A stretch of DNA of 64,000 nucleotides from Callorhinchus milii. Taxonomy: Eukaryota. Below, in pieces: positions 1-64,000 of the stretch (position 1 is the first letter of the stretch; each line of letters begins with the position of its first letter). The stretch lies in assembly GCF_018977255.1 (NCBI RefSeq), contig NW_024704751.1, positions 9,920,001-9,984,000 of the forward strand. Direction: 5' to 3'. The translations under genes were made by a program, and so were the position numbers. The notes beneath the pieces are model-generated. The model was given only the letters and a program-made list of their open reading frames with translations. It was not told the DNA's origin and did not search any database.

Positions 1-64
1 CCACTTTCCTCTCTCTATAGATGCTGCCTGACCCGCTGAGCGTTCCCAGCCACTTCTGTTATTT
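1..64 (+). mobile_element. 3' part of the Penelope-type terminal repeat (family of 710-809)
   Basis: CACTTTCCTCTCTCTATAGATGCTGCCTGACCCGCTGAGCGTTCCCAGCCACTTCTGTT matches 748-809. Confidence 0.75.
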
Positions 65-364
65 ATTACAGGTTTTATAGAACTGTCCTGAGCCACATGG
101 ACTCAATGTACTGTTCAAGAGGACCTGATCAATAGTGGCTTAATGAAGTACAAAGCTCTTTTGGAAACAGCTTTATCATGAATATTTATACATCTATTAA
201 ACTCTGCAGGAAATGTTTTGTGATTCCATTGCACAAAATCTCCTCAGGGTTCTGCTTTTAAAGCACTTTATGAATTGAAAGACTTGTAAGCAACTTGATA
301 ACTCAAGGACCTGGTTCAAAGGTAGTAAATAAGATAAAAGTGTGCATCGCAAAAGGTAAATAAA

Positions 365-845
365 TTTATCTGAGGATTGTTGACCAGGCATGGGAAGAAA
401 CTGTTTTTCCTTTTTGAATAGGATCATGGGATCTTTAATGTTCAGATGAAGAGTAGTAGACAGGATCTCAGTTTGCTTAGCCCTCGCTTTGATACAGCTT
501 CTTATCACATCATTGAGATGTCTGTGTCAAAGTGTTCACAGATGCTTCAAAGTGCTTCACACCCTGAAGCTGTTGTTGTTCCCATACACAATGCCTTGGG
601 ACGTCCTCCCAATGTGAAAGGTGCTATACAAATATAATGTTGCTTGTTGTTGTTGTTCCTGTTTAACGTCTCATTTGAAAGATGACGCTTCCGACAATGA
701 AGTGCTCACTAGTTCTGACGAAGAGTCGTGGACCCGAAACGTTGACTCACTTTCCTTTCTCCATAGATGCTGCCTGACCTGCGGAGGGTTCCCGGCCACT
801 TCTGTTTTTGTGCTCACAAGTAACTGAACTGGAGCCATCAACAGC
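365..845 (-). mobile_element. Degenerate Deu-domain SINE interrupted by nested insertions
   Basis: CATGGGATCTTTAATGTTCA...GTTTAACGTCTCATTTGAAAGATGACGCTTCCGACA is the reverse complement of the Deu domain at 13100-13270. It is interrupted by a SINE tail (~488-545), an L2 tail (~590-657) and the hammerhead unit (710-809). Confidence 0.65.
710..809 (+). mobile_element. ~100-bp Penelope-like terminal-repeat unit with a minimal hammerhead ribozyme motif, flanked by an 8-bp TSD
   Basis: AGTT-CTGACGA-A-GAGTCGTGGACCC-GAAA-CGTT-GACT at 711-747; direct repeat GTGCTCAC at 702-709 and 810-817. Confidence 0.75.
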
Positions 846-954
846 CCAAATAGATAATCTTCATCACTAAGGTAGACAGCTTAAAACAACTCTAATGTAC
901 GACGCTTTGGCCAAGGGGATAAGCAAGCTTCTGCTTGAGTGGCTGAATCCATTC

Positions 955-1215
955 ATCATTTTGCAAACCTCTATTAGATTCCCCCTCAACCTTCTCTGTT
1001 TTCACATCTCACTCGATAAACATAACCTGATCCCTGGTGTCATTGAAGTGAATCTCTGCCATACCTCTCCCTGACTCTCATATCCTTTTCATAATGCGGT
1101 GCCAAAACTGGCCATAACCCTCTGACTGCAGTCAATCAAAATCTTGTATAAACTTAACAACACCTCTTTGCATAATTCCATCCTTGCTCTCTTATATTAA
1201 GAACTGTGTTTGCTT
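955..1215 (-). mobile_element. Degenerate CR1 LINE ORF2 fragment
   Basis: ACCTCTATTAGATTCCCCCTCAACCTTCTC is the reverse complement of the CR1 RRLRGDLIEV motif; plus-strand equivalents lie at ~2160 and ~16360. Confidence 0.6.
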
Positions 1216-1251
1216 TGGCTGAAAGGATGCAAGTATAAGCCTTTTTCCTCA

Positions 1252-1603
1252 ATGCCTCTGTTTATTTAGCAGTAAGTAGGAACCTGTTTGTTAGTTGATT
1301 GGCGGATCGCTTTTCCAGGAGTAATAATCCCTTCATAAAAAATAAAAATAATAATGACTGTTATTCATAATAATCCACGACTGTTTGTGGGACATTGCTG
1401 TGCACAATTGGCTGCCGCGTTCGCCCACAAATATACAGTCAATTCACTTTACAGTGTATTCTGTGAAGCGCTTTGGGACGTCCTCCCGACGTGAAAAGCG
1501 CTATATCAAATGCAAGGATTATTATTATTATCCTGTGAAGCGCTTTGAGACGTCTCGAAGACGTGATAAGGCGCTGTAACAAATGCCAGGATTATTATTA
1601 TTA
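1252..1603 (+). mobile_element. 5'-truncated tRNA-derived SINE with two tandem 3' tails
   Basis: Body CAGTAAGTAGGAACC...TGTTTGTGGGACATTGCTGTGCACAATTGGCTGCCGCG; two stem-loop tails, each ending in (ATT)n. Confidence 0.9.
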
Positions 1604-2109
1604 ATATCACTCACCGGCTGTCGCTACAGCAGGGCCAGCATGAATAGATTCGTCATTTGAAGAGTCAATGAATAAACGGATAAGGATATGTCTCCCTTTT
1701 CCTCTCTGGAAACTGATCAAGAGCAGATGTCATTGCCCTAATCAGATTCTGACCGAGTACTGCTAGATTATTGCACTGTTTTTTTGTTTAATCTCTGGAT
1801 AAACCAAGCATTAACTAGGTCACTTGTTACATATGAATTTGAGGCTTTGCCACTATTAACATATGATTGTGTATTGTGTTCAACTGGTGTCACATTACAT
1901 TTCAACTAAAATTGAGGTGGGAAAGGTTAGATTTTAAAATGAATTCTAGAGATTCAGTGGAAGATCCGAAAATGTTATTAGACCTCAGTTGGAGCGGTAA
2001 GTCCAGTTTTGGGCACTCCATTATAGAAAGGACATGGGGAAGGAGCAGCAGAGATAAATAATAATAATGTTTTCATTTGATAAAGTGCCTTTCATGTTAG
2101 GAGGACGTC

Positions 2110-2340
2110 TCATGAGAGGTTATAGATCTGAAAAAATATTACTGTTTTTACTAGGGCAGGCGAGATTAAGGGGAAATTTAATAGAGGTTTGAAAATGGTT
2201 CTGATAGGGTAACCAGAGGAAGATTATTTGCACAGATTGCCGGCTCAGTAATGATCCGATCAATCGTGGAAAATTAACATTAAGGTCAAATGGTCTTCTA
2301 GCCAAAGACTGGCAGAATTTCGGGCCTTGGTCTTTTATTG
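2110..2340 (+). mobile_element. Degenerate CR1 LINE 3' fragment
   Basis: GAGATTAAGGGGAAATTTAATAGAGGTTT (RLRGNLIEV-like) followed by decayed 3' sequence. Confidence 0.5.
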
Positions 2341-2887
2341 AAGTATCTGTTCTATCTCACAAATAGCTGCGGAGTACTTTGCAAACGTGTGGTGCAATAC
2401 ATTGCAACAGCATCATGTCTTTTGAACAGCCCAACCGTGTTAGAGAAAGGTTGAGATGCATTGTACCTGAGATCATGACGACGCAACAAATCTGCAAAGG
2501 CTTGTTCTCCGCAACAGCTACGAGCCCCCTTTAAGGAGAAAGCTTTGCCATATATCAGCTGCAAGCCTGCAGGTGTGTGGGTGATTTTGTCAGGGGCTGG
2601 AGTTCGTTGCGGAGGGAGATTTAGTGGCGTTGGGGACCTGGTGCATCCATCAGGAAGAGGAGACCGTGTTCTCCGGGCTCCAAGCATCCATCAGGGAAGG
2701 CAGTTAGCAGCATCTGGGCTGGGAGCATTCATCAAAGGAATCCACCAGCACAACACACCGAGACCTGGCAACATCCCTCGGGCCAACAGCCAGCGTCATA
2801 AAGGGCAAGAGGATCAATCAAGGGGATTCCAGCCCAGCAACAACAGGGCCAGAGCCAGGGCCAGGGCCAGCTGACAAAAGGCAACAT

Positions 2888-3122
2888 ACTGCAGGTGCTG
2901 GAAATCTTAAATCAAAACAGAACTGAGAACACTCAGCAAGTCGGGCAGCGGATATGGAGAGAGGAAAGTGACCTTTCATCAGAACTGGGGGATGTTGGAA
3001 GAGAGCAGTTTATAAGAACAAGCAGAAAAGGGGGTGGGGAAAGAAAAAGGAGGTCAGAGGTTTCTCCATAGATGCTACCTGACCTGCTGAGTGTTCCCAG
3101 TCACTTCTGTTTTTATTCCAGG
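2888..3122. mobile_element. Inverted pair of Penelope-type terminal repeats
   Basis: Minus copy ~2888-2990 with a partly deleted hammerhead core (CTGATGA retained) and plus copy ~3060-3120, both matching 710-809. Confidence 0.7.
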
Positions 3123-3497
3123 AACAGTTGAGCCTGCTGAGATCTCGATCTTCAAAAGCCATCCTGCTATTTGCAATTCGATATGTTGACTGTGAACCAC
3201 AAACAATAAATCACAGTTGGGGCTGCAAGAGATATTTCTGTAGATCACAGTTGCGCTCCAGTGAAATCCTATGGATTTTTTTTACTTACTTAAGAGAGGA
3301 AAAACCCTACCATCAACAAACCTGCAAACGTTCTGTTTGCCAGGCTGAATCCCATGGAATTTGACGGAGATTAAGAGGAGCCCCATGACAATGAGATTAA
3401 TGCAGCTTTGATGTTGTCATTTAAAATGAAGGAAGAAGAAAGAGTTATTATTACAGAACTTGATCAGGTTGAAATGTCTCCAGGCACTTCACAGTAA

Positions 3498-3720
3498 TTG
3501 TTAGCTGATTGGTGGATCGCTTCCCGGGGGTAATGATCCCTTCAAAAATATAAAAATAAAAAAATATTAATTTGGACTCTCAATCCACGGCTCTTTGTGG
3601 GAACGCTGCTGTGCGCAATTGGCTGCTGCGTTTCGCCCACAAAATATACAGTCAATTCCCTTTACAGTATAATCTGTGAAGCGCTTTGAGATATCAAATC
3701 CAAGGATTATTATTCTATTA
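3498..3720 (+). mobile_element. 5'-truncated tRNA-derived SINE
   Basis: Matches the body and tail of the full copies (e.g. 12107-12523). Confidence 0.85.
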
Positions 3721-3854
3721 TTATAATTGTGGGGTGATTGTATTTTGTGGGCACACGTGGTAACTATTTTGCCAAGTTCCATAAATAATCTTGAGGTGAA
3801 TGATGGATTATTCTGCAGGATTAGTGGCCGAGACAGTGGGAGGAACACCCTTTA

Positions 3855-3948
3855 ATATTTTGTGGGTGAAACGCAGCAGCCAATTGCACACAGCAGCGTC
3901 CCACAAACAGTCGTGGACTGCGTGACCAATTTATTACTATTATTATTT
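3855..3948 (-). mobile_element. SINE body fragment
   Basis: TTTTGTGGGTGAAACGCAGCAGCCAATTGCACACAGCAGCGTCCCACAAACAG. Confidence 0.8.
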
Positions 3949-4206
3949 TGGAAAGGAGGATGAAAAAACATCTAAGTGTAGCTTGGGATTTTCAAACTTT
4001 GGTTTTGAACTTCAAATCCGAGTTGTCTCATTGATCTTTATTGAGAACACAGTCAATTCACTGTAGGATTTGGCTTCCATCGATAGCAGACAAATCGGAT
4101 AAAGGTTTTCTCTTTCTGTAAATCCTGTCACCCCCAACACTGACCCTGAGACCAAATATAATCCCAACCGTTACCTTAACTGAGATCAACAACAAATTAA
4201 CTTTCA

Positions 4207-4425
4207 CAAAAACAGAAGTGGCCGGGAACCCTCAGCAGGTCAGGCGGCATCTATGGAGAAAGGAAAGTGAGTCAACATTTCGGGTCCACGACCCTTCGTC
4301 AGAACTGGGGCATATTGGGAGGGAGAGGCTTTTAAGGGCTAACAGAGAGGGGGGGAGGCAGGGCAAGGAAGACAAGGGAGAAATGGGGTAGTCGACATGG
4401 GATGATAGATTAAAGAGGCTTGTTT
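4207..4425 (-). mobile_element. Penelope-type 3' terminal region with a hammerhead motif
   Basis: Reverse complement of 4270-4306 is AGTT-CTGACGA-A-GGGTC-GTG-GACCC-GAAA-TGTT-GACT; the element continues into pyrimidine-rich sequence on the minus strand. Confidence 0.75.
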
Positions 4426-4499
4426 TGTTGCAAGTTCTTCCCCCCCACCGCCCACCCCACCCCACTCCCCCATTTTGTTTTGCATCATTAACACCTCTT

Positions 4500-4635
4500 T
4501 AACCCAGGTCAGGGAGGGTGGGGGTAGGAGGGTGGCTGAAGGTGCTTTGGAAGAGGAAGGTTTTGAGATGGGCCTTGAAGGAAGCAACGGAATAGGTGAG
4601 TCAAAGGGACGGAGACTGTGGGATGGAGTTCCAAT
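4500..4635 (-). mobile_element. L2 LINE 3' fragment
   Basis: Minus strand encodes WNSIPQSPSL...SFKAHLKTFLF, the C-terminus of L2 ORF2; homologous to 29790-30165. Confidence 0.75.
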
Positions 4636-5525
4636 GTATTGTATAATATAATATTATATAAGAGGAATATTGTTTGGAGCCTGGGGCACTGTCTGAGCAT
4701 CAGGTTCATGTGACTTGTACCTCAGGAGATCTTGCAGAGAAAGGTTCCATTGTACATCTACTGCCATCCCTCACATTATTGAGCATCAACATTATTGCAG
4801 GAGAGAGGGATTACTTGGGAAACTGTCTTAAAGAAGGAGCTTTGCCTCCTGAATCAGCAGATCTCTCCATCTGCCCGACACAGGGAAATAATGATGACTC
4901 TAAGTAATGAATAAACGCAGCGATCTTCTCATTCGAGCCTCAGTGAGTGCCTTATAAATCAGGTCATGATTACCATCCTTCATCCAACCATCTTGTCAGC
5001 ATAAACCCATTATGGGAGAAGGTGACTTGATAAATAATGCATGCCTTTATCGCTTCTCAAGGACTATATCATATTATAAATATTTATTCAGATACAGGAG
5101 GAGACACTCTTTCTTGTGAAAAAAAGACAGTCTTAATTAAGATCTATTACAATCCAGCCAGTGTACACTCTACCTGCCGAAATGATTAGATTAATTCGTA
5201 TCTGCTGAAGTCTCAATAACATTTTATTAATATTAGTCAGGCCCCTGCCAATACTTTATAATTTTAATTCACTGCTAAATGGGATTGGCTTTATGTTTTA
5301 ATACAAAATTATGCAAATATTTGGTTATTGTTTTATGTCCTCATATTGACAGCACCATCTGGTAATTGCCCAGATATGAGGCTGCAGGTATTCAAGTCTG
5401 TAAATAGATTTCAGCTCAACCGAACAGTGAGTAGGAACAGCACATCTGACCTCGTGAGCCTGTTTAACTATTTCATTAGAATAGATTGTGCCAGCCCTTT
5501 TTCATTTCACTGACTTTTCACCGTA

Positions 5526-5617
5526 GATCTAAATACATTCAGCCATGATGCTTTAGAATGGCTGAATGTATTTAGATCGAGCGGCTGAATGGCCTCCTCC
5601 TTTTCCTATGTTCCTAA
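5526..5617 (+). repeat. Perfect 21-bp inverted repeat fused to a CR1 3' tail
   Basis: GATCTAAATACATTCAGCCAT (5526-5546), 11-nt loop, ATGGCTGAATGTATTTAGATC (5558-5578), then GGCTGAATGGCCTCCTCCTTTTCCTATGTTCCTA. Confidence 0.85.
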
Positions 5618-6255
5618 TTGCGCCCTTCAATTCCTGCTTGCTACAGATTGTAAAAGGACAGAACTGTAACCTAATGTATATTTACGCAAACCCAAACATC
5701 TTTTAATAAGATCTGCATTGCGGGTTTGGAATGTGCTGCCGCCTCAGTGTTGTAACCCTGCGATGTGAATCTCACACGTTCAAAGCTCCTGTGGTCCTCG
5801 TTCCTCCTGCTGTCCGGCATTATTTGTCCATTTTCTTTTGAGCTTCTCCTTGCAGTTAGCAGGAGGCTAATGGCTTCTGCAAATACATGAAGTACACATT
5901 CTGCCACTCTTCGCAAAATCTGATGTCGCCCAGTTTGATTTTCACTATTTATTTTATGTTTCATATAGCGATAACGCGAGTCTCCGAGCAGATGATTGCT
6001 TCCCTTTGAATCCATCTGTTCATTTCAGTATCTATCGTCCACCCCATCTGTGCCAACTCCTTTTTGCAAAGGGCTGGCAATACATTTGTTCTGCTTTGTT
6101 GTCCTCTATTGGTCTTCTACGCGAATGCTGAATCGTGCTTCATGATCAGCTTTGATCTCATACACAAGCTCTCTCGGAACTCAGTCCCGCAATTTTATGT
6201 GATTTTAATTAAATTATTTTCCAATTCTGCAGCAAACAGAGACAGGTTCCCCGCC

Positions 6256-6607
6256 ATGTGGAGTCCTGTAGCTCAGTGGTTAGAGCACTCGCCTCGCAAG
6301 CAAGAGGACCTGAGTTTGATTCCCGGGCAGGGAGAAACGTGGGTTAAGTTTCCTTACCCCACACGTCTCCGTTTACCCAGCAGTAAGTAGGAACCCGATT
6401 GCAGATCGCTTTTATGGGGGTAATAATCCCTTCAAAAAAGAAGAATATTATTATTATCAATCCACGACTGTTTGGGACGCTGCTGTTTGGCTGCCGCGTT
6501 TCACCCACAAAACACACATTCAATTCACTTTACAGTGATTTCTGTGAAGCGCTTTGAGATGTCTCGAAGACATGATAAGGAGCTGTATGAAATGCAAAGA
6601 TTATTAT
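6256..6607 (+). mobile_element. Full-length tRNA(Ala)-derived SINE
   Basis: Head GTGGAGTCCTGTAGCTCAGTGGTTAGAGCACTCGCCTCGCAAG (box A, CGC anticodon-like loop), degenerate box B, body, L2-like tail. Confidence 0.92.
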
Positions 6608-6959
6608 AGGATTATTCAGTGCTATAGATTACGGTTGGGCTGGTGGGGATTTGGAGCAAGGCTTGAGCTCAGAGACTGGGATCATCGTGTGGAAGCTGAA
6701 CTGAAACTGCTCAGCTCTGTTTAAGGTGCTGCTCACGAAACAGCCTGAATTTTTTAAAAAATCATAATTTTTCTATCTAAAACATTTGGGGATTAGTTTT
6801 GCTCAAACGCCAGTAATGATCCTCAGTGCAGCAAGAATTAAACCCTGCCTGAACTGAAATCTGCTCATGTTCCCAACCTTTCACAGCAAATCCCAGCTGA
6901 AGCCGAAAATTCCACCCAGAAATAGTCAATAAGCCTATTTTGTCCTTACATTTAAGATT

Positions 6960-7185
6960 ACACACCTCTGTTTACTTAGCTGTAAGTAGGAACCAGGTTA
7001 TTAGTCGATTGGCAGATCGCTTTTCCGGGGGTAATAATCCCTTCAAAAAATAATAATTTAATCAGTCAATCCACGACTGTTTGTGAGACGCTGCTGTGCG
7101 CAATTGGCTGCCGCATTTCATCCACAAAATATAGTCAATTAATTTTCCAGTATATTCTGTGAAGCGCTTTGAGACGACTCAGAGT
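6960..7185 (+). mobile_element. 5'-truncated tRNA-derived SINE
   Basis: Body and partial tail match the family. Confidence 0.85.
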
Positions 7186-7527
7186 TGTGGACTAAGGAAT
7201 CTTGCCCAACTTTTTGCCCTGCCCGGGAATCAATTTCACTTGTGAGACGAGTGCTCGAACCACTCAGCAGTATATAGGAACCCGGTTCTTATGTGAGAGA
7301 CACCATATACATGTAAACTGTATTGTGTGTTGTAAGTTTTCTACAGTTCAGATGAATGAATATTTATACAGCACCTTTCACTGCGGGAAGATCCTTCAAA
7401 GCCCTTCATTCATCAAGTCGATCGAAGATGAAAAGGCCTGATCGTGACATCTCCCAACTTACCCTGTCCAGGTATTTGCAGGTGTAACAGACAGCTGCTG
7501 ACATCATGTTAAACATCTAACACTCAA

Positions 7528-7846
7528 ATAATAATAATAATAATCCTTACATTTGATATAGTGCTTTTCACATCTTCTCGACGTCTCAAAGTGCTTCACA
7601 GAATAGACTGTAAAGTGAATTGACCGTATATTTGTGGGTGAAACGCGGCAGCCAATTGCACACAGCGATGTCCCACAAACAGTCGTGGATTGAGAATGAC
7701 CAATTTATTATTGTTTTGTTTGGGAGGGATTATTATAAGGCATGCAGAGTAAGGAAACTTGCCCGAGGTTTCGCCCTCTGCCTGGAATTGAACCCAGGTG
7801 TCTCGCTTGCAAGGCGAGTGCTCTAACCACTGAGCTACAGGACTCT
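7528..7846 (-). mobile_element. Near full-length tRNA-derived SINE
   Basis: (AAT)n tail at 7528; head ...GAGTGCTCTAACCACTGAGCTACAGGACTC at ~7845. Confidence 0.9.
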
Positions 7847-8149
7847 AATGCAAGCCCAGACCTGCTTGGTTCACGAAACACCAGGTGTTAAGTAGTGAAA
7901 AGATGCAACAGACCACCAACGAGAATAAAGGTCCCGGCTTTCCCGGAGTGCAGAGTCAAAGTACAGGAAGCTTCAATCTGCTGCTACTGACAGCTCTGCT
8001 CCTGTGTAATAGCTCTGTACCTAACAACCTCTGGCGGTGGCAGGCTGGGAGGCTGGGAGAGGACCCAGGTGGGGGCGAGTGGGCAAGGGTAATCGACGAC
8101 CATCACCATGGAAAATCATTGGCTAAAGTCAGTCCCAGCATCTTTGTGC

Positions 8150-8460
8150 TGAAGGGGAATAAATCAGCCTGGGAGTGTGCTCGCTCCTCTGTTCTCACTC
8201 CAGTGACTCCTGCAGGAATGTGGACGTGTGCGGACGTCAGATGAGGACAGCTCCGGGCTTGGCACAATGATACGAGGCCCACGGTTGGAGAGCTTGCTGA
8301 CACTCATTACCTCAGCTCACACACACACACACACACACACGTGATGAACAGGCCCCTAGGACAGAGGACTAGAGGTCACTCAGCCCCATGGAACTGGAGC
8401 TCGGTGTGAGTCACTGCCTTCGGGAGAGGAGGAGGAAGAGGAAGAAAACGTGAAGGGGAA
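8150..8460 (+). mobile_element. LF-SINE-like element with an internal (CA)n expansion
   Basis: AAATCAGCCTGGG...CCAGTGACTCCTGCAGGAA...GGACGTCAGATGAGGACAG...CTGACACTCA...GCTCACACA...GCCTTCGGGAGAGGAGG follows, in order, the LF-SINE consensus as I recall it. Confidence 0.65.
8318..8340. repeat. (CA)n microsatellite
   Basis: Direct observation. Confidence 0.95.
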
Positions 8461-8811
8461 AAAAATCCAAGAAAAAGAAAACAAAACACTTTTTAATTAA
8501 CTTATGTTGTAATCACCACAATTATAATAGTCCACTCACTTTACAGTGTATCCTGTGAAGAGCTTTGAGACGTCTCAAAGGTGCTATACCAAATACAAGG
8601 ATTATTATTATATTATTGCAATATGTGGTTTTAAAAACAGATCCAATCAATAAAATACCCTTATAAAATGAGCAACAATGTTTTAGAACCTTACTTATAC
8701 CTGGCAGATTCATGTTACTGTGTGGGCTCAATTCCCAGAATCAACTGCTGTAGGTTTAAGATAACCAAAATACCACATTGGAAAAATAGTTTTTCATTTG
8801 CTTCCCTGAAT

Positions 8812-9160
8812 GTGGGGTCCTGTAGCTCAGTGGTTAGAGCACTCGCCTCACAAGCGAGGGACCTGGGTTCGATTCTTGGGCAGGGCCAAAACATTCGCCG
8901 TGTTCCCTTACTCCACACACACACATACCTCTGGTTACCCAGAAGTAAGTAGGAACCAGGGTTGTAAGTCGATTGGGGTATTCCTTTTTCGGGAGTAATA
9001 ATCCATTACAAATAATAATCATGTGGTCACCAGTCCATGACTGTTTGTGGGACGCTGCTGTGCGCAGCTGATTGTGGCGTTTCGCCCACAAATATACGGT
9101 CAATTCACATTGCAGTATATTCTGTGAATCACTTTGAGACGTCTCGACAACATGATAAGG
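8812..9160 (+). mobile_element. Full-length tRNA-derived SINE
   Basis: Box A TAGCTCAGTGG, box B GGTTCGATTC, body and tail. Confidence 0.92.
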
Positions 9161-9238
9161 TGAAACATTTATAATTACATTAATAATGTGAGGATTATTA
9201 ATTCTGCCCCTAAATGACATTAAAGCTGAGGACCAAAC

Positions 9239-9273
<35 letters not shown>

Positions 9274-9353
9274 AAAAGAATGAAAGGAAGGAAGGAAGGA
9301 AAGTAGAAGACAGAAAGAAAGAAAAAAAGAGTTAGAAAGAAAGAAAGAGAGAA
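9239..9353. repeat. (GAAA)n/(GGAA)n purine-rich microsatellite
   Basis: Direct observation. Confidence 0.95.
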
Positions 9354-10405
9354 GATTTTCTACTCCAGCTGGCCAGTCTGGATACGGTTTGAGTGTTCTG
9401 AATGTGAAGTGAGTGCGAGGTAGAATGATCAATTTCGAACAACGAGCTGCCTGAGGCAATAATGAAAGCAGCAGCAAGTGTGCAGAGTCATTAACCTCGA
9501 GGTGCTTGTCTTCCACTCTCAAGCTTCCACATCCCCCCGCGCTCCTGACTATACTTTGACTGGCAGATAGCCTTGCAACCTGCACTTAGAAGGCTCTGCA
9601 TGTTGTGTATAATTTTCCTAGTGAGGGCCTGAAAATCCGACAGAGTAGTAATAATTACAGTATTGCACAGCACATTGCCCACAGTGGACTGTAGGCAGAA
9701 TGGTTGTTGTTAACATTGACAGCACAAACCTTTCTCCTCCTCTCACCATAAATCGTTTTGTTGCTGAAACTATTTTTTGCTAATATCATAAACAGATGAA
9801 ATAGATAAATTACAATCAGCGATCCACTGAATGTTGAACGTTGAATATTTTAATTATGAGCTTCTTCCCTTTTAACTGATGACGTTGAAACAGCCACCGA
9901 CCTTTCACTTTCCTTAACATTTGTCAGAAGGAAATGTTTCATGCATTTGCTCAGCAAATCAATTACTACTTTGCTTTTAATAATGAAGGGTGCGGGCACT
10001 ATAAAAGGCAACATTAACAGCTCCAACAAGCTTGCACAAAGACAATCAATCCGTCTAATGCAGCCTGGACAGGAAAGAAGAGATTGCTCTCAAATCCCCA
10101 GGGATGGGAAGGAAAAATTACCAGGTGGCTCTTAAGTGAATGATGTGCGTACACTGAGTGCACGTCAAGCATGGTGTGTGAACACCAGGCAGGCAGTGGA
10201 GACATGTTGCACACCAGTAAAATGTATCTGAGTTGTGAGCAACCTTGGCTCCAGGGTCCTCCACAATGCTAAAGGGATCACTGCGTGTGCAATGAAATTA
10301 CAGAGACTTATAGGCTGGAGTCTAACTGTGGGGTTTGTATGATTTATATAGAGAACTTTAGTTTGGTTAGCCGGGTGTTTGGCACATGGCTCATCACCTT
10401 ACATT

Positions 10406-10763
10406 GTGGAGTCCGGTATCTTAGTGGTTACAGCACTCGCCTCGCAAGCGAGAGACCTGGGTTCAATTCCTGGGCAGTGCGAAATATTAGGCAAGTTCAC
10501 TTATCTAGCAGTGAGTAGGAACCGGGTTGTTAGTCAATTGGCGGATCGCTTTTCTGGGGGTAATAATCAGTCCAAGTTTTAAAAAAATTATAATTCAATC
10601 ACTCAATCCCTGACTGTTTGTGGGACGCTGCTGTGTGCAATTGACTGCCACGTTTCGCCCACAAAATATACAGTCAATTCACTTTACAGTATATCCTGTG
10701 AAGCGCTTTGAGATGTCTCAAAGATGTGATGAGGCGCTGTATCAAATACCAGGATTATTATTA
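10406..10763 (+). mobile_element. Full-length tRNA-derived SINE
   Basis: Head, body and (ATT)n tail match the family. Confidence 0.9.
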
Positions 10764-12106
10764 TGGTTACCTTGTAGAATCCACTGGATTTATATTTTTT
10801 ATATGCATAATTCTCAACCAATACCATCCAAGTCTCAGCATCCTCCTGCCACCCATCAGGAGATGAATGGGTACAGATCACTGACCAAGCAATACCCTTT
10901 CCAATTATATTACACCACCTCCTTTTAATTTAATTACAATCCATCTCCCACTCTCCAAAATATGTTCATCACCAATCATATTAATAAGCTCGTCTCAATT
11001 TCCATACATCACTGGCCTGCACCTGACAGTGTGTGTGTGGGGCTACATGACACAGTCACTGCATGTGTTTTATTATATTCAGTCCAACACAGGGCTATCA
11101 ATTCGGAGAACCCACAGGGCCTGGCTTAGTTACGCTGACATTATTCATCAAAGGTCTTTGCACTTCTGTGGAGATGAGATAAAAGCGTTCGCCACATTTT
11201 TAAATTTTATTTAATATAAAGAGGAGCAAAACTCCAGGGTATGTGAGTAATGGCTGCCTGGGGACATGGAGGCTGGATCCCAAGTCACAGGCCATAGCAT
11301 GCGTATGAGGACTTAGGAGTGTTTCGGTGTTGAAGTGACCATTGATCATTTGTAAGCTGAGACCAGAGGGAAGGGTGAGATCACAGCAAAGCTTTGCTAA
11401 TATCCGAGTCAGAGTTTATAATGTAAGGTAGCGGGAAGATCAAAGATCAAAGCTTATCCCGTCTTCACCACCCGAGGCCTGAAATCCCCCCTGGTTTCAA
11501 TCTGTAACACATTAATATTGAAGAGTGTGGCAAACTTGAACAAAATTCTTAAATTCAGATTTAATTTGGAAGCTGTTTTTCTCACTAGTAAAAAGAACCA
11601 TCTTCCAAATTTAGGTTCAATTTATGTCCACGAGCTGATGTTTGCCAAATGACGTTCAGTACACACAAGTATACAGATAACTATTTTGCCCGCAAAGTAT
11701 ACAGTTCAATCCATTCTCCAATATATTCTGTGAAGCGCTTTGAGCTATCTCAACGACATGATAATGAGCTATATCAAATGCAAGGATTATTATTATTATT
11801 ATTATTAAAGCAAGGAAGCAAAAATAAGAGGCAAATGAACTCCGTGGATGGGAGAGAACTTGTCAAAGGGGAGAAGCTGAAAGCGATCTAAAGGTGTTAG
11901 TTGACACACTGTTCACAATGTCAAAACAGTTTGTGGCAGCACTAAACAAGGCAAACAGGATGCTGGGTTACATTGTCAAATCAAGTCACATTGAGTTCAC
12001 ATTTCCCAAAGTCATACTGAAGTTGCACAGAGCTGCGTCGGGAGCCCTGCACATAGTTCTGGTCGCTGCAACATAGTGGGGCTGCCCAGACTCAAAACAA
12101 TACTTT

Positions 12107-12482
12107 GTGGAGTCCTGTAGTGTAGTGGTTAGAGCACTCGTCTCACAAGCGAGAGGACCTGGGTTCGATTCCCGGGCAGCGTGAAACCTCAGACAAGTTT
12201 CCTTACTCCACACGCCTCTGTTTACCGAGCAGCAAGTAGGAACCCGGTTGTTAGTCGATTGGTGGATCACTTTCCGGGGATAATAGACCCGTAAAAAAAA
12301 AATTGGTCCCTCAATCCCTGACTATTTGTGGGGACGCTGCTGTGCACCATTGGCTGCCGCGTTTCACCCACAAAATATACAGTCAATTCACTTTACAGTC
12401 TATTCTGTGAAGCACTTTGAGATGTCTCGAAAACGTGATAAGGCGCTATATCAAATGCAAGGATTATTACTATTACTATTAC

Positions 12483-12523
<41 letters not shown>
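12107..12523 (+). mobile_element. Full-length tRNA-derived SINE with a long (ATT)n tail
   Basis: Head with box B GGTTCGATTCC; (ATT/ACT)n tail at ~12462-12523, which produces the spurious poly-L and poly-N ORFs. Confidence 0.93.
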
Positions 12524-12524
<1 letters not shown>

Positions 12525-12877
12525 CCCAAGACAGAATAAGGTGGCACACGTTCAGGGTAGCAAAGAGCAGTTTCGGGACAGAATGATTAGAAATGCGCAG
12601 GTTGTTCGGTGATGAGTTCTGTACAGCATCGGACGCCCCAGCGTTCACAGTGGTTTGCTGATCGCTCTCATTTGTAAGCTGTGCACAGGGCATCAGAATA
12701 CCTGGTGTGCCCCAAACATATGCAGACTTCTGCAAGCAATGTGGTACCTGATAATTAGAAGGAGGCACTGTGGCAGCTTAGGTTACCATCTGTCCATTTT
12801 GTTTTGAGTGGAATAGCTGGAAATGTCTCTGAGCTGCAGATCTGAGGCCTGAAACCTTGTGGCCTTAAATAGCATCA

Positions 12878-13032
12878 CCGGATCTTTAACATCCACTAGA
12901 GCAGGTAAACAGGACCTCGGTTTAATGTCTCATTCGAAGCACAGAGCATGGCATTACACTGGAGTGTCACCTACACTGTGAGCTCAAGGTCTAGTCTTTG
13001 ACCAAGGGTGAGAGAGCTGCCAACTGAGCCAT
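12878..13032 (-). mobile_element. Deu-domain SINE, 5' part
   Basis: GGATCTTTAACATCCAC...GGACCTCGGTTTAATGTCTCATTCGAA...CACTGGAGTGTCA...CAACTGAGCCA. Confidence 0.7.
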
Positions 13033-13039
13033 AACCTAG

Positions 13040-13466
13040 GGTTAGAGTCAGAAGGTTGTGGGTTTAAACCCCATGCCGGGACTTAGAATCACACAGTCTA
13101 AGGCGATGCTCCAATGCAGTGCTGGGGGAGTGCTGCAATGTCGGAGGTGCTGCCCTTCAGATGAGACGTTAAACGGAGGACCTTTCTGCCTGTTCAGGTG
13201 GAGGTTAAATGTCCCGTGGCACTATTCTAAAAAACGAAGGGAGTTTCTCTCTCCTGGTGTCCTGGCCAATAAAGCCCCCAAATAAAATTGGCCACTCACA
13301 TCAATGGCTGTTTGTGGGACACTGCTACGAATAAACTGGCTGCCATGTTGTTCCACAAAACACACTATGAAAACTACTTTGCAGCACGCAGTATATCCTG
13401 TGAAGCACTCTGAGACATCTCAATGATCTGATAACGCACTATACCAAATGCAAGAATTATTATTAA
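13040..13466 (+). mobile_element. Deu-domain SINE (DeuSINE; SacSINE1/AmnSINE1-related), near full length
   Basis: GGGAGTGCTGCAATGTCGGAGGTGCTGCCCTTCAGATGAGACGTTAAACGGAGG...CCTGGTGTCCTGGCCAAT is the Deu central domain; its 3' half is shared with the tRNA-Ala SINE. Confidence 0.8.
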
Positions 13467-14489
13467 TTCCGGGATGAGAGAACGAGGAGCTATTGCAAGA
13501 AACACTAGTAAATATTTGCTGCCAGCAGCAACATATGGTCATGGAAACAAAACCAATAGGAATCTTACAACACTGCCAACATCAGTGATGAGTTTACAAT
13601 ATGCCCCACTGGTCAAATGATGGACTTTAATGGGAGACAACAGCGTGTATGTGCAGAATGGAATTGACTGTGTCGGCCAGAGTTGCCAGCTCAGCATAGC
13701 ACTGCAATTGCATACTCCTATCAAAGATGCTCTATCAAATGCAAGAATTATTATTATTTAACCCTGTTAACACACCTCACCGGAGAGAAAGTCCGTCTTT
13801 AAAGTGGATATCCTGTTTTTTCTCCATAATCTTAATCCGGGTGCACTTCATATTTGTTTCAGAGTGAGAAGAAGCTTTTATTTCACCCACAAAATATAGA
13901 GTCACTACGCTTTTCGGGATATCCTGTGAAGTGTTTTAAGACGTTTCGAAGAGGTGATAAGGCACTGTATCAAATGCATTGATTATTATATTATTAATAT
14001 TATTCTGTCATTGCTTCTTTCATTGCAGGTTACCAAAAGGCCAATGCATTTTACACAGGCTTCTTCACTTACACAAATCTATAGTGTAGGTCCCTACAAT
14101 GTTTAAACCTCTTTTCTTTTGTGCAGTACATGTTAGACCCTGCAAAGTAATTGCAGGAAGACTGCTGCTGTTCTGAAAGGGTTAATTGCCCTTGCGTGTT
14201 CAGAAAGGATTAATATTTCATCACGAACGCTCAAAACTAGCAACAGCTAGCGAGTTGTAATATAAAATTCCAGTTAAATAGTATTAAAAAAAATTGGTCT
14301 TTGGGAAGCCAGTTTAAAATGCCTCAGTGATCAGCAAACTGCTTTCAACAACATTTATGGAACCAGGAGAGTTTTGGGATCTGAACCAAGTGCTGTTTTC
14401 GTTTGGTACCTGGTTTGGTGCCCCTCAGCGTCTGACAGTTGACATACAATCGCTTCATGTAAACTCTGCCGGATCCATTCCTACCGCTG

Positions 14490-14760
14490 GGACCTGTGAA
14501 CACCATATCAACCTATCCTCTCCTTCCAGTCAGCCTGCTTCGCTCAGCCCCCACCTTCTGGAACTCCATCCCACAGTCTCTTTGCCTCATTCCCTCCCTC
14601 GCCTCCTTCAAGACCCGTCTCAAGACCCACCTCTTCGACCGCGATTGCGGTCACCCTCCTACCCTCCACCGATCCCAACCCCCAGCTCGGGTCCAAATCC
14701 CTGACTGTCCAGCGACTTGGGACGTCCTCCCGAGGTGAAAGGTGCAGTGTAAATGTCATG
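14490..14760 (+). mobile_element. L2 LINE 3' end
   Basis: ORF 14496..14738 contains FWNSIPQSLCLIPSLASFKTRLKTHLF, followed by the tail GGGACGTCCTCCCGAGGTGAAAGGTGC. Confidence 0.85.
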
Positions 14761-15182
14761 TGTCACAGAGATGACATCCAACACAGCCCGTACCTCCCCT
14801 CCCGTTGCCTGCAATGTGATTTGGAACCTACTTGAGTGCAACAGTCGATTTGCAACTTAAAGCAAGCTGTCAAGAGTATCTCTGATTATGGTGTCATTTT
14901 GGTTCCCACTCTTTATCGCTCGCAACCCCTTGACACAAGGATGCCTTGAGATGAGTGTGTTTAAATGGAGTAGCATTAAGGCAAGTGGAAGAGCACCGGT
15001 GTCTTATTGCTTTCTTTGTTGCACCAGAAGGAATCTGTCACAAGTGCTTTGAATGAGCTCTGCAGCGAGACAAGTGCTAAACTCACTCCCACTCAAAGCA
15101 GCAGAAACAGCTGTCAAGCCGTATGTCAGAGGGACTGCAGGTGGCTCCCCAGAACTCCAGCAGGGTCTCCTCTTTCAGTGTT

Positions 15183-15573
15183 ATAATAATAATAGTCCTT
15201 GCATTTGATATAGCACTTTATCATGTCTTTTATCACATCTTCTCCCCTTGCAAGCCAGAGGACCTGGGTTCGATTCACGGCAGGGCAAAACATTAGGAAA
15301 GTTTCCTTACTCTACACACACGCCTTTGATTACCGAGCAGTAAGTAGGAACCCAGTTGTTAGTTGATTGGCGGATTGCTTTTCCGGGTGTAATAATCCCT
15401 TCCAAAAAAAACATAATTTGGTCACGTCTGTGCGCAGTCGGCTGCCGCGTTTCGCCCACAAAATATACAGTCAATTCACTTTACAATGTATCCTGTGAAG
15501 CGCTTTGAGACGTCTCGAAGACGTGATAAGGCGCTGTATCAAATGCAAGGGTTATTATTATTAGTAGTAGTAG
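15183..15573 (+). mobile_element. tRNA-derived SINE (15245-15573) preceded by an inverted tail fragment (15183-15240)
   Basis: A minus-strand tail AATAATAGTCCTTGCATTTGATATAGC abuts a plus-strand copy that starts at the anticodon arm. Confidence 0.85.
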
Positions 15574-16129
15574 TTTAAACAGACATGCAGTAGTGTATGA
15601 TGAGAGTCACAAGACCAATGTGGCATTTTACTGTAACATTGTGTTCAACGCTATTCTAAGGCCAATAGAAATGACACCAACATGATTTCTCTCTCTCCCT
15701 CCCACCCCCCCCCCCCCCCACCCTCTGCCACTCTTTCCAACACAATTTTTCAGTGAAAGCAATAGCAGCTTTGGATCAGTGAGGTTGAAAATTGGACTGA
15801 TGGCTGCCTATCAGGCCATCGTGTTAAGGTAACAGGGAATTGGAATTGAACCTGATGTTCCATTACCTTTACTACACTGGCAAGTGAAGAAATGAGCTGT
15901 TAGTTCAATTATATATGAGTGACCTCAGTTAAAGGGGAACCCAAACCTATTTGAGAAATCATAGACCCAGATAGTTTGCTCACTAACACAATCCTCGGAG
16001 TGTGCTCAGCCATAATCCACTATGCTCCGCATTCACTTCAGAGGCACGTAGTCCACAGCAAATGTGTTCAGGAACAAGATCGGACTCCTGACTGTTCAAT
16101 TTGCCTTCTCACCATCGAGCAAAAAGAGG

Positions 16130-16420
16130 GCAAATGGCATCAGGGTTTTAAATGTTGGGGAACTGAATACAAAAGCAAAGGAAGTACTATTAAATTCATA
16201 CCAAACATTGGTTAGCCTACAGTTGCAGCATTGCATGTTAGAGAAAGGAGATCAGAGCTGTATAAAAGCTGCCACAAAGGTTCAATGCTGATACCAGTGA
16301 CGAGCTTCTCTGATTGTGAGCAGAGACTCCAATAATTGGGGTTGTTTTCAGTGAGGTTTATGAGGGAATCTAATAGAAGTCTTCAAAATTGTTATCAGTG
16401 TTGAGATTGTGTATAAATCA
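16130..16420 (+). mobile_element. Degenerate CR1 ORF2 3' fragment
   Basis: EYKSKEVLLNSYQTLV-like and GGGAATCTAATAGAAGTCTTCAAAATT (GNLIEVFKI) CR1 motifs. Confidence 0.65.
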
Positions 16421-18850
16421 GGAACCAGACAGCTTTGTTGATAAGTAGCTACTGATGATAAGATAACCACATCTGCGTGTCAGCTTAGTGCTGTGGTAGT
16501 GTTCTCGCCTCTGATCAGGAGGTTGTGGGTTCAAATGTTTAACTTTAGAGAGAGGTGGCAAAGCTCGATTGCACGGTAGCCACAGCAGGACCGGCTTCTA
16601 TTGCTTGATGCTGGGATAGGAGGATGGGTATTCCATAAGGACGAGATCAAATGGGCCAAAGGGCCTTCTTCATCTGAACCTCTCTTGTGATCTAGGAATT
16701 AAAAGCATTGAGGGAATATGGAAAAGAGCTTGAAAGGGTGATTTTAAAAGACAGGTAGTAGTGGCACATAAACGATGGGTCAAATGACTTCCTTTCTGTG
16801 CTGAAAATGTCCATGTTTGTGTGTTCAAAATACAAGTTAGACTTCTCATAGCCCGATGGAGAACTTGCTGATAGCAGCCCAGTTTACACTGCATACTGCC
16901 TGTTACTGACAAGAGCCGTGCTTGTGTAGGAAGCCCGCAGGCTGTGTCTTTGATGTGACGATGTCTAGCATGACATTTCGTTTAGGATTAATGCAGAATA
17001 CAGCATTCTGCTGGCGCCTGCACTGAACATGTCTGCAAAGGTGTCATTTCCCCTCTTTCTGCTGATGCCAATTCAAAACGGGAGCGAGTGCCGGTGTATA
17101 TTTTAGATATGGGGTGAAAGCCGGTCTCCCTGGAGACCAGTCATTGCCGTATTTGAGACTGTGTTGAGTAAACACACTGCAGCACCAGCTTCCTGTTGGG
17201 TAACTCCCTAATTCTCTAATTCTCTGTGAACATGGCGGAAATCCATTCAATCAGAGCCAGGAAATTTATCTTATTAAAATGGATCCAACCAACCAGCCAT
17301 ATTGACCCCGAAACGTGCTCTAAATAATCACCGTCTTCTGCTGCTGAACAAAAGCCTTAATGTAATGTGATTTCTACAGAACATTTGGCCTCCGCACTTG
17401 GCTTTCTCTCCTCTGTTCTCTGAGCTGTCATCCTGCACAGTGTCTGGCAACTAGCAGAAGCATATCTACTTTTTATAACTTACTTGAGCTCAGCCATGGT
17501 TTAGTAGATGTAGCAATGGGTCACAAAGTCCAGCAAAGTCCCAGGTCTGATCTCTGGTCAATGGAGAGCTTCTAACACCAGCATTCCACTTGGCAAATGG
17601 CCACAATAACATCAAGTCATGTAGGGGAATTGTGGGCTGAAAGTCATGCTTCTGCCTGTGCTCCATGTTCAAAGATGATGACGTCAAGTAACTACCAGGA
17701 TGATGGAAGGTGAACTAGATGGACCTTGGGTTTCTTTCACCAACAAATTCTTATGTTCTTAATGACACTAATCCTTGGATTTGATATAGGGTCTTATCAC
17801 GTGGTTTCCTGTGACCAAATGAAGCTGCTTTCTATGCATTCTCCAGCATGAAGGACAGCCACTTGGACAAGGTGCTAGAGAGTACAACACAATACAAAAG
17901 TACATTTGTATAGCACCTTGAGGCGCTGGCATTTTGGACGTTCCCCCAAGCACACGTCTGTATCTGCGGGAAAGGAGTCGGGAAAATCGTTGGGTTAAGA
18001 AAAGAGACATTTCTGACACTCGTATCCCACTGGTAAATATCCACAGCGTTTTTCAAGCAACACTGAATCCAAAATAAAATATACTTGTGTCTCTGTTTCT
18101 ACTCAGCTGTCTGGTCTGGTCACATTGATCTATTCATTCTCATTCATCTAAAATACATAATTAGGGCCACCGTTCCCAGGTGGTTTTTGAGGCGTTGTGC
18201 TGCCAAGGTGCACTATCCACAGAGCGGGGCCTGTGATTGCTCCCAATGCATGTGCATTAGGATCTTGAAAAGTTTAGAGAATTGGATGGATTATGGGTAG
18301 AGGCAGGAGCAGAACAGATGTGCTGGAGTCAGGGACTTGTAGTCCCTTAACGTGAAAGCATCTGAAAGTGACAGCCCTGACAAGCAAGGTTCAGCAAAAT
18401 GTACTGAGGCCACTGAATTAGATACACAGAGGGTTTTAGGCAGCACAGAATCCAATGCTCTTATCTCATTAACTCTATCCCTGTAGCTTACCCCGTGCTA
18501 TTGTAATGTTCAGACTATTAGAATAAGGCTTTTAAAATTAAATCTCATTGTCTTTCTGTTTGAGTGCGTAGATCTCCCTTCTCCTCGCTCATTTAGAAAA
18601 TAAACAGTCATTAAAAAGGTGTTAGATAAAGATACAGCTATTTGCTCCAGGTCTTTTTAGATTAAATTTCTCTGTCTTTGATTTATTTTTGATGCCTTTT
18701 GTTGTCTGTTTCTGCACAGGAATATCATTTTTGTCAATAATCCTCCCCAAAAAATGACAACAGTATTTACAGCATTGGCGATTTAGAAGTGTTACTTTTG
18801 TGCTGTGTTTCTGCACTTCTATCTCAATGGTTTCATTGTATGTCTGGGTA

Positions 18851-19150
18851 CAATAATAATAATCCTTGCATTTAATATAGCGCCTTATCTCATCAGTCAG
18901 ATGTCTCAAGACTGCTTCACACGATATACTGTAAAGTGGATCCACTGTGTATTTTGTGAGCAGCCAGTGGTGGATTGAAGGGATTATTACACCCAGAAAA
19001 TGATCCGACAATTGACTAACAACCGGGTTCCTACTTACTGCTACGTAAACCGAGACGTGTGGAGTAAGGAAACCCGCCTAAGGGGAATTGAACCCGGGTC
19101 CTCTCGCTTGAGAGGTGAGTGCTCTAATCAATACGCCACAGAACTCCACA
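18851..19150 (-). mobile_element. tRNA-derived SINE, internally deleted
   Basis: Tail at 18851; head ...GAACCCGGGTCCTCTCGCTTGAGAGGTGAGTGCTCTAA...GAACTCCAC. Confidence 0.85.
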
Positions 19151-19884
19151 TATTATATATCTATCTATATGAGAAAATAAATGCAAACAATAAATTCATG
19201 GCTGTTTTTGAGTGAGTCAAATAATGCTGAGTCTCGTTTCCTTCTATGTACATTTGGACGATGTGTCGATGAAGAGCTGATTGATTAGCACTGGTCTGTT
19301 CTTCACGGTTACTGAGAACAACCCTGCGTGAGATCAGGCTATTAAGGCAAACAGACGTGCAGTATTATGATCATTAATAGCATGGGGCAGCTACCTGTTT
19401 GCTAGCTAGCCTTAGGCTCTGAGGTTGTATTAGGGTGTGAGGCTGGTTGCCTCCACAGGCTTCCTCTACGTGGATAATGATCCCAACGCTGTGTATGTCT
19501 GGCATTTGAAGGAACTGCTTTCACTTGGTGCAGATCGATTCTCTCCCAGACTTTGAGCATCTTTATCAATTGGTCGGGAAATATTTTGTGTTTGGTGACT
19601 TTATCAATCAGAGCGCACTGCAGGAAGGAGAAGCAAAGCCCACGTTTGCTGCTGAAACACAAGTTCGGATATTGGATTCTGTCCTTACCCAGTAGTGCTT
19701 GGCTCAGGATGCTTATCAGAGGATTGTGGTTGTCAATAGAGTATTGAAGTTGACTATTTTATATAAAAAAATAAGGTCTGGTCCCTATTAAAGACCCAGT
19801 TGTTGTGATCACATGGGAATACCTGTTCAGTCAGCAAATGGAAGGACCAATGTAGTGCTATAAATTAGGATACCCTCCTTAGCC

Positions 19885-20090
19885 TCCACAGGTTGGCAAG
19901 AGCCAAGACTTTGGGTCCCCAGAATGTGAACAAGATACTCCTGTTGGAGTTTAAATTGCATAGCTTGCCAACGAGAGCACTGTCCTGCAAGCTTCCAGCT
20001 GCTTGTCCAGCTAGGACCACCCTAACCCTAACCATTCGGCCTTTTTATAGGGTTAACAGGAGCTGATTGGAAATGTCTCTGTCCTTCCTC
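19885..20090. repeat. Unclassified old interspersed repeat, copy 1
   Basis: GGTTGGCAAGAGCCAAGACTTTGGGTCCCCAGA...GCATAGCTT...GCTGCTTGTCCAGCTAGGACCACCCTA aligns by eye with 62660-62870 and, inverted, with 55045-55190 and 60450-60565. Confidence 0.65.
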
Positions 20091-20509
20091 TGAGACCTGC
20101 TAATGAGTCAGGCTGGCTGGTTTGTTATCAGCAGTGCCCTGCAGTACTGTGGACCCACTTGGCTCAGGAACCTGGTTTCCGAGATCGCCAGAGGGATGTC
20201 TCGAATGTGACCTCTGCATCCCTCTAACAAATTAATGCATTGTGATCTGTTGTCACAGACTCATTAGTCTTGCCTTCGATATAGAAAGTGCAGCCTATCA
20301 GATAATGACGATAGAAACAGCATTAAAAATTCATTGGAATGAAATTGAGTTTATATCTCTTGGCTCGTGTGCCAACCTGCTCCTTGTTTAAATGCATTAA
20401 ATAATAGAGCATGTCTTGCTTGTCCAAGTGATATGGCGTGCCTAACAATTGGGAATTAACTGAGGGTGCAACCATGTTATGTTATGTTATGTAATGGCTG
20501 CTTGTCTCT

Positions 20510-20625
20510 AATACTAGGGAAATGACAATGGGGCAGGTAATTGGAGTAGACGTATAGATCAGCAATGATCTTATAGAATGGTGTAATAGGCTCGAGGGGC
20601 TGAATGGCCTCCTCCTGTTCCTGCG
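20510..20625 (+). mobile_element. CR1 LINE 3' tail
   Basis: AGATCAGCAATGATCTTATAGAATGG...GGCTCGAGGGGCTGAATGGCCTCCTCCTGTTCCT. Confidence 0.75.
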
Positions 20626-23219
20626 TAATATATTTAGATACATAAGCACATTAAGTGGGTTAACTAGTTCATCCGTAATAGTGCAGACATCACTCAGATA
20701 CTCCATTGACCTTGGGCAATGATTGCTAGTCTCAGGAAGCAGTGGTGCAGTCAAGCAGATGGAGAAGAAACAAGGTCAATAGAGGCACAGAGCATCAGAG
20801 AGGGCACAAGCTGTGAGTTTAGGGGATGCAGCCAATGGGAAAGTGAAAACAGAGTGAGAGACACGAACTGGTCTACCTTGGATCAACTGTGACTGTTTAT
20901 CTCTTTTATTGTTATCACAACTCTAATAATCCTCACATCTGACAAAGCACTTTCATCTCAGGATACTTTGGAGGATTTCCTGTAAAGTGTCCGCCACACC
21001 ACTGGGGTGTGAGTTTTCAGGTATCCTGCTGCTGCTCTCTGGAACTCCACCTCGATGTTCCTCCCTTTAAAGCCCGCCTTAAGATCCTATATTTTCAACC
21101 GTACTTTGGTCATCTTACCCCTCCCCAAAGCCAGCTATGTGAAGCGCTTTAAGCCTAATGTTAAAGGCCTAATGTTTTGTAAATGTAAATTGTTGTAGTG
21201 ACTGTGTATCTTGTAGGCGCACTTTCTGAACAGTAAATTTGTAAACTGTTGGACTGATACCGAATTGTGTCCTCTACGATGGGTTTCAGTTTCTGATTAG
21301 ACACAAGGCCAGAACCATCTTGTATTATGCCAATAAAACTTCCAAATCCCTTTCAATATCACAATTAATCTCTGGATAGATAACATATCGAGTGCCTGAG
21401 TGTGTGCATGTCTTATTGATACCCCTACCTACATTAGCAAATAACCTTTTAAAAATAAAGAGAGGGAGAAAGTGGCAATGCATATGAGTTGTTCATGTTC
21501 CCAATAAAGGTTCTGATAAAATCCAACTGTGCCAAGCTTCTTGACAACACTGAAAATGCAATAGCAATATGTGTGCAAATACTTCCTCTTATAAGCAGTT
21601 AATTTCTAACAGGGTGAAGGATTCTTCCAGTGTAATGTGATTTAGCTTCTCAGAGAAAATGTTTAGATAGGACCATATGCCAAGTGGTAAAAGCCAGCCA
21701 AATAAGCTGGAATTGAAGCTGGGGCCTGCCAGTAAGTAACTGTCGTACACTGTTGAGAGCTTTTTACACATGATATGAACTTGAAAACAGAATAAATTAG
21801 ATTTTTTTCTGGAAGGATAGTGAAGGAGGGATAGAGAACTAGTGAGGTGGGAGCGAATGACAATAATTTACATTTTTATAGAATCTTTCATGTTAGGCAG
21901 AGCTCTTCACACAGATGATAGGCCTCCAGCCAAGCCCTGAAGACAGGGAGGAAGGGGGCAGAGCGGACGGGCTTTGGGATGGAGTTCCAGAGAGCAGGGG
22001 CAGAATGGCTAAAATTAGCCCACTGATGGGGTGGGGACATGAAGCAGGCCGGTGTCTGCCAAGCTCAGGGAACAGTAAGGTTGCAGGAACTTGCAGACGT
22101 TCGGGAGAAACAGTGAGAGAGGCAGAAAGATCTCAGGACATTACTGCTGGCTGCTTGGTTCTCGCCAGTTACAATCTGCTTTAAAAGTAGCTGACCCCAT
22201 TCCTCTTGTCCAACTGTTTCGGTTATCCCCACTGACCCAAACCACATTCAGCCGTGGCATCAAAGGAGATATGCAAGATCCTAAATGTGATAGAGAAAGT
22301 AATCCCAGAGCGATACTTTCAGACACAACAAGGCACAGGCTTATGGTCAAGGTCACGTTCAGTATTTCATTACATAGAGGGAAACCAACAGCCTGGCCAT
22401 GTTAATTGGAAGGATGGTTGAGATCAGGACACTGGACTCAGTTCAGGAACAGCCTTGTGTTGTGACAGGAATACAGATGAGATCAAATGGCTCAAAACGT
22501 CTTCTTGATCCAAACCTCTCAGGATCTTGTGACAATGCAATTTGCCCCAGCCTGACATTAGTGACCCAGTGAATAACTTCAGCTGTAGTTTTCTGCACCA
22601 CTCCCCTTCCTCTCCTGCCCTCATCGGCCACTGTATCAGGAGTTAAAGGAAAGAGCACATGCTGTGCTTAAAACTCGAACTCTCACAGGATCGCCAACCT
22701 GTTCGTTCACTCTATTTCATCCAATTTCATGAATGCCACTTGAACTAATTGCCATGCGTGGCATGGCACTGATGGGAATTTAAATTTACCCGCGTTCCCA
22801 CTGATTCGCCTTGGGTCAGGATTAATAGATCTTGTCAGGAAAAGGATCAGGCTGAGTTAACACAGCGTTGGAATGCAAATATCTTTACAGCCAGCCTGTG
22901 GCTGGGAGATATCAGTGGAAGGTGAGTGCTCACAACATAGGCTGGATTTCTGGTCTATCGCAGTACAATGGAGTGCAATTACTTTTTCCCAGTAGCCGGG
23001 GGAAATGGAGAGAGCAAGAGACAACTGAGGCTGGAGGTGCGAATGAAAACATGTGGAACTGTCAAAGGGGAGAGGATATGGAGACCCAGTCACTCAGCAC
23101 ACTCCCGCTAATGAATTAATTCCAATGGATGCCGGACAATAGATTTTCATGTCATCAACACCAATTACACAGTGTCGCCAGGTTTAATAGTCTTCTATAA
23201 ATCTCTAGTTCCATTCCTT

Positions 23220-23485
23220 GCCAAAACACTTACTTATAAAATAATCCTTGCATCTGATATAGCGTCTTTCATATCGGGAGCACACCGCAAAGTACTTCAC
23301 ACGATTTGCTGCAAGTGTCAATAAGTGTAGTGACTGTATTTTGTAGGAGAAAGGAACGCGGCAGCCAATATGCGCACAGCAAAGTCCCACAAACTGTCAG
23401 CAACAAAGCGAATGACCAATTTTATCTGAGGGATTGATTCTTGGTCAGAACGCCAGAAGATACTCCCTTATCTTTTCAAATAGCA
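23220..23485 (-). mobile_element. Older SINE (Deu-type) 3' half
   Basis: Tail AATAATCCTTGCATCTGATATAGCG and body AACGCGGCAGCCAATATGCGCACAGCAAAGTCCCACAAAC. Confidence 0.7.
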
Positions 23486-25817
23486 GTCGAAATCAACCAC
23501 CCTTTCTCATAATGTTTTTCCACCAGCTCACTACCATCTGTGCAAAGAAATATTTCCTGCTCTTTTAGTATATCTGAAAGTATTGCTCTCAGTTTACTTT
23601 CTCAATCCCATTTACTATGTAATATACCTCCAGAAGGTTTCCTCGGAGATGTATTAACTGCGACTAGTTTCTAAGGAATGGTCTGTTTGAGAGCACCCCT
23701 TGTCTTTCAATCAGAGCATGGATCTAAATTGGCTGCAGAAGATTTGGAATTTAGGAATAAATATATCCAATTTGAATTAGATTTTGTTTTCCAAACATGG
23801 ACTTATTAATTGAGATTGGAATTCGGATTGGATTGCCACCAAAGATCTATGTATTGTCAGACTCAGATCTCCCACAAGATGCAATTACAATGTGGTTTGA
23901 TTGATGGAGTTGTCCTGAACTTTACTCCTCGATGCAGAATGCATACAGATATTTTTTCATTGAATTCATGAAAATTTCAATACAAAGAAAACAGGACAGG
24001 AAGAAAGAACTGGAACTTGATGGGGGGGGAGGGGGGAGAGAGGACAAGGCTGGAACAGTCATTTTCCTCATCAGATTCCTCATTCTTTTCTCAACTGTTT
24101 CCTCTTTGGGACACTTTCCTCCCAACGTGAAAGGCGCTATATAAGTGTAAACTGTATTGTGCATACAGCACCTTTCACTGTTGAGGATGATGACCAAAAG
24201 CATGGCCCAAGGCTAGGTACACAGTGACATGATGTTCTGGATCCACAATACTCTGCGCAGAGTGTCAGATCAGAGCGAGATGGTGAGCCTCAGCCATCTC
24301 CCAAATGTGAGAGTGTCAAGTCGAGAGCAAAACAGGCTGACGAGATGAATGACCAATTCCCTAGTGCACAGGTACCATTTGTTGTAAGAAAAAAAGAATA
24401 TTAGTTTTGAAACTAAGATAAAGGATATAAGGTTCCAGTTGCGTTGGGAGGAGTTGGAGGCAGAGAAGAAAGGCAGAGCAAAGGAGTCAGCAACCACTGC
24501 CAGCTTGTGTTAGCAGGAGCTCACAGTTAACTTTACACATCCCTTGTCTGAACTCATTTTATGAATGGGTCAAATGACAGACTGTTCAGCCAAAGAGAGA
24601 ACTGACAATTTAACTTCAGTAAATAACTGCCCGTGACAATCATCCAGGAAGATGATCTTTTAGAAAAGAAATTGGTCTCTTTGGAATTTTACACCGTTTT
24701 CAGGGAGTTTGAACATCACTGGGCTCTGCCAAACACACCCACTCACAGACAAATGGGCCCCATTCACTCCTTGCCAGCTCTTTAACAGAGAAAACAGGAG
24801 ATGCCATTCCCCCTCCCCGATCACCTTGACAACAGCTTGACACTATACTCTACCCAACGTGAGGCCACTGTGAGTCTTTGTTTCCCAGGCCTGACATATT
24901 CCATAAAGTTTTGTGAATTTATGTTTACTGGACAGGGAAGAAAGTTGATTCATTACTGTCAACACACATTAAAATTTCCCAGCATCGGATTGTGCAATAA
25001 GTACCTGTACAGGATGGACATTGCTGAAACTGAATGAAATAATAATAAAGAAACAATTGGCCATCGTCTCATTGCGCCTGTTTCTGTGTAATTTGCTGTG
25101 TGTTGCAAATTATTTTGCCTCAATAATGCTTCCCCTTTAAGGTCTTGTATCAGCAACACTGCGTGATGGAAAGGGCTTTATAGAAATGAGATCCTGGAGG
25201 CTAATGGCCCTGAACTTCACATTGACAGCAAGCTCCTTCACTCAGTAAGCTGTGTGAGCCACGAGCAGCAGTGACAAGTCCTTCACTGTTCAGGACCCTG
25301 AAGGATTTGAAAGCTGAGAAGTTAGCATTATTGCTCCTGGGACCTGAACTAGACACAGGTCCTCAGGACCTGCACCAGGAGACACAGTTTCCAGTATTGT
25401 AAACCCAAGAGACCGAAGTCTGAGGTTTGCATTGGGTCCCAGTTGAGGATTGTGTTGACTGTTCCCTACTTTGGATGTTTGCTTCTTGAGACACAACCTA
25501 GTATTTGATTGGCAAACATTTCACATTGACTGGAATGCTTCAGTACATAAAAGATGACCAGAGGCATGGTCAAAAAGGAGGGTCTTGAGAAGGACCTTGA
25601 AGATGAGAGAAGGGGCGAGGCGAAGGGACTCCGGGCTGGAATGGTGGCAAAATGCCTGACCTCAAATGGTACGGAGGGCGGGCAATGTGAAGCAGGCCTA
25701 TGTCTGCCGAGCAGAGGGAGCGGTGGGTAGGTAGGATTGTTGGGATAGGTAAGAATGAAACCAGGAAAGGACAGAATCATGAAGACAGAGATGAGAGGAA
25801 AGGTGGTGGAGAACGAT

Positions 25818-25962
25818 ATTGGTTTAACGTCTCATCCAACAAATGGCATCTTCAACAACGTGACATTCCCACAGTATTAGACTTTGTGGGTTCAAAGATC
25901 CAACATGGGACTTGATGCCATAACCTTCCGATTCAGAGGCAAAGGTGCTACCAACTAAGCCG
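25818..25962 (-). mobile_element. Deu-domain SINE 5' fragment
   Basis: TTGGTTTAACGTCTCATCC...CATAACCTTCCGATTCAGAGGCAAAGGTGCTACCAACTAAGCC. Confidence 0.65.
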
Positions 25963-26532
25963 TATTGGCACCGTATCTATATAGAACATTTTGGTGGAAC
26001 ACAGAGTGGGGTGGAAGAGACAAGTCCAAGACAAGGTGTTTTTTGTGGGGTCTGTGGAAGGAATGGGCTTTCAGGGCTGAGTGACCACTTGTTACTCGGT
26101 GTTTTCTTACGTTCTTAGAACATGTTGTGCTGGAGAGGAAGCAAAGTCTAAACAAATATTCAAAATTCTGCCCTGGCCGCAATTTATTTTATTACATTCC
26201 TTTTACGATATGGCGATAAGATGTTATTCAAAATAAACATTTCTGAGAAAGTCATAATATTTTACTAGATGTGGTACGGGATTGACTTTATTGCATTAGC
26301 TGAGAATGATCACATTGGTCCTGAACTAAGAGGCTGAATGAAATGTCATGCATAAACATTAACATTACCTTTATAGCTTTAGCATTTAGCTTGGCAGACA
26401 GTGATTTGAATGTGAATTTTTTTCCTCAGTCCACTTCACTGACTGTTTGACTCAAAAGTCTAGAGCATGTGCCAATGATTATATATATTATATAATATAT
26501 ATATTATATTATATGTGTGCAACCAGAGGAAT

Positions 26533-26650
26533 TATAATAATAATAATCCTTGCATTTGATATAGCGCCTTATCACGTCTTCTAGACGTCTCAAAGTACTT
26601 CACAGAATATAGTGTAAAGTGAATTGACGGTATATTTTGTGGGTGAAATT
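26533..26650 (-). mobile_element. SINE 3' tail fragment
   Basis: Near-consensus tail ATAATCCTTGCATTTGATATAGCGCCTTATCACGTCTTCTAGACGTCTCAAAG. Confidence 0.85.
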
Positions 26651-27327
26651 GTTTAGTTGAAGCTATTTTGGGAAAGCATAGCTTTTGAGAAAATCATACA
26701 CATTTGAGATATCCTCAAAATTCTGTCAATCACTGACTGACCTTTATGACCGATTAAGGGTAGTACAACAGATATGAAATGAAGACTAATAGGATAAAAT
26801 ACGACTGAATTTCATTTTATATGGTTACTTTATTAAGTAATATTTTTGTGCATAGTGTGGCAGAAATGGCTTCAGGATCCACCAGTTCCCAAATGTAGCT
26901 GGGAATTGATCCAAGTCGGTGTCTGTTAGCGTGTACACGAAACCTAATATGCTCAATCACATTCATCTACATGCAGAAGTATTGTCACTGTCACTTGGAG
27001 TAAAGTAAACTGATTACCTCTTAACCTACACCTCAGAGGACTGGATGAGGACTGGATAGCTTACAGCACTATGTAGGTTCCATGTTAATTCCAGTTATGT
27101 ACTACTATTCTCCTAAGGCTATCATAGGGGTCAATGTAATACAACAATAAACTCAGTTCAGAACCACAATAACATTAGCTGGATTCAACCTGGTCATGAC
27201 ATAGAGCAGCTCCAGAATTACAATACAGCCTTTAGCCGGGTTTAACTTGTGTAACATAAATCAGGACCACAGTAGAAAAGGTCAGTTTCGGAACAGCCAT
27301 AGCAACAGCTGGAGTTTATGTTATAAT

Positions 27328-27800
27328 TGTGGAGTCCTGTAGGTTAGTGGTTAGAGCACTCGCCTCGCAAGTGAGAGGACTGGTCCTGGGTTCAATTCCC
27401 GGGCCGGGCGAAACGTTAGGCAAGTTTCCTTACTCCACACGCCTCTATTTACCCAGCAGTAAGTAGGAACTCTTTATACTCTTTATCTTAAATAATGTAC
27501 AAAAATACGGTATGTGTCAGAAAGCAGAAATGGGTTGCTCTTATCAGGAATGTAGTCCAGTTTCTGTGAATGGGGATAAATTCAGGCAAAGGTCAAAGTC
27601 CTTTTTAATGGGAAAAATATAAAGGAGACATTACTGCACATGCAAGTGAGTTTCACATCAAATAGTTAGCAAAAACATGACTTGTGGTGAATTTGCCCAC
27701 AAAATATACAGTCAATTCACTTTACAGTATATTCTGTGAAGCGCTTTGAGACGTCTCGAAGACGTGAGATCAAATGCAAGAATTATTATTATTAATACTA
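27328..27800 (+). mobile_element. tRNA-derived SINE head (27328-27470) and tail (27690-27800) separated by ~220 bp of unrelated sequence
   Basis: Both halves match the family; the middle of the body is replaced. Confidence 0.75.
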
Positions 27801-28333
27801 TTATGATTATTGTTATAGTTCTCTTCCTTCAATTAGATGGAGCCCTAAACCCTCAAACCTTTCTGTACTTTAATGCCAATCATCCGAGTATCACTGATCG
27901 ACAACCAGAGATATGCTGCTACAAACACAATGGTTTTAATTGAATAAATTTTCCATCGATATACATCTGCCAATTTTACTAGTGTTGTAGCAAAATTGGA
28001 ACACGAGTTCTGATTTCGTTAGTATTCCCTGAGGCAGCCCAGAAAGCTGTGTTTCAGGCCTCGGCTTTCCTAAGGGAATCCAGCACTGATGGCACCGAGG
28101 ACTTTTCAGCCAGCTTTGAGTGCAAGCATTAATCAGATGTCACCTGGGGTGTATTTCGAACACATTTTTAATCTCATTCCTTAAATATAAGATTGTGTTT
28201 AGGAATATCGCAAGTTTCGGATTGGTTGATCTAACGAGCAGCTGATTCACTCACCATAGCCAAACCATGAGAGGTAGTAACAAACACAATGATAAGCTAC
28301 ACTGTTCAAACCAATTGAATTTGAGGACCTACT

Positions 28334-28660
28334 GAGAGGACCTGGGTTCGATTCCCGGGCAGGGTGAAACCTTAGGCGAGTTTCCTTACTCCACATGTCT
28401 CTGTTTACCGAGTGGTAAGTAGGAACCCGGTTGTTAGGCGACTGGCAGATCACATTTGGAGGTAATAATTCTTCTTTCAAAAAACTGCAGTCACGCAATC
28501 CACGACTGTTTGTGGGACGCTGCTGTGTGCAATTGGCTGCCGCGTTTCACCCACAAAATACACAGCAAATTCACTTTACAGCGAATCCTATGAAGCGCTT
28601 TGAGACGTCTCAAAGATATGATAAGGCGCTGTATCAAATGCAAGGATTATTATTATTATT
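28334..28660 (+). mobile_element. tRNA-derived SINE truncated before box B
   Basis: GAGAGGACCTGGGTTCGATTCCCGGGCAGGG, body and (ATT)n tail. Confidence 0.9.
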
Positions 28661-29789
28661 TACTTTATTTAAAGCTCATTTGGGCAGCCATGGTGATGTG
28701 AGTGAGCTGGCTGTCAGACTTTGACAATGAGGGTGAGTGCAATCGGCTAGCGTAGAAGGGAAGCTGATTCATTGCCTGACATGCTCGGAAAATAGCACAA
28801 ATGATTAGTGGAGAGCACTCATGCTCAGTGCTAGCCTGGGGGCTAACATTTCCAACACACTCCATTAGACCACTAAATGCACTTTGTCTCTCCCTGAAAA
28901 CAACACCTCCCAGTGGCAAATTATCACCCACGCCATCTCATCCCTGCACCAAAAGGCATACGAAATGTCTCGCTTGCTTTTAAAGCCTCCGGAAAACCTA
29001 CCGCCTTGAATGTACAATAGCCGCAGTGGGAGCTTTACAGCGTTAACAATGTAAATGTAACCAAGGAATATTCAACTGGGCCTGGAAATTGTACAGTAAA
29101 TTATTTTCAAAAGGATGAACATGACACATATAGGTGCATAGTATTCGGTGTCGAGGTTCAAAGGACTATGGTAAAAGGGTGTGACATCAGGATTGAAAGA
29201 TCTGCCAAGATCTAATTCACTGGTGGAACAGTGGATCAATGGCTCGAAGGCCTCTTCCTGTTTTCTGATGTTTCTAAAAAATAATGCACCAAGCCAAAAG
29301 ACGATCGTGTACTTATACAGTGCTTTTGACGCATGATGAAAGTCTCAAAATGCTTTATAAAGACTCAGGATACCTGAGCAAAGAGGAAGGCAATTTTAAG
29401 AGTGTTGAGCAAAGGCACAGTCCAAAAGGTATGTTTTTAAATGAAGTTTGAACTTGGGGACGTGAGTCAAAGGGATTTGGTGAGAAAGAGAGAGACCACG
29501 CAGACATAGAGCAAGATTAATGAGAGTCAAAGAGTCTGGGGTTATTCAGAATACAATGAGATGTCACGATGGGAGAGTTAATGTACCGGAGGGATGGGTT
29601 CGGTAGCTGAATGACCTTTCTCAACGCTGCCATTTCTTACTTTCACTAAATATTAACTGGCATCAGTCAGCAGAGCGAATGTACAGGCTTCGCTTAACTC
29701 ATGGTTAGCCAAGGCAAAGAGCGGAATAGAGAAGGCAGTAGGAATCCCAGCTGCCAGACTTTTCATTCTATAACTGAATAGTCAAATGT

Positions 29790-30175
29790 TTTACCCTCCA
29801 CGGCCTTGCTCCTCCCTACCTCTGTGACCTGCTGACTCCATATTAATCTGTCCGCTCCCTCCGCTCAGTGGGCTCTGGCCTGCTCCATCTTCTTCGCCCA
29901 ACCATCAGCGGTTGGGCCTTCAGCCTCTCTGGCCCCACTGTTTGGAACTCCATCCCACAGTCCCTTCACCTCGCTCCCTCCATTGCTTCCTTCAAGGCCC
30001 ATCTCAAGACCCTTCTCTTCGAGCACACTTTCAATCACCCTCCTACCCCCACCCTCCCTGCCCTCCACCTCTTCTGATTCCAACCCACGGTTTGGGTCCA
30101 AATCCCTGACTGTCCAGCACCTCAGGACGTCCTCCCGACGTGAAAGGCGCCGTGTAAATGACATTTTGCTGTTGT
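29790..30175 (+). mobile_element. L2 LINE 3' end (ORF2 C-terminus, 3' UTR, stem-loop tail)
   Basis: LHGLAPPYL...RSLRS...WAFSLSGPTVWNSIPQSLHLAPSIASFKAHLKTLLF; tail GGACGTCCTCCCGACGTGAAAGGCGC. Confidence 0.88.
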
Positions 30176-30877
30176 TTACACATGTAGATCCCAGTTTCAG
30201 CACAGAGCGTGGGAGTGTTCCAAACTGTACTGGGTGTGAGGGTGGTGATATTGCACATCCCACTAGTTTCATTTCAAACCCGTTAGTAAATAAAATGCAC
30301 TGCATAATTTAAAATGTCGTAGCCATTTAGTTACTCACAGAAATTAAATTACATGATTGTTTTAGGCCCTATCTCATTTTGTTCTTTATATTTAATTCCA
30401 TCTGCGGCAGACACCGCTAAATGGCAACCACTCAACAAGGCTTCTCAGATTCACTTTAACTTAATTTAATTTAAAATACTGGAAACAACTTGCTCCATTT
30501 GCATTTTTGTTTAATAAAGGGGTGCTGTGTTTTCAGGGACATCATCAAAAAAACAGACAAGCGTTGTACACAATTAAATCAACTCGACTCAGCAAGCGAC
30601 ACTGCAATGTATCTGTCTCTCCTTTATGCCTTTGTTCATTTGATTTGCAAAGCCATGAAAAAAAAGCTTTGTCAGACATTTTCTCCATGAAATTTGGTGC
30701 CCCTTGAAATGTCAGAAAGCAAGTTGGCCGTGAGCCAGGTTTTCATCCCACCATTGAGCTGGAGAGCGAGATGGTAATTAATCAGGTTGATTGTATTTGC
30801 AATTGATGTACCGGTCAACTTATTAAACGGGAGTTACAAGCAGGGCCACACAAAACAGTTCTGACACCGTCTTTGCT

Positions 30878-31195
30878 TAGGAACAGGAGGAGGCCATTCA
30901 GCCCCTCAAGCCTGTTCCGATATTCTATAAGATCATGGCTGATCTGTACCTCAATCGCCCTTGCCCCATATCCCTTGATCCCCTGACATAACAAATACCT
31001 GTCTTGAAAAATTTTAATGGATCCAGCATCCACATCCTTTTTGGGGAGAGAATTCCATATTTCCACTACGTTTTGGGTGAAAAACTGCCTCCTGATGTCA
31101 CTCCTAAATACCCTCGCTCTAATTTTAAGATTATGCACCTTGTCCTGGATTCCCCCACCAGAGGAAATAGTTTCTCTGTAGCTCCCCTATCAAAT
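30878..31195 (-). mobile_element. CR1 LINE 3' end
   Basis: ORF 30815..31138 HNLKIRARVFRSDIRRQFFTQNVVEIWNSLP is the typical CR1 ORF2 C-terminus; tail GGAACAGGAGGAGGCCATTCAGCCCCTC. Confidence 0.88.
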
Positions 31196-32285
31196 TGGTT
31201 TTCGCGCTTCCAAAAAGCCAACGTGTACCGTGATTATACGTTGGAAAAAATCATTCAAGTTCCAATTTCTAATAAATGCCAAATTTAGGTCCGTTGCATT
31301 GACCACAGCTACCATTCCATTCCCCCCGCAAATCCTGCAAACTCGTCATAAGAATTTGGTGTGTACATTTAAGCTCATGATACTTTTATACTCTCCAAAT
31401 TACTCCACACCTTAATGTATACATGTGACGTATCTTGTGAAATTTCTCCCAGATATTTTCCGCTTCCTTTTCTCAATGTCTCTCATACTACTGGTTGAGC
31501 TATCACACACTCTTCATAACAGCTGAACTAACAGTTTTCCACTTTTCCTGCTTTCTTGGTTCGATCTGATGTAATATATTCTAGATTTGTCTTATCTGTA
31601 CAATTTAATATTTTAGACCCCTCGATCAAATCTCTCGTAGAACGCCTTCTCACTTAATGTTAGAGATTAAACTTCCCTTGTCTTCCTTCATAGTTCATAG
31701 TATTCAACACAGCGTTCCATCATTGTTATATCTATCCCTTCAATACTGTTCCTAACCAGATATTTATACCATTCTTATTCAAAAGTATCACTCAATATAG
31801 CATTAATTGTTTTAGGTGGGAGTTCAATCTACATGTACACTTTTCTGCAGGAAGAAAAATCCTTCTAATCTCAGGTCTTGCTAGAAGATTCTTAATTTTA
31901 CACTCCCGCTTTTGCACACACACTGCAAAATAATAAGCAGCTCACATCTCACTGCTCTGAATGCCAAGTGAGAACAGAAATAGCTCTCAGCTGCCCTGTC
32001 CTTGTTAAGTAGACAGAAGAAAAGAATTCTTGCCATTTTTAAAGGGCGTCAGTCTTTGGTGTGGGGCCCTTTGGGTACTGGCTGGGCTCAAGTCGATATC
32101 ACTCTCCGCTGTTGGTCAGAAGGTCAGAAGAACCTCACAGGTAATTGTTGTCAAGTGCAGATAGTATTTATAGGTAAAAGCGGCAGGCAATTTGCCTGTT
32201 CAAGGTCCTGCAAACAGCCATGAGGTGAATGAACAATTAATCTGGAAGACCGTTAGCCTGGACAATACTTTCCGAATAGAGTCTT

Positions 32286-32585
32286 AATAATAATAATAAT
32301 AATAATAATAATCATGCTTACATTTGATACAGGGCCTTATCACATCTTCGAGATGTCTCACAGCGCTTCACAGGATACACTGTAGAGTGAATTAACTATT
32401 TTGTGGGCGAAACATCATGGAATCTTTCATGTTAACCTGAACTAGACTCGACCTCTAATTAAAGTCTTGTGTGACACAGCGCTACAGCATCATACCGGAA
32501 TGTCTGAACCTGCTGCACTCGCCCAGTGTCACAGCTGAGACCATGGGACCAAGTCCTTGTGACTTGGAGGCGAGAGTGCCACAAA
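32286..32585 (-). mobile_element. SINE tail with (AAT)n plus a Deu-SINE remnant
   Basis: (AAT)n at 32286-32312, tail match, then CATGGAATCTTTCATG...GACCTCTAATTAAAGTCT. Confidence 0.65.
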
Positions 32586-33427
32586 ATACAGCAAACTCCT
32601 GATAACTCAACCCTGACTTAACTTGTCACGACTACTTAAGTCTTTTAAGACGTTTCGCCCACAAAATATACAATCAATTCATTTTACAGAATATTCTGAT
32701 ATGTGCTTTGAGATATCTCGACAGCGTGATACTGTGCTGCATCAAATGCAAGGATAATTATTAACATTTATTTATGTATTTATACACACGCCTAACCTGC
32801 CATTCTAGCTGCCTTATCACTGGGAGCCTTTATCCCAAGGTGTATTAGGAGTTTTTTGTGTTAAAAAATTGTTAAACTTGGTTTAATTATTAATTTAATT
32901 GTCATTATCATTTTTAACATTTAATTCAATTAAATATTTAAAATAATAATAATTTTCATTCACACAGGCATACAGTGATACATAAATATATAGACTTGAC
33001 GATCAGACCAGGGATATAGACATATATACAGATTGCAATAAAATGCTCTGAAGCCTCTTGATTTGAGAAGGCACTATGAAAATGAAAGTTCGCTTTGAGT
33101 CCTGTTAAAGTGGTCCTGAGGTGTGAGTCCACACGAACTATCTACTCGATACTGGGTTTTTGAATAGTTCAAATTCTCTTTAATATTATTAGTAGCAATC
33201 TTTGTAATCATTGAAAATAATTGCCTTACTAGGCAACTGGTTGATTTTGCCAAAATGTGCACAGTATAAAACTATACAGCTCCAAGCTCATTACTTGGCA
33301 GTCAGTTTTCATCAATCATTTCCCGGGCATAGCAAAAGGAGATCATCGTTATGAGTAAAGATAAAGATCATATCTAATGATAGGTGGAGTCTCTATATAA
33401 CTCAGACAACCTGTGGATCTCGAACAG

Positions 33428-33620
33428 AATACACAGTCAATTCACTTTACAGTATATTCTGTGAAGCTCTTTGAAACATCCAGCGCCTTGGGACGTCCTC
33501 CTGATGTGAAAGGCGCTATACAAATATAATGTTGTTGTTGTCTAAATGTTGTGACACTTCGCTATATCAAATGCAACGATTATTATTATTGTTATTGTTA
33601 TTGTTATTATTATTATTATT
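33428..33620 (+). mobile_element. SINE tail containing a nested L2 tail
   Basis: L2 tail CAGCGCCTTGGGACGTCCTCCTGATGTGAAAGGCGCTATACAAATATAATGTTGTTGTTG (33481-33540) sits inside the SINE stem-loop. Confidence 0.8.
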
Positions 33621-34290
33621 AACCTACAGACTTTAAACACGCAGCACTGGCACCATCCAACCAATATTTCTTTAATTAGCAAACCGAAGTTAAGACAAAG
33701 TCTGCAGGTTTATTTGAAAGATAATTGGATGGATTCAGGAAGAGGCATAACGTTAAATGGCAAGGGGAACAAGCAGGTGAGTAGGCTCTCGCGGAGAATA
33801 TGAACAGCACAGACTTGATGGGCCAAATGGACTGTTTCTGTGCTGTAAAATTTTATGCTGAGCAGAGCTCACTAACAGGACCCAGCACTCCCTGACTGAA
33901 GTCAGATAATTAATCCTAATCCACAGATTGATCCTGGGACCTGCTTGGACATCCACTGTGTGGCTCAGTGGCTTTGCCAACAGGGGGAGCTGAACTTTAC
34001 ATTTTTTGTGAAGTTGAAAAGGGCAGCTTTTCTGAACTACAATTCATGAGTAGTTTCTAAGCCCGAAACCCATAATTTGTAATTATTATAGTTCCCACTG
34101 GATACAGAATGCCACTTTTTATCTTTGACATTTCGATCAATGACATAGAAAAGGTCTTTTAAATTGCAGCAGATTATTTTCTGAGTGTACCTCAGCCTCT
34201 CGTTCCAGTAAGAAGAGGCTTTATCTCTGATGAGATGTGTGTAGGCCTCTTTTGGTTCTGCAGTTTCGTGCTACGAGTCAAGGTGGACAA

Positions 34291-34430
34291 GGTGGAGTCC
34301 TGTAGCTTAGTGGTTACAGCACTCGCCTTGCAAGCGAGATGACCTGGGTGAGATTCCAGGGCAGGGCGAAACTTTGGGCAAGTTACCTTACTCCACACAC
34401 GAGCCTCCGTTTACCTAACAGTAAGTAGGA
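34291..34430 (+). mobile_element. tRNA-derived SINE head (3'-truncated)
   Basis: GTGGAGTCCTGTAGCTTAGTGGTTACAGCACTCGCC...CAGTAAGTAGGA. Confidence 0.85.
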
Positions 34431-36473
34431 CTGATCTCCTCTCCTTTTTATTGCCTTTGTGAAGGGCATTGAGAACTTCATCCTATGCAAAAGTGCAAGT
34501 TGTTCTATTTTTCTTTGAGCAGTGAGTGCAGATGCCGCAACTGTGTTGGAGGAGTGACTGAGCTCAACAGCACGAGGGAGGTGAATCAAACACGAACAGT
34601 TTAAACGACTTGATCACTGAAGCACGCTGAGAGGTAATGAGTTTCTCTTCGCTGTTGCTAATTTAGCTCCCTCACATTAACAGACTCAATAATTCCTCCA
34701 AACTAGTATTCAGATGTCACCTACACTCTTTAAATTAAAACATACAAAGGTTTAACACAAACCGACAGAAATGAACAATATCATCTTAAAGGGTGTTATA
34801 TAAATACAAGTTGTTGATATCGTTGAAACATAATCTTTGCTTATTAATATGATTAACCGATGGATTCAGAAGGTCCTAATGCTGGATTCTCCGAATCCCA
34901 TCCCCAGATTTCTTTCCAATAAAATACGGCATTTAAGCTAATCAAAAGCAGCAGCTCAGCACTAATCAGTTCACAATGACGTCAAGCCATGAATTGTTTA
35001 AAACCTGCAAGAGAGCAGCTCAGTTATGTTAAGTGATTAAATGATTAAGCTACAGATTTCCTACTTGGCAGTCAGTGGTACTGCCAGTGATAAAATAACA
35101 TTCATTATTCCAACAACTATGGCTGAAGGACTTATCTACCTCCTCAACTCAACTTAGCCAGCTGATATAGTCGGTATCAGAAAAAGTGACCGAATTCCCA
35201 CATTCATGTTGAAGGCGTAAGAGGAAAACTTTTTAATTCGGCGGTTTAGACGGGTTCGTGATCATGTTTCAGTGCACTTGTGGCAACTGCGGTTTAAGTC
35301 AACCGCCACAACAACAACTTGCATTTATATAGCACCTCTCATGAGGTGTAGTGTCCAAGAATGCTTGACAGTGGCTGAGTGTTATGCATATTAATTGGAC
35401 ATTTACAGTTGATTCAAAGCTGCAGGCATAGCCCCAAATTGGATGCAGTGTGTTAAACGTGGGAATCGAGAACTATATGAACTGTGCTCATTGCAATTAC
35501 ACAATGATTTAATGCACATTTGTAGAAGTTGATTTTAATTTGCTGAAACCTTACAAAATTATGCTAATCATGTTCCTCCCTCCCCTCTCCAGATGCCCTC
35601 AGAAAGCCTAATTATCTTACTTTTTACTGTGCTCTAGGCTTAGAGCATTCAGCCATTAAATTAGTCATCAGCTCTTAAATTACCAGACTGTATCCAATCG
35701 TAGGAGGTACCTAATGCCATCTCCCACTTCACGGCCTTGCACACTTCCACTAGGATCTGCTTCAGAGCTTCAAGGACTGAATGTAGAACAATCACAATGG
35801 AAAGATCACTGGAAGATGAAATTGAGTAACATGTCCACGAGAACATGAGAATTTGTTGGCGAAAGAAGACCAAGGTCCATCCAGTTTGCCTTCCACGAGC
35901 CTGGCAGTTGCTTGATATATCATGTCCCAAACTATGTACCGTATCTATCCCGAATAACACTTTCAAGCAGAAATCTATCTAATTTGTTCTTGGAACAAAC
36001 AACACTTTCTGCTTCCACCGGCTCCGTGGGCAGCCTGTTCTATACTTTTACATACATACTGTTCCCACGGGAACAGCAACAACAACACAGAGATGGAGGC
36101 AAGCAGTGTAGTGGTGAAGCACAGATATTACTCAGCGGCACTAGTTATTCTCAACATGCCTCCATCACAAAATTGATCTGGACACAAGTGCTTCGGCCAC
36201 TGCATCTGCTATCAAAAGTCATACACACAAGGAAATATTCCTCGGGAGAAATAGAAGGAACATCACGGGGTAAATTCATAACATATTTGATTGTTCAGGG
36301 AGAAACGCTTCAGCGCTATGGGATTGATTTCCTGATTTATTTTGACAGGACTGCTAACATGATACAACACGATGTTTACAAACATCTGCCATGTAGTCAC
36401 ATTCATCAATGTGTCGCATTTGACGTTGACAAGATTCTTTCAAGTGAAGTGTCAATTAGGTTGATATTAATCT

Positions 36474-36600
36474 AGGAACATAGGAACATGAGTAGGCTAT
36501 TCAGCCCCTCAAGCCTGTTCCACCACTCTATAGGATCATAGCTGATCTGTACCTCAATTCCAATTACCCACCTTTTCACCAATGCCCTTCCATCACCTCT
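36474..36600 (-). mobile_element. CR1 LINE 3' tail
   Basis: AGGAACATAGGAACATGAGTAGGCTATTCAGCCCCTCAAGCCTGTTCC, same family as 30878. Confidence 0.8.
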
Positions 36601-37439
36601 TCCTGTAGGTTCTTATACCCAAGATGCAAATCTGTTCTTCAAGGTGTATGTTCCGAGTATAAGATTCATAGATTCATTGATGGTAAAGCTCAAAACAGGC
36701 CACTTGTCCTATCCAGTCTCGCTGGTTTATATCCAACACGAGTGCTTATGCAGCACACCTCAAAGGGTTCTGCATATGTTGGGTGGTGAACTATGCAAGG
36801 CACTATTAGAGCACTGAATGCTTTAGTAACCTGAGCAGCCGTTTATTATCAAATCATATGGGTTTCTCTGACTGGTTATAGATGCACTCAGTTAGCATCA
36901 GGAAGCCAAGCATTCAGGGTCCAATCATGGTTTACAAAATAAGCTTTGCAGATGCTTTTCCTATTTAAACAAAGCTGGCAGGCTAATCTAGGAAAGAATG
37001 AGGGAATCAGTCGTGTGTAGATCGCATCAATTTCAGTCACCTGTTTTGTATGTTACACAATACTTACATATTAGGGAAAGTGCTTAAGGCTGAAGTACAC
37101 TGTTTCATTGACCGATACCACTTGGATTTCAAATGTGGACACTGCTTGTAGATGTAAACATGCTTTGGGAATCCGACTATTGGCTGTTTTTCATACTTTT
37201 GAACAAAACTATAAACTTACTGGCCCTTTGGAACACTGCTCTGCTGAATGAAGCCACTATTATCGTTTCAAACAACAACTTGCGCCCCTCACGCAGGGCA
37301 GTGTCCCAGAGAGCTTGAAAGTGAGCACGGTGCGAGCCGGGGGGAGGTGACCACAGGCACAGTCACAGAGGAAGGTCAACAAAGAAAGACCAAACGACAA
37401 TAAATGCTGTGGCTCTCTTGGTCAAACAATTACTATGGA

Positions 37440-37590
37440 GTTGAGCCAAAATCCAAGTTTGGTTCCTATTCTGTACTTAATTATCTTACCTCAACCAGAT
37501 GACAGTAGGTACTATAATTGGGTACAAGATTCCTGGGTATGTGGGGGGGGATAAAGAAATCAGCCTGCTCCTGATCACCATCCAGCGTAC
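37440..37590 (+). mobile_element. LF-SINE-like 5' fragment
   Basis: CAGTAGGTACTATAATTGG...CCTGGG...GGGGG...AAATCAGCCTGCTCCTGATCACCATCCAG. Confidence 0.5.
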
Positions 37591-37970
37591 TGTATTCCAC
37601 AGACACCCTTCACCTTGAAGAGCATAGAAATTCACCCCCAAAATATTACATTTATAAAACCATGCTGGTTAAAATGCTACTGGATATTATCCTGTCGGAA
37701 GTGATTATGCATGCAGTTTGCACTGAGACTAAATCAAACCCAATTGCTGCACATTTGGTCTCTTTTGCTGGAGCACCTCAGGACTTTGGTGGGTCATTGA
37801 TTTTTTGCTCTGCTCAGATGATTCAGCTGCCTGGAGGGAGTTCTTCCTGTCTCTGCCTAAACTTTGTTTCTGTCCTTCTTTGTCAGATGCCTTTATTATT
37901 CGGTATCAGAACTGATGAATCCCACGTATTCTTACATGTGTGTACTGGATTGGAATATCTACATAAATAT

Positions 37971-38230
37971 AATAATAATCCTTGCATTTGCTATAGCATT
38001 TTATCACGTCGTTGAGACATCACAAAGCGCTTCACGGAATATACTGCAAAGTGAATTGACTGTATATTTTGTGGGCAAAACGCAGCAGCCAATTGCACAC
38101 AGCAGCGTCCCACCAACAGTTGTTTTGCCCAAAATATATACAGTCAAATCACTTTACAATATATTCTGTTAAGCACTTTGTCTCAAAGACATGATAAGGC
38201 ACTATATCAAATGCCAGGATTATTATTATA
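37971..38230. mobile_element. Two SINE 3' halves in inverted orientation (tails outward)
   Basis: Minus copy 37971-38118 directly abuts plus copy 38121-38230. Confidence 0.85.
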
Positions 38231-38769
38231 ATACTCCCACCATTTAAATGCATGTGATCAATCAGCAAGCTCAGGCAGCAACAGGGATTTAACCTTGAAC
38301 CTTTCTGGCACATATATTGATTATTACTTGTGTATTTCTGCACAGAACCATTGGGAGGGGGTGAAACAGTAACTTTATATAATGGATGAGCCTTACCTTT
38401 CTTCAGCAATGTGAGACTATCCGCACTTGCCTCTAATCAGTACCTCCTCACCTCAGCCACCCTAGTTCACCTTTGTAAAGTGCTTTGAGATGTTCTCCTA
38501 CATGGAAGATGCAGACTGTTGTCTGTCTGAGTGCGATGATCAATTGCTGTTAAGTGTAGATGGATTTGAAAATGGATGATTTAAAGTTGACAGTACACAG
38601 CTTCCTCTCCAGCAGAGAGCAAATTGAAATCTCTAAATGAACCCAAGACGATGCGGAGGCTAAAGGTGAACGGACATATTTATGTCATTCTGAGGTGAAG
38701 CTGAACATCAATATCTGGACTCAGTGATCTACCTGTAGGGCAGCACTCATCCAATTTGACAAGGATAAA

Positions 38770-38945
38770 GCCACCTTCATCAGGGAGGAGACCCACTGTG
38801 GAGGGCTTTAAAGGTGAGGGTGAGGATCTTGAACTCGATCCTCTGGGGGATGAGGAGCCAGTGAGGCCGAGCGAGGATGGGGCTGATTGACTCATAGAGC
38901 TTAGTGCAGGAGAGGACACGAGCTGCAGTTCTGAATAATCTGCCG
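38770..38945 (-). mobile_element. L2 ORF2 fragment
   Basis: Minus strand reads SPILARPHWLLIPQRIEFKILTLTFKALH, the L2 LHWLP..RI.FK motif. Confidence 0.8.
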
Positions 38946-40574
38946 TTTGTGGAGGGAAGAGGAGTTGTTGTGTTGGAGAATGACTATTAGCATAATGATT
39001 TGGTTCACGATTGTGCGAGTCACAGAAACTGAGGCATAAAACGCAGAGGCTATTGATCACAAGGAATTTGATTGCGTTAACATTCCCCCTTGAAAAAAAT
39101 CACTCATAACTCAAAAACTTTTTAGCTTTTTCAGGGACATCAACAGGAATTTTGATCTTATAATGTTTTCCCCATGTTTGTATATTAACTGCAGTTGATG
39201 TGGTTGGACCTGCAATGTTCACAGAGTAATCTTTTGAAAGTCGACATAAATTTGCAATTCATATCTCTCTGAAGTTCCTTATCACAATTCAACTGGAGGG
39301 ACCTCTGGTATCTGAATGCAAGCATCCATGTCTCAATATGGGCCTAATTTACTTATGCTTTTGAGAAAACGTTCAATGCATTGACAACAGCTGAGTCATT
39401 CGGTATTAATATTGCTCCGAGCAGTGATCTTGAAGCACTGACTGATTTGACTGGATTGTGATGCTTCACAGTGCTTGTTGCTTTTCCTGATCTGTCAATC
39501 TACTATTTCCTTATCTTATACTAGCATCTTCATATCTCTCCCTGGTGGCACCTTGCCTTTTGTGCAGCTGCTGTCTTGGGCACGAATATCAAATCTACAA
39601 AATATTAAACAGGTTTTCCAAACTAGGCAATGACCATATTAAAAATCTCTGAATCCATTCTGTTCTTTTGCATCTCCAAACTCTGCTATAACATTTGTGC
39701 CTTTGACTTCAATCATGTTGATTGGGAACATGTCCAAGGTTTTGGTTTGTTCTTGTCTGCATTTGTGGTTTAGCTTGGTTCAGTTGCTAGCACTCTCGTC
39801 TCAGAGTCAGAAGGGTCTGATTTCACAAAGTGGGTTTGGATGACGAAGACATGCCACTACAGTGTGCTTTTCGGAGAATCCAATGCCAGATATGGTGGTA
39901 AAATCCACCCATGGCAGACACGTTGCCTCACAAGCAATTGCCTCGTAAGCAAAACACAGCAGTTTGGTTTAATTGATGTTTTTGTCAATATATTTTACTT
40001 TGCTATGCCTTAATTAAATATTACATTGAAAATTAATTACCAAATTGCTGGACTCAATGGCCACATGTTTGTGGGAACATGCGTCACACGTGACAAAGAA
40101 AAGCTTGAAAACAAGAAGTGCATGCTGAATTCTACAACTCAATGCCACAAGATCATCGATTACAAGAACATTAAAAGCCAAAGGGAAGATTAACAATCCA
40201 ATAGGAGAATTGCCAGAGCCGTTCAAGCAGCAAAAGAGCTATTATTAACCTATTTAAGGCATCTAAATAACAGCCTGGAAGTGTGTCAAAGTAATTTCAC
40301 AAGTTGAACAAACCAAGGTGGAATTAAAAAGGAAAACAAGAATTAAAAGTATCTGAAGAAGATTATCAGTACGCTTCAATGTGTGATAAACTTGTCAACA
40401 CCTCATTACCAACCTGATGGTACAAAATAATTTTTTTCTCATTTGCTGACAAGTGAGGTTACACACCCAGAAGGAAGTGAGTTAACATTGCCAAACTCAT
40501 TTAATCTAGGACCCACATAATCTAAGAGGCAGAGAATTTCGTCCCGTCAGTCTTTGTTGGATTAAAACCATAAT

Positions 40575-40752
40575 AATAATTTGGTCACTCAATCCACGGC
40601 TGTCTTTGGGGACACTGCTGTGCACAATTAGCTGCCACATTTCGTGCATAAAATATACAGTCAATTCACTTTACAGTATATACTGTGAAGCGCTTTGAGA
40701 TGTCTCAAAGACGTGATAAGGCGCTGTATCAAATGCAAGGATTATTATTATA
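40575..40752 (+). mobile_element. SINE 3' half
   Basis: Family body and tail. Confidence 0.88.
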
Positions 40753-41399
40753 GAAATAAAAGATCACCATCTACCTTATTACAGCACAGGTTAAACTATT
40801 TTGATCACTGGATTAAGAAAAAAAACTTTCAAAACCATTCTATAAGATCAAGGCTGCTCTGTACCTCAACTGCAATTGCTCACCCTTGCCCCATATCCCT
40901 TGAGACCCCCATATCCCCCTCAGCAAACCAACCAATCTACTAAGGCACATTAACTTTGAGTTCCTGCACTAAGTGCCTCTGATGGGTAGAAAAATATCCT
41001 CCAGTTCGGTTTCCAGGCTGTTTTTGCCATAAACATTTTAAATACCTAAATTCCTTCCTTTTGCCATGCCTCACCGCAATTATCCATTTAGATTAAAAAT
41101 TAATGCTTATTTTCCCTGAACAATATTCTTGTTCCTTTTAAGAACACAAGTACGACTCAAAAGTTCTCTAATATAGTTTAATTGCCATAGAGAAGATCAT
41201 TTGCCTCCCTTGGTGAATTCCGCCATCTTCTGCTTGTGAATAAGGTAAACTGTGTTTGGGTATAATATGAGCATCTCATTTCAAATATAACTGCAAGCAA
41301 TTTGTAGATTGTAAGCCAAATGTGGCCAAACTAAATGCTTATCAGTGAAAAAGATGACAGCCCCAGTGTTTCACTAACCAGAAGTGTACGTAGTACTCC

Positions 41400-41620
41400 A
41401 GATGCAGCCAAATTCAAACCATTGTATATCTCGAACATGACTTCTGTGAATGTGAACTCAACTGATTGAGCAATGTATCTGTTTTTTGTATTGCTGTTTT
41501 ACAATGTTTGCACATGGTGAGCAACAATAACAACCCTAGGTCTCTTTCAACTTCCTCTTGACAAATTCAACCCCATCAAACGAAGAAGGTACACTCCCTC
41601 GTTTTACTTTCCATGTGTTG
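41400..41620 (-). mobile_element. Degenerate CR1 ORF2 fragment
   Basis: AACCCTAGGTCTCTTTC (EKDLGV-like) and CAGTACTCCA-like (LEYC) motifs. Confidence 0.55.
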
Positions 41621-41737
41621 TACCTTGCATTTATTTATCTGCGTTGGACTTCATTCATCCGTGATCCACCAAGGATCAACTTGGCTGAAGCTGCCCTGGT
41701 GTTTAGTGTTGCCAGCGCTATTCTCCGACCACTCAGC

Positions 41738-41840
41738 TGAAACTGAATCAAAAACAGAAGTTGCTGGGAACACTCAGCAGGTCAGCCATCTATGGAGAAA
41801 GTGAGTCAACCTTTCAGGTCCAAGACCCTTTGTGAAACTG
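41738..41840 (-). mobile_element. Decayed Penelope-type terminal repeat with a mutated hammerhead core
   Basis: Matches 4207-4306; CTGACGA has become TTCACAA, while stem II GGTC/GACC and GAAA are retained. Confidence 0.7.
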
Positions 41841-43189
41841 ACCTTGGTTGATGTCAGGCTGGATGCCAAAATGAGAAGTTGAGGCTGTCTGTAATTGATC
41901 CTGGAAACTAAAACTAGGATCTAGTAATTAGAACTGCAAACAAAATCAAATGTAAGCGCGAGATCACAAATAAGGACTATTATTGGTTATCTTCAGTTAA
42001 AGTCAACCAATGATGAATCGACAATTTTATTTTCTTTCCCCCAAACAATGGTGAGAACTTTTTTTGCATGTTATTCTGGTACCTGACGCGGGTGGTCGAA
42101 GCAGACCCTGTACCTAGTTTGAACAAAACAGCTCATTCTTTTTCTGTCTTCTGTTCACTTGCACTTAAACTACGTGAAGTTATTACGGAGTACCAAGGCA
42201 AGCACTGCCTCGTTGGATGGTTTTTCCAGGTTTTTTCTTCCAATGAAAACACAACCAGAATCCTATATTTTTTATTTATTTGGACACAGACATTTTGGTA
42301 AGTCACAATGTAACAAGCCCACCACAGAATACACCTAATGTTTTATTAACATGATGTTATAGTGAAGAGTATTTACAGGATTGGCTGCTGTATAAATAAA
42401 TAGCTTTATTTCTCCGCACAGTTTGCCCCTGTATGAGCAATAGTATACATATAAACAAAAAGTCCTGCTGGCAATTTTTTTTCATTTTTTTAAACTTTTA
42501 TTCAAGAACTAATAAAAAGGGTTGAAGCAAAGATATAACTGTGTGTTTGAAGATTATGATGCATACAGTTTTTCTTACAGGAAGATTAGATTTTGACTGT
42601 ACAAAGTGAAAAGTTACAGGTATTCAGATAGTGCTCCTCATTCTCTCTCTCTCTCTCTTTCACTCACAAACACACACAATGTAAGGGATTCTGCGATAGC
42701 TTTGTTGTAAGCATAGCTGTCCCTTCCACTGACAATGTCCCACTGACATTAATTTGTCCGGCACCTTTAGCATAACAGCATTTAAAGTCAAACACCTGAC
42801 CAGCTTCCACATTACCTTTTGGAACAGCTTCTATTAATTGTTCAAATGTTTTATATATAAAAAGAAAAAAAATTGCTGTCACTTAAACAGGTGGTAATCC
42901 ATAGACAGGTACATTGTTAAAACAAGGGCTGGAATTTAATTGGTAATGTTCTATTCCTGCTGCACTCATATTCTCGCTTATAAATAGAACTTTTAAAAAA
43001 TAATCAACTTTTTTTATTTCAATTGCAACTTTGCTTTGTGACATTTTAATACAGTAGCAATATTCTTTATTCTCCTGTAATTACCCAGGAGTGAGGCGCA
43101 GCTGAAATTTAATGAAGCAGTTTCAAGGATGGAGGTTTTATGTGAAATAATGCATAGAACAAACTGCATTCTTACGATCGAAGCTTGTA

Positions 43190-43672
43190 AATAATAATAA
43201 TCCTTGCATTTGGTATGGCTCCTTATCACCTCGAAAGGACACCTCAAAGCGCTTCACAGGATTTACTGTGAAATGGAGTGTTTGTGTATTTGTAGGCAAA
43301 TGGAGCAGCAAAATCGCACACAGCAATGTTCCACAAACAGCCAAAGAGTGAATGACCATTTTTTTTTGGGGGGGGGGGGGGGAAGCAGGTGGGCATTGAA
43401 AGCTTGTGGTCTGTGGGCTGTATTACCCACGCATAAAATAATCAGCCCATGGGCTGCAAGTTGGCCAACTCTGATTTGGGGGATTGTTGGCCAGAACTTG
43501 AACAGGCGGACGGGACCTCGGTTTAATATCTCACCCTAAGGATCTGTACCTCGAACAATGCAACACCGGCCCCAGCACTGGAGTGTCAGCTTAGAGTATG
43601 TGAGTTCATAGTCCCGCAGTGTCATTTGAACTCACAACCTTTGTTGTGCTATTGCTGAGCCAAGCTGACACT
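43190..43672 (-). mobile_element. Near full-length Deu-domain SINE with an internal poly-G
   Basis: Tail at 43190, GGGACCTCGGTTTAATATCTCA, CACTGGAGTGTCAGCTTAG, head ...GCTGAGCCAAGCTGACAC. Confidence 0.75.
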
Positions 43673-45114
43673 TAATAAAGATAATATAATTAAAACACAC
43701 TAGATCTTGGAGAAGAATCTTGAGCAGAACTTGGGTCCTCAGTTGCTCCACCATGTTATCATGAATATTTAGCATTTAGTGCTATGCAGAAAATTAAGTG
43801 GAAGATCCTTCAGAGATTGTAACACACTCCCTAAATGATTAACCTGGGCTACTCTTCACATGACTTAAGCACTGTGACTTAAGCAAGGCTCTCTCCTCCA
43901 CATACTATGGAGAAGCCCTATTAATGGCACTAAAATGCATGTGTTTATAGTGCTTTCAGCAAGGCAATTGAATGGTTAACTGGGCGAAAGTAGCGATGGC
44001 AATCCATAGAAGTAATTACATGACAGTAGCATATTTAATGCATTCAGAAGTCTCTCTCTACCACATGAATAGAAGTTACTCAACAATGAAATAGTCAAGT
44101 TTTTTTTCATCATCTTCATCTGTAGATTGACTGTTTTATTAATATTTTTGACTGTATATTCCCTCTATTCCACACATGGTTTAAACACTTTTACACATTC
44201 TAATGCACACCATTTTCCCTCCCCCATTATTCCAGTAAACCAACTTCTATGAAACTCAAGACTTGTCAAAAACAGTATCAAAGTGATTTCCTTGTCCCAA
44301 ATCAGAAAAATCATCCACCATTTTACAATATATAGAAACCAATCTTGTTTCTTACCTTGTGATTGTTGGCTGTCATATTCAAAGATTGTCAAGGGCATCA
44401 GATTGAAATATGATACTGTGTGCTATAAGTTTTATATTTTATTGCCATATGCACAAGTTCCACGAGGGCTTTGTCACGTTTTTCCACACTGACAATAATG
44501 TCCTTTCATTTTTAAAAAAAACCTTTGAAAAGATCTGTCCAATACAATTCCAGCCTTCAGCTTAATTATCCAAGGGGTTTAGTTGTATTTTTAATATTAA
44601 CTCCTACAGTTTTCTTTCTTCTGAAGTCGTTGGGTATCAGTTCCTCTCCCCTACTCGCTCAGGTGACTATTCTTCTGTGAACCTGCAATGTGAATGCTGG
44701 CAAATTGTTCACCACGGAAGAGGAGAGGGTGGGACGTCTTTCCGACGTGAAGGGCACTATACAAGTGTTGTTGTGGGAGGGTTGAATAGCCAGCTTGATT
44801 CTTTCTCACACTAGCACATCCCTGACACCAACTACTGCCCTGGCTAAGGTCAGCTAAGTTTAGCATTGAAAAATCTGGCAATCCATTTTATTGTCACTTT
44901 AAGCACAGTTTTATTCTGCTATAAGGTTGACAACAGTGTGTGAAAATTAGGATTTACATACACTGGAGTACTATAACTTTAATTTCTGTGTTTACAATGG
45001 TCAACAGTGTGTTGTATCCATTACTACCACACATTTGGCCAAGATTATTCACCAGATGAAATGGCTATGCAGATGACTGCCAAAAGTTTAGAGATCTCTG
45101 TCAAATGGATGTAT

Positions 45115-45222
45115 ATTCGCCCACAAATTTACATTCAATCCACTTTACAGTATATTCTGTGAAGCGCTCTGAAACATCTCAAAGACGTGATAAGGCGCTT
45201 TATCAAATGCAACGATTATTAT
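45115..45222 (+). mobile_element. SINE 3' tail fragment within the probable 3' UTR
   Basis: TTCGCCCACAAA...GAAGCGCTCTGAAACATCTCAAAGACGTGATAAGGCGCT. Confidence 0.85.
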
Positions 45223-46457
45223 CATCCGTTTCTCAGTGAGCTAATTCTCTTCCACTTGCATAAAGGCAATGGTCCTTTGGGTCTTAATTTTCTGTTAAGC
45301 TTACTTTATTTGAAGCAGTTGCTTGTTTCTCCATTTAAAATGATGAAAATTCCTTTCAGAAGTCTTAATTTTCCAGACACTTTACCCGATAATGCCTCAG
45401 AATTACATATCCCATGGCCACAGAGATTTTCTTTTAAGATCCAAAGAAATTGATTTCCACTGCTGTGGATTAAGACAGCTCATATAAATGAACATTTCTG
45501 TTCCTGCATACCCAACACGTGGCACTGAAAATATACAATATTAAATTAAAATTATTCCCTGAAAACAAAATGAGATCAGTGGAAGAGATGTACTGTTTGT
45601 AGATTGCTGCAGTCACAGTTCATTGAGAACTTATACACCATAATTTGTTTTTCAAATACAGAGAAAGATGTTCTTTTCATCACTTTGATTAAACACTCGT
45701 ACGTGTGAAGCATTCGGCTTTTATAACAACCACAGAAACTGTACCTGGGTCTGATATAAGCAATTCATTTGCTAATGCAGCTTCAGCGGCTGACATTGAA
45801 TGGATCTCAATCTGGATGAAATGGACACTCCCGAAACATTAACCTGACCACAAATCCAAATTGTGATTAGGACATTTAAAATTTACTCTTTGTTGTCTGC
45901 ATTCGACAGACACTTTGTGTTAAGCAATAAATTTGGTTCCTGGCAACCTGTTCCACTTTGTTTAAAGCCTTGATCTTTGCTTCACACATTCAGATTAATC
46001 CCTTGTGTGTGGCACAGTCTGATGCCTATTAAAATCCAAGTTAAGATCCAGCATTTTTACAGGACACCAATGTTGTTGCATTCTGGTTCTTACACAAAGC
46101 AATCCCAGCATTCCTTTGCTTGACTATTGGCAGATTATTGTCTCTGTGCTATAGCAGTCATTTTATATAAATAAGAAGGGATTCCATTTCCCTTAAGATG
46201 TATTGTTAATACGACCTTCGGTAGGTTATAATCTTTGCAATAGGGTTGGCCAGCTTCTCATTGCAAATCCTTAATTACTGTAACCTCATCAGTAGCCGAT
46301 AGCCACTGTTTATAAACTGCCACACAAGCATTATATGATAGTGCTTTCTTGGTCAGCTGGACTTCGAGCAACGCAGCCTCCCACCCCGTGTGCAGAACAA
46401 AAACTGTACGTGTGAAAAGTGTCGTAAATATAAATGCAGCAAAAGGGAAAGCAGCCA

Positions 46458-47666
46458 TTAGGCAATCTCCTTTATTCTCTGAATGTAGCTATGTAGTTCC
46501 TCTGGGTCTCTGAGCCCCATGTCCTGGCAAACCCACTCAATGTCTTCCTCATCAGCTATAGGGATGGAGTTGTAGGCGAGTCCGTGCTCCTCTGACGGCA
46601 GTGTGGTGAAGGTGGTGAATTTGACTCTCTTGCGTTTGGAGGTGGGCGAGTGTAATGGATCCTCGTTGTGCTCCTTTCCTGAGCTCCCAGATGAACCATC
46701 TGCTCTGCTGTGAACTTGACTCTGCACACTTGTCTGTGAGCTGCCACTGCTCTGGTGGTCACTGTGGCAGCAGGTCTGGATATTTTCAAGAGGGTTGCCG
46801 GGACTTTCGGGCTGTGGTGAGAGATCGGGCTGAGTACGAAGGGGTTGCCCATTGCCTAGAAACACCCAGTGATGTGAGTGGTCCATATTGGCCTGTCCTT
46901 CTGGGGGAATGCGTTTGTGTCTGTACTTGAGAACAAAGACAATGCAGTTTATTAGGAAGACTAGTATGGCGAGGCAGAAGACCCCCAATAATGCATACAT
47001 TCCAATCTCCAAGTCTGTCAGACCACGTGGTGTTGAATCATTTGGATCTGCAAAGTCATTCATTTTAGGCAGGTCCTTAGACAGTTCTGTGTTGTCGATG
47101 TCAATAGGAATGCTGGGCAACTGTGTGTTATCATAGTGTGCGCCACTGTCCTGCATGCCATCAGTGCCCCTACCTGGTCCCACACGAGGGTCTGTCCTTT
47201 CTTCTACACTTGACTTTGCTGTTGTACTGACTTTTCGTACAGCACTTTCCTCACGGTCACTTTGTGAAGATGAGGTGCCTGGCATCAAATTGTCCTTTGG
47301 TCTCCGCCCAAAGGAATCACTTTCAAATTTATCCCCATCAGGTCCGTAATCTTCATTGATATTTTCTGAATCTTCCTCGGATCCATCTTCTGATCCAAAA
47401 CGCACCTTCACATTGACCAGAGCTACAGACAACACACTCTTGCGCTTGATCTTCTGGCATGTTTCACAGATCAAAAGTTCTGCCTTGATCATTTCACCTG
47501 AACCCTCCCCTTCTGCTGTGATCAGAGACCAGGCAGGATTGTGGGACGTCGAGACCACTTTATTATCCAGTGTGCTAACTGTCAGTGTGTAGTCTCTGAC
47601 ATCAAACAGAGTTAAAGGTGCTGCTGTATTGTCGCTGTAAAAAATCCATGTGCTCAGGACACCTTC
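46458..47666 (-). CDS. TMEM132E: TMEM132E terminal coding exon (end of the last Ig-like domain, juxtamembrane linker, TM helix, cytoplasmic tail, stop)
   Basis: Acceptor tttttattag|GAAGGT at 47666; 1209 bp, phase 0, in frame with ORF 46458..47558. Translation includes RGLTDLEIGMYALLGVFCLAILVFLINCIVFVLKYRHKRIPPEGQANMDHSHHWVFLGNGQPLR, SPTSKRKRVKFTTFTT and the C-terminus RIKEIA*, which I recognise as specific to the TMEM132E paralogue. Confidence 0.96.
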   Translation of the reverse strand, partial: EGVLSTWIFYSDNTAAPLTLFDVRDYTLTVSTLDNKVVSTSHNPAWSLITAEGEGSGEMIKAELLICETCQKIKRKSVLSVALVNVKVRFGSEDGSEEDSENINEDYGPDGDKFESDSFGRRPKDNLMPGTSSSQSDREESAVRKVSTTAKSSVEERTDPRVGPGRGTDGMQDSGAHYDNTQLPSIPIDIDNTELSKDLPKMNDFADPNDSTPRGLTDLEIGMYALLGVFCLAILVFLINCIVFVLKYRHKRIPPEGQANMDHSHHWVFLGNGQPLRTQPDLSPQPESPGNPLENIQTCCHSDHQSSGSSQTSVQSQVHSRADGSSGSSGKEHNEDPLHSPTSKRKRVKFTTFTTLPSEEHGLAYNSIPIADEEDIEWVCQDMGLRDPEELHSYIQRIKEIA

Positions 47667-49197
47667 CTAATAAAAACACAAAAAAGTTATGATTAATAAT
47701 GATTTACACCATTTTTGAAATGTGTGTGATCTGGAAATGTAGGACTTTATATACATTTATACACTAACTGAAATATTCCACTAACCAGTGACTGCAGTAC
47801 GTGGCTAGTACAAATCTACAGTTCAGGATTTTAAACTGACTTCATCAAGCTCATCAATGGAATGGAAACTCTTTAAAACCGAAGAATTGGCCAGTCGGTT
47901 CTGAGCTCTGAAATGTTTTTCTCTCCAAGTAATCCATTAAATCAGAGAACTACTTCAAAGACTGTGAGACAGAAGGTTTTCATTTCATTTAGAGAATAAC
48001 ATTAGCTGAAAATCCTTTATACCTTTGCTTTATTTGCATTTTCCATTATAATATTCAGCACCACTGTATAATTTCACAGAATATCCTTTTAGAAGTTATT
48101 ACGCAATAGATTTGATTAAAATGTAACATATAGAAGAAAGGATTGAATTGTCAAATGTGTAGCTTGATAATTGCTGCACCTTTTCTTGGCTTTAGTGCAG
48201 CAGAATTTGGCACAGTTTCAATAAATCAGACTCCTTCACTGTATGGGATTTACAGAGGCTACAATTTGCTCCTTAAACAGCATTTTGAAAAACACATCTC
48301 TTCATTCACAAACATACAGTAATATTTATGTAAAGAGGAAGCTTCAATGTAATATACTCTATTTTAGACATGAAGCATTATTCGATTCTCTTTAGTAGGA
48401 AAAGATAGAGGAAGCAGCCAGCTCTTCCTGTTGACCATTTTGGTCCATCAACAGTCTCCACTTATATGGTGTTTTTCACATAAGATGAAGGACCATGAAG
48501 ACCATGGGGATCACTGAGCAGAAAAAGGAGAAAGAGTCAAAGGCAATGGTCAAAGAGGTCAATTTTTAATAGGGTAGAAGGAAGGCACAAAGCAAAGGTT
48601 TTTGGGAGACAGAATAACAGAACTAGGGGGAGCAAGTGCCTGACAGCTTGGCCACCAAAGACAGGAAAATTGGCACTGAGAAAAGAGCAGTATACCCGGC
48701 TTATAAGAACTGAGGGTAGGAGCAGAATAGGAGGAGATTGCAGAAGCAGCAAAGAGCTAGATTATGAAGGGATTTGAAGCTCAGAACAAGGGTCTGGAAT
48801 TCAATCTATTTGGATATTGGGAGCTGACAGAGCTTGGCGAGGGTGGGAGTTATGGGTGTATAATAATAATCCTCTCATTTCAAATAACGCCTTCATGTCA
48901 GAAGGATATCTCAAAGCACTTCACGGGAAATCCTGTGAAGTGTAGTAACTGTGTACTTAAGAGGCTTGTAATGATCGGCCCTGAGGCTTAATGCTATAGC
49001 CCAACTGATCGTCGAACAATCATTTTCCAGATATGACATTGTAATGGTAATTACATTTCAAAGCAACCTCACCTGACCCTCTGCAACTTTTTAAGGATAT
49101 AAACTTCTTGGTTCATATTTTAGCTGTAAACCTATCTACAAGTGCTATAAATAAAACTGACACCACCAACTGGGACATATACAGATAATACATTATT

Positions 49198-49304
49198 AAG
49201 ACCCATGCCATATGATTTATATCTCATAAATGAGCTAGCTTAAGAAGAAAGGTATGATTTATAGTCATCCATGAGTGGGATATAAATCATATCCAATGGA
49301 TCTT
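49198..49304. repeat. Imperfect inverted repeat, MITE-like
   Basis: AAGACCCATGCCATATGATTTATATCTCA versus the right-arm reverse complement AAGATCCATTGGATATGATTTATATCCCA. Confidence 0.7.
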
Positions 49305-52300
49305 CGTGATACTCTTTACATGGTAAAAATGAATCTGGCTTCAACCTCCCCTTATGCAGCAACACCATGACATCCCAAACCACCCTATGTGAGTTGATAT
49401 CATTTTGAATCTTTCTGTGTGCAGATAATCACCATTGCAGCATCTAACCCAAAGGATGTTCCACAAGGACACGGACACCATAAGGAATTTTTATGCTGTG
49501 CTCAATTGGCTGCCGAGTTTCGCCCACAAAATACACAGTATCTTACAAGAATATATTCTGTGAAATGCTTTGAGACAAGGTTTATTATTATTATAATAAG
49601 CTTTGCATTTTGAGATGTCTCAAGACAGTCTGACACATATAAACTGTCATAAGCACTGATAACACAGCATTTGCAGCCTACTTAATGACTTGTGCTTGAC
49701 CAAAGAGTTTGTGTCAAACAAAATCTGCCTCTTTCTCCTCTCCACCTGTCACCAAAACCAAGAATGGACTTTCTCTCGCAACCCTTCTCTCTTTTTCTAT
49801 ATTCTATTTCTGACTCTAATCCTACACTGTACAAAAAATGACTGTATAGACTTGACATTGCAGACAAAAACTTGACTAAATGGTGTCTCAGAGTTTTATT
49901 GTATCATGTAATCTCTACTGTACTATGATTCAAGAAAATGTAAATTTCACTCAATTAAAACAAAGATGATGAGAGTGCTTACAAATATGGGTTTAACAAG
50001 GTGCTGAATTGCTTTGTCACTTAGATTAACATTTAATATTGGAGTAGAACAGAAGGATCTTTACCCTTCATGTTTCTGTGCTGGAGCTGTCCAAGGAGAG
50101 AGGTTGATGCTAATAGTAAATGTCAATGATGGAGGAGTAAGTGTTCTAGGCCGTGCACATCTTTCACCTTGATGAGCACAAGAAGAGCACATTTTAGTGC
50201 CAAAGGGAATGATACATTTCCCATTGAAAGTGAAAAACAATTTTTGTGAACATTTGTCATAAATAGCAGGCTTTTAAGATCGTTCTTTCAAAAGGATGAT
50301 TAGATCTTAATGATTCGAAACATATTAAAATGTCCCAGGTATGAGAAATGAATATAATATAGCTCATTACTTACAAGCTACCAAAAATGACTCAATAACC
50401 ACTATTACAGTGTTGTACTTCTCACCTCCTCCCCCCACTTATAATTTTTGTTTTCTACATGCCTTGGAAAGAGAGTTTTCAATGGTAAATACTCCCAATT
50501 TATACTTTATAGAATAAGAGATTTTGTATATTTGTCACTCTCCACCACATATTATTGAATATCCTTCATTGGCAATTTTTTCTGCTGAGTAGAATATAAT
50601 TTTGCTGGATATACCTTTGGGCATCATCGTATGACTTTCCTGCAGTGCTTGCCATTATAAATAAGGCCCTGCACCCCAGTCAGCAGTTCAGTTATATTTA
50701 ACTGCCAAGTACAGGCAATTTATTCTATCCCTAAAAGGAGATGCAGTGGGTGTGTGCCACAAAATGCACAAGTCCATATTCGATCCTGAACTGTGTTTTC
50801 AGTTTTTTCTTGATTGAATATTTCTTGATTTATAGCATCAATTAAGAAACATTCGATCAGGAAAATTTATTGTGTTGGCGACCATATAGCCTGGCCACGA
50901 CTGATATAGAGAATGCAGACACTCAAAAGATTCTGCAAGAATGGTAATGGTGATTCTTGTAAGATTGTCTTCTAAGATGGTTTGAAACAATGGTTTCTAT
51001 TAAAATCACTGTAAACATGATGAACGCAGGCCACCTTGTAACAATGGATCGATGTACAGACCAAAAGTGCCATAAACAAACAGGGTGTATTTTATTATAT
51101 TATATTTAGTAGGAGTATATTTAGTGTGACCGAGTAGTGTGACGCTAGAATAGCTTACCAGCTATTCAATGAGCTTCAGGCCTTCTTGTCCTGATTTGAA
51201 AAGACTACGATAACTCATGCCTGCAGGATGAAGAGTTATGAGGCTTTTACATTCATGAAAGACCTGAAATAATCATTAAATGTTCCTCGACATCTGTCTC
51301 CTGTATGATGGACCGGAGGAGCCCATTTGTTCTGAATTGCAGCAGCAGCATATTTATTATTTAAGTACAGTTCCAATTTGCGGGCAATTGACCTGCAGGC
51401 TTTCACCCACACAGGTGACAGCAGATCAACCCATTAAAAAAATAACAATATTGCTGTTCTTGCAATGACTAATAATCTGAAACATAAGGTTAAAAAAAGG
51501 TTGCTTTGACCACCAATAATTTGTGGTCTTAAAAAAAANCTAGACTTAATTTGAAACTGGAGACAGTCTTTACAGTTCTGTAATGTAGTCAAAAGCTTTT
51601 GAAATGTAATCTTTTACCACTGATAACAATTTCACTATTCAGTGTTCCCCACACTGGTCATTTGGATGGAAATGAGAAAGTAGTACGTTGCATCCCGAGT
51701 CTGACTCTGGACTATCTTCTGTACACGCTGACTGAAGCTTATAATTCTGATGCTGCCCTAAACTCCAGTTAACCTTGACCTTATTGCATTTTTATTTCTT
51801 CAGGCTATAAGCCTGATCTCACACTGACAGCAAACGTCATAAAAGGAAGGTTATCATCACCCAGAGACAGACTGGTTTCCTGTAACTTCATTGGAATTAA
51901 TATAATAGATTTCATAATTGGAAGTACAGAACGGTTCAATAACACCCCCCACCTCCCCATACATTGATTCACTAGTGCTGTAGTATTCCTTGTGGGTTCA
52001 ATGAAGAAAAAATGATACCATCACAGGTAGCACTGTCATTGTAAAATAAATATTATTCCATTATGTGACAAGGGAAGTGAATTGGGATTTTGTACTGTAT
52101 ATTATGTTGTACCAGATTTACACTATGCCACAACTGGGTACAGTGCTCGGATCTGTATGGGTGTATTGAATGGAACTATCTTCAGTTATATTAAGAGCCT
52201 CAGCAGAACACGAGAGCACAGATTCAAGATACAAAGGTTTAAGGATAGATACCAGTAAGCACTTATTTACGCACCAGGTAATCAGTAAATAAATAATCCT

Positions 52301-53937
52301 TGTATTTGATTTAGAGCTTTTCATGTCAGGAGTGTGGCTCAAAGCGCTTCAAAGTTTGCTTTAAAGTGTGTATCTGTAGGTGAATGAGTTACCCAGAAGG
52401 GCTGTCAAAGTCAGGGTGTTGGACTCATTTAATAATAATAATAAGGAACAGCTTGATGAGAGGATGGTAAAGTCGATTTTTTGTAAGGATGAAATCAACC
52501 TTGCTGAAGGGCCTTCTTCACCTGAACCGATCTTGTGAAAACACTGGATTTTGGTTTTAATTGCAATTAGTGGTGTAATGATGAGAAACAAATGATCTGA
52601 ATCTTGACAGTTATCCAATTCTAACCACCTTAGAGAGATTTGTTTGGAATGCTTTAAATTAACAATGTCCCAATGGTAATGCTCACTGACACTTTTACCT
52701 GGTTAAATACCAATTTCTTGACTCTCATTCAGGTAACTGAATTATAAGTGTTAGCCTATAAGTAGCATGTTCTGATAATGCTTGTGTTCCATTCAATAAT
52801 CAGTTTGTCTTAAAACTCGCAAAGGCAGAATAAATAATAGAGCCAAACAGTAAAATAATTTTCTACTTGTGTTAAGCGCTGAATTTTTATCATGACAAGA
52901 TCATGTTCAATTTGAAGATTAAAAAGTTCAGTAACAATTCTCTCCAAACTCAAAATGTAAATGAGCAAAAAGGCTAGGTTATCAGTCCTATTACTGTTAA
53001 TTCTGACCAAGTTCAAAGACGATATTTAGGTCATTTAAAAAGCAATCTTTTCCACCCAAGGGATAGATTGTCTGTTCCCCATTCATCTGAGAGTTACCAA
53101 TGCTGAGTGCTTCAGAGCCGTTTACTGAAGGAACCCTTGGATAGGATAAGGAACAATTGCAACTGTAGTAATGCATAAATGTTGCGCTCAATTTGGAGAC
53201 ATATAGTTTAATGTTGCATCAGCTTGTAGTAAAACTAATGTTGACTATGTTTAGCTTTCCATTCAAACTTGATGCATCATTTGACTTAGAATCCCAAAAC
53301 CCTGAGCCTATCTATATTGAAATTGTGCTTCTCATTCTGCTAAGAATGACTGAGGCAGAGTTAAATGTGCTTGTGGTTTCTAATTGTAATTTTAAGCACA
53401 TCATTTATGGTTCGGAAAATCAGTGCTGTTGTAGCATAAGCAATTGTTTTGAAAAGCCATTGGGAGAAGAAGTTGAGCTGCTGGAATAACTTTAAGAGAT
53501 GTATGTAATGAACCATCAATAACCTTTCTACCACTTTTGTTATGCCCAGTTACTGAGCTACTTGGATTAGAAGTCCACATATACTGAAGAATAATTCTAT
53601 CAAGACTCTCAGCTGATCAATGAGTTCCTACAAATTTCATAAAATATTTTTGGAAGTATAAAGTAGTTCAGTCTCGGAGAGCCTGACTGGAAAAATGCTA
53701 GACTTGAGTGTTGTAAGACTAAAATGAACAAGAGGTCAATGAATGATCCCAAATCATGGCTATTTTGCTAACCCCAAACAACCTCCGAAAATGACACTTA
53801 ATTGTTTTAAATCATAAAGTTTGAGATGCTTCAGTTTCTTCTTTTTTTTGTTTGAATACCTCCACCCTACTTGAACTTTTTAATATAAAGCATCATCTGA
53901 TTAATGCTGATGGATTAACTCACTAGTCCATAAATTT

Positions 53938-54030
53938 AGTCAATTCACTTTACAGTATATTCTGTGAAGTGCTTTGAGACGTCTCAAAGACGTGATAAGG
54001 CGCTGTATCAAATGCAAAGATTAATATTAT
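53938..54030 (+). mobile_element. SINE 3' tail fragment (intronic)
   Basis: Near-consensus tail. Confidence 0.85.
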
Positions 54031-54779
54031 TTACAAGAATAATATCTCCACTTCTAAGCGTGAGTCAGAAAAAGCAAATCATTATGTACATAAAGAATGC
54101 ATTAATTTAAAAAATGTGACTATAAAATTCACAGAAGTGAGAGAACATTATTAAAAATCTAGTATTTATTTGCTCCGGTGCATATAATTGTATTGAATCT
54201 CCACACTCCGAGCTGCCCTTTGATTTGTATCCAATGTCAAGTATAGTTTCAGATTATACCCTAAAGCCAACTCCATTAAGATGCAAATAGTGCATTAGGC
54301 CAAGTGGAAGGGAAGCAGCTCACGGCAATCCTGTTAAGAAGTGCTTCACTCTAAACTAATTAGGAGGTTTATATCACAGTCAGAAATCAAAGTAAAACAA
54401 TGAATTAATTTCATTACTTTTCTGATCAGAACTTATCAAATCCAAACAGAATCCTAATCGTGGAAAATAAGATTCCTTGCCCTTTAATACCAACAGACAG
54501 AAGGAAAGGAACAGAATTATGTTCGGGCCCTATGGGCACCTCACTGCTGATTGTGGATATACTGATTGCTGTAGTACTAGAAACTGATTTATGATGGTCT
54601 GCAGTCTGCAACCCACCAGCTGCCCTACTTACTTTTATTCCATTTTAATGAACACGTATGAAATCCCTTGCATATTGACACTATGCAATTAGTTTTCTAA
54701 AGTTTGCCAATTTCAAGCAGCACAAAGTAAAGTTTATTTTACTCTACAACAATATTACTTCACTCTTGTGCGGAACTGT

Positions 54780-54940
54780 AAGCCAAGCATGATGGTGACC
54801 ATGGCCACGGTCGAAGAGGAAGGTCTTTAGGCGTGATCTGAAAATGGGGAAAGAAGGGGGCAAGGATTGAGTTTCAAAGTTTCGGGGAGTAGTGGCTGAA
54901 AGCAAGGTCATCGCTGGTGGAACGGAGGGGATGAGGAACA
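54780..54940 (-). mobile_element. L2 3' fragment
   Basis: ORF 54744..54941 contains FRSRLKTFLFDR. Confidence 0.65.
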
Positions 54941-55044
54941 AACAGGATATCCCAAAGTGCTTTGTAGGATTTAAGCGGAGTGACTGTTTATGTAAGACAA
55001 TGCGGCAGCTCTGAGCGCCTAGCAGGCAACCTAATTGTGCACTG

Positions 55045-55200
55045 CAAATCGGGTAGGGTTGTCCTAGCTGGACGAGCAGTGGGAAACCTTGCTGGACAAT
55101 GCGTCCAATGGAAAGCTACGTGGTTATACCTGTTTGGACTCCCAACACACACTATGAGTCCATAAGCCTTGGCTGTTGCCAACCTGTTCCTAACACTCTC
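55045..55200. repeat. Unclassified old interspersed repeat, copy 2
   Basis: TCGGGTAGGGTTGTCCTAGCTGGACGAGCAG...CCTTGGCTGTTGCCAACCTG is the inverse of 19885-20030. Confidence 0.65.
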
Positions 55201-56944
55201 TGGAATTAGGTAAGCAAAACGCGTCCCTCCAAAAAGACTCCATTCCAATAAATATCTTGAGAATTTCCATGTATAGGTGGGATGCATGGAACTCTCAGTT
55301 TGGTTTAGATACTGTTAAGCATGATAATATGTTTCTGCCTGTGACAGACACCCGAATGACAAAAAAAACCCTGAAATCTCCTAATTACCTACAGCTAAAT
55401 TACTAAAACTCAAGGTAAGCGAGTGCACACAGAGTGAAGTACAGACAACAGTAAAAGCTTCCTGCTAGTAAGCAGAAGATGGCCCAAGTCTTTGCATCGA
55501 CTCTCAAAGTCTGGCACCATAAATTATTATTGGTTTAATTGACCCAAAATAAAAATTGATATCAAAACAGCAAAGCTTTTGTGCTACAATAAATCTAGCA
55601 CAGACGTTATCTAACTGCTTGATGTGTTGAATTGGTAGCGAGACTATAGCTAGACTTATTCAGAGAATGCTATAGTTAGAGCATTCTACAGTATGCTCTG
55701 CTGTAGAATACTTCACGAATGAATCTGGTCAAACACTCATAGCATAACAATGCCATTTAAGTTCACACAAAGTGTATATACAAGACTCGATCTCTGAACA
55801 GTGATTGCTTGTTACTGCTAAAATGTTTTTAAAAATATCCTATATGATAGCTGCTGAATGATTTCTCTGCCCAGGTTAACTGGAGGATGAACCTTCCGGT
55901 CCTAATTGGTGATGCACATTATCCACAATAAACCACTCAGAGATGTGCAGAGACAAGGTCACCAATGTGAAAGGAGATGTTTGCTTCACTTTCTAATTGT
56001 TCAGAGGATGTACAGCGAATACTGAAGATTAGGGGTTATCCCTTTCTTCATTCAGTCTTTTTTAAGCTCCATCGCACTGAAGCACACATGGTCATTACGG
56101 AGTTACTATTATCCATCAGTATCTATAATACGAAAGCTACCGTCCATTTGACCTTATAGACATAATTTTTCATATGATTATTCAGCTGTTTACAGGTAAA
56201 CATGTTAAAAGCACCAGTTAGCCTCATCTGTGAGGGTCACCAGTCACTCAGAGAATGCGGTTTGAAGTGAACCCTTGATGTAGCTTGCCACCAATGTAAA
56301 AACCTGTTTACACTTGTAGCAATGAGATTGTAGGAATCATAATGTATATAATACATATAATGGGTCCTATTGAGATTCATAATGAGTTGGTAATGTTAGT
56401 TCAGTAATTTCCAATACAGCAAAATACAATTTATATTTATATTGTTCTTTCACATTTGAAGGACATCTCACAAGGCTTTACACAGCTGGCTGGGCACCCA
56501 AAGCCAAAGGTGGGGAGTGGGGGGGAAGGAGGTGAAAAGATGGGGAGGGAAAGATTGCCTATAGTGTAGTGAAAGAGGCAAGTCTTAAGGCAAGCTTTAA
56601 AAGTGGGGAGGGAGGGGTTGAATTGGAGGGACTATTTTTGGTGATCATCCTAAATTAATTGTTGATGTGTATCTTGAATTCTTATATTCTTATAATGCAT
56701 CAAAAAGAAAACAAAGTTAATCCTAGTATCCCAGCCAACAATCATCCTGAATAATCAGGACTGTTTGTGGGATCCTGTTGGTCCAAATGTTTACCTAGAA
56801 AACATTCAATATACTTGGCAGTGATTACTTATGAAGTGCTTTGAGACATGTTGATGTGATAAGAAGTCTTACAAAGGTAATGTTCTTCTAGACTTTGCTA
56901 ATAGTGGTGGTTCTCAAGTTGATTAATTGACAAGATCACTCTAC

Positions 56945-57136
56945 CTGTTTGATTGTTTGCAGGGTTTGACGGGCAGTTGTCCTGGCAATGAAAGTATGAC
57001 TGTTTCCAGGATTGGATTCCAGACTCAGTGACAGACCAGAGACAAGCTCTGCTCGGAGGTCAGTAATGGTCACCTTATCATCAGCAACAGTCACCGATGT
57101 TTCTCCCAGTACAGCCTCCATTAGCGGAGAGACAAC
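56945..57136 (-). CDS. TMEM132E: TMEM132E internal coding exon (VVSPLMEAVLGETSVTVADDKV...QTIKQ)
   Basis: Acceptor ttgcag|GTTGTC, donor AAACAG|gtagag; 192 bp, phase 0/0; joins in frame to the terminal exon. Confidence 0.95.
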
Positions 57137-57704
57137 CTGCAAAGATTGAAATGAAAATTAGACACCTGGCAAAGCTCTAACACACTGACAAATGAAAAGT
57201 CAACTCTCTTTTCCAGCTAATAGAGACATTCAGAGTATTGCATTTCTGGCGTACTATATCCCTTTCACCAGCTCAAGCCTATGATTGCACCTGAAAAACT
57301 GTCAGTGTCTGAAATTATCAGTCCTTGCGAGTCTATCTCATGCTGATTGTTAAAAATAATGATCTATTCCTCGTCTTTATCGTTATATCCTCTCTTTAGC
57401 ACTTCCTATGCCATGTGACTAAAGAGTGTGTGGATAGCAATCTGCTCTGAGACATTCGTCATTTGTATTCTCTCTAGCTGGTAAGTGTCTGTGAGACGCG
57501 CTCCAGTGAGGAGCATGGTGACTTATCAATTCCTTCATTCATACAGTTCGGAACAAATCAAATTCACCTTCACTGTGAGCTGTGCCTAAATAGAAATGAA
57601 GATCTTCCCTTGGGAAAGGTCAGACTGAGATCTGATGCCCTGTGTTCTGCTCTGGCTTCCACATTGAGGGTTAGAGTGTTTGAGGGTCCTGAGCCCATCA
57701 ATAA

Positions 57705-57970
57705 CAACACATGACATTAGCACAGAGCCTTTCATGTCGGGAGGATGTCCCAAGGAGCTGGACAGTCAGGATTGGTTTCTCTATAGTCACCAATCGCCTC
57801 CTTCAAGGTACATCTCAAGACCCTCCACTTCGACCGTGGCTTCAGCCACCCTCCTACCCCTCCTAAACCCAACCCCCAGCTTGGGTCCAAATCCCTGACT
57901 GTCCAACACCTTGGGACGTCCTCCCAACGTGAAAGGCATTGTATACATGTAACTTTGTTGTTGTTGTTGG
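57705..57970. mobile_element. L2 3' end (+, ~57790-57968) preceded by an inverted L2 tail (-, ~57705-57772)
   Basis: CTTTCATGTCGGGAGGATGTCCCAAGGAGCTGGACAGTCAGGAT is the reverse complement of ATCCCTGACTGTCCAACACCTTGGGACGTCCTCCCAACGTGAAAGG. Confidence 0.8.
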
Positions 57971-58134
57971 ACAACTGGCATGGGTTGATGCTACCTCCAA
58001 ATTGCTATCCCTTCCTCTTTGTGCCTTTTCTCCTGACCTTCCTGTGACAACAGACTCCCTTGTGTAGACAAACACAGGACAAAACCGCCTGGTACCATAG
58101 CATGATTCAACAACTTGCATTTATATAGCGCACT

Positions 58135-58320
58135 TTTTTTCCCCTTCTACTGGAGAATACCTCTTCCCTTTGTACTTCATCCAAGGGGTCATATGTGAGA
58201 TTTGACAATGTTTATTGGCAGGCTAGTCAGTCTGCCTTCACCCAATGTCCACCCACACACATGAAAACTGCATTTGCCTTCATAACACTGTGTTGCTGAG
58301 ATCAATTGTAGCCACAACAA
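58135..58320 (-). mobile_element. Degenerate LF-SINE-like fragment
   Basis: CATATGTGAG...GGCAGGCTA...CCTTCACCCAATGTCCACCCACACAC...CTGAGATCAATTGTAG, the inverse of the motif order at 8150-8460. Confidence 0.45.
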
Positions 58321-59703
58321 TATTTAAAGGAGTAGTATTCCTACCTATGATGTTGAAGAAATATATTCTATGTGTATGTGAATATTGCTGAAGATGGGAA
58401 GAATCCAATATTTAAAATGTTTGATCCTAGACGAGCTATAAATATATGTAATGAATGTCTTCTCCACATAACGGCGCAAAACATTCAGTTTAGTGGTGCT
58501 ACGCTCGACTGTTAGATACAATTCCAGAATGTTTGAAAGTTCTATTTCTTGTTCACAAAATTAATTGGAGAAACTTCATAAAGTATCTCATTTTTAAGTA
58601 AATGTTCCTAAATACAACAATCATTTCTTACAGACAAACGACAATTCATATCCCCCTTTCCCAACAGCAAGTTAGCTGGTATGAATTACATCTGGTTCAA
58701 CGGGATATCAGCTCTCACAAAGATATCTGATGATGCTTATTAATAACATTTGCCTTTTACAGCTTGTTTAAGTACATATATATTTCTTTTTAATCTCCCA
58801 AAGTTCAAAGCTTCAGCAATTATCTTTGCAGTTGATTGCTCGTTTACCTCAATGTTATATAACTGATCAAAGGATTTGTTCAATAGTCTGACAGTCTTCT
58901 CTTCATCAGTGCTCGCTTCTGGAGAAACAATCCTCGGTTCATTTGCAAATGCTGTCTTCTAAAAATCTGGACTTTATCAATTTTTTTAGTCATCAAAGAT
59001 ACCCATAAATGTAGCGCATTGGGAAGCATAGTTTAATGATGAAGCAAAAACTAGTTTTGATCCTATGTAATTAGTTCCTTTCAAAAACATTCTGTTTTCA
59101 AGTCATTCATTTTGAAAATAGTTGATTGACTTGCTTTGATGCCCATGTGTTGTTAAATTAGGGTCAAGGTTTTTGACTCAAGCTGGCCTTGCTTTTATAG
59201 TCAATTTTGTCTTCAGTTTCAAATTTGACATTGAATACTCGGGCTACATTACCTTCATGCTACTGACTGCAGAGGTGCCATCGATGTAAAGTTTGAGTAG
59301 ATACTCGAGGCAGTCTGTAAGCCACCTGTAAGGACATCTGTTGGCAATGTCATTGTGTATGGTACCATTTATTGTAGCATGTAGCAAGGCAATTGCCAAA
59401 CGACAGCCCACCATATCTTATTATATATATGTAGAGGGCCCATCTTTTATTATTGGGATCATAGTAATAAATCTTCCGGAGGGAAGCTAATGAGAGAAAC
59501 TGCTATCGGAAGCTGGAATAGTAATATGGAATGGCAGTTACTATCACATGCTAAATCAAGATGCATGTTACATGAGACTTCAAGTTATTATATTGTTTTT
59601 CCAGACTGATACATGTCAACTCAACTTGTCCTGAAATGTCATCTAACCCGAGGGAGGGGGAGAAAAGTAAATAAACAGAAAATGTGAATGGAAGAAAACT
59701 AAC

Positions 59704-59980
59704 CTTGAACATAGTTATTCCAGGTTCTCGTCCAGCCAATACATTGCTGTTGACAATCTGGGCAACTCTTGTGTCCTCTACCTCCATAAAGCCACTGACT
59801 AAGTCAGTCACATCGACTGACCAGTCAGGCCCCAACATGGTGATGACCTGATCGGTGCCTTCTGAAGAGGTGGTGTGAAACTGGGTGAGCACTCTCACTG
59901 ATGTGTGTTGATATTGCAGTGTGCAACCTCGACTTCTGCTTCGTTCTTCCTCATCCTCGTCCTCACTGTCACGGGTGGCT
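59704..59980 (-). CDS. TMEM132E: TMEM132E internal coding exon (ATRDSEDEDEEE...GCTLQYQH...GPDW...GITMFK)
   Basis: Acceptor tgtttcag|AGCC, donor TTCAAG|gttagt; 277 bp, phase 2 in and 0 out; TMEM132 signature GCTLQYQH and TQFHTTSSEGTDQV. Confidence 0.95.
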
Positions 59981-60129
59981 CTGAAACATGGAGCACATAC
60001 AGTATACACAATTACCTTTCACATCAGGAGGAAATCTAAAAGTGCTTCATATTCTAGTTGGTTCACCACGGTGGGGGTGGGAGACCAGGGGGTTGGAAAG
60101 ATGGCCAAAAGTGCTCTGCTCTGCTCACC

Positions 60130-60335
60130 AAACTTGCTAGCTCTTCCCTACACAACAGCAGAACTCTACAGCCCATGTCCTCTCCCACACCAGGCTCCGT
60201 GAGCCCATCACCCCCACCCTCGCTTGGCTCCACTGGCTCCTCATCCCCAGTGGATTGAGTTCAAGATCCTTGTTCTCAAGTACAAAAACTTCCATGGTCT
60301 TGCCCCACTTTAACCTCTGCAACTTCCTTCAAGCA
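60130..60335 (+). mobile_element. L2 ORF2 fragment
   Basis: PITPTLAWLHWLLIP..IEFKILV-like translation. Confidence 0.8.
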
Positions 60336-60449
60336 CACTGAACCAGCTATTCCAGCTATTCCCTTCCAACCACTGCTATGGGCAGTGCGGAAACCAGGAA
60401 AAATACATATTTTATATCATGTCAAAATATGCTGATGATAACAGTCTGG

Positions 60450-60565
60450 TTCATCGGGTAGGACTGGAGGAACAGACCAGTGAATGAGACCAGGGATTCT
60501 TCCACTCAGCTACTGTTAGCCCTACAAGTCAAATCCCTATCGGGTAGGGTAGTCCTAGCTGGAAA
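60450..60565. repeat. Unclassified old interspersed repeat, copy 3
   Basis: TCGGGTAGGGTAGTCCTAGCTGGA is shared with 55049-55072. Confidence 0.6.
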
Positions 60566-60586
60566 ATTTTCAATTAGTGTGAATAA

Positions 60587-60942
60587 TGTGGGGTCCTGTA
60601 GCTCCGTGGTTAGAGCACTTGTCTCGCAAGCAATAGATCTGGATTTGATTCCTGGCATGGCGAAATGTTGGGCAGGTTTCCTTACTCCACAGCCTGTTTA
60701 TCTAGCAGTAAGTCGGAAGTCGGTTGTTAGACAATTGTTAGATCACTTTTCCGCGGTTAATAATTCCTTAATTTGGTCACTCAATCCACGGCTGTTTGTG
60801 GGGACGCTGCTGTGCGCAATTGGCTGCCGCGTTTTGCCCACAAAATATAGTCAACTCACTTTATAGTATATCCTGTGAAGCGCTTTGGGACGTCCTCCTG
60901 ACGTGAAAAGCGCTATATCAAATGCAAGGATTATTATTATTA
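60587..60942 (+). mobile_element. Full-length tRNA-derived SINE with the L2-type tail variant (intronic)
   Basis: Head GTGGGGTCCTGTAGCTCCGTGGTTAGAGC; tail AGCGCTTTGGGACGTCCTCCTGACGTGAAAAGCGCT. Confidence 0.92.
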
Positions 60943-60994
60943 TGAACTGGAGTGTCAGCCTAGACAGTGAATTTAACTCCAGATGTGGGGCTTC

Positions 60995-61270
60995 ACATCT
61001 CACGTGATGAGATACAAGTCTCAAAGCGCTTCATAGGTAACTCCTGTAAAGTGAAGTGATTGTGTGTTTGAAGATAATTGAAGCAGCCAATTTGTTCACA
61101 GTAATGTTCCACAAATAGCCATAAAGTGAATTTAACTGGAGATTGTTGGACAGGACAGAAGGAGAAACTACCTTCTCTTTTCTAATAGTATCATGGGATC
61201 ATGACATCCATTTGAACAGACAAACGGGACATTGGTTTAATGTCTCATCTGAACTACAGCACTTGTCACA
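60995..61270 (-). mobile_element. Degenerate Deu-domain SINE
   Basis: CAGCCAATTTGTTCACAG...CATGGGATC...TTGGTTTAATGTCTCATCTGAA. Confidence 0.65.
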
Positions 61271-61584
61271 GCACTTTTTGTTCATTTATTGAATCTATGG
61301 ATTTAAATTAACCCTAATTGGAGAAAAACGCCAGTGCAGATTTGAATAGCCCATTTCTGTGCTGTAATGTTCTATTAAAAAAAAGCTTAAGCTGTAAATC
61401 TGAAGGATTGTATAATGACTTTCAAAAACCTATTTATGTCACTAAAATTTGAACTGAAAGTATTCAGTCAAAATAATTGTTTCTTCCATTCCACTGAGGA
61501 AATGATTCACATTACTGCTCATTTTCAGTGAAAATAGCTTCTACTTTATTGATTGGAAGATGCGAATGGATCTGGGCTACTTAC

Positions 61585-61790
61585 CTTCTGTCTGGTAGGA
61601 TGGGAACCCTCCAGCCTTTTACTTGGCTCAGTTTGCCATCTGACAACTCAATCTGCAGAGGAAGTTTTGGCACCCAAACAGTCAGCTCCAGCGGGGCACT
61701 CAAGTGCTCATAGCTGAAAACGACCCGAGCGTTCATTGAGCCTCGAGACTCTTTACCACTCACAAAGATGTAATCGCAGCCTTTGGAGAC
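61585..61790 (-). CDS. TMEM132E: TMEM132E internal coding exon (VSKGCDYIFVSGKESRGSMNARV...WVPKLPLQIELSD...GWRVPILPDR)
   Basis: Acceptor tttcacacag|GTCTCC, donor AGAAG|gtaagt; 206 bp, phase 0 in and 2 out, matching the next exon. Confidence 0.95.
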
Positions 61791-62659
61791 CTGTGTGAAA
61801 AAAGAGGAGTCTGAATGAACAGGAACCAGAATAAAAGGAAGCTTTGCTCTGGGCGTACTGAATTACAGAGCAGCACAATCTTGTATTCAGAGCTGAAACC
61901 AAAAATGTAAATGCCTCATAATTCCGAACTAAAGCATTGCTTACACAGACACAAACAGAAGTTTCATTTTGTTTCATATTTCTCCGTATTATCTCTAATT
62001 AGATTAAAATGTGATTTCATTAATTATGCAAATCCCATCATACGATTCTGGGAACATACCTTTATCATGTTAACATGAATTAAAAGTAATTGAGTTAATT
62101 ATAAAAAAAAGTAGATGTAAAAATTGTAAATATCTTTGTAAAATGGGAGGCATTGGCCTATAATACCATTGGAAATAATGTACAAAAATTAAGTTTGCCA
62201 AGTTTTGCCATTTTATCTCAAGTCTGACATGCAGAAATCCATCATCATGCTTAAGTGTACCAAAATCAGACCAAACCAGAGATTTCCATGTATGCGACAT
62301 CATTGAGACGTCTCAAAGCGCTTCAGAGAAGATACTGTAAAATGGATTCACTGTGTATTTTGTGACACAACTTTTGTAAGGATCACTTTAGATAAAAGGA
62401 AAAAAAAACTGCCTAAACATATATTCAGTAACAAATAACCCTTAAATTGTAAGTATGAAGCTAGTCCAGCTGGATGTCTAATGCTTGCTGAAACCCATCG
62501 CCATTGTATATATGCACAACACTGAATGGCTTTCTTTGTAATGTGAAGGTCTATGGTTCTAATTATAAATGGAAATTTCCCTGTGTCTGGAGTGGAATCT
62601 GACTCTCACACTGGAGGAACACACTCTGCTTTACTAATTCTGGAAAGTGTTAAGCGCAT

Positions 62660-62870
62660 TTGGCGAGAGCCAAGGTTTGGGACCCCAGAGTATATGTTGG
62701 GCTACCCCTGGAGTTTAACCAGCTAAAACCGCATAGCTTTATCTGGTAAGCTTTCTGCTGCTTGTCCACCGAGGACAACCGAGCCTTTGGATTGCAGGAG
62801 TGACAGGAGCCAAATGGGAAAAAAGCCAGCCTCCCCAGTGCCCAGTCTGCCCCTCCAAATCCTCCCAATC
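62660..62870. repeat. Unclassified old interspersed repeat, copy 4
   Basis: TTGGCGAGAGCCAAGGTTTGGGACCCCAGA...GCATAGCTT...GCTGCTTGTCCACCGAGGACAACC is collinear with 19885-20090. Confidence 0.65.
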
Positions 62871-63877
62871 ACAGTGCACTTGCAGTTGCCTTGGGAGTAC
62901 TGCAGACCTATCCGGCTCAGGAAACAGATTACAAAGACCTCTTTTGTCACATATTTCTGACATTCATCTGCCACCTTGATGAGCACAAAATTCAGCCAAG
63001 TGTTTCACAGCCTTCCAACTACAGGCTTTTTATAAGATGCTACAAAGTTGTACATTGTTGTGAGAGAAGATCTTTGCACTCAAACTGGTATTTTCTGCTG
63101 AAAGCAAATGAATCTGAAATGTTACTTAGGTTAATGACCCAGTACAATTATATTATAGCTAAACAATCTCAAAGCAGTTACTGAACATAGATACAGACCT
63201 TTACATTACTGTGGGCATTAAAGATTTAATTATACCTTTGAGGAATGTATTTTAGTTTATTCACTTAATCTTTTGAACACTTACTTTCTTGTTTGAAAAC
63301 TTGAGTATCTTTGCTCTTTGAGATCTTAATTCGCAAAATCACCTCTTTGGTTCTAAATGTGAAACACTGCATTTAAAACAAGCTGGTTGTTGGATGAACG
63401 CTTTTTGCAACCACAAATTGTTAACCATCGAGGCTGTGTCAGCATGTTTCAGCCTTCTAATGCACTCCTGCAGACTCATTAAAAAAACTTAAATCAATAG
63501 AAAGAGCAACGCGGTTGAAGAAAGTTCAGAGGTCTCTAACATGAAACTGCTGGCTTGTTGTGAAACAGTTATAAGATGAATTTTAAGGAACAGCTTCTTG
63601 ATTTTCAAGTTGCCTCACAAATCCTGGGATGCCCGGCTGGGTATCAAAGCAAAAAATAATGTGGATTTGAGATTGGCTGAGGGAAGGATGCAGAAGGCAG
63701 ATGTTAGGGGCTGCAGGAGACATTATTAAGTTGAGTGCCTCAGCGATGTTTACTGGGATCTCACCTTAGTGTATATCTTAACGACCTGGATTTACAGAGC
63801 CCATATAAGGTAGTCGTTGAGTTGTCTCAAAGCAATATGCCATAAAGTGGATTGGCTATGTATATTGCGGGCAAAAT

Positions 63878-63992
63878 TGTGGAGTCCTGTAACTGAGTGG
63901 TTAGAGCACTCGCTTTGCAAGCGAGAGATCTGAGTTCAATTCCAGGCAGAGGGCGAAACCTTGGCCAAGTTTCCTTACTCCACACAGAGCCT
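63878..63992 (+). mobile_element. tRNA-derived SINE head
   Basis: GTGGAGTCCTGTAACTGAGTGGTTAGAGCACTCGC...AAGTTTCCTTACTCCACAC. Confidence 0.88.
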
Positions 63993-64000
63993 AATAATAA

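What the first reader, a model, noticed from the sequence alone, without database searches (positions are those of the whole stretch)
702..817. ~100-bp hammerhead-ribozyme unit inserted on its own with an 8-bp target-site duplication
Seen: 711-747 reads AGTT-CTGACGA-A-GAGTC-GTG-GACCC-GAAA-CG-TT-GACT. This gives stem I AGTT/GACT, the core CUGAnGA plus one extra A, stem II with one A-C mismatch in this copy, GAAA, and a palindromic AACGTT in place of stem III, with predicted cleavage after GUU. The unit 710-809 is flanked by GTGCTCAC (702-709, 810-817) and interrupts a Deu-SINE that resumes afterwards. Known: Penelope-like elements (PLEs) and retrozymes carry minimal type I hammerheads whose palindromic stem III works as a dimer. 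Inference: the insert starts almost exactly at the ribozyme, so this may be a very small non-autonomous, ribozyme-bearing mobile unit mobilised by PLE machinery. A 5'-truncated PLE insertion would look similar.
Basis: partly seen in the sequence, partly recalled or inferred. Interest (0 to 1): 0.7.

Follow-up and report, generated by a model that had tools for sequence, protein, structure and literature searches.

The report
Front-end stub of a Penelope retrotransposon
This 100-base insert is one of thousands of short copies of the ribozyme-bearing repeat of a Penelope-like jumping gene, not a separate mobile ribozyme, and many such copies start just before the ribozyme rather than at its cut site, likely because the element's RNA begins there.

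Summary
A minimal hammerhead motif lies at 711-747 in a ~100-bp insert with a target-site duplication (8 bp perfect, 12 bp with one mismatch) that interrupts an older repeat. It is not a separate element. It is the pseudo-LTR piece of a Neptune-like Penelope-like element (PLE): the same unit follows the GIY-YIG ORF end (27 of 30 loci) and runs into the ORF start (10 of 30). Short and long copies have the same majority sequence and no distinguishing alleles. Of 151 copies picked by a downstream anchor, 49 begin in a 5-nt window at the ribozyme's 5' foot, with no peak at the predicted cut site, and 144 end at one of two 3' sites. An extra G precedes the start, as expected for a copied cap. Likely mechanism: the PLE protein primes inside its own mRNA 100-135 nt from the cap and runs off the 5' end of uncut RNA. 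The transcription start and the cleavage are untested. This scan noted the same pattern before, in this genome and in others.

The parts
702..713 (+). Left target-site duplication: 8 bp perfect (702-709), extendable to 12 bp with one mismatch; 711-713 are shared with the element's first bases
711..811 (+). PLE pseudo-LTR stub, from the family's preferred 5' start to the first of its two 3' end sites; lacks the optional 35-nt tail; 5 of 101 differences from the subfamily A majority
711..747 (+). Minimal type I hammerhead motif (stem I 4 bp, core, extra A, stem II with one broken pair in this copy, palindromic stem III); predicted cut 743/744, activity untested
   Evidence: description in PMC4209133
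748..811 (+). Leader downstream of the ribozyme: pyrimidine tract, an AG at 765-766 and an ATG at 767-769, ending in the T-rich first 3' end site (inferred priming site)
810..821 (+). Right target-site duplication; 810-811 shared with the element's 3' end; base 818 varies between assembly and runs
661..709 (+). Older host repeat (Deu-SINE-like, name recalled), left of the insert; its earlier part lies at 421-474
818..836 (+). Weak continuation of the host repeat after the insert
4208..4430 (-). Longer copy of the same family in the window, continuing about 130 nt upstream of the ribozyme into the pseudo-LTR
41740..41840 (-). Another stub of the family in the window that starts at the ribozyme foot

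Best explanation
The insert is a copy of the hammerhead-bearing repeat of an abundant Penelope-like retrotransposon, likely made when the element's protein primed DNA synthesis 100-135 bases inside its own RNA and likely ran off that RNA's capped 5' end, which would lie at the first bases of the ribozyme. Shown: family membership, two fixed 3' ends, a sharp 5' start zone, duplications, head-to-head pairs, an excess G before the start, and no separate lineage. Inferred: (1) transcription starts at an initiator-like C/A at the ribozyme foot; (2) the priming site occurs near both ends of the transcript, so priming at the 3' copy gives long, randomly truncated insertions and priming at the 5' copy gives ~100- or ~137-nt run-off stubs; (3) the templates were uncut, so the ribozyme does not set the boundary; (4) head-to-head pairs come from priming on both nicked strands or from fold-back. 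The window copy is likely a dead product.
For: Coordinates: 0 = first core C, window 715. The unit follows the ORF end in 27 of 30 endonuclease-seeded loci (one is the query's own locus). That ORF end passes Pfam GIY-YIG in 1 of 3 pieces (26.4 bits, cut-off 22.6). 10 of 14 RT-seeded regions run RT-EN-repeat-ribozyme. L116 shows repeat-ORF-repeat. The unit runs into the ORF start in 10 of 30 loci. Among 151 copies anchored downstream of the ribozyme, 59 start at -7..0 (49 at -6..-2), 29 further upstream and 63 inside the unit; Fisher p 4e-35 and 6e-21 against both sides. 3' ends: 73 at +90..104 and 71 at +123..133, matching the two internal RT start sites and 30-40 bp tail of PMC11167929. Duplications of 8-19 bp in 45 of 151, against 2 of 452 swapped-flank controls; inverted partner in 72 of 151. 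Base before the A at -4: G in 10 of 12 unbiased copies, and genome-wide 134 G against 114 A+T, where 25% G is expected. 26 of 30 G loci end at -4, and fold-back explains 2 of them. An extra G marks copied caps in L1 (PMC11702581, one passage). Among 67 plain stubs, the 14 distinct loci with a called duplication have it within 0-12 nt of the start (12 within 7 nt), and no two loci share an upstream exon. No allele separates 97 short from 95 long subfamily A copies at p<0.01; majority sequences are the same in both subfamilies.
Against: No RNA 5'-end data were obtained. Starts spread over about 5 nt, and many include the C at -5 (656 C matches genome-wide; 12 of 30 sampled end at -5..-7), so there is no single start base. 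Of the 10 copies that continue into the ORF, only 1 starts at -4, 3 start upstream and 6 inside; this needs read-through or tandem templates as well. The spread of ends over -2..-5 also fits a CAG splice acceptor at -5..-3, and in D. virilis an intron ends at helix I (PMC4209133). Subfamily B is 18 short to 1 long, against 41 to 28 for A, which is unexplained. End calls come from local alignment (about +/-2 nt). The 151 include a few arms from the same inverted pair. 71 of them are the first-listed of 1,244 matches, all on one contig.
Confidence: 0.7

Rival explanations
1. A separate ~100-nt non-autonomous, SINE- or retrozyme-like element with its own master copies, moved by PLE proteins.
For: Sharp ends and thousands of copies. 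Stubs keep the inferred start, and the Drosophila Penelope promoter is largely internal (PMC2377424 passages). Subfamily B is short-biased. Short copies are slightly less diverged (4.4 vs 5.6% in A, 7.0 vs 9.4% in B), although the samples were selected by search.
Against: Same majority sequence in short and long copies of both subfamilies; smallest p 0.006 of 80 positions tested in B. Shared derived alleles are no commoner among short-short pairs (18 of 4656) than short-long pairs (44 of 9409). No tandem arrays (1 of 151). B copies with an endonuclease ORF upstream exist.
Confidence: 0.1
2. The 5' wall comes from RNA structure or processing at the ribozyme foot (RT stop or template switch at stem I, or a splice acceptor at -5..-3), not from a cap.
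For: There is a CAG after a pyrimidine tract at -5..-3, and an intron ends at helix I in D. virilis. Some inverted junctions overlap through stem I complementarity.
Against: No shared upstream exon among 67 plain stubs, and called duplications lie close to the start. The G excess at -5 is not what exon ends give (exon-end consensus recalled). The wall lies on the far side of the structure, where RT has already unwound it (inference).
Confidence: 0.15
3. Ordinary random 5' truncation of 3'-primed PLE copies; this copy starts at the ribozyme by chance.
For: 63 of 151 copies start inside the unit and 29 upstream, at smooth low rates. Solo minimal hammerheads were already ascribed to truncated PLEs.
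Against: A 15- to 20-fold jump in end rate over 5 nt, and the G excess at -5.
Confidence: 0.05

Closest known systems
Endonuclease-positive Penelope-like elements, Neptune/Nematis type (Craig et al. 2021, PMC8557442, passages; Arkhipova et al. 2013, PMC3846280, passages)
   Same: [quoted passage not shown]
   Different: Here most copies are only the ribozyme-to-priming-site piece, with a sharp start at the ribozyme foot; the passages I saw do not describe that. Clade assigned by motif only, with no tree.
Minimal hammerheads of metazoan PLE repeats (Cervera and De la Pena 2014, PMC4209133, parts 1-2 of 4)
   Same: Type I, short helix I, extra base between positions 9 and 10.1, palindromic 15.2-16.2, mostly solo copies, pairs on opposite strands 100-700 bp apart
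   Different: That paper proposes cleavage and circular templates; here copy ends avoid the cut site. Helix II is 5 bp, the base at the cut is U, and this copy has a broken pair.
Poseidon element of the green anole, PAc (Frangieh et al. 2024, PMC11167929, parts 1-2 of 4; supplement text searched, figures not seen)
   Same: Two internal RT start sites giving an optional tail; both strands nicked and extended; product length set by the template's 5' end; ribozyme cleavage not needed; no RNA ends at the cut site
   Different: Different clade. There the ORF starts inside the ribozyme; here the long ORF seems to start after the tail. The parts read do not report a pile-up of genomic 5' ends.
Non-LTR retrozymes (Cervera and De la Pena 2020, PMC7229834, passages; Li et al. 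2026, 10.64898/2026.07.22.740005, parts 1-3 of 5)
   Same: Small non-coding units with a type I hammerhead, related to PLE repeats
   Different: Retrozymes are head-to-tail tandem repeats; these stubs are single or head-to-head, with PLE priming-site ends.

Membership tests
EN+ Penelope-like element | [quoted passage not shown] | tested here: met
   GIY-YIG above cut-off in 1 of 3 pieces, below cut-off in 2 more. RT is weak by Pfam (RVT_1 E 0.006, below cut-off), but DKG, MG and YIDD motifs are visible. Contiguous with the unit in 10 of 14 regions.
EN+ Penelope-like element | Same repeat on both sides of the ORF (pseudo-LTR) | tested here: met
   L116; unit after the ORF in 27 of 30 and before it in 10 of 30
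EN+ Penelope-like element | Optional 30-40 bp tail, inverted 5' partner, variable target-site duplication | tested here: met
   3' ends 73 and 71 of 151 at two sites; inverted partner 72 of 151; duplications 45 of 151 vs 2 of 452 controls
Neptune/Nematis clade | CX2-5CxxC linker plus CCHH-type cysteines in the endonuclease | tested here: met
   Seen in translations of several copies; definition from PMC8557442
Neptune/Nematis clade | Placement in the RT phylogeny | not tested
   No reference PLE proteins were fetched and no tree was built
Minimal PLE hammerhead | Core, extra base before stem II, short stem I, palindromic stem III | tested here: met
   (palindrome intact in 49 of 88 copies, CpG-decayed in 25)
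Minimal PLE hammerhead | Covariation in the stems | tested here: inconclusive
   Between subfamilies: one compensatory change (G-C 51, A-U 15 of 88), one pair-keeping change (U-G 65, U-A 14), loop changes, core unchanged. These are single events. Core conservation 0.976 vs 0.962 downstream in A.
Minimal PLE hammerhead | Self-cleavage as a dimer | not testable with these tools
   Needs an assay; two-strand folding did not give the full dimer fold
Non-LTR retrozyme | Head-to-tail tandem units, each with a hammerhead | tested here: not met
   1 of 151 has a same-strand neighbour within 400 bp
Non-LTR retrozyme | Copy boundaries set by the cleavage site | tested here: not met
   End rate 0.74% per base at +26..31 vs 1.18% over +1..40
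Non-LTR retrozyme | Circular RNA monomers | not testable with these tools
   Only contigs of guessed RNA runs were available
Independent non-autonomous PLE derivative | Own lineage with alleles that separate it from the autonomous element | tested here: not met

The most novel reading that the evidence does not exclude
These stubs are integrated 'strong-stop' cDNAs that mark the cap site and both priming sites of a vertebrate Penelope-like element to within a few bases. Because the transcript would start upstream of its own priming site, one full-length copying event would rebuild a 100-137-bp direct repeat at both ends, which would explain how pseudo-LTRs are regenerated without a second insertion. 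A bolder version, with subfamily B stubs transcribed from an internal promoter as a self-copying mini-element, is not excluded (about 0.08).
Probability: 0.35. Interest if true: 0.6.

Novelty: new member of a known kind. Interest (0 to 1): 0.33.

Why it matters
As an element it is ordinary: solo minimal hammerheads from PLEs are in print. The useful part is the end statistics. They give in vivo, genome-wide support for internal priming and for copying of uncut RNA, so far shown in vitro for one lizard element, and they point to a testable transcription start at the ribozyme foot. Schostak et al. [quoted passage not shown] The stubs would also mislead repeat annotation into calling a ribozyme SINE.

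Tried and rejected
Rfam found no hammerhead in 1-3000. Single-strand folding of 702-817 is not better than shuffles (z +1.1). Two-strand folding paired the palindrome for the window copy but lost stems I and II, and the family version folded differently: no verdict on dimers. A cleavage-site peak was looked for and not found. Partner arms show a mild cluster at +24..32 (11 of 72), which fold-back at stem I could equally explain. No RNA holder was listed. Four guessed RNA contig sets laid on a repeat-ORF junction listed no clear splice joint and cannot show starts. Four DNA runs listed no empty allele. The PDB sequence search with an RT piece gave 0 hits, and no protein-atlas look-up was obtained. 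My first impression, that all copies have fixed ends, came from the query's own limits and was corrected with the flanks. A shared upstream exon was sought and not found. Literature searches for the pile-up of starts at the ribozyme foot gave no paper describing it in the parts I read. Lunse et al. on dimer cleavage is not held and is known here only through a review's passages (PMC6765202). Supplementary figure S2 of PMC11167929 (genomic coverage) could show such 5' ends and could not be seen; supplements of the bioRxiv preprint were not consulted.

Full report
Observation. A core pattern matches once in the window and never in 100 shuffles. Rfam does not detect it. The duplication is 8 bp perfect and extends to 12 bp with one mismatch, sharing 3 bases with the element's start and 2 with its end. 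Removing the insert in silico gives an ungapped alignment across the junction to a profile of 9 copies of an older repeat. The gain over the left flank alone is small (23.8 vs 22.2 bits), and the name Deu-SINE is recalled.

The family. The window lies in a ~0.99-Gb genome in which the unit had 1,025 first-look candidates. Exact patterns gave 87 and 1,244 matches for two downstream anchors and 904 for the ribozyme foot. Seventy-one 10-kb tiles (710 kb) held 10 arms, roughly 14,000 genome-wide as a rough estimate. About half of the top 30 copies continue upstream into a pyrimidine-rich region. That region follows the end of an ORF: in 27 of 30 loci seeded with that ORF end, the unit lies downstream on the same strand. 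The ORF end is a GIY-YIG domain (1 of 3 pieces above Pfam's cut-off; 2 more below it), with a CX4CxxC linker and internal cysteines, the Neptune/Nematis pattern of PMC8557442 (passages). Ten of 14 regions seeded with the RT start run through RT and endonuclease into the unit. RT is weak by Pfam (E 0.006), but its motifs are visible. L116 has the repeat on both sides of the ORF, and in 10 of 30 loci seeded with the ORF start the unit and tail run straight into it. The insert is therefore the pseudo-LTR piece of a Penelope-like element.

Copy ends. To avoid bias I chose copies by anchors downstream of the ribozyme: all 87 matches of one anchor (80 after dropping 7 with identical flanks) and 71 of 1,244 matches of a second (the first listed, on one contig). 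With the first core C as 0 (window 715), 59 of 151 start at -7..0, 49 of them at -6..-2; 63 start inside the unit and 29 upstream. The chance of ending per base is 17.6% at -6..-2, 1.2% at +1..40, 0.8% at -30..-8, and 0.74% around the cut site. 3' ends fall at +90..104 (73) or +123..133 (71). An inverted partner lies at the 5' side in 72 of 151, and duplications of 8-19 bp were found in 45 of 151 against 2 of 452 controls. The window copy runs from -4 to about +96, the commonest short form.

What sets the start. It is not the cut site, which lies about 33 nt downstream, so the copied RNA was likely uncut. This agrees with PAc, where cleavage was not needed and no reads ended at the cut site (PMC11167929, parts 1-2 of 4). 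The start sits in a pyrimidine-C-A-G-T-T context that fits an initiator (consensus recalled). Where copies start at the A at -4, the base before is G in 10 of 12 unbiased copies; genome-wide it is G 134 times against A+T 114, where 25% G is expected. Of 30 G loci, 26 end there and 4 are long copies; fold-back explains 2 of the 26. An extra G at full-length L1 junctions reflects the cap (PMC11702581, one passage). Among 67 plain stubs, 14 distinct loci had a called duplication, all within 12 nt of the start, and no shared upstream exon appeared, which argues against splicing at the CAG at -5..-3. Against a clean picture: starts spread over about 5 nt and often include the C at -5, and only 1 of 10 ORF-containing copies starts at -4 while 3 start upstream.

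Not a separate element. In subfamily A, to which the window copy belongs, 97 short and 95 long copies differ at no position at p<0.01. Short and long majority sequences are the same in A (97 vs 97) and in B (40 vs 27), and derived alleles are shared across the classes. These samples include search-selected loci. Only 1 of 151 copies has a same-strand neighbour within 400 bp, unlike tandem retrozymes (PMC7229834 passages; 10.64898/2026.07.22.740005 parts 1-3 of 5). One loose end is that B is 18 short to 1 long in the unbiased set, against 41 to 28 for A.

The ribozyme. It fits the minimal PLE hammerhead of PMC4209133 (parts 1-2 of 4), which also reports solo motifs and opposite-strand pairs as truncated PLEs. 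Between subfamilies there is one compensatory stem II change, one pair-keeping stem I change, loop changes, and an unchanged core. That is consistent with selection in the masters but amounts to single events. In inserted copies the core is no better kept than downstream sequence (0.976 vs 0.962). The window copy's stem mutation weakens the monomer stems from -8.2 to -1.3 kcal/mol. Cleavage was not tested.

Mechanism. The element is likely transcribed from the ribozyme foot. Its priming signal lies 100-135 nt downstream and again in the 3' repeat. Priming at the 3' copy gives long, variably truncated insertions; priming at the 5' copy gives a short cDNA that runs off the cap. Priming on both nicked strands, as PAc does in vitro, or fold-back would give the head-to-head pairs known from other PLEs (PMC3846280 passages). 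Confidence 0.7; rivals are a structural or splice-related stop (0.15), a self-copying mini-element (0.1) and chance truncation (0.05).

Novelty. The element and solo ribozyme stubs are of a known kind. I found no paper describing the sharp start with an extra G in searches, but one relevant supplementary figure could not be seen. I stated this reading before consulting earlier notes. The scan's unchecked notes report the same pattern in this genome and in others; that is not independent proof. Interest 0.33.

Noticed in passing
window 421-474 and 661-709: The host repeat is split twice: about 186 bp of other repeats lie between its two parts, before the PLE stub interrupts it again.
   Followed up: partly
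window 1-68, 2914-2971 (-), 3061-3114 (+), 4208-4430 (-): Four more pieces of the same PLE repeat lie within 4.5 kb, including a head-to-head pair; about 5 arms in 4.5 kb, against about 14 per Mb in random tiles.
   Followed up: partly
window 748-769; L352 about 1500-1560: The leader has several acceptor-like AG motifs (765-766 just before an ATG, and another just before the likely ORF start after the tail). The ATG at 767 opens only a short frame in linked copies. An intron or upstream ORF is possible; contigs listed no splice joint.
   Followed up: partly
L261-L290 and unbiased copies: A T often precedes the junction G (18 of 26 G loci, read) or the start at -3 (11 of 19), which would fit an untemplated A added to the cDNA end.
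   Followed up: partly
L270, L207, L229, L278: Separate loci share nearly the same inverted junction near the predicted cut site and the ribozyme foot, suggesting a preferred fold-back or join.
   Followed up: no
L018 1180-1600: An RT-start fragment is joined directly, on the same strand, to a stub starting at the ribozyme foot: an internal deletion or template jump.
   Followed up: no
window 818: This base of the right duplication reads G in contigs of 3 of 4 DNA runs, making a CpG; it may be the older state of the target.
   Followed up: partly
subfamily B (L421-L450 and others): A second subfamily with a compensatory stem II change is older by divergence and much more often short.
   Followed up: partly
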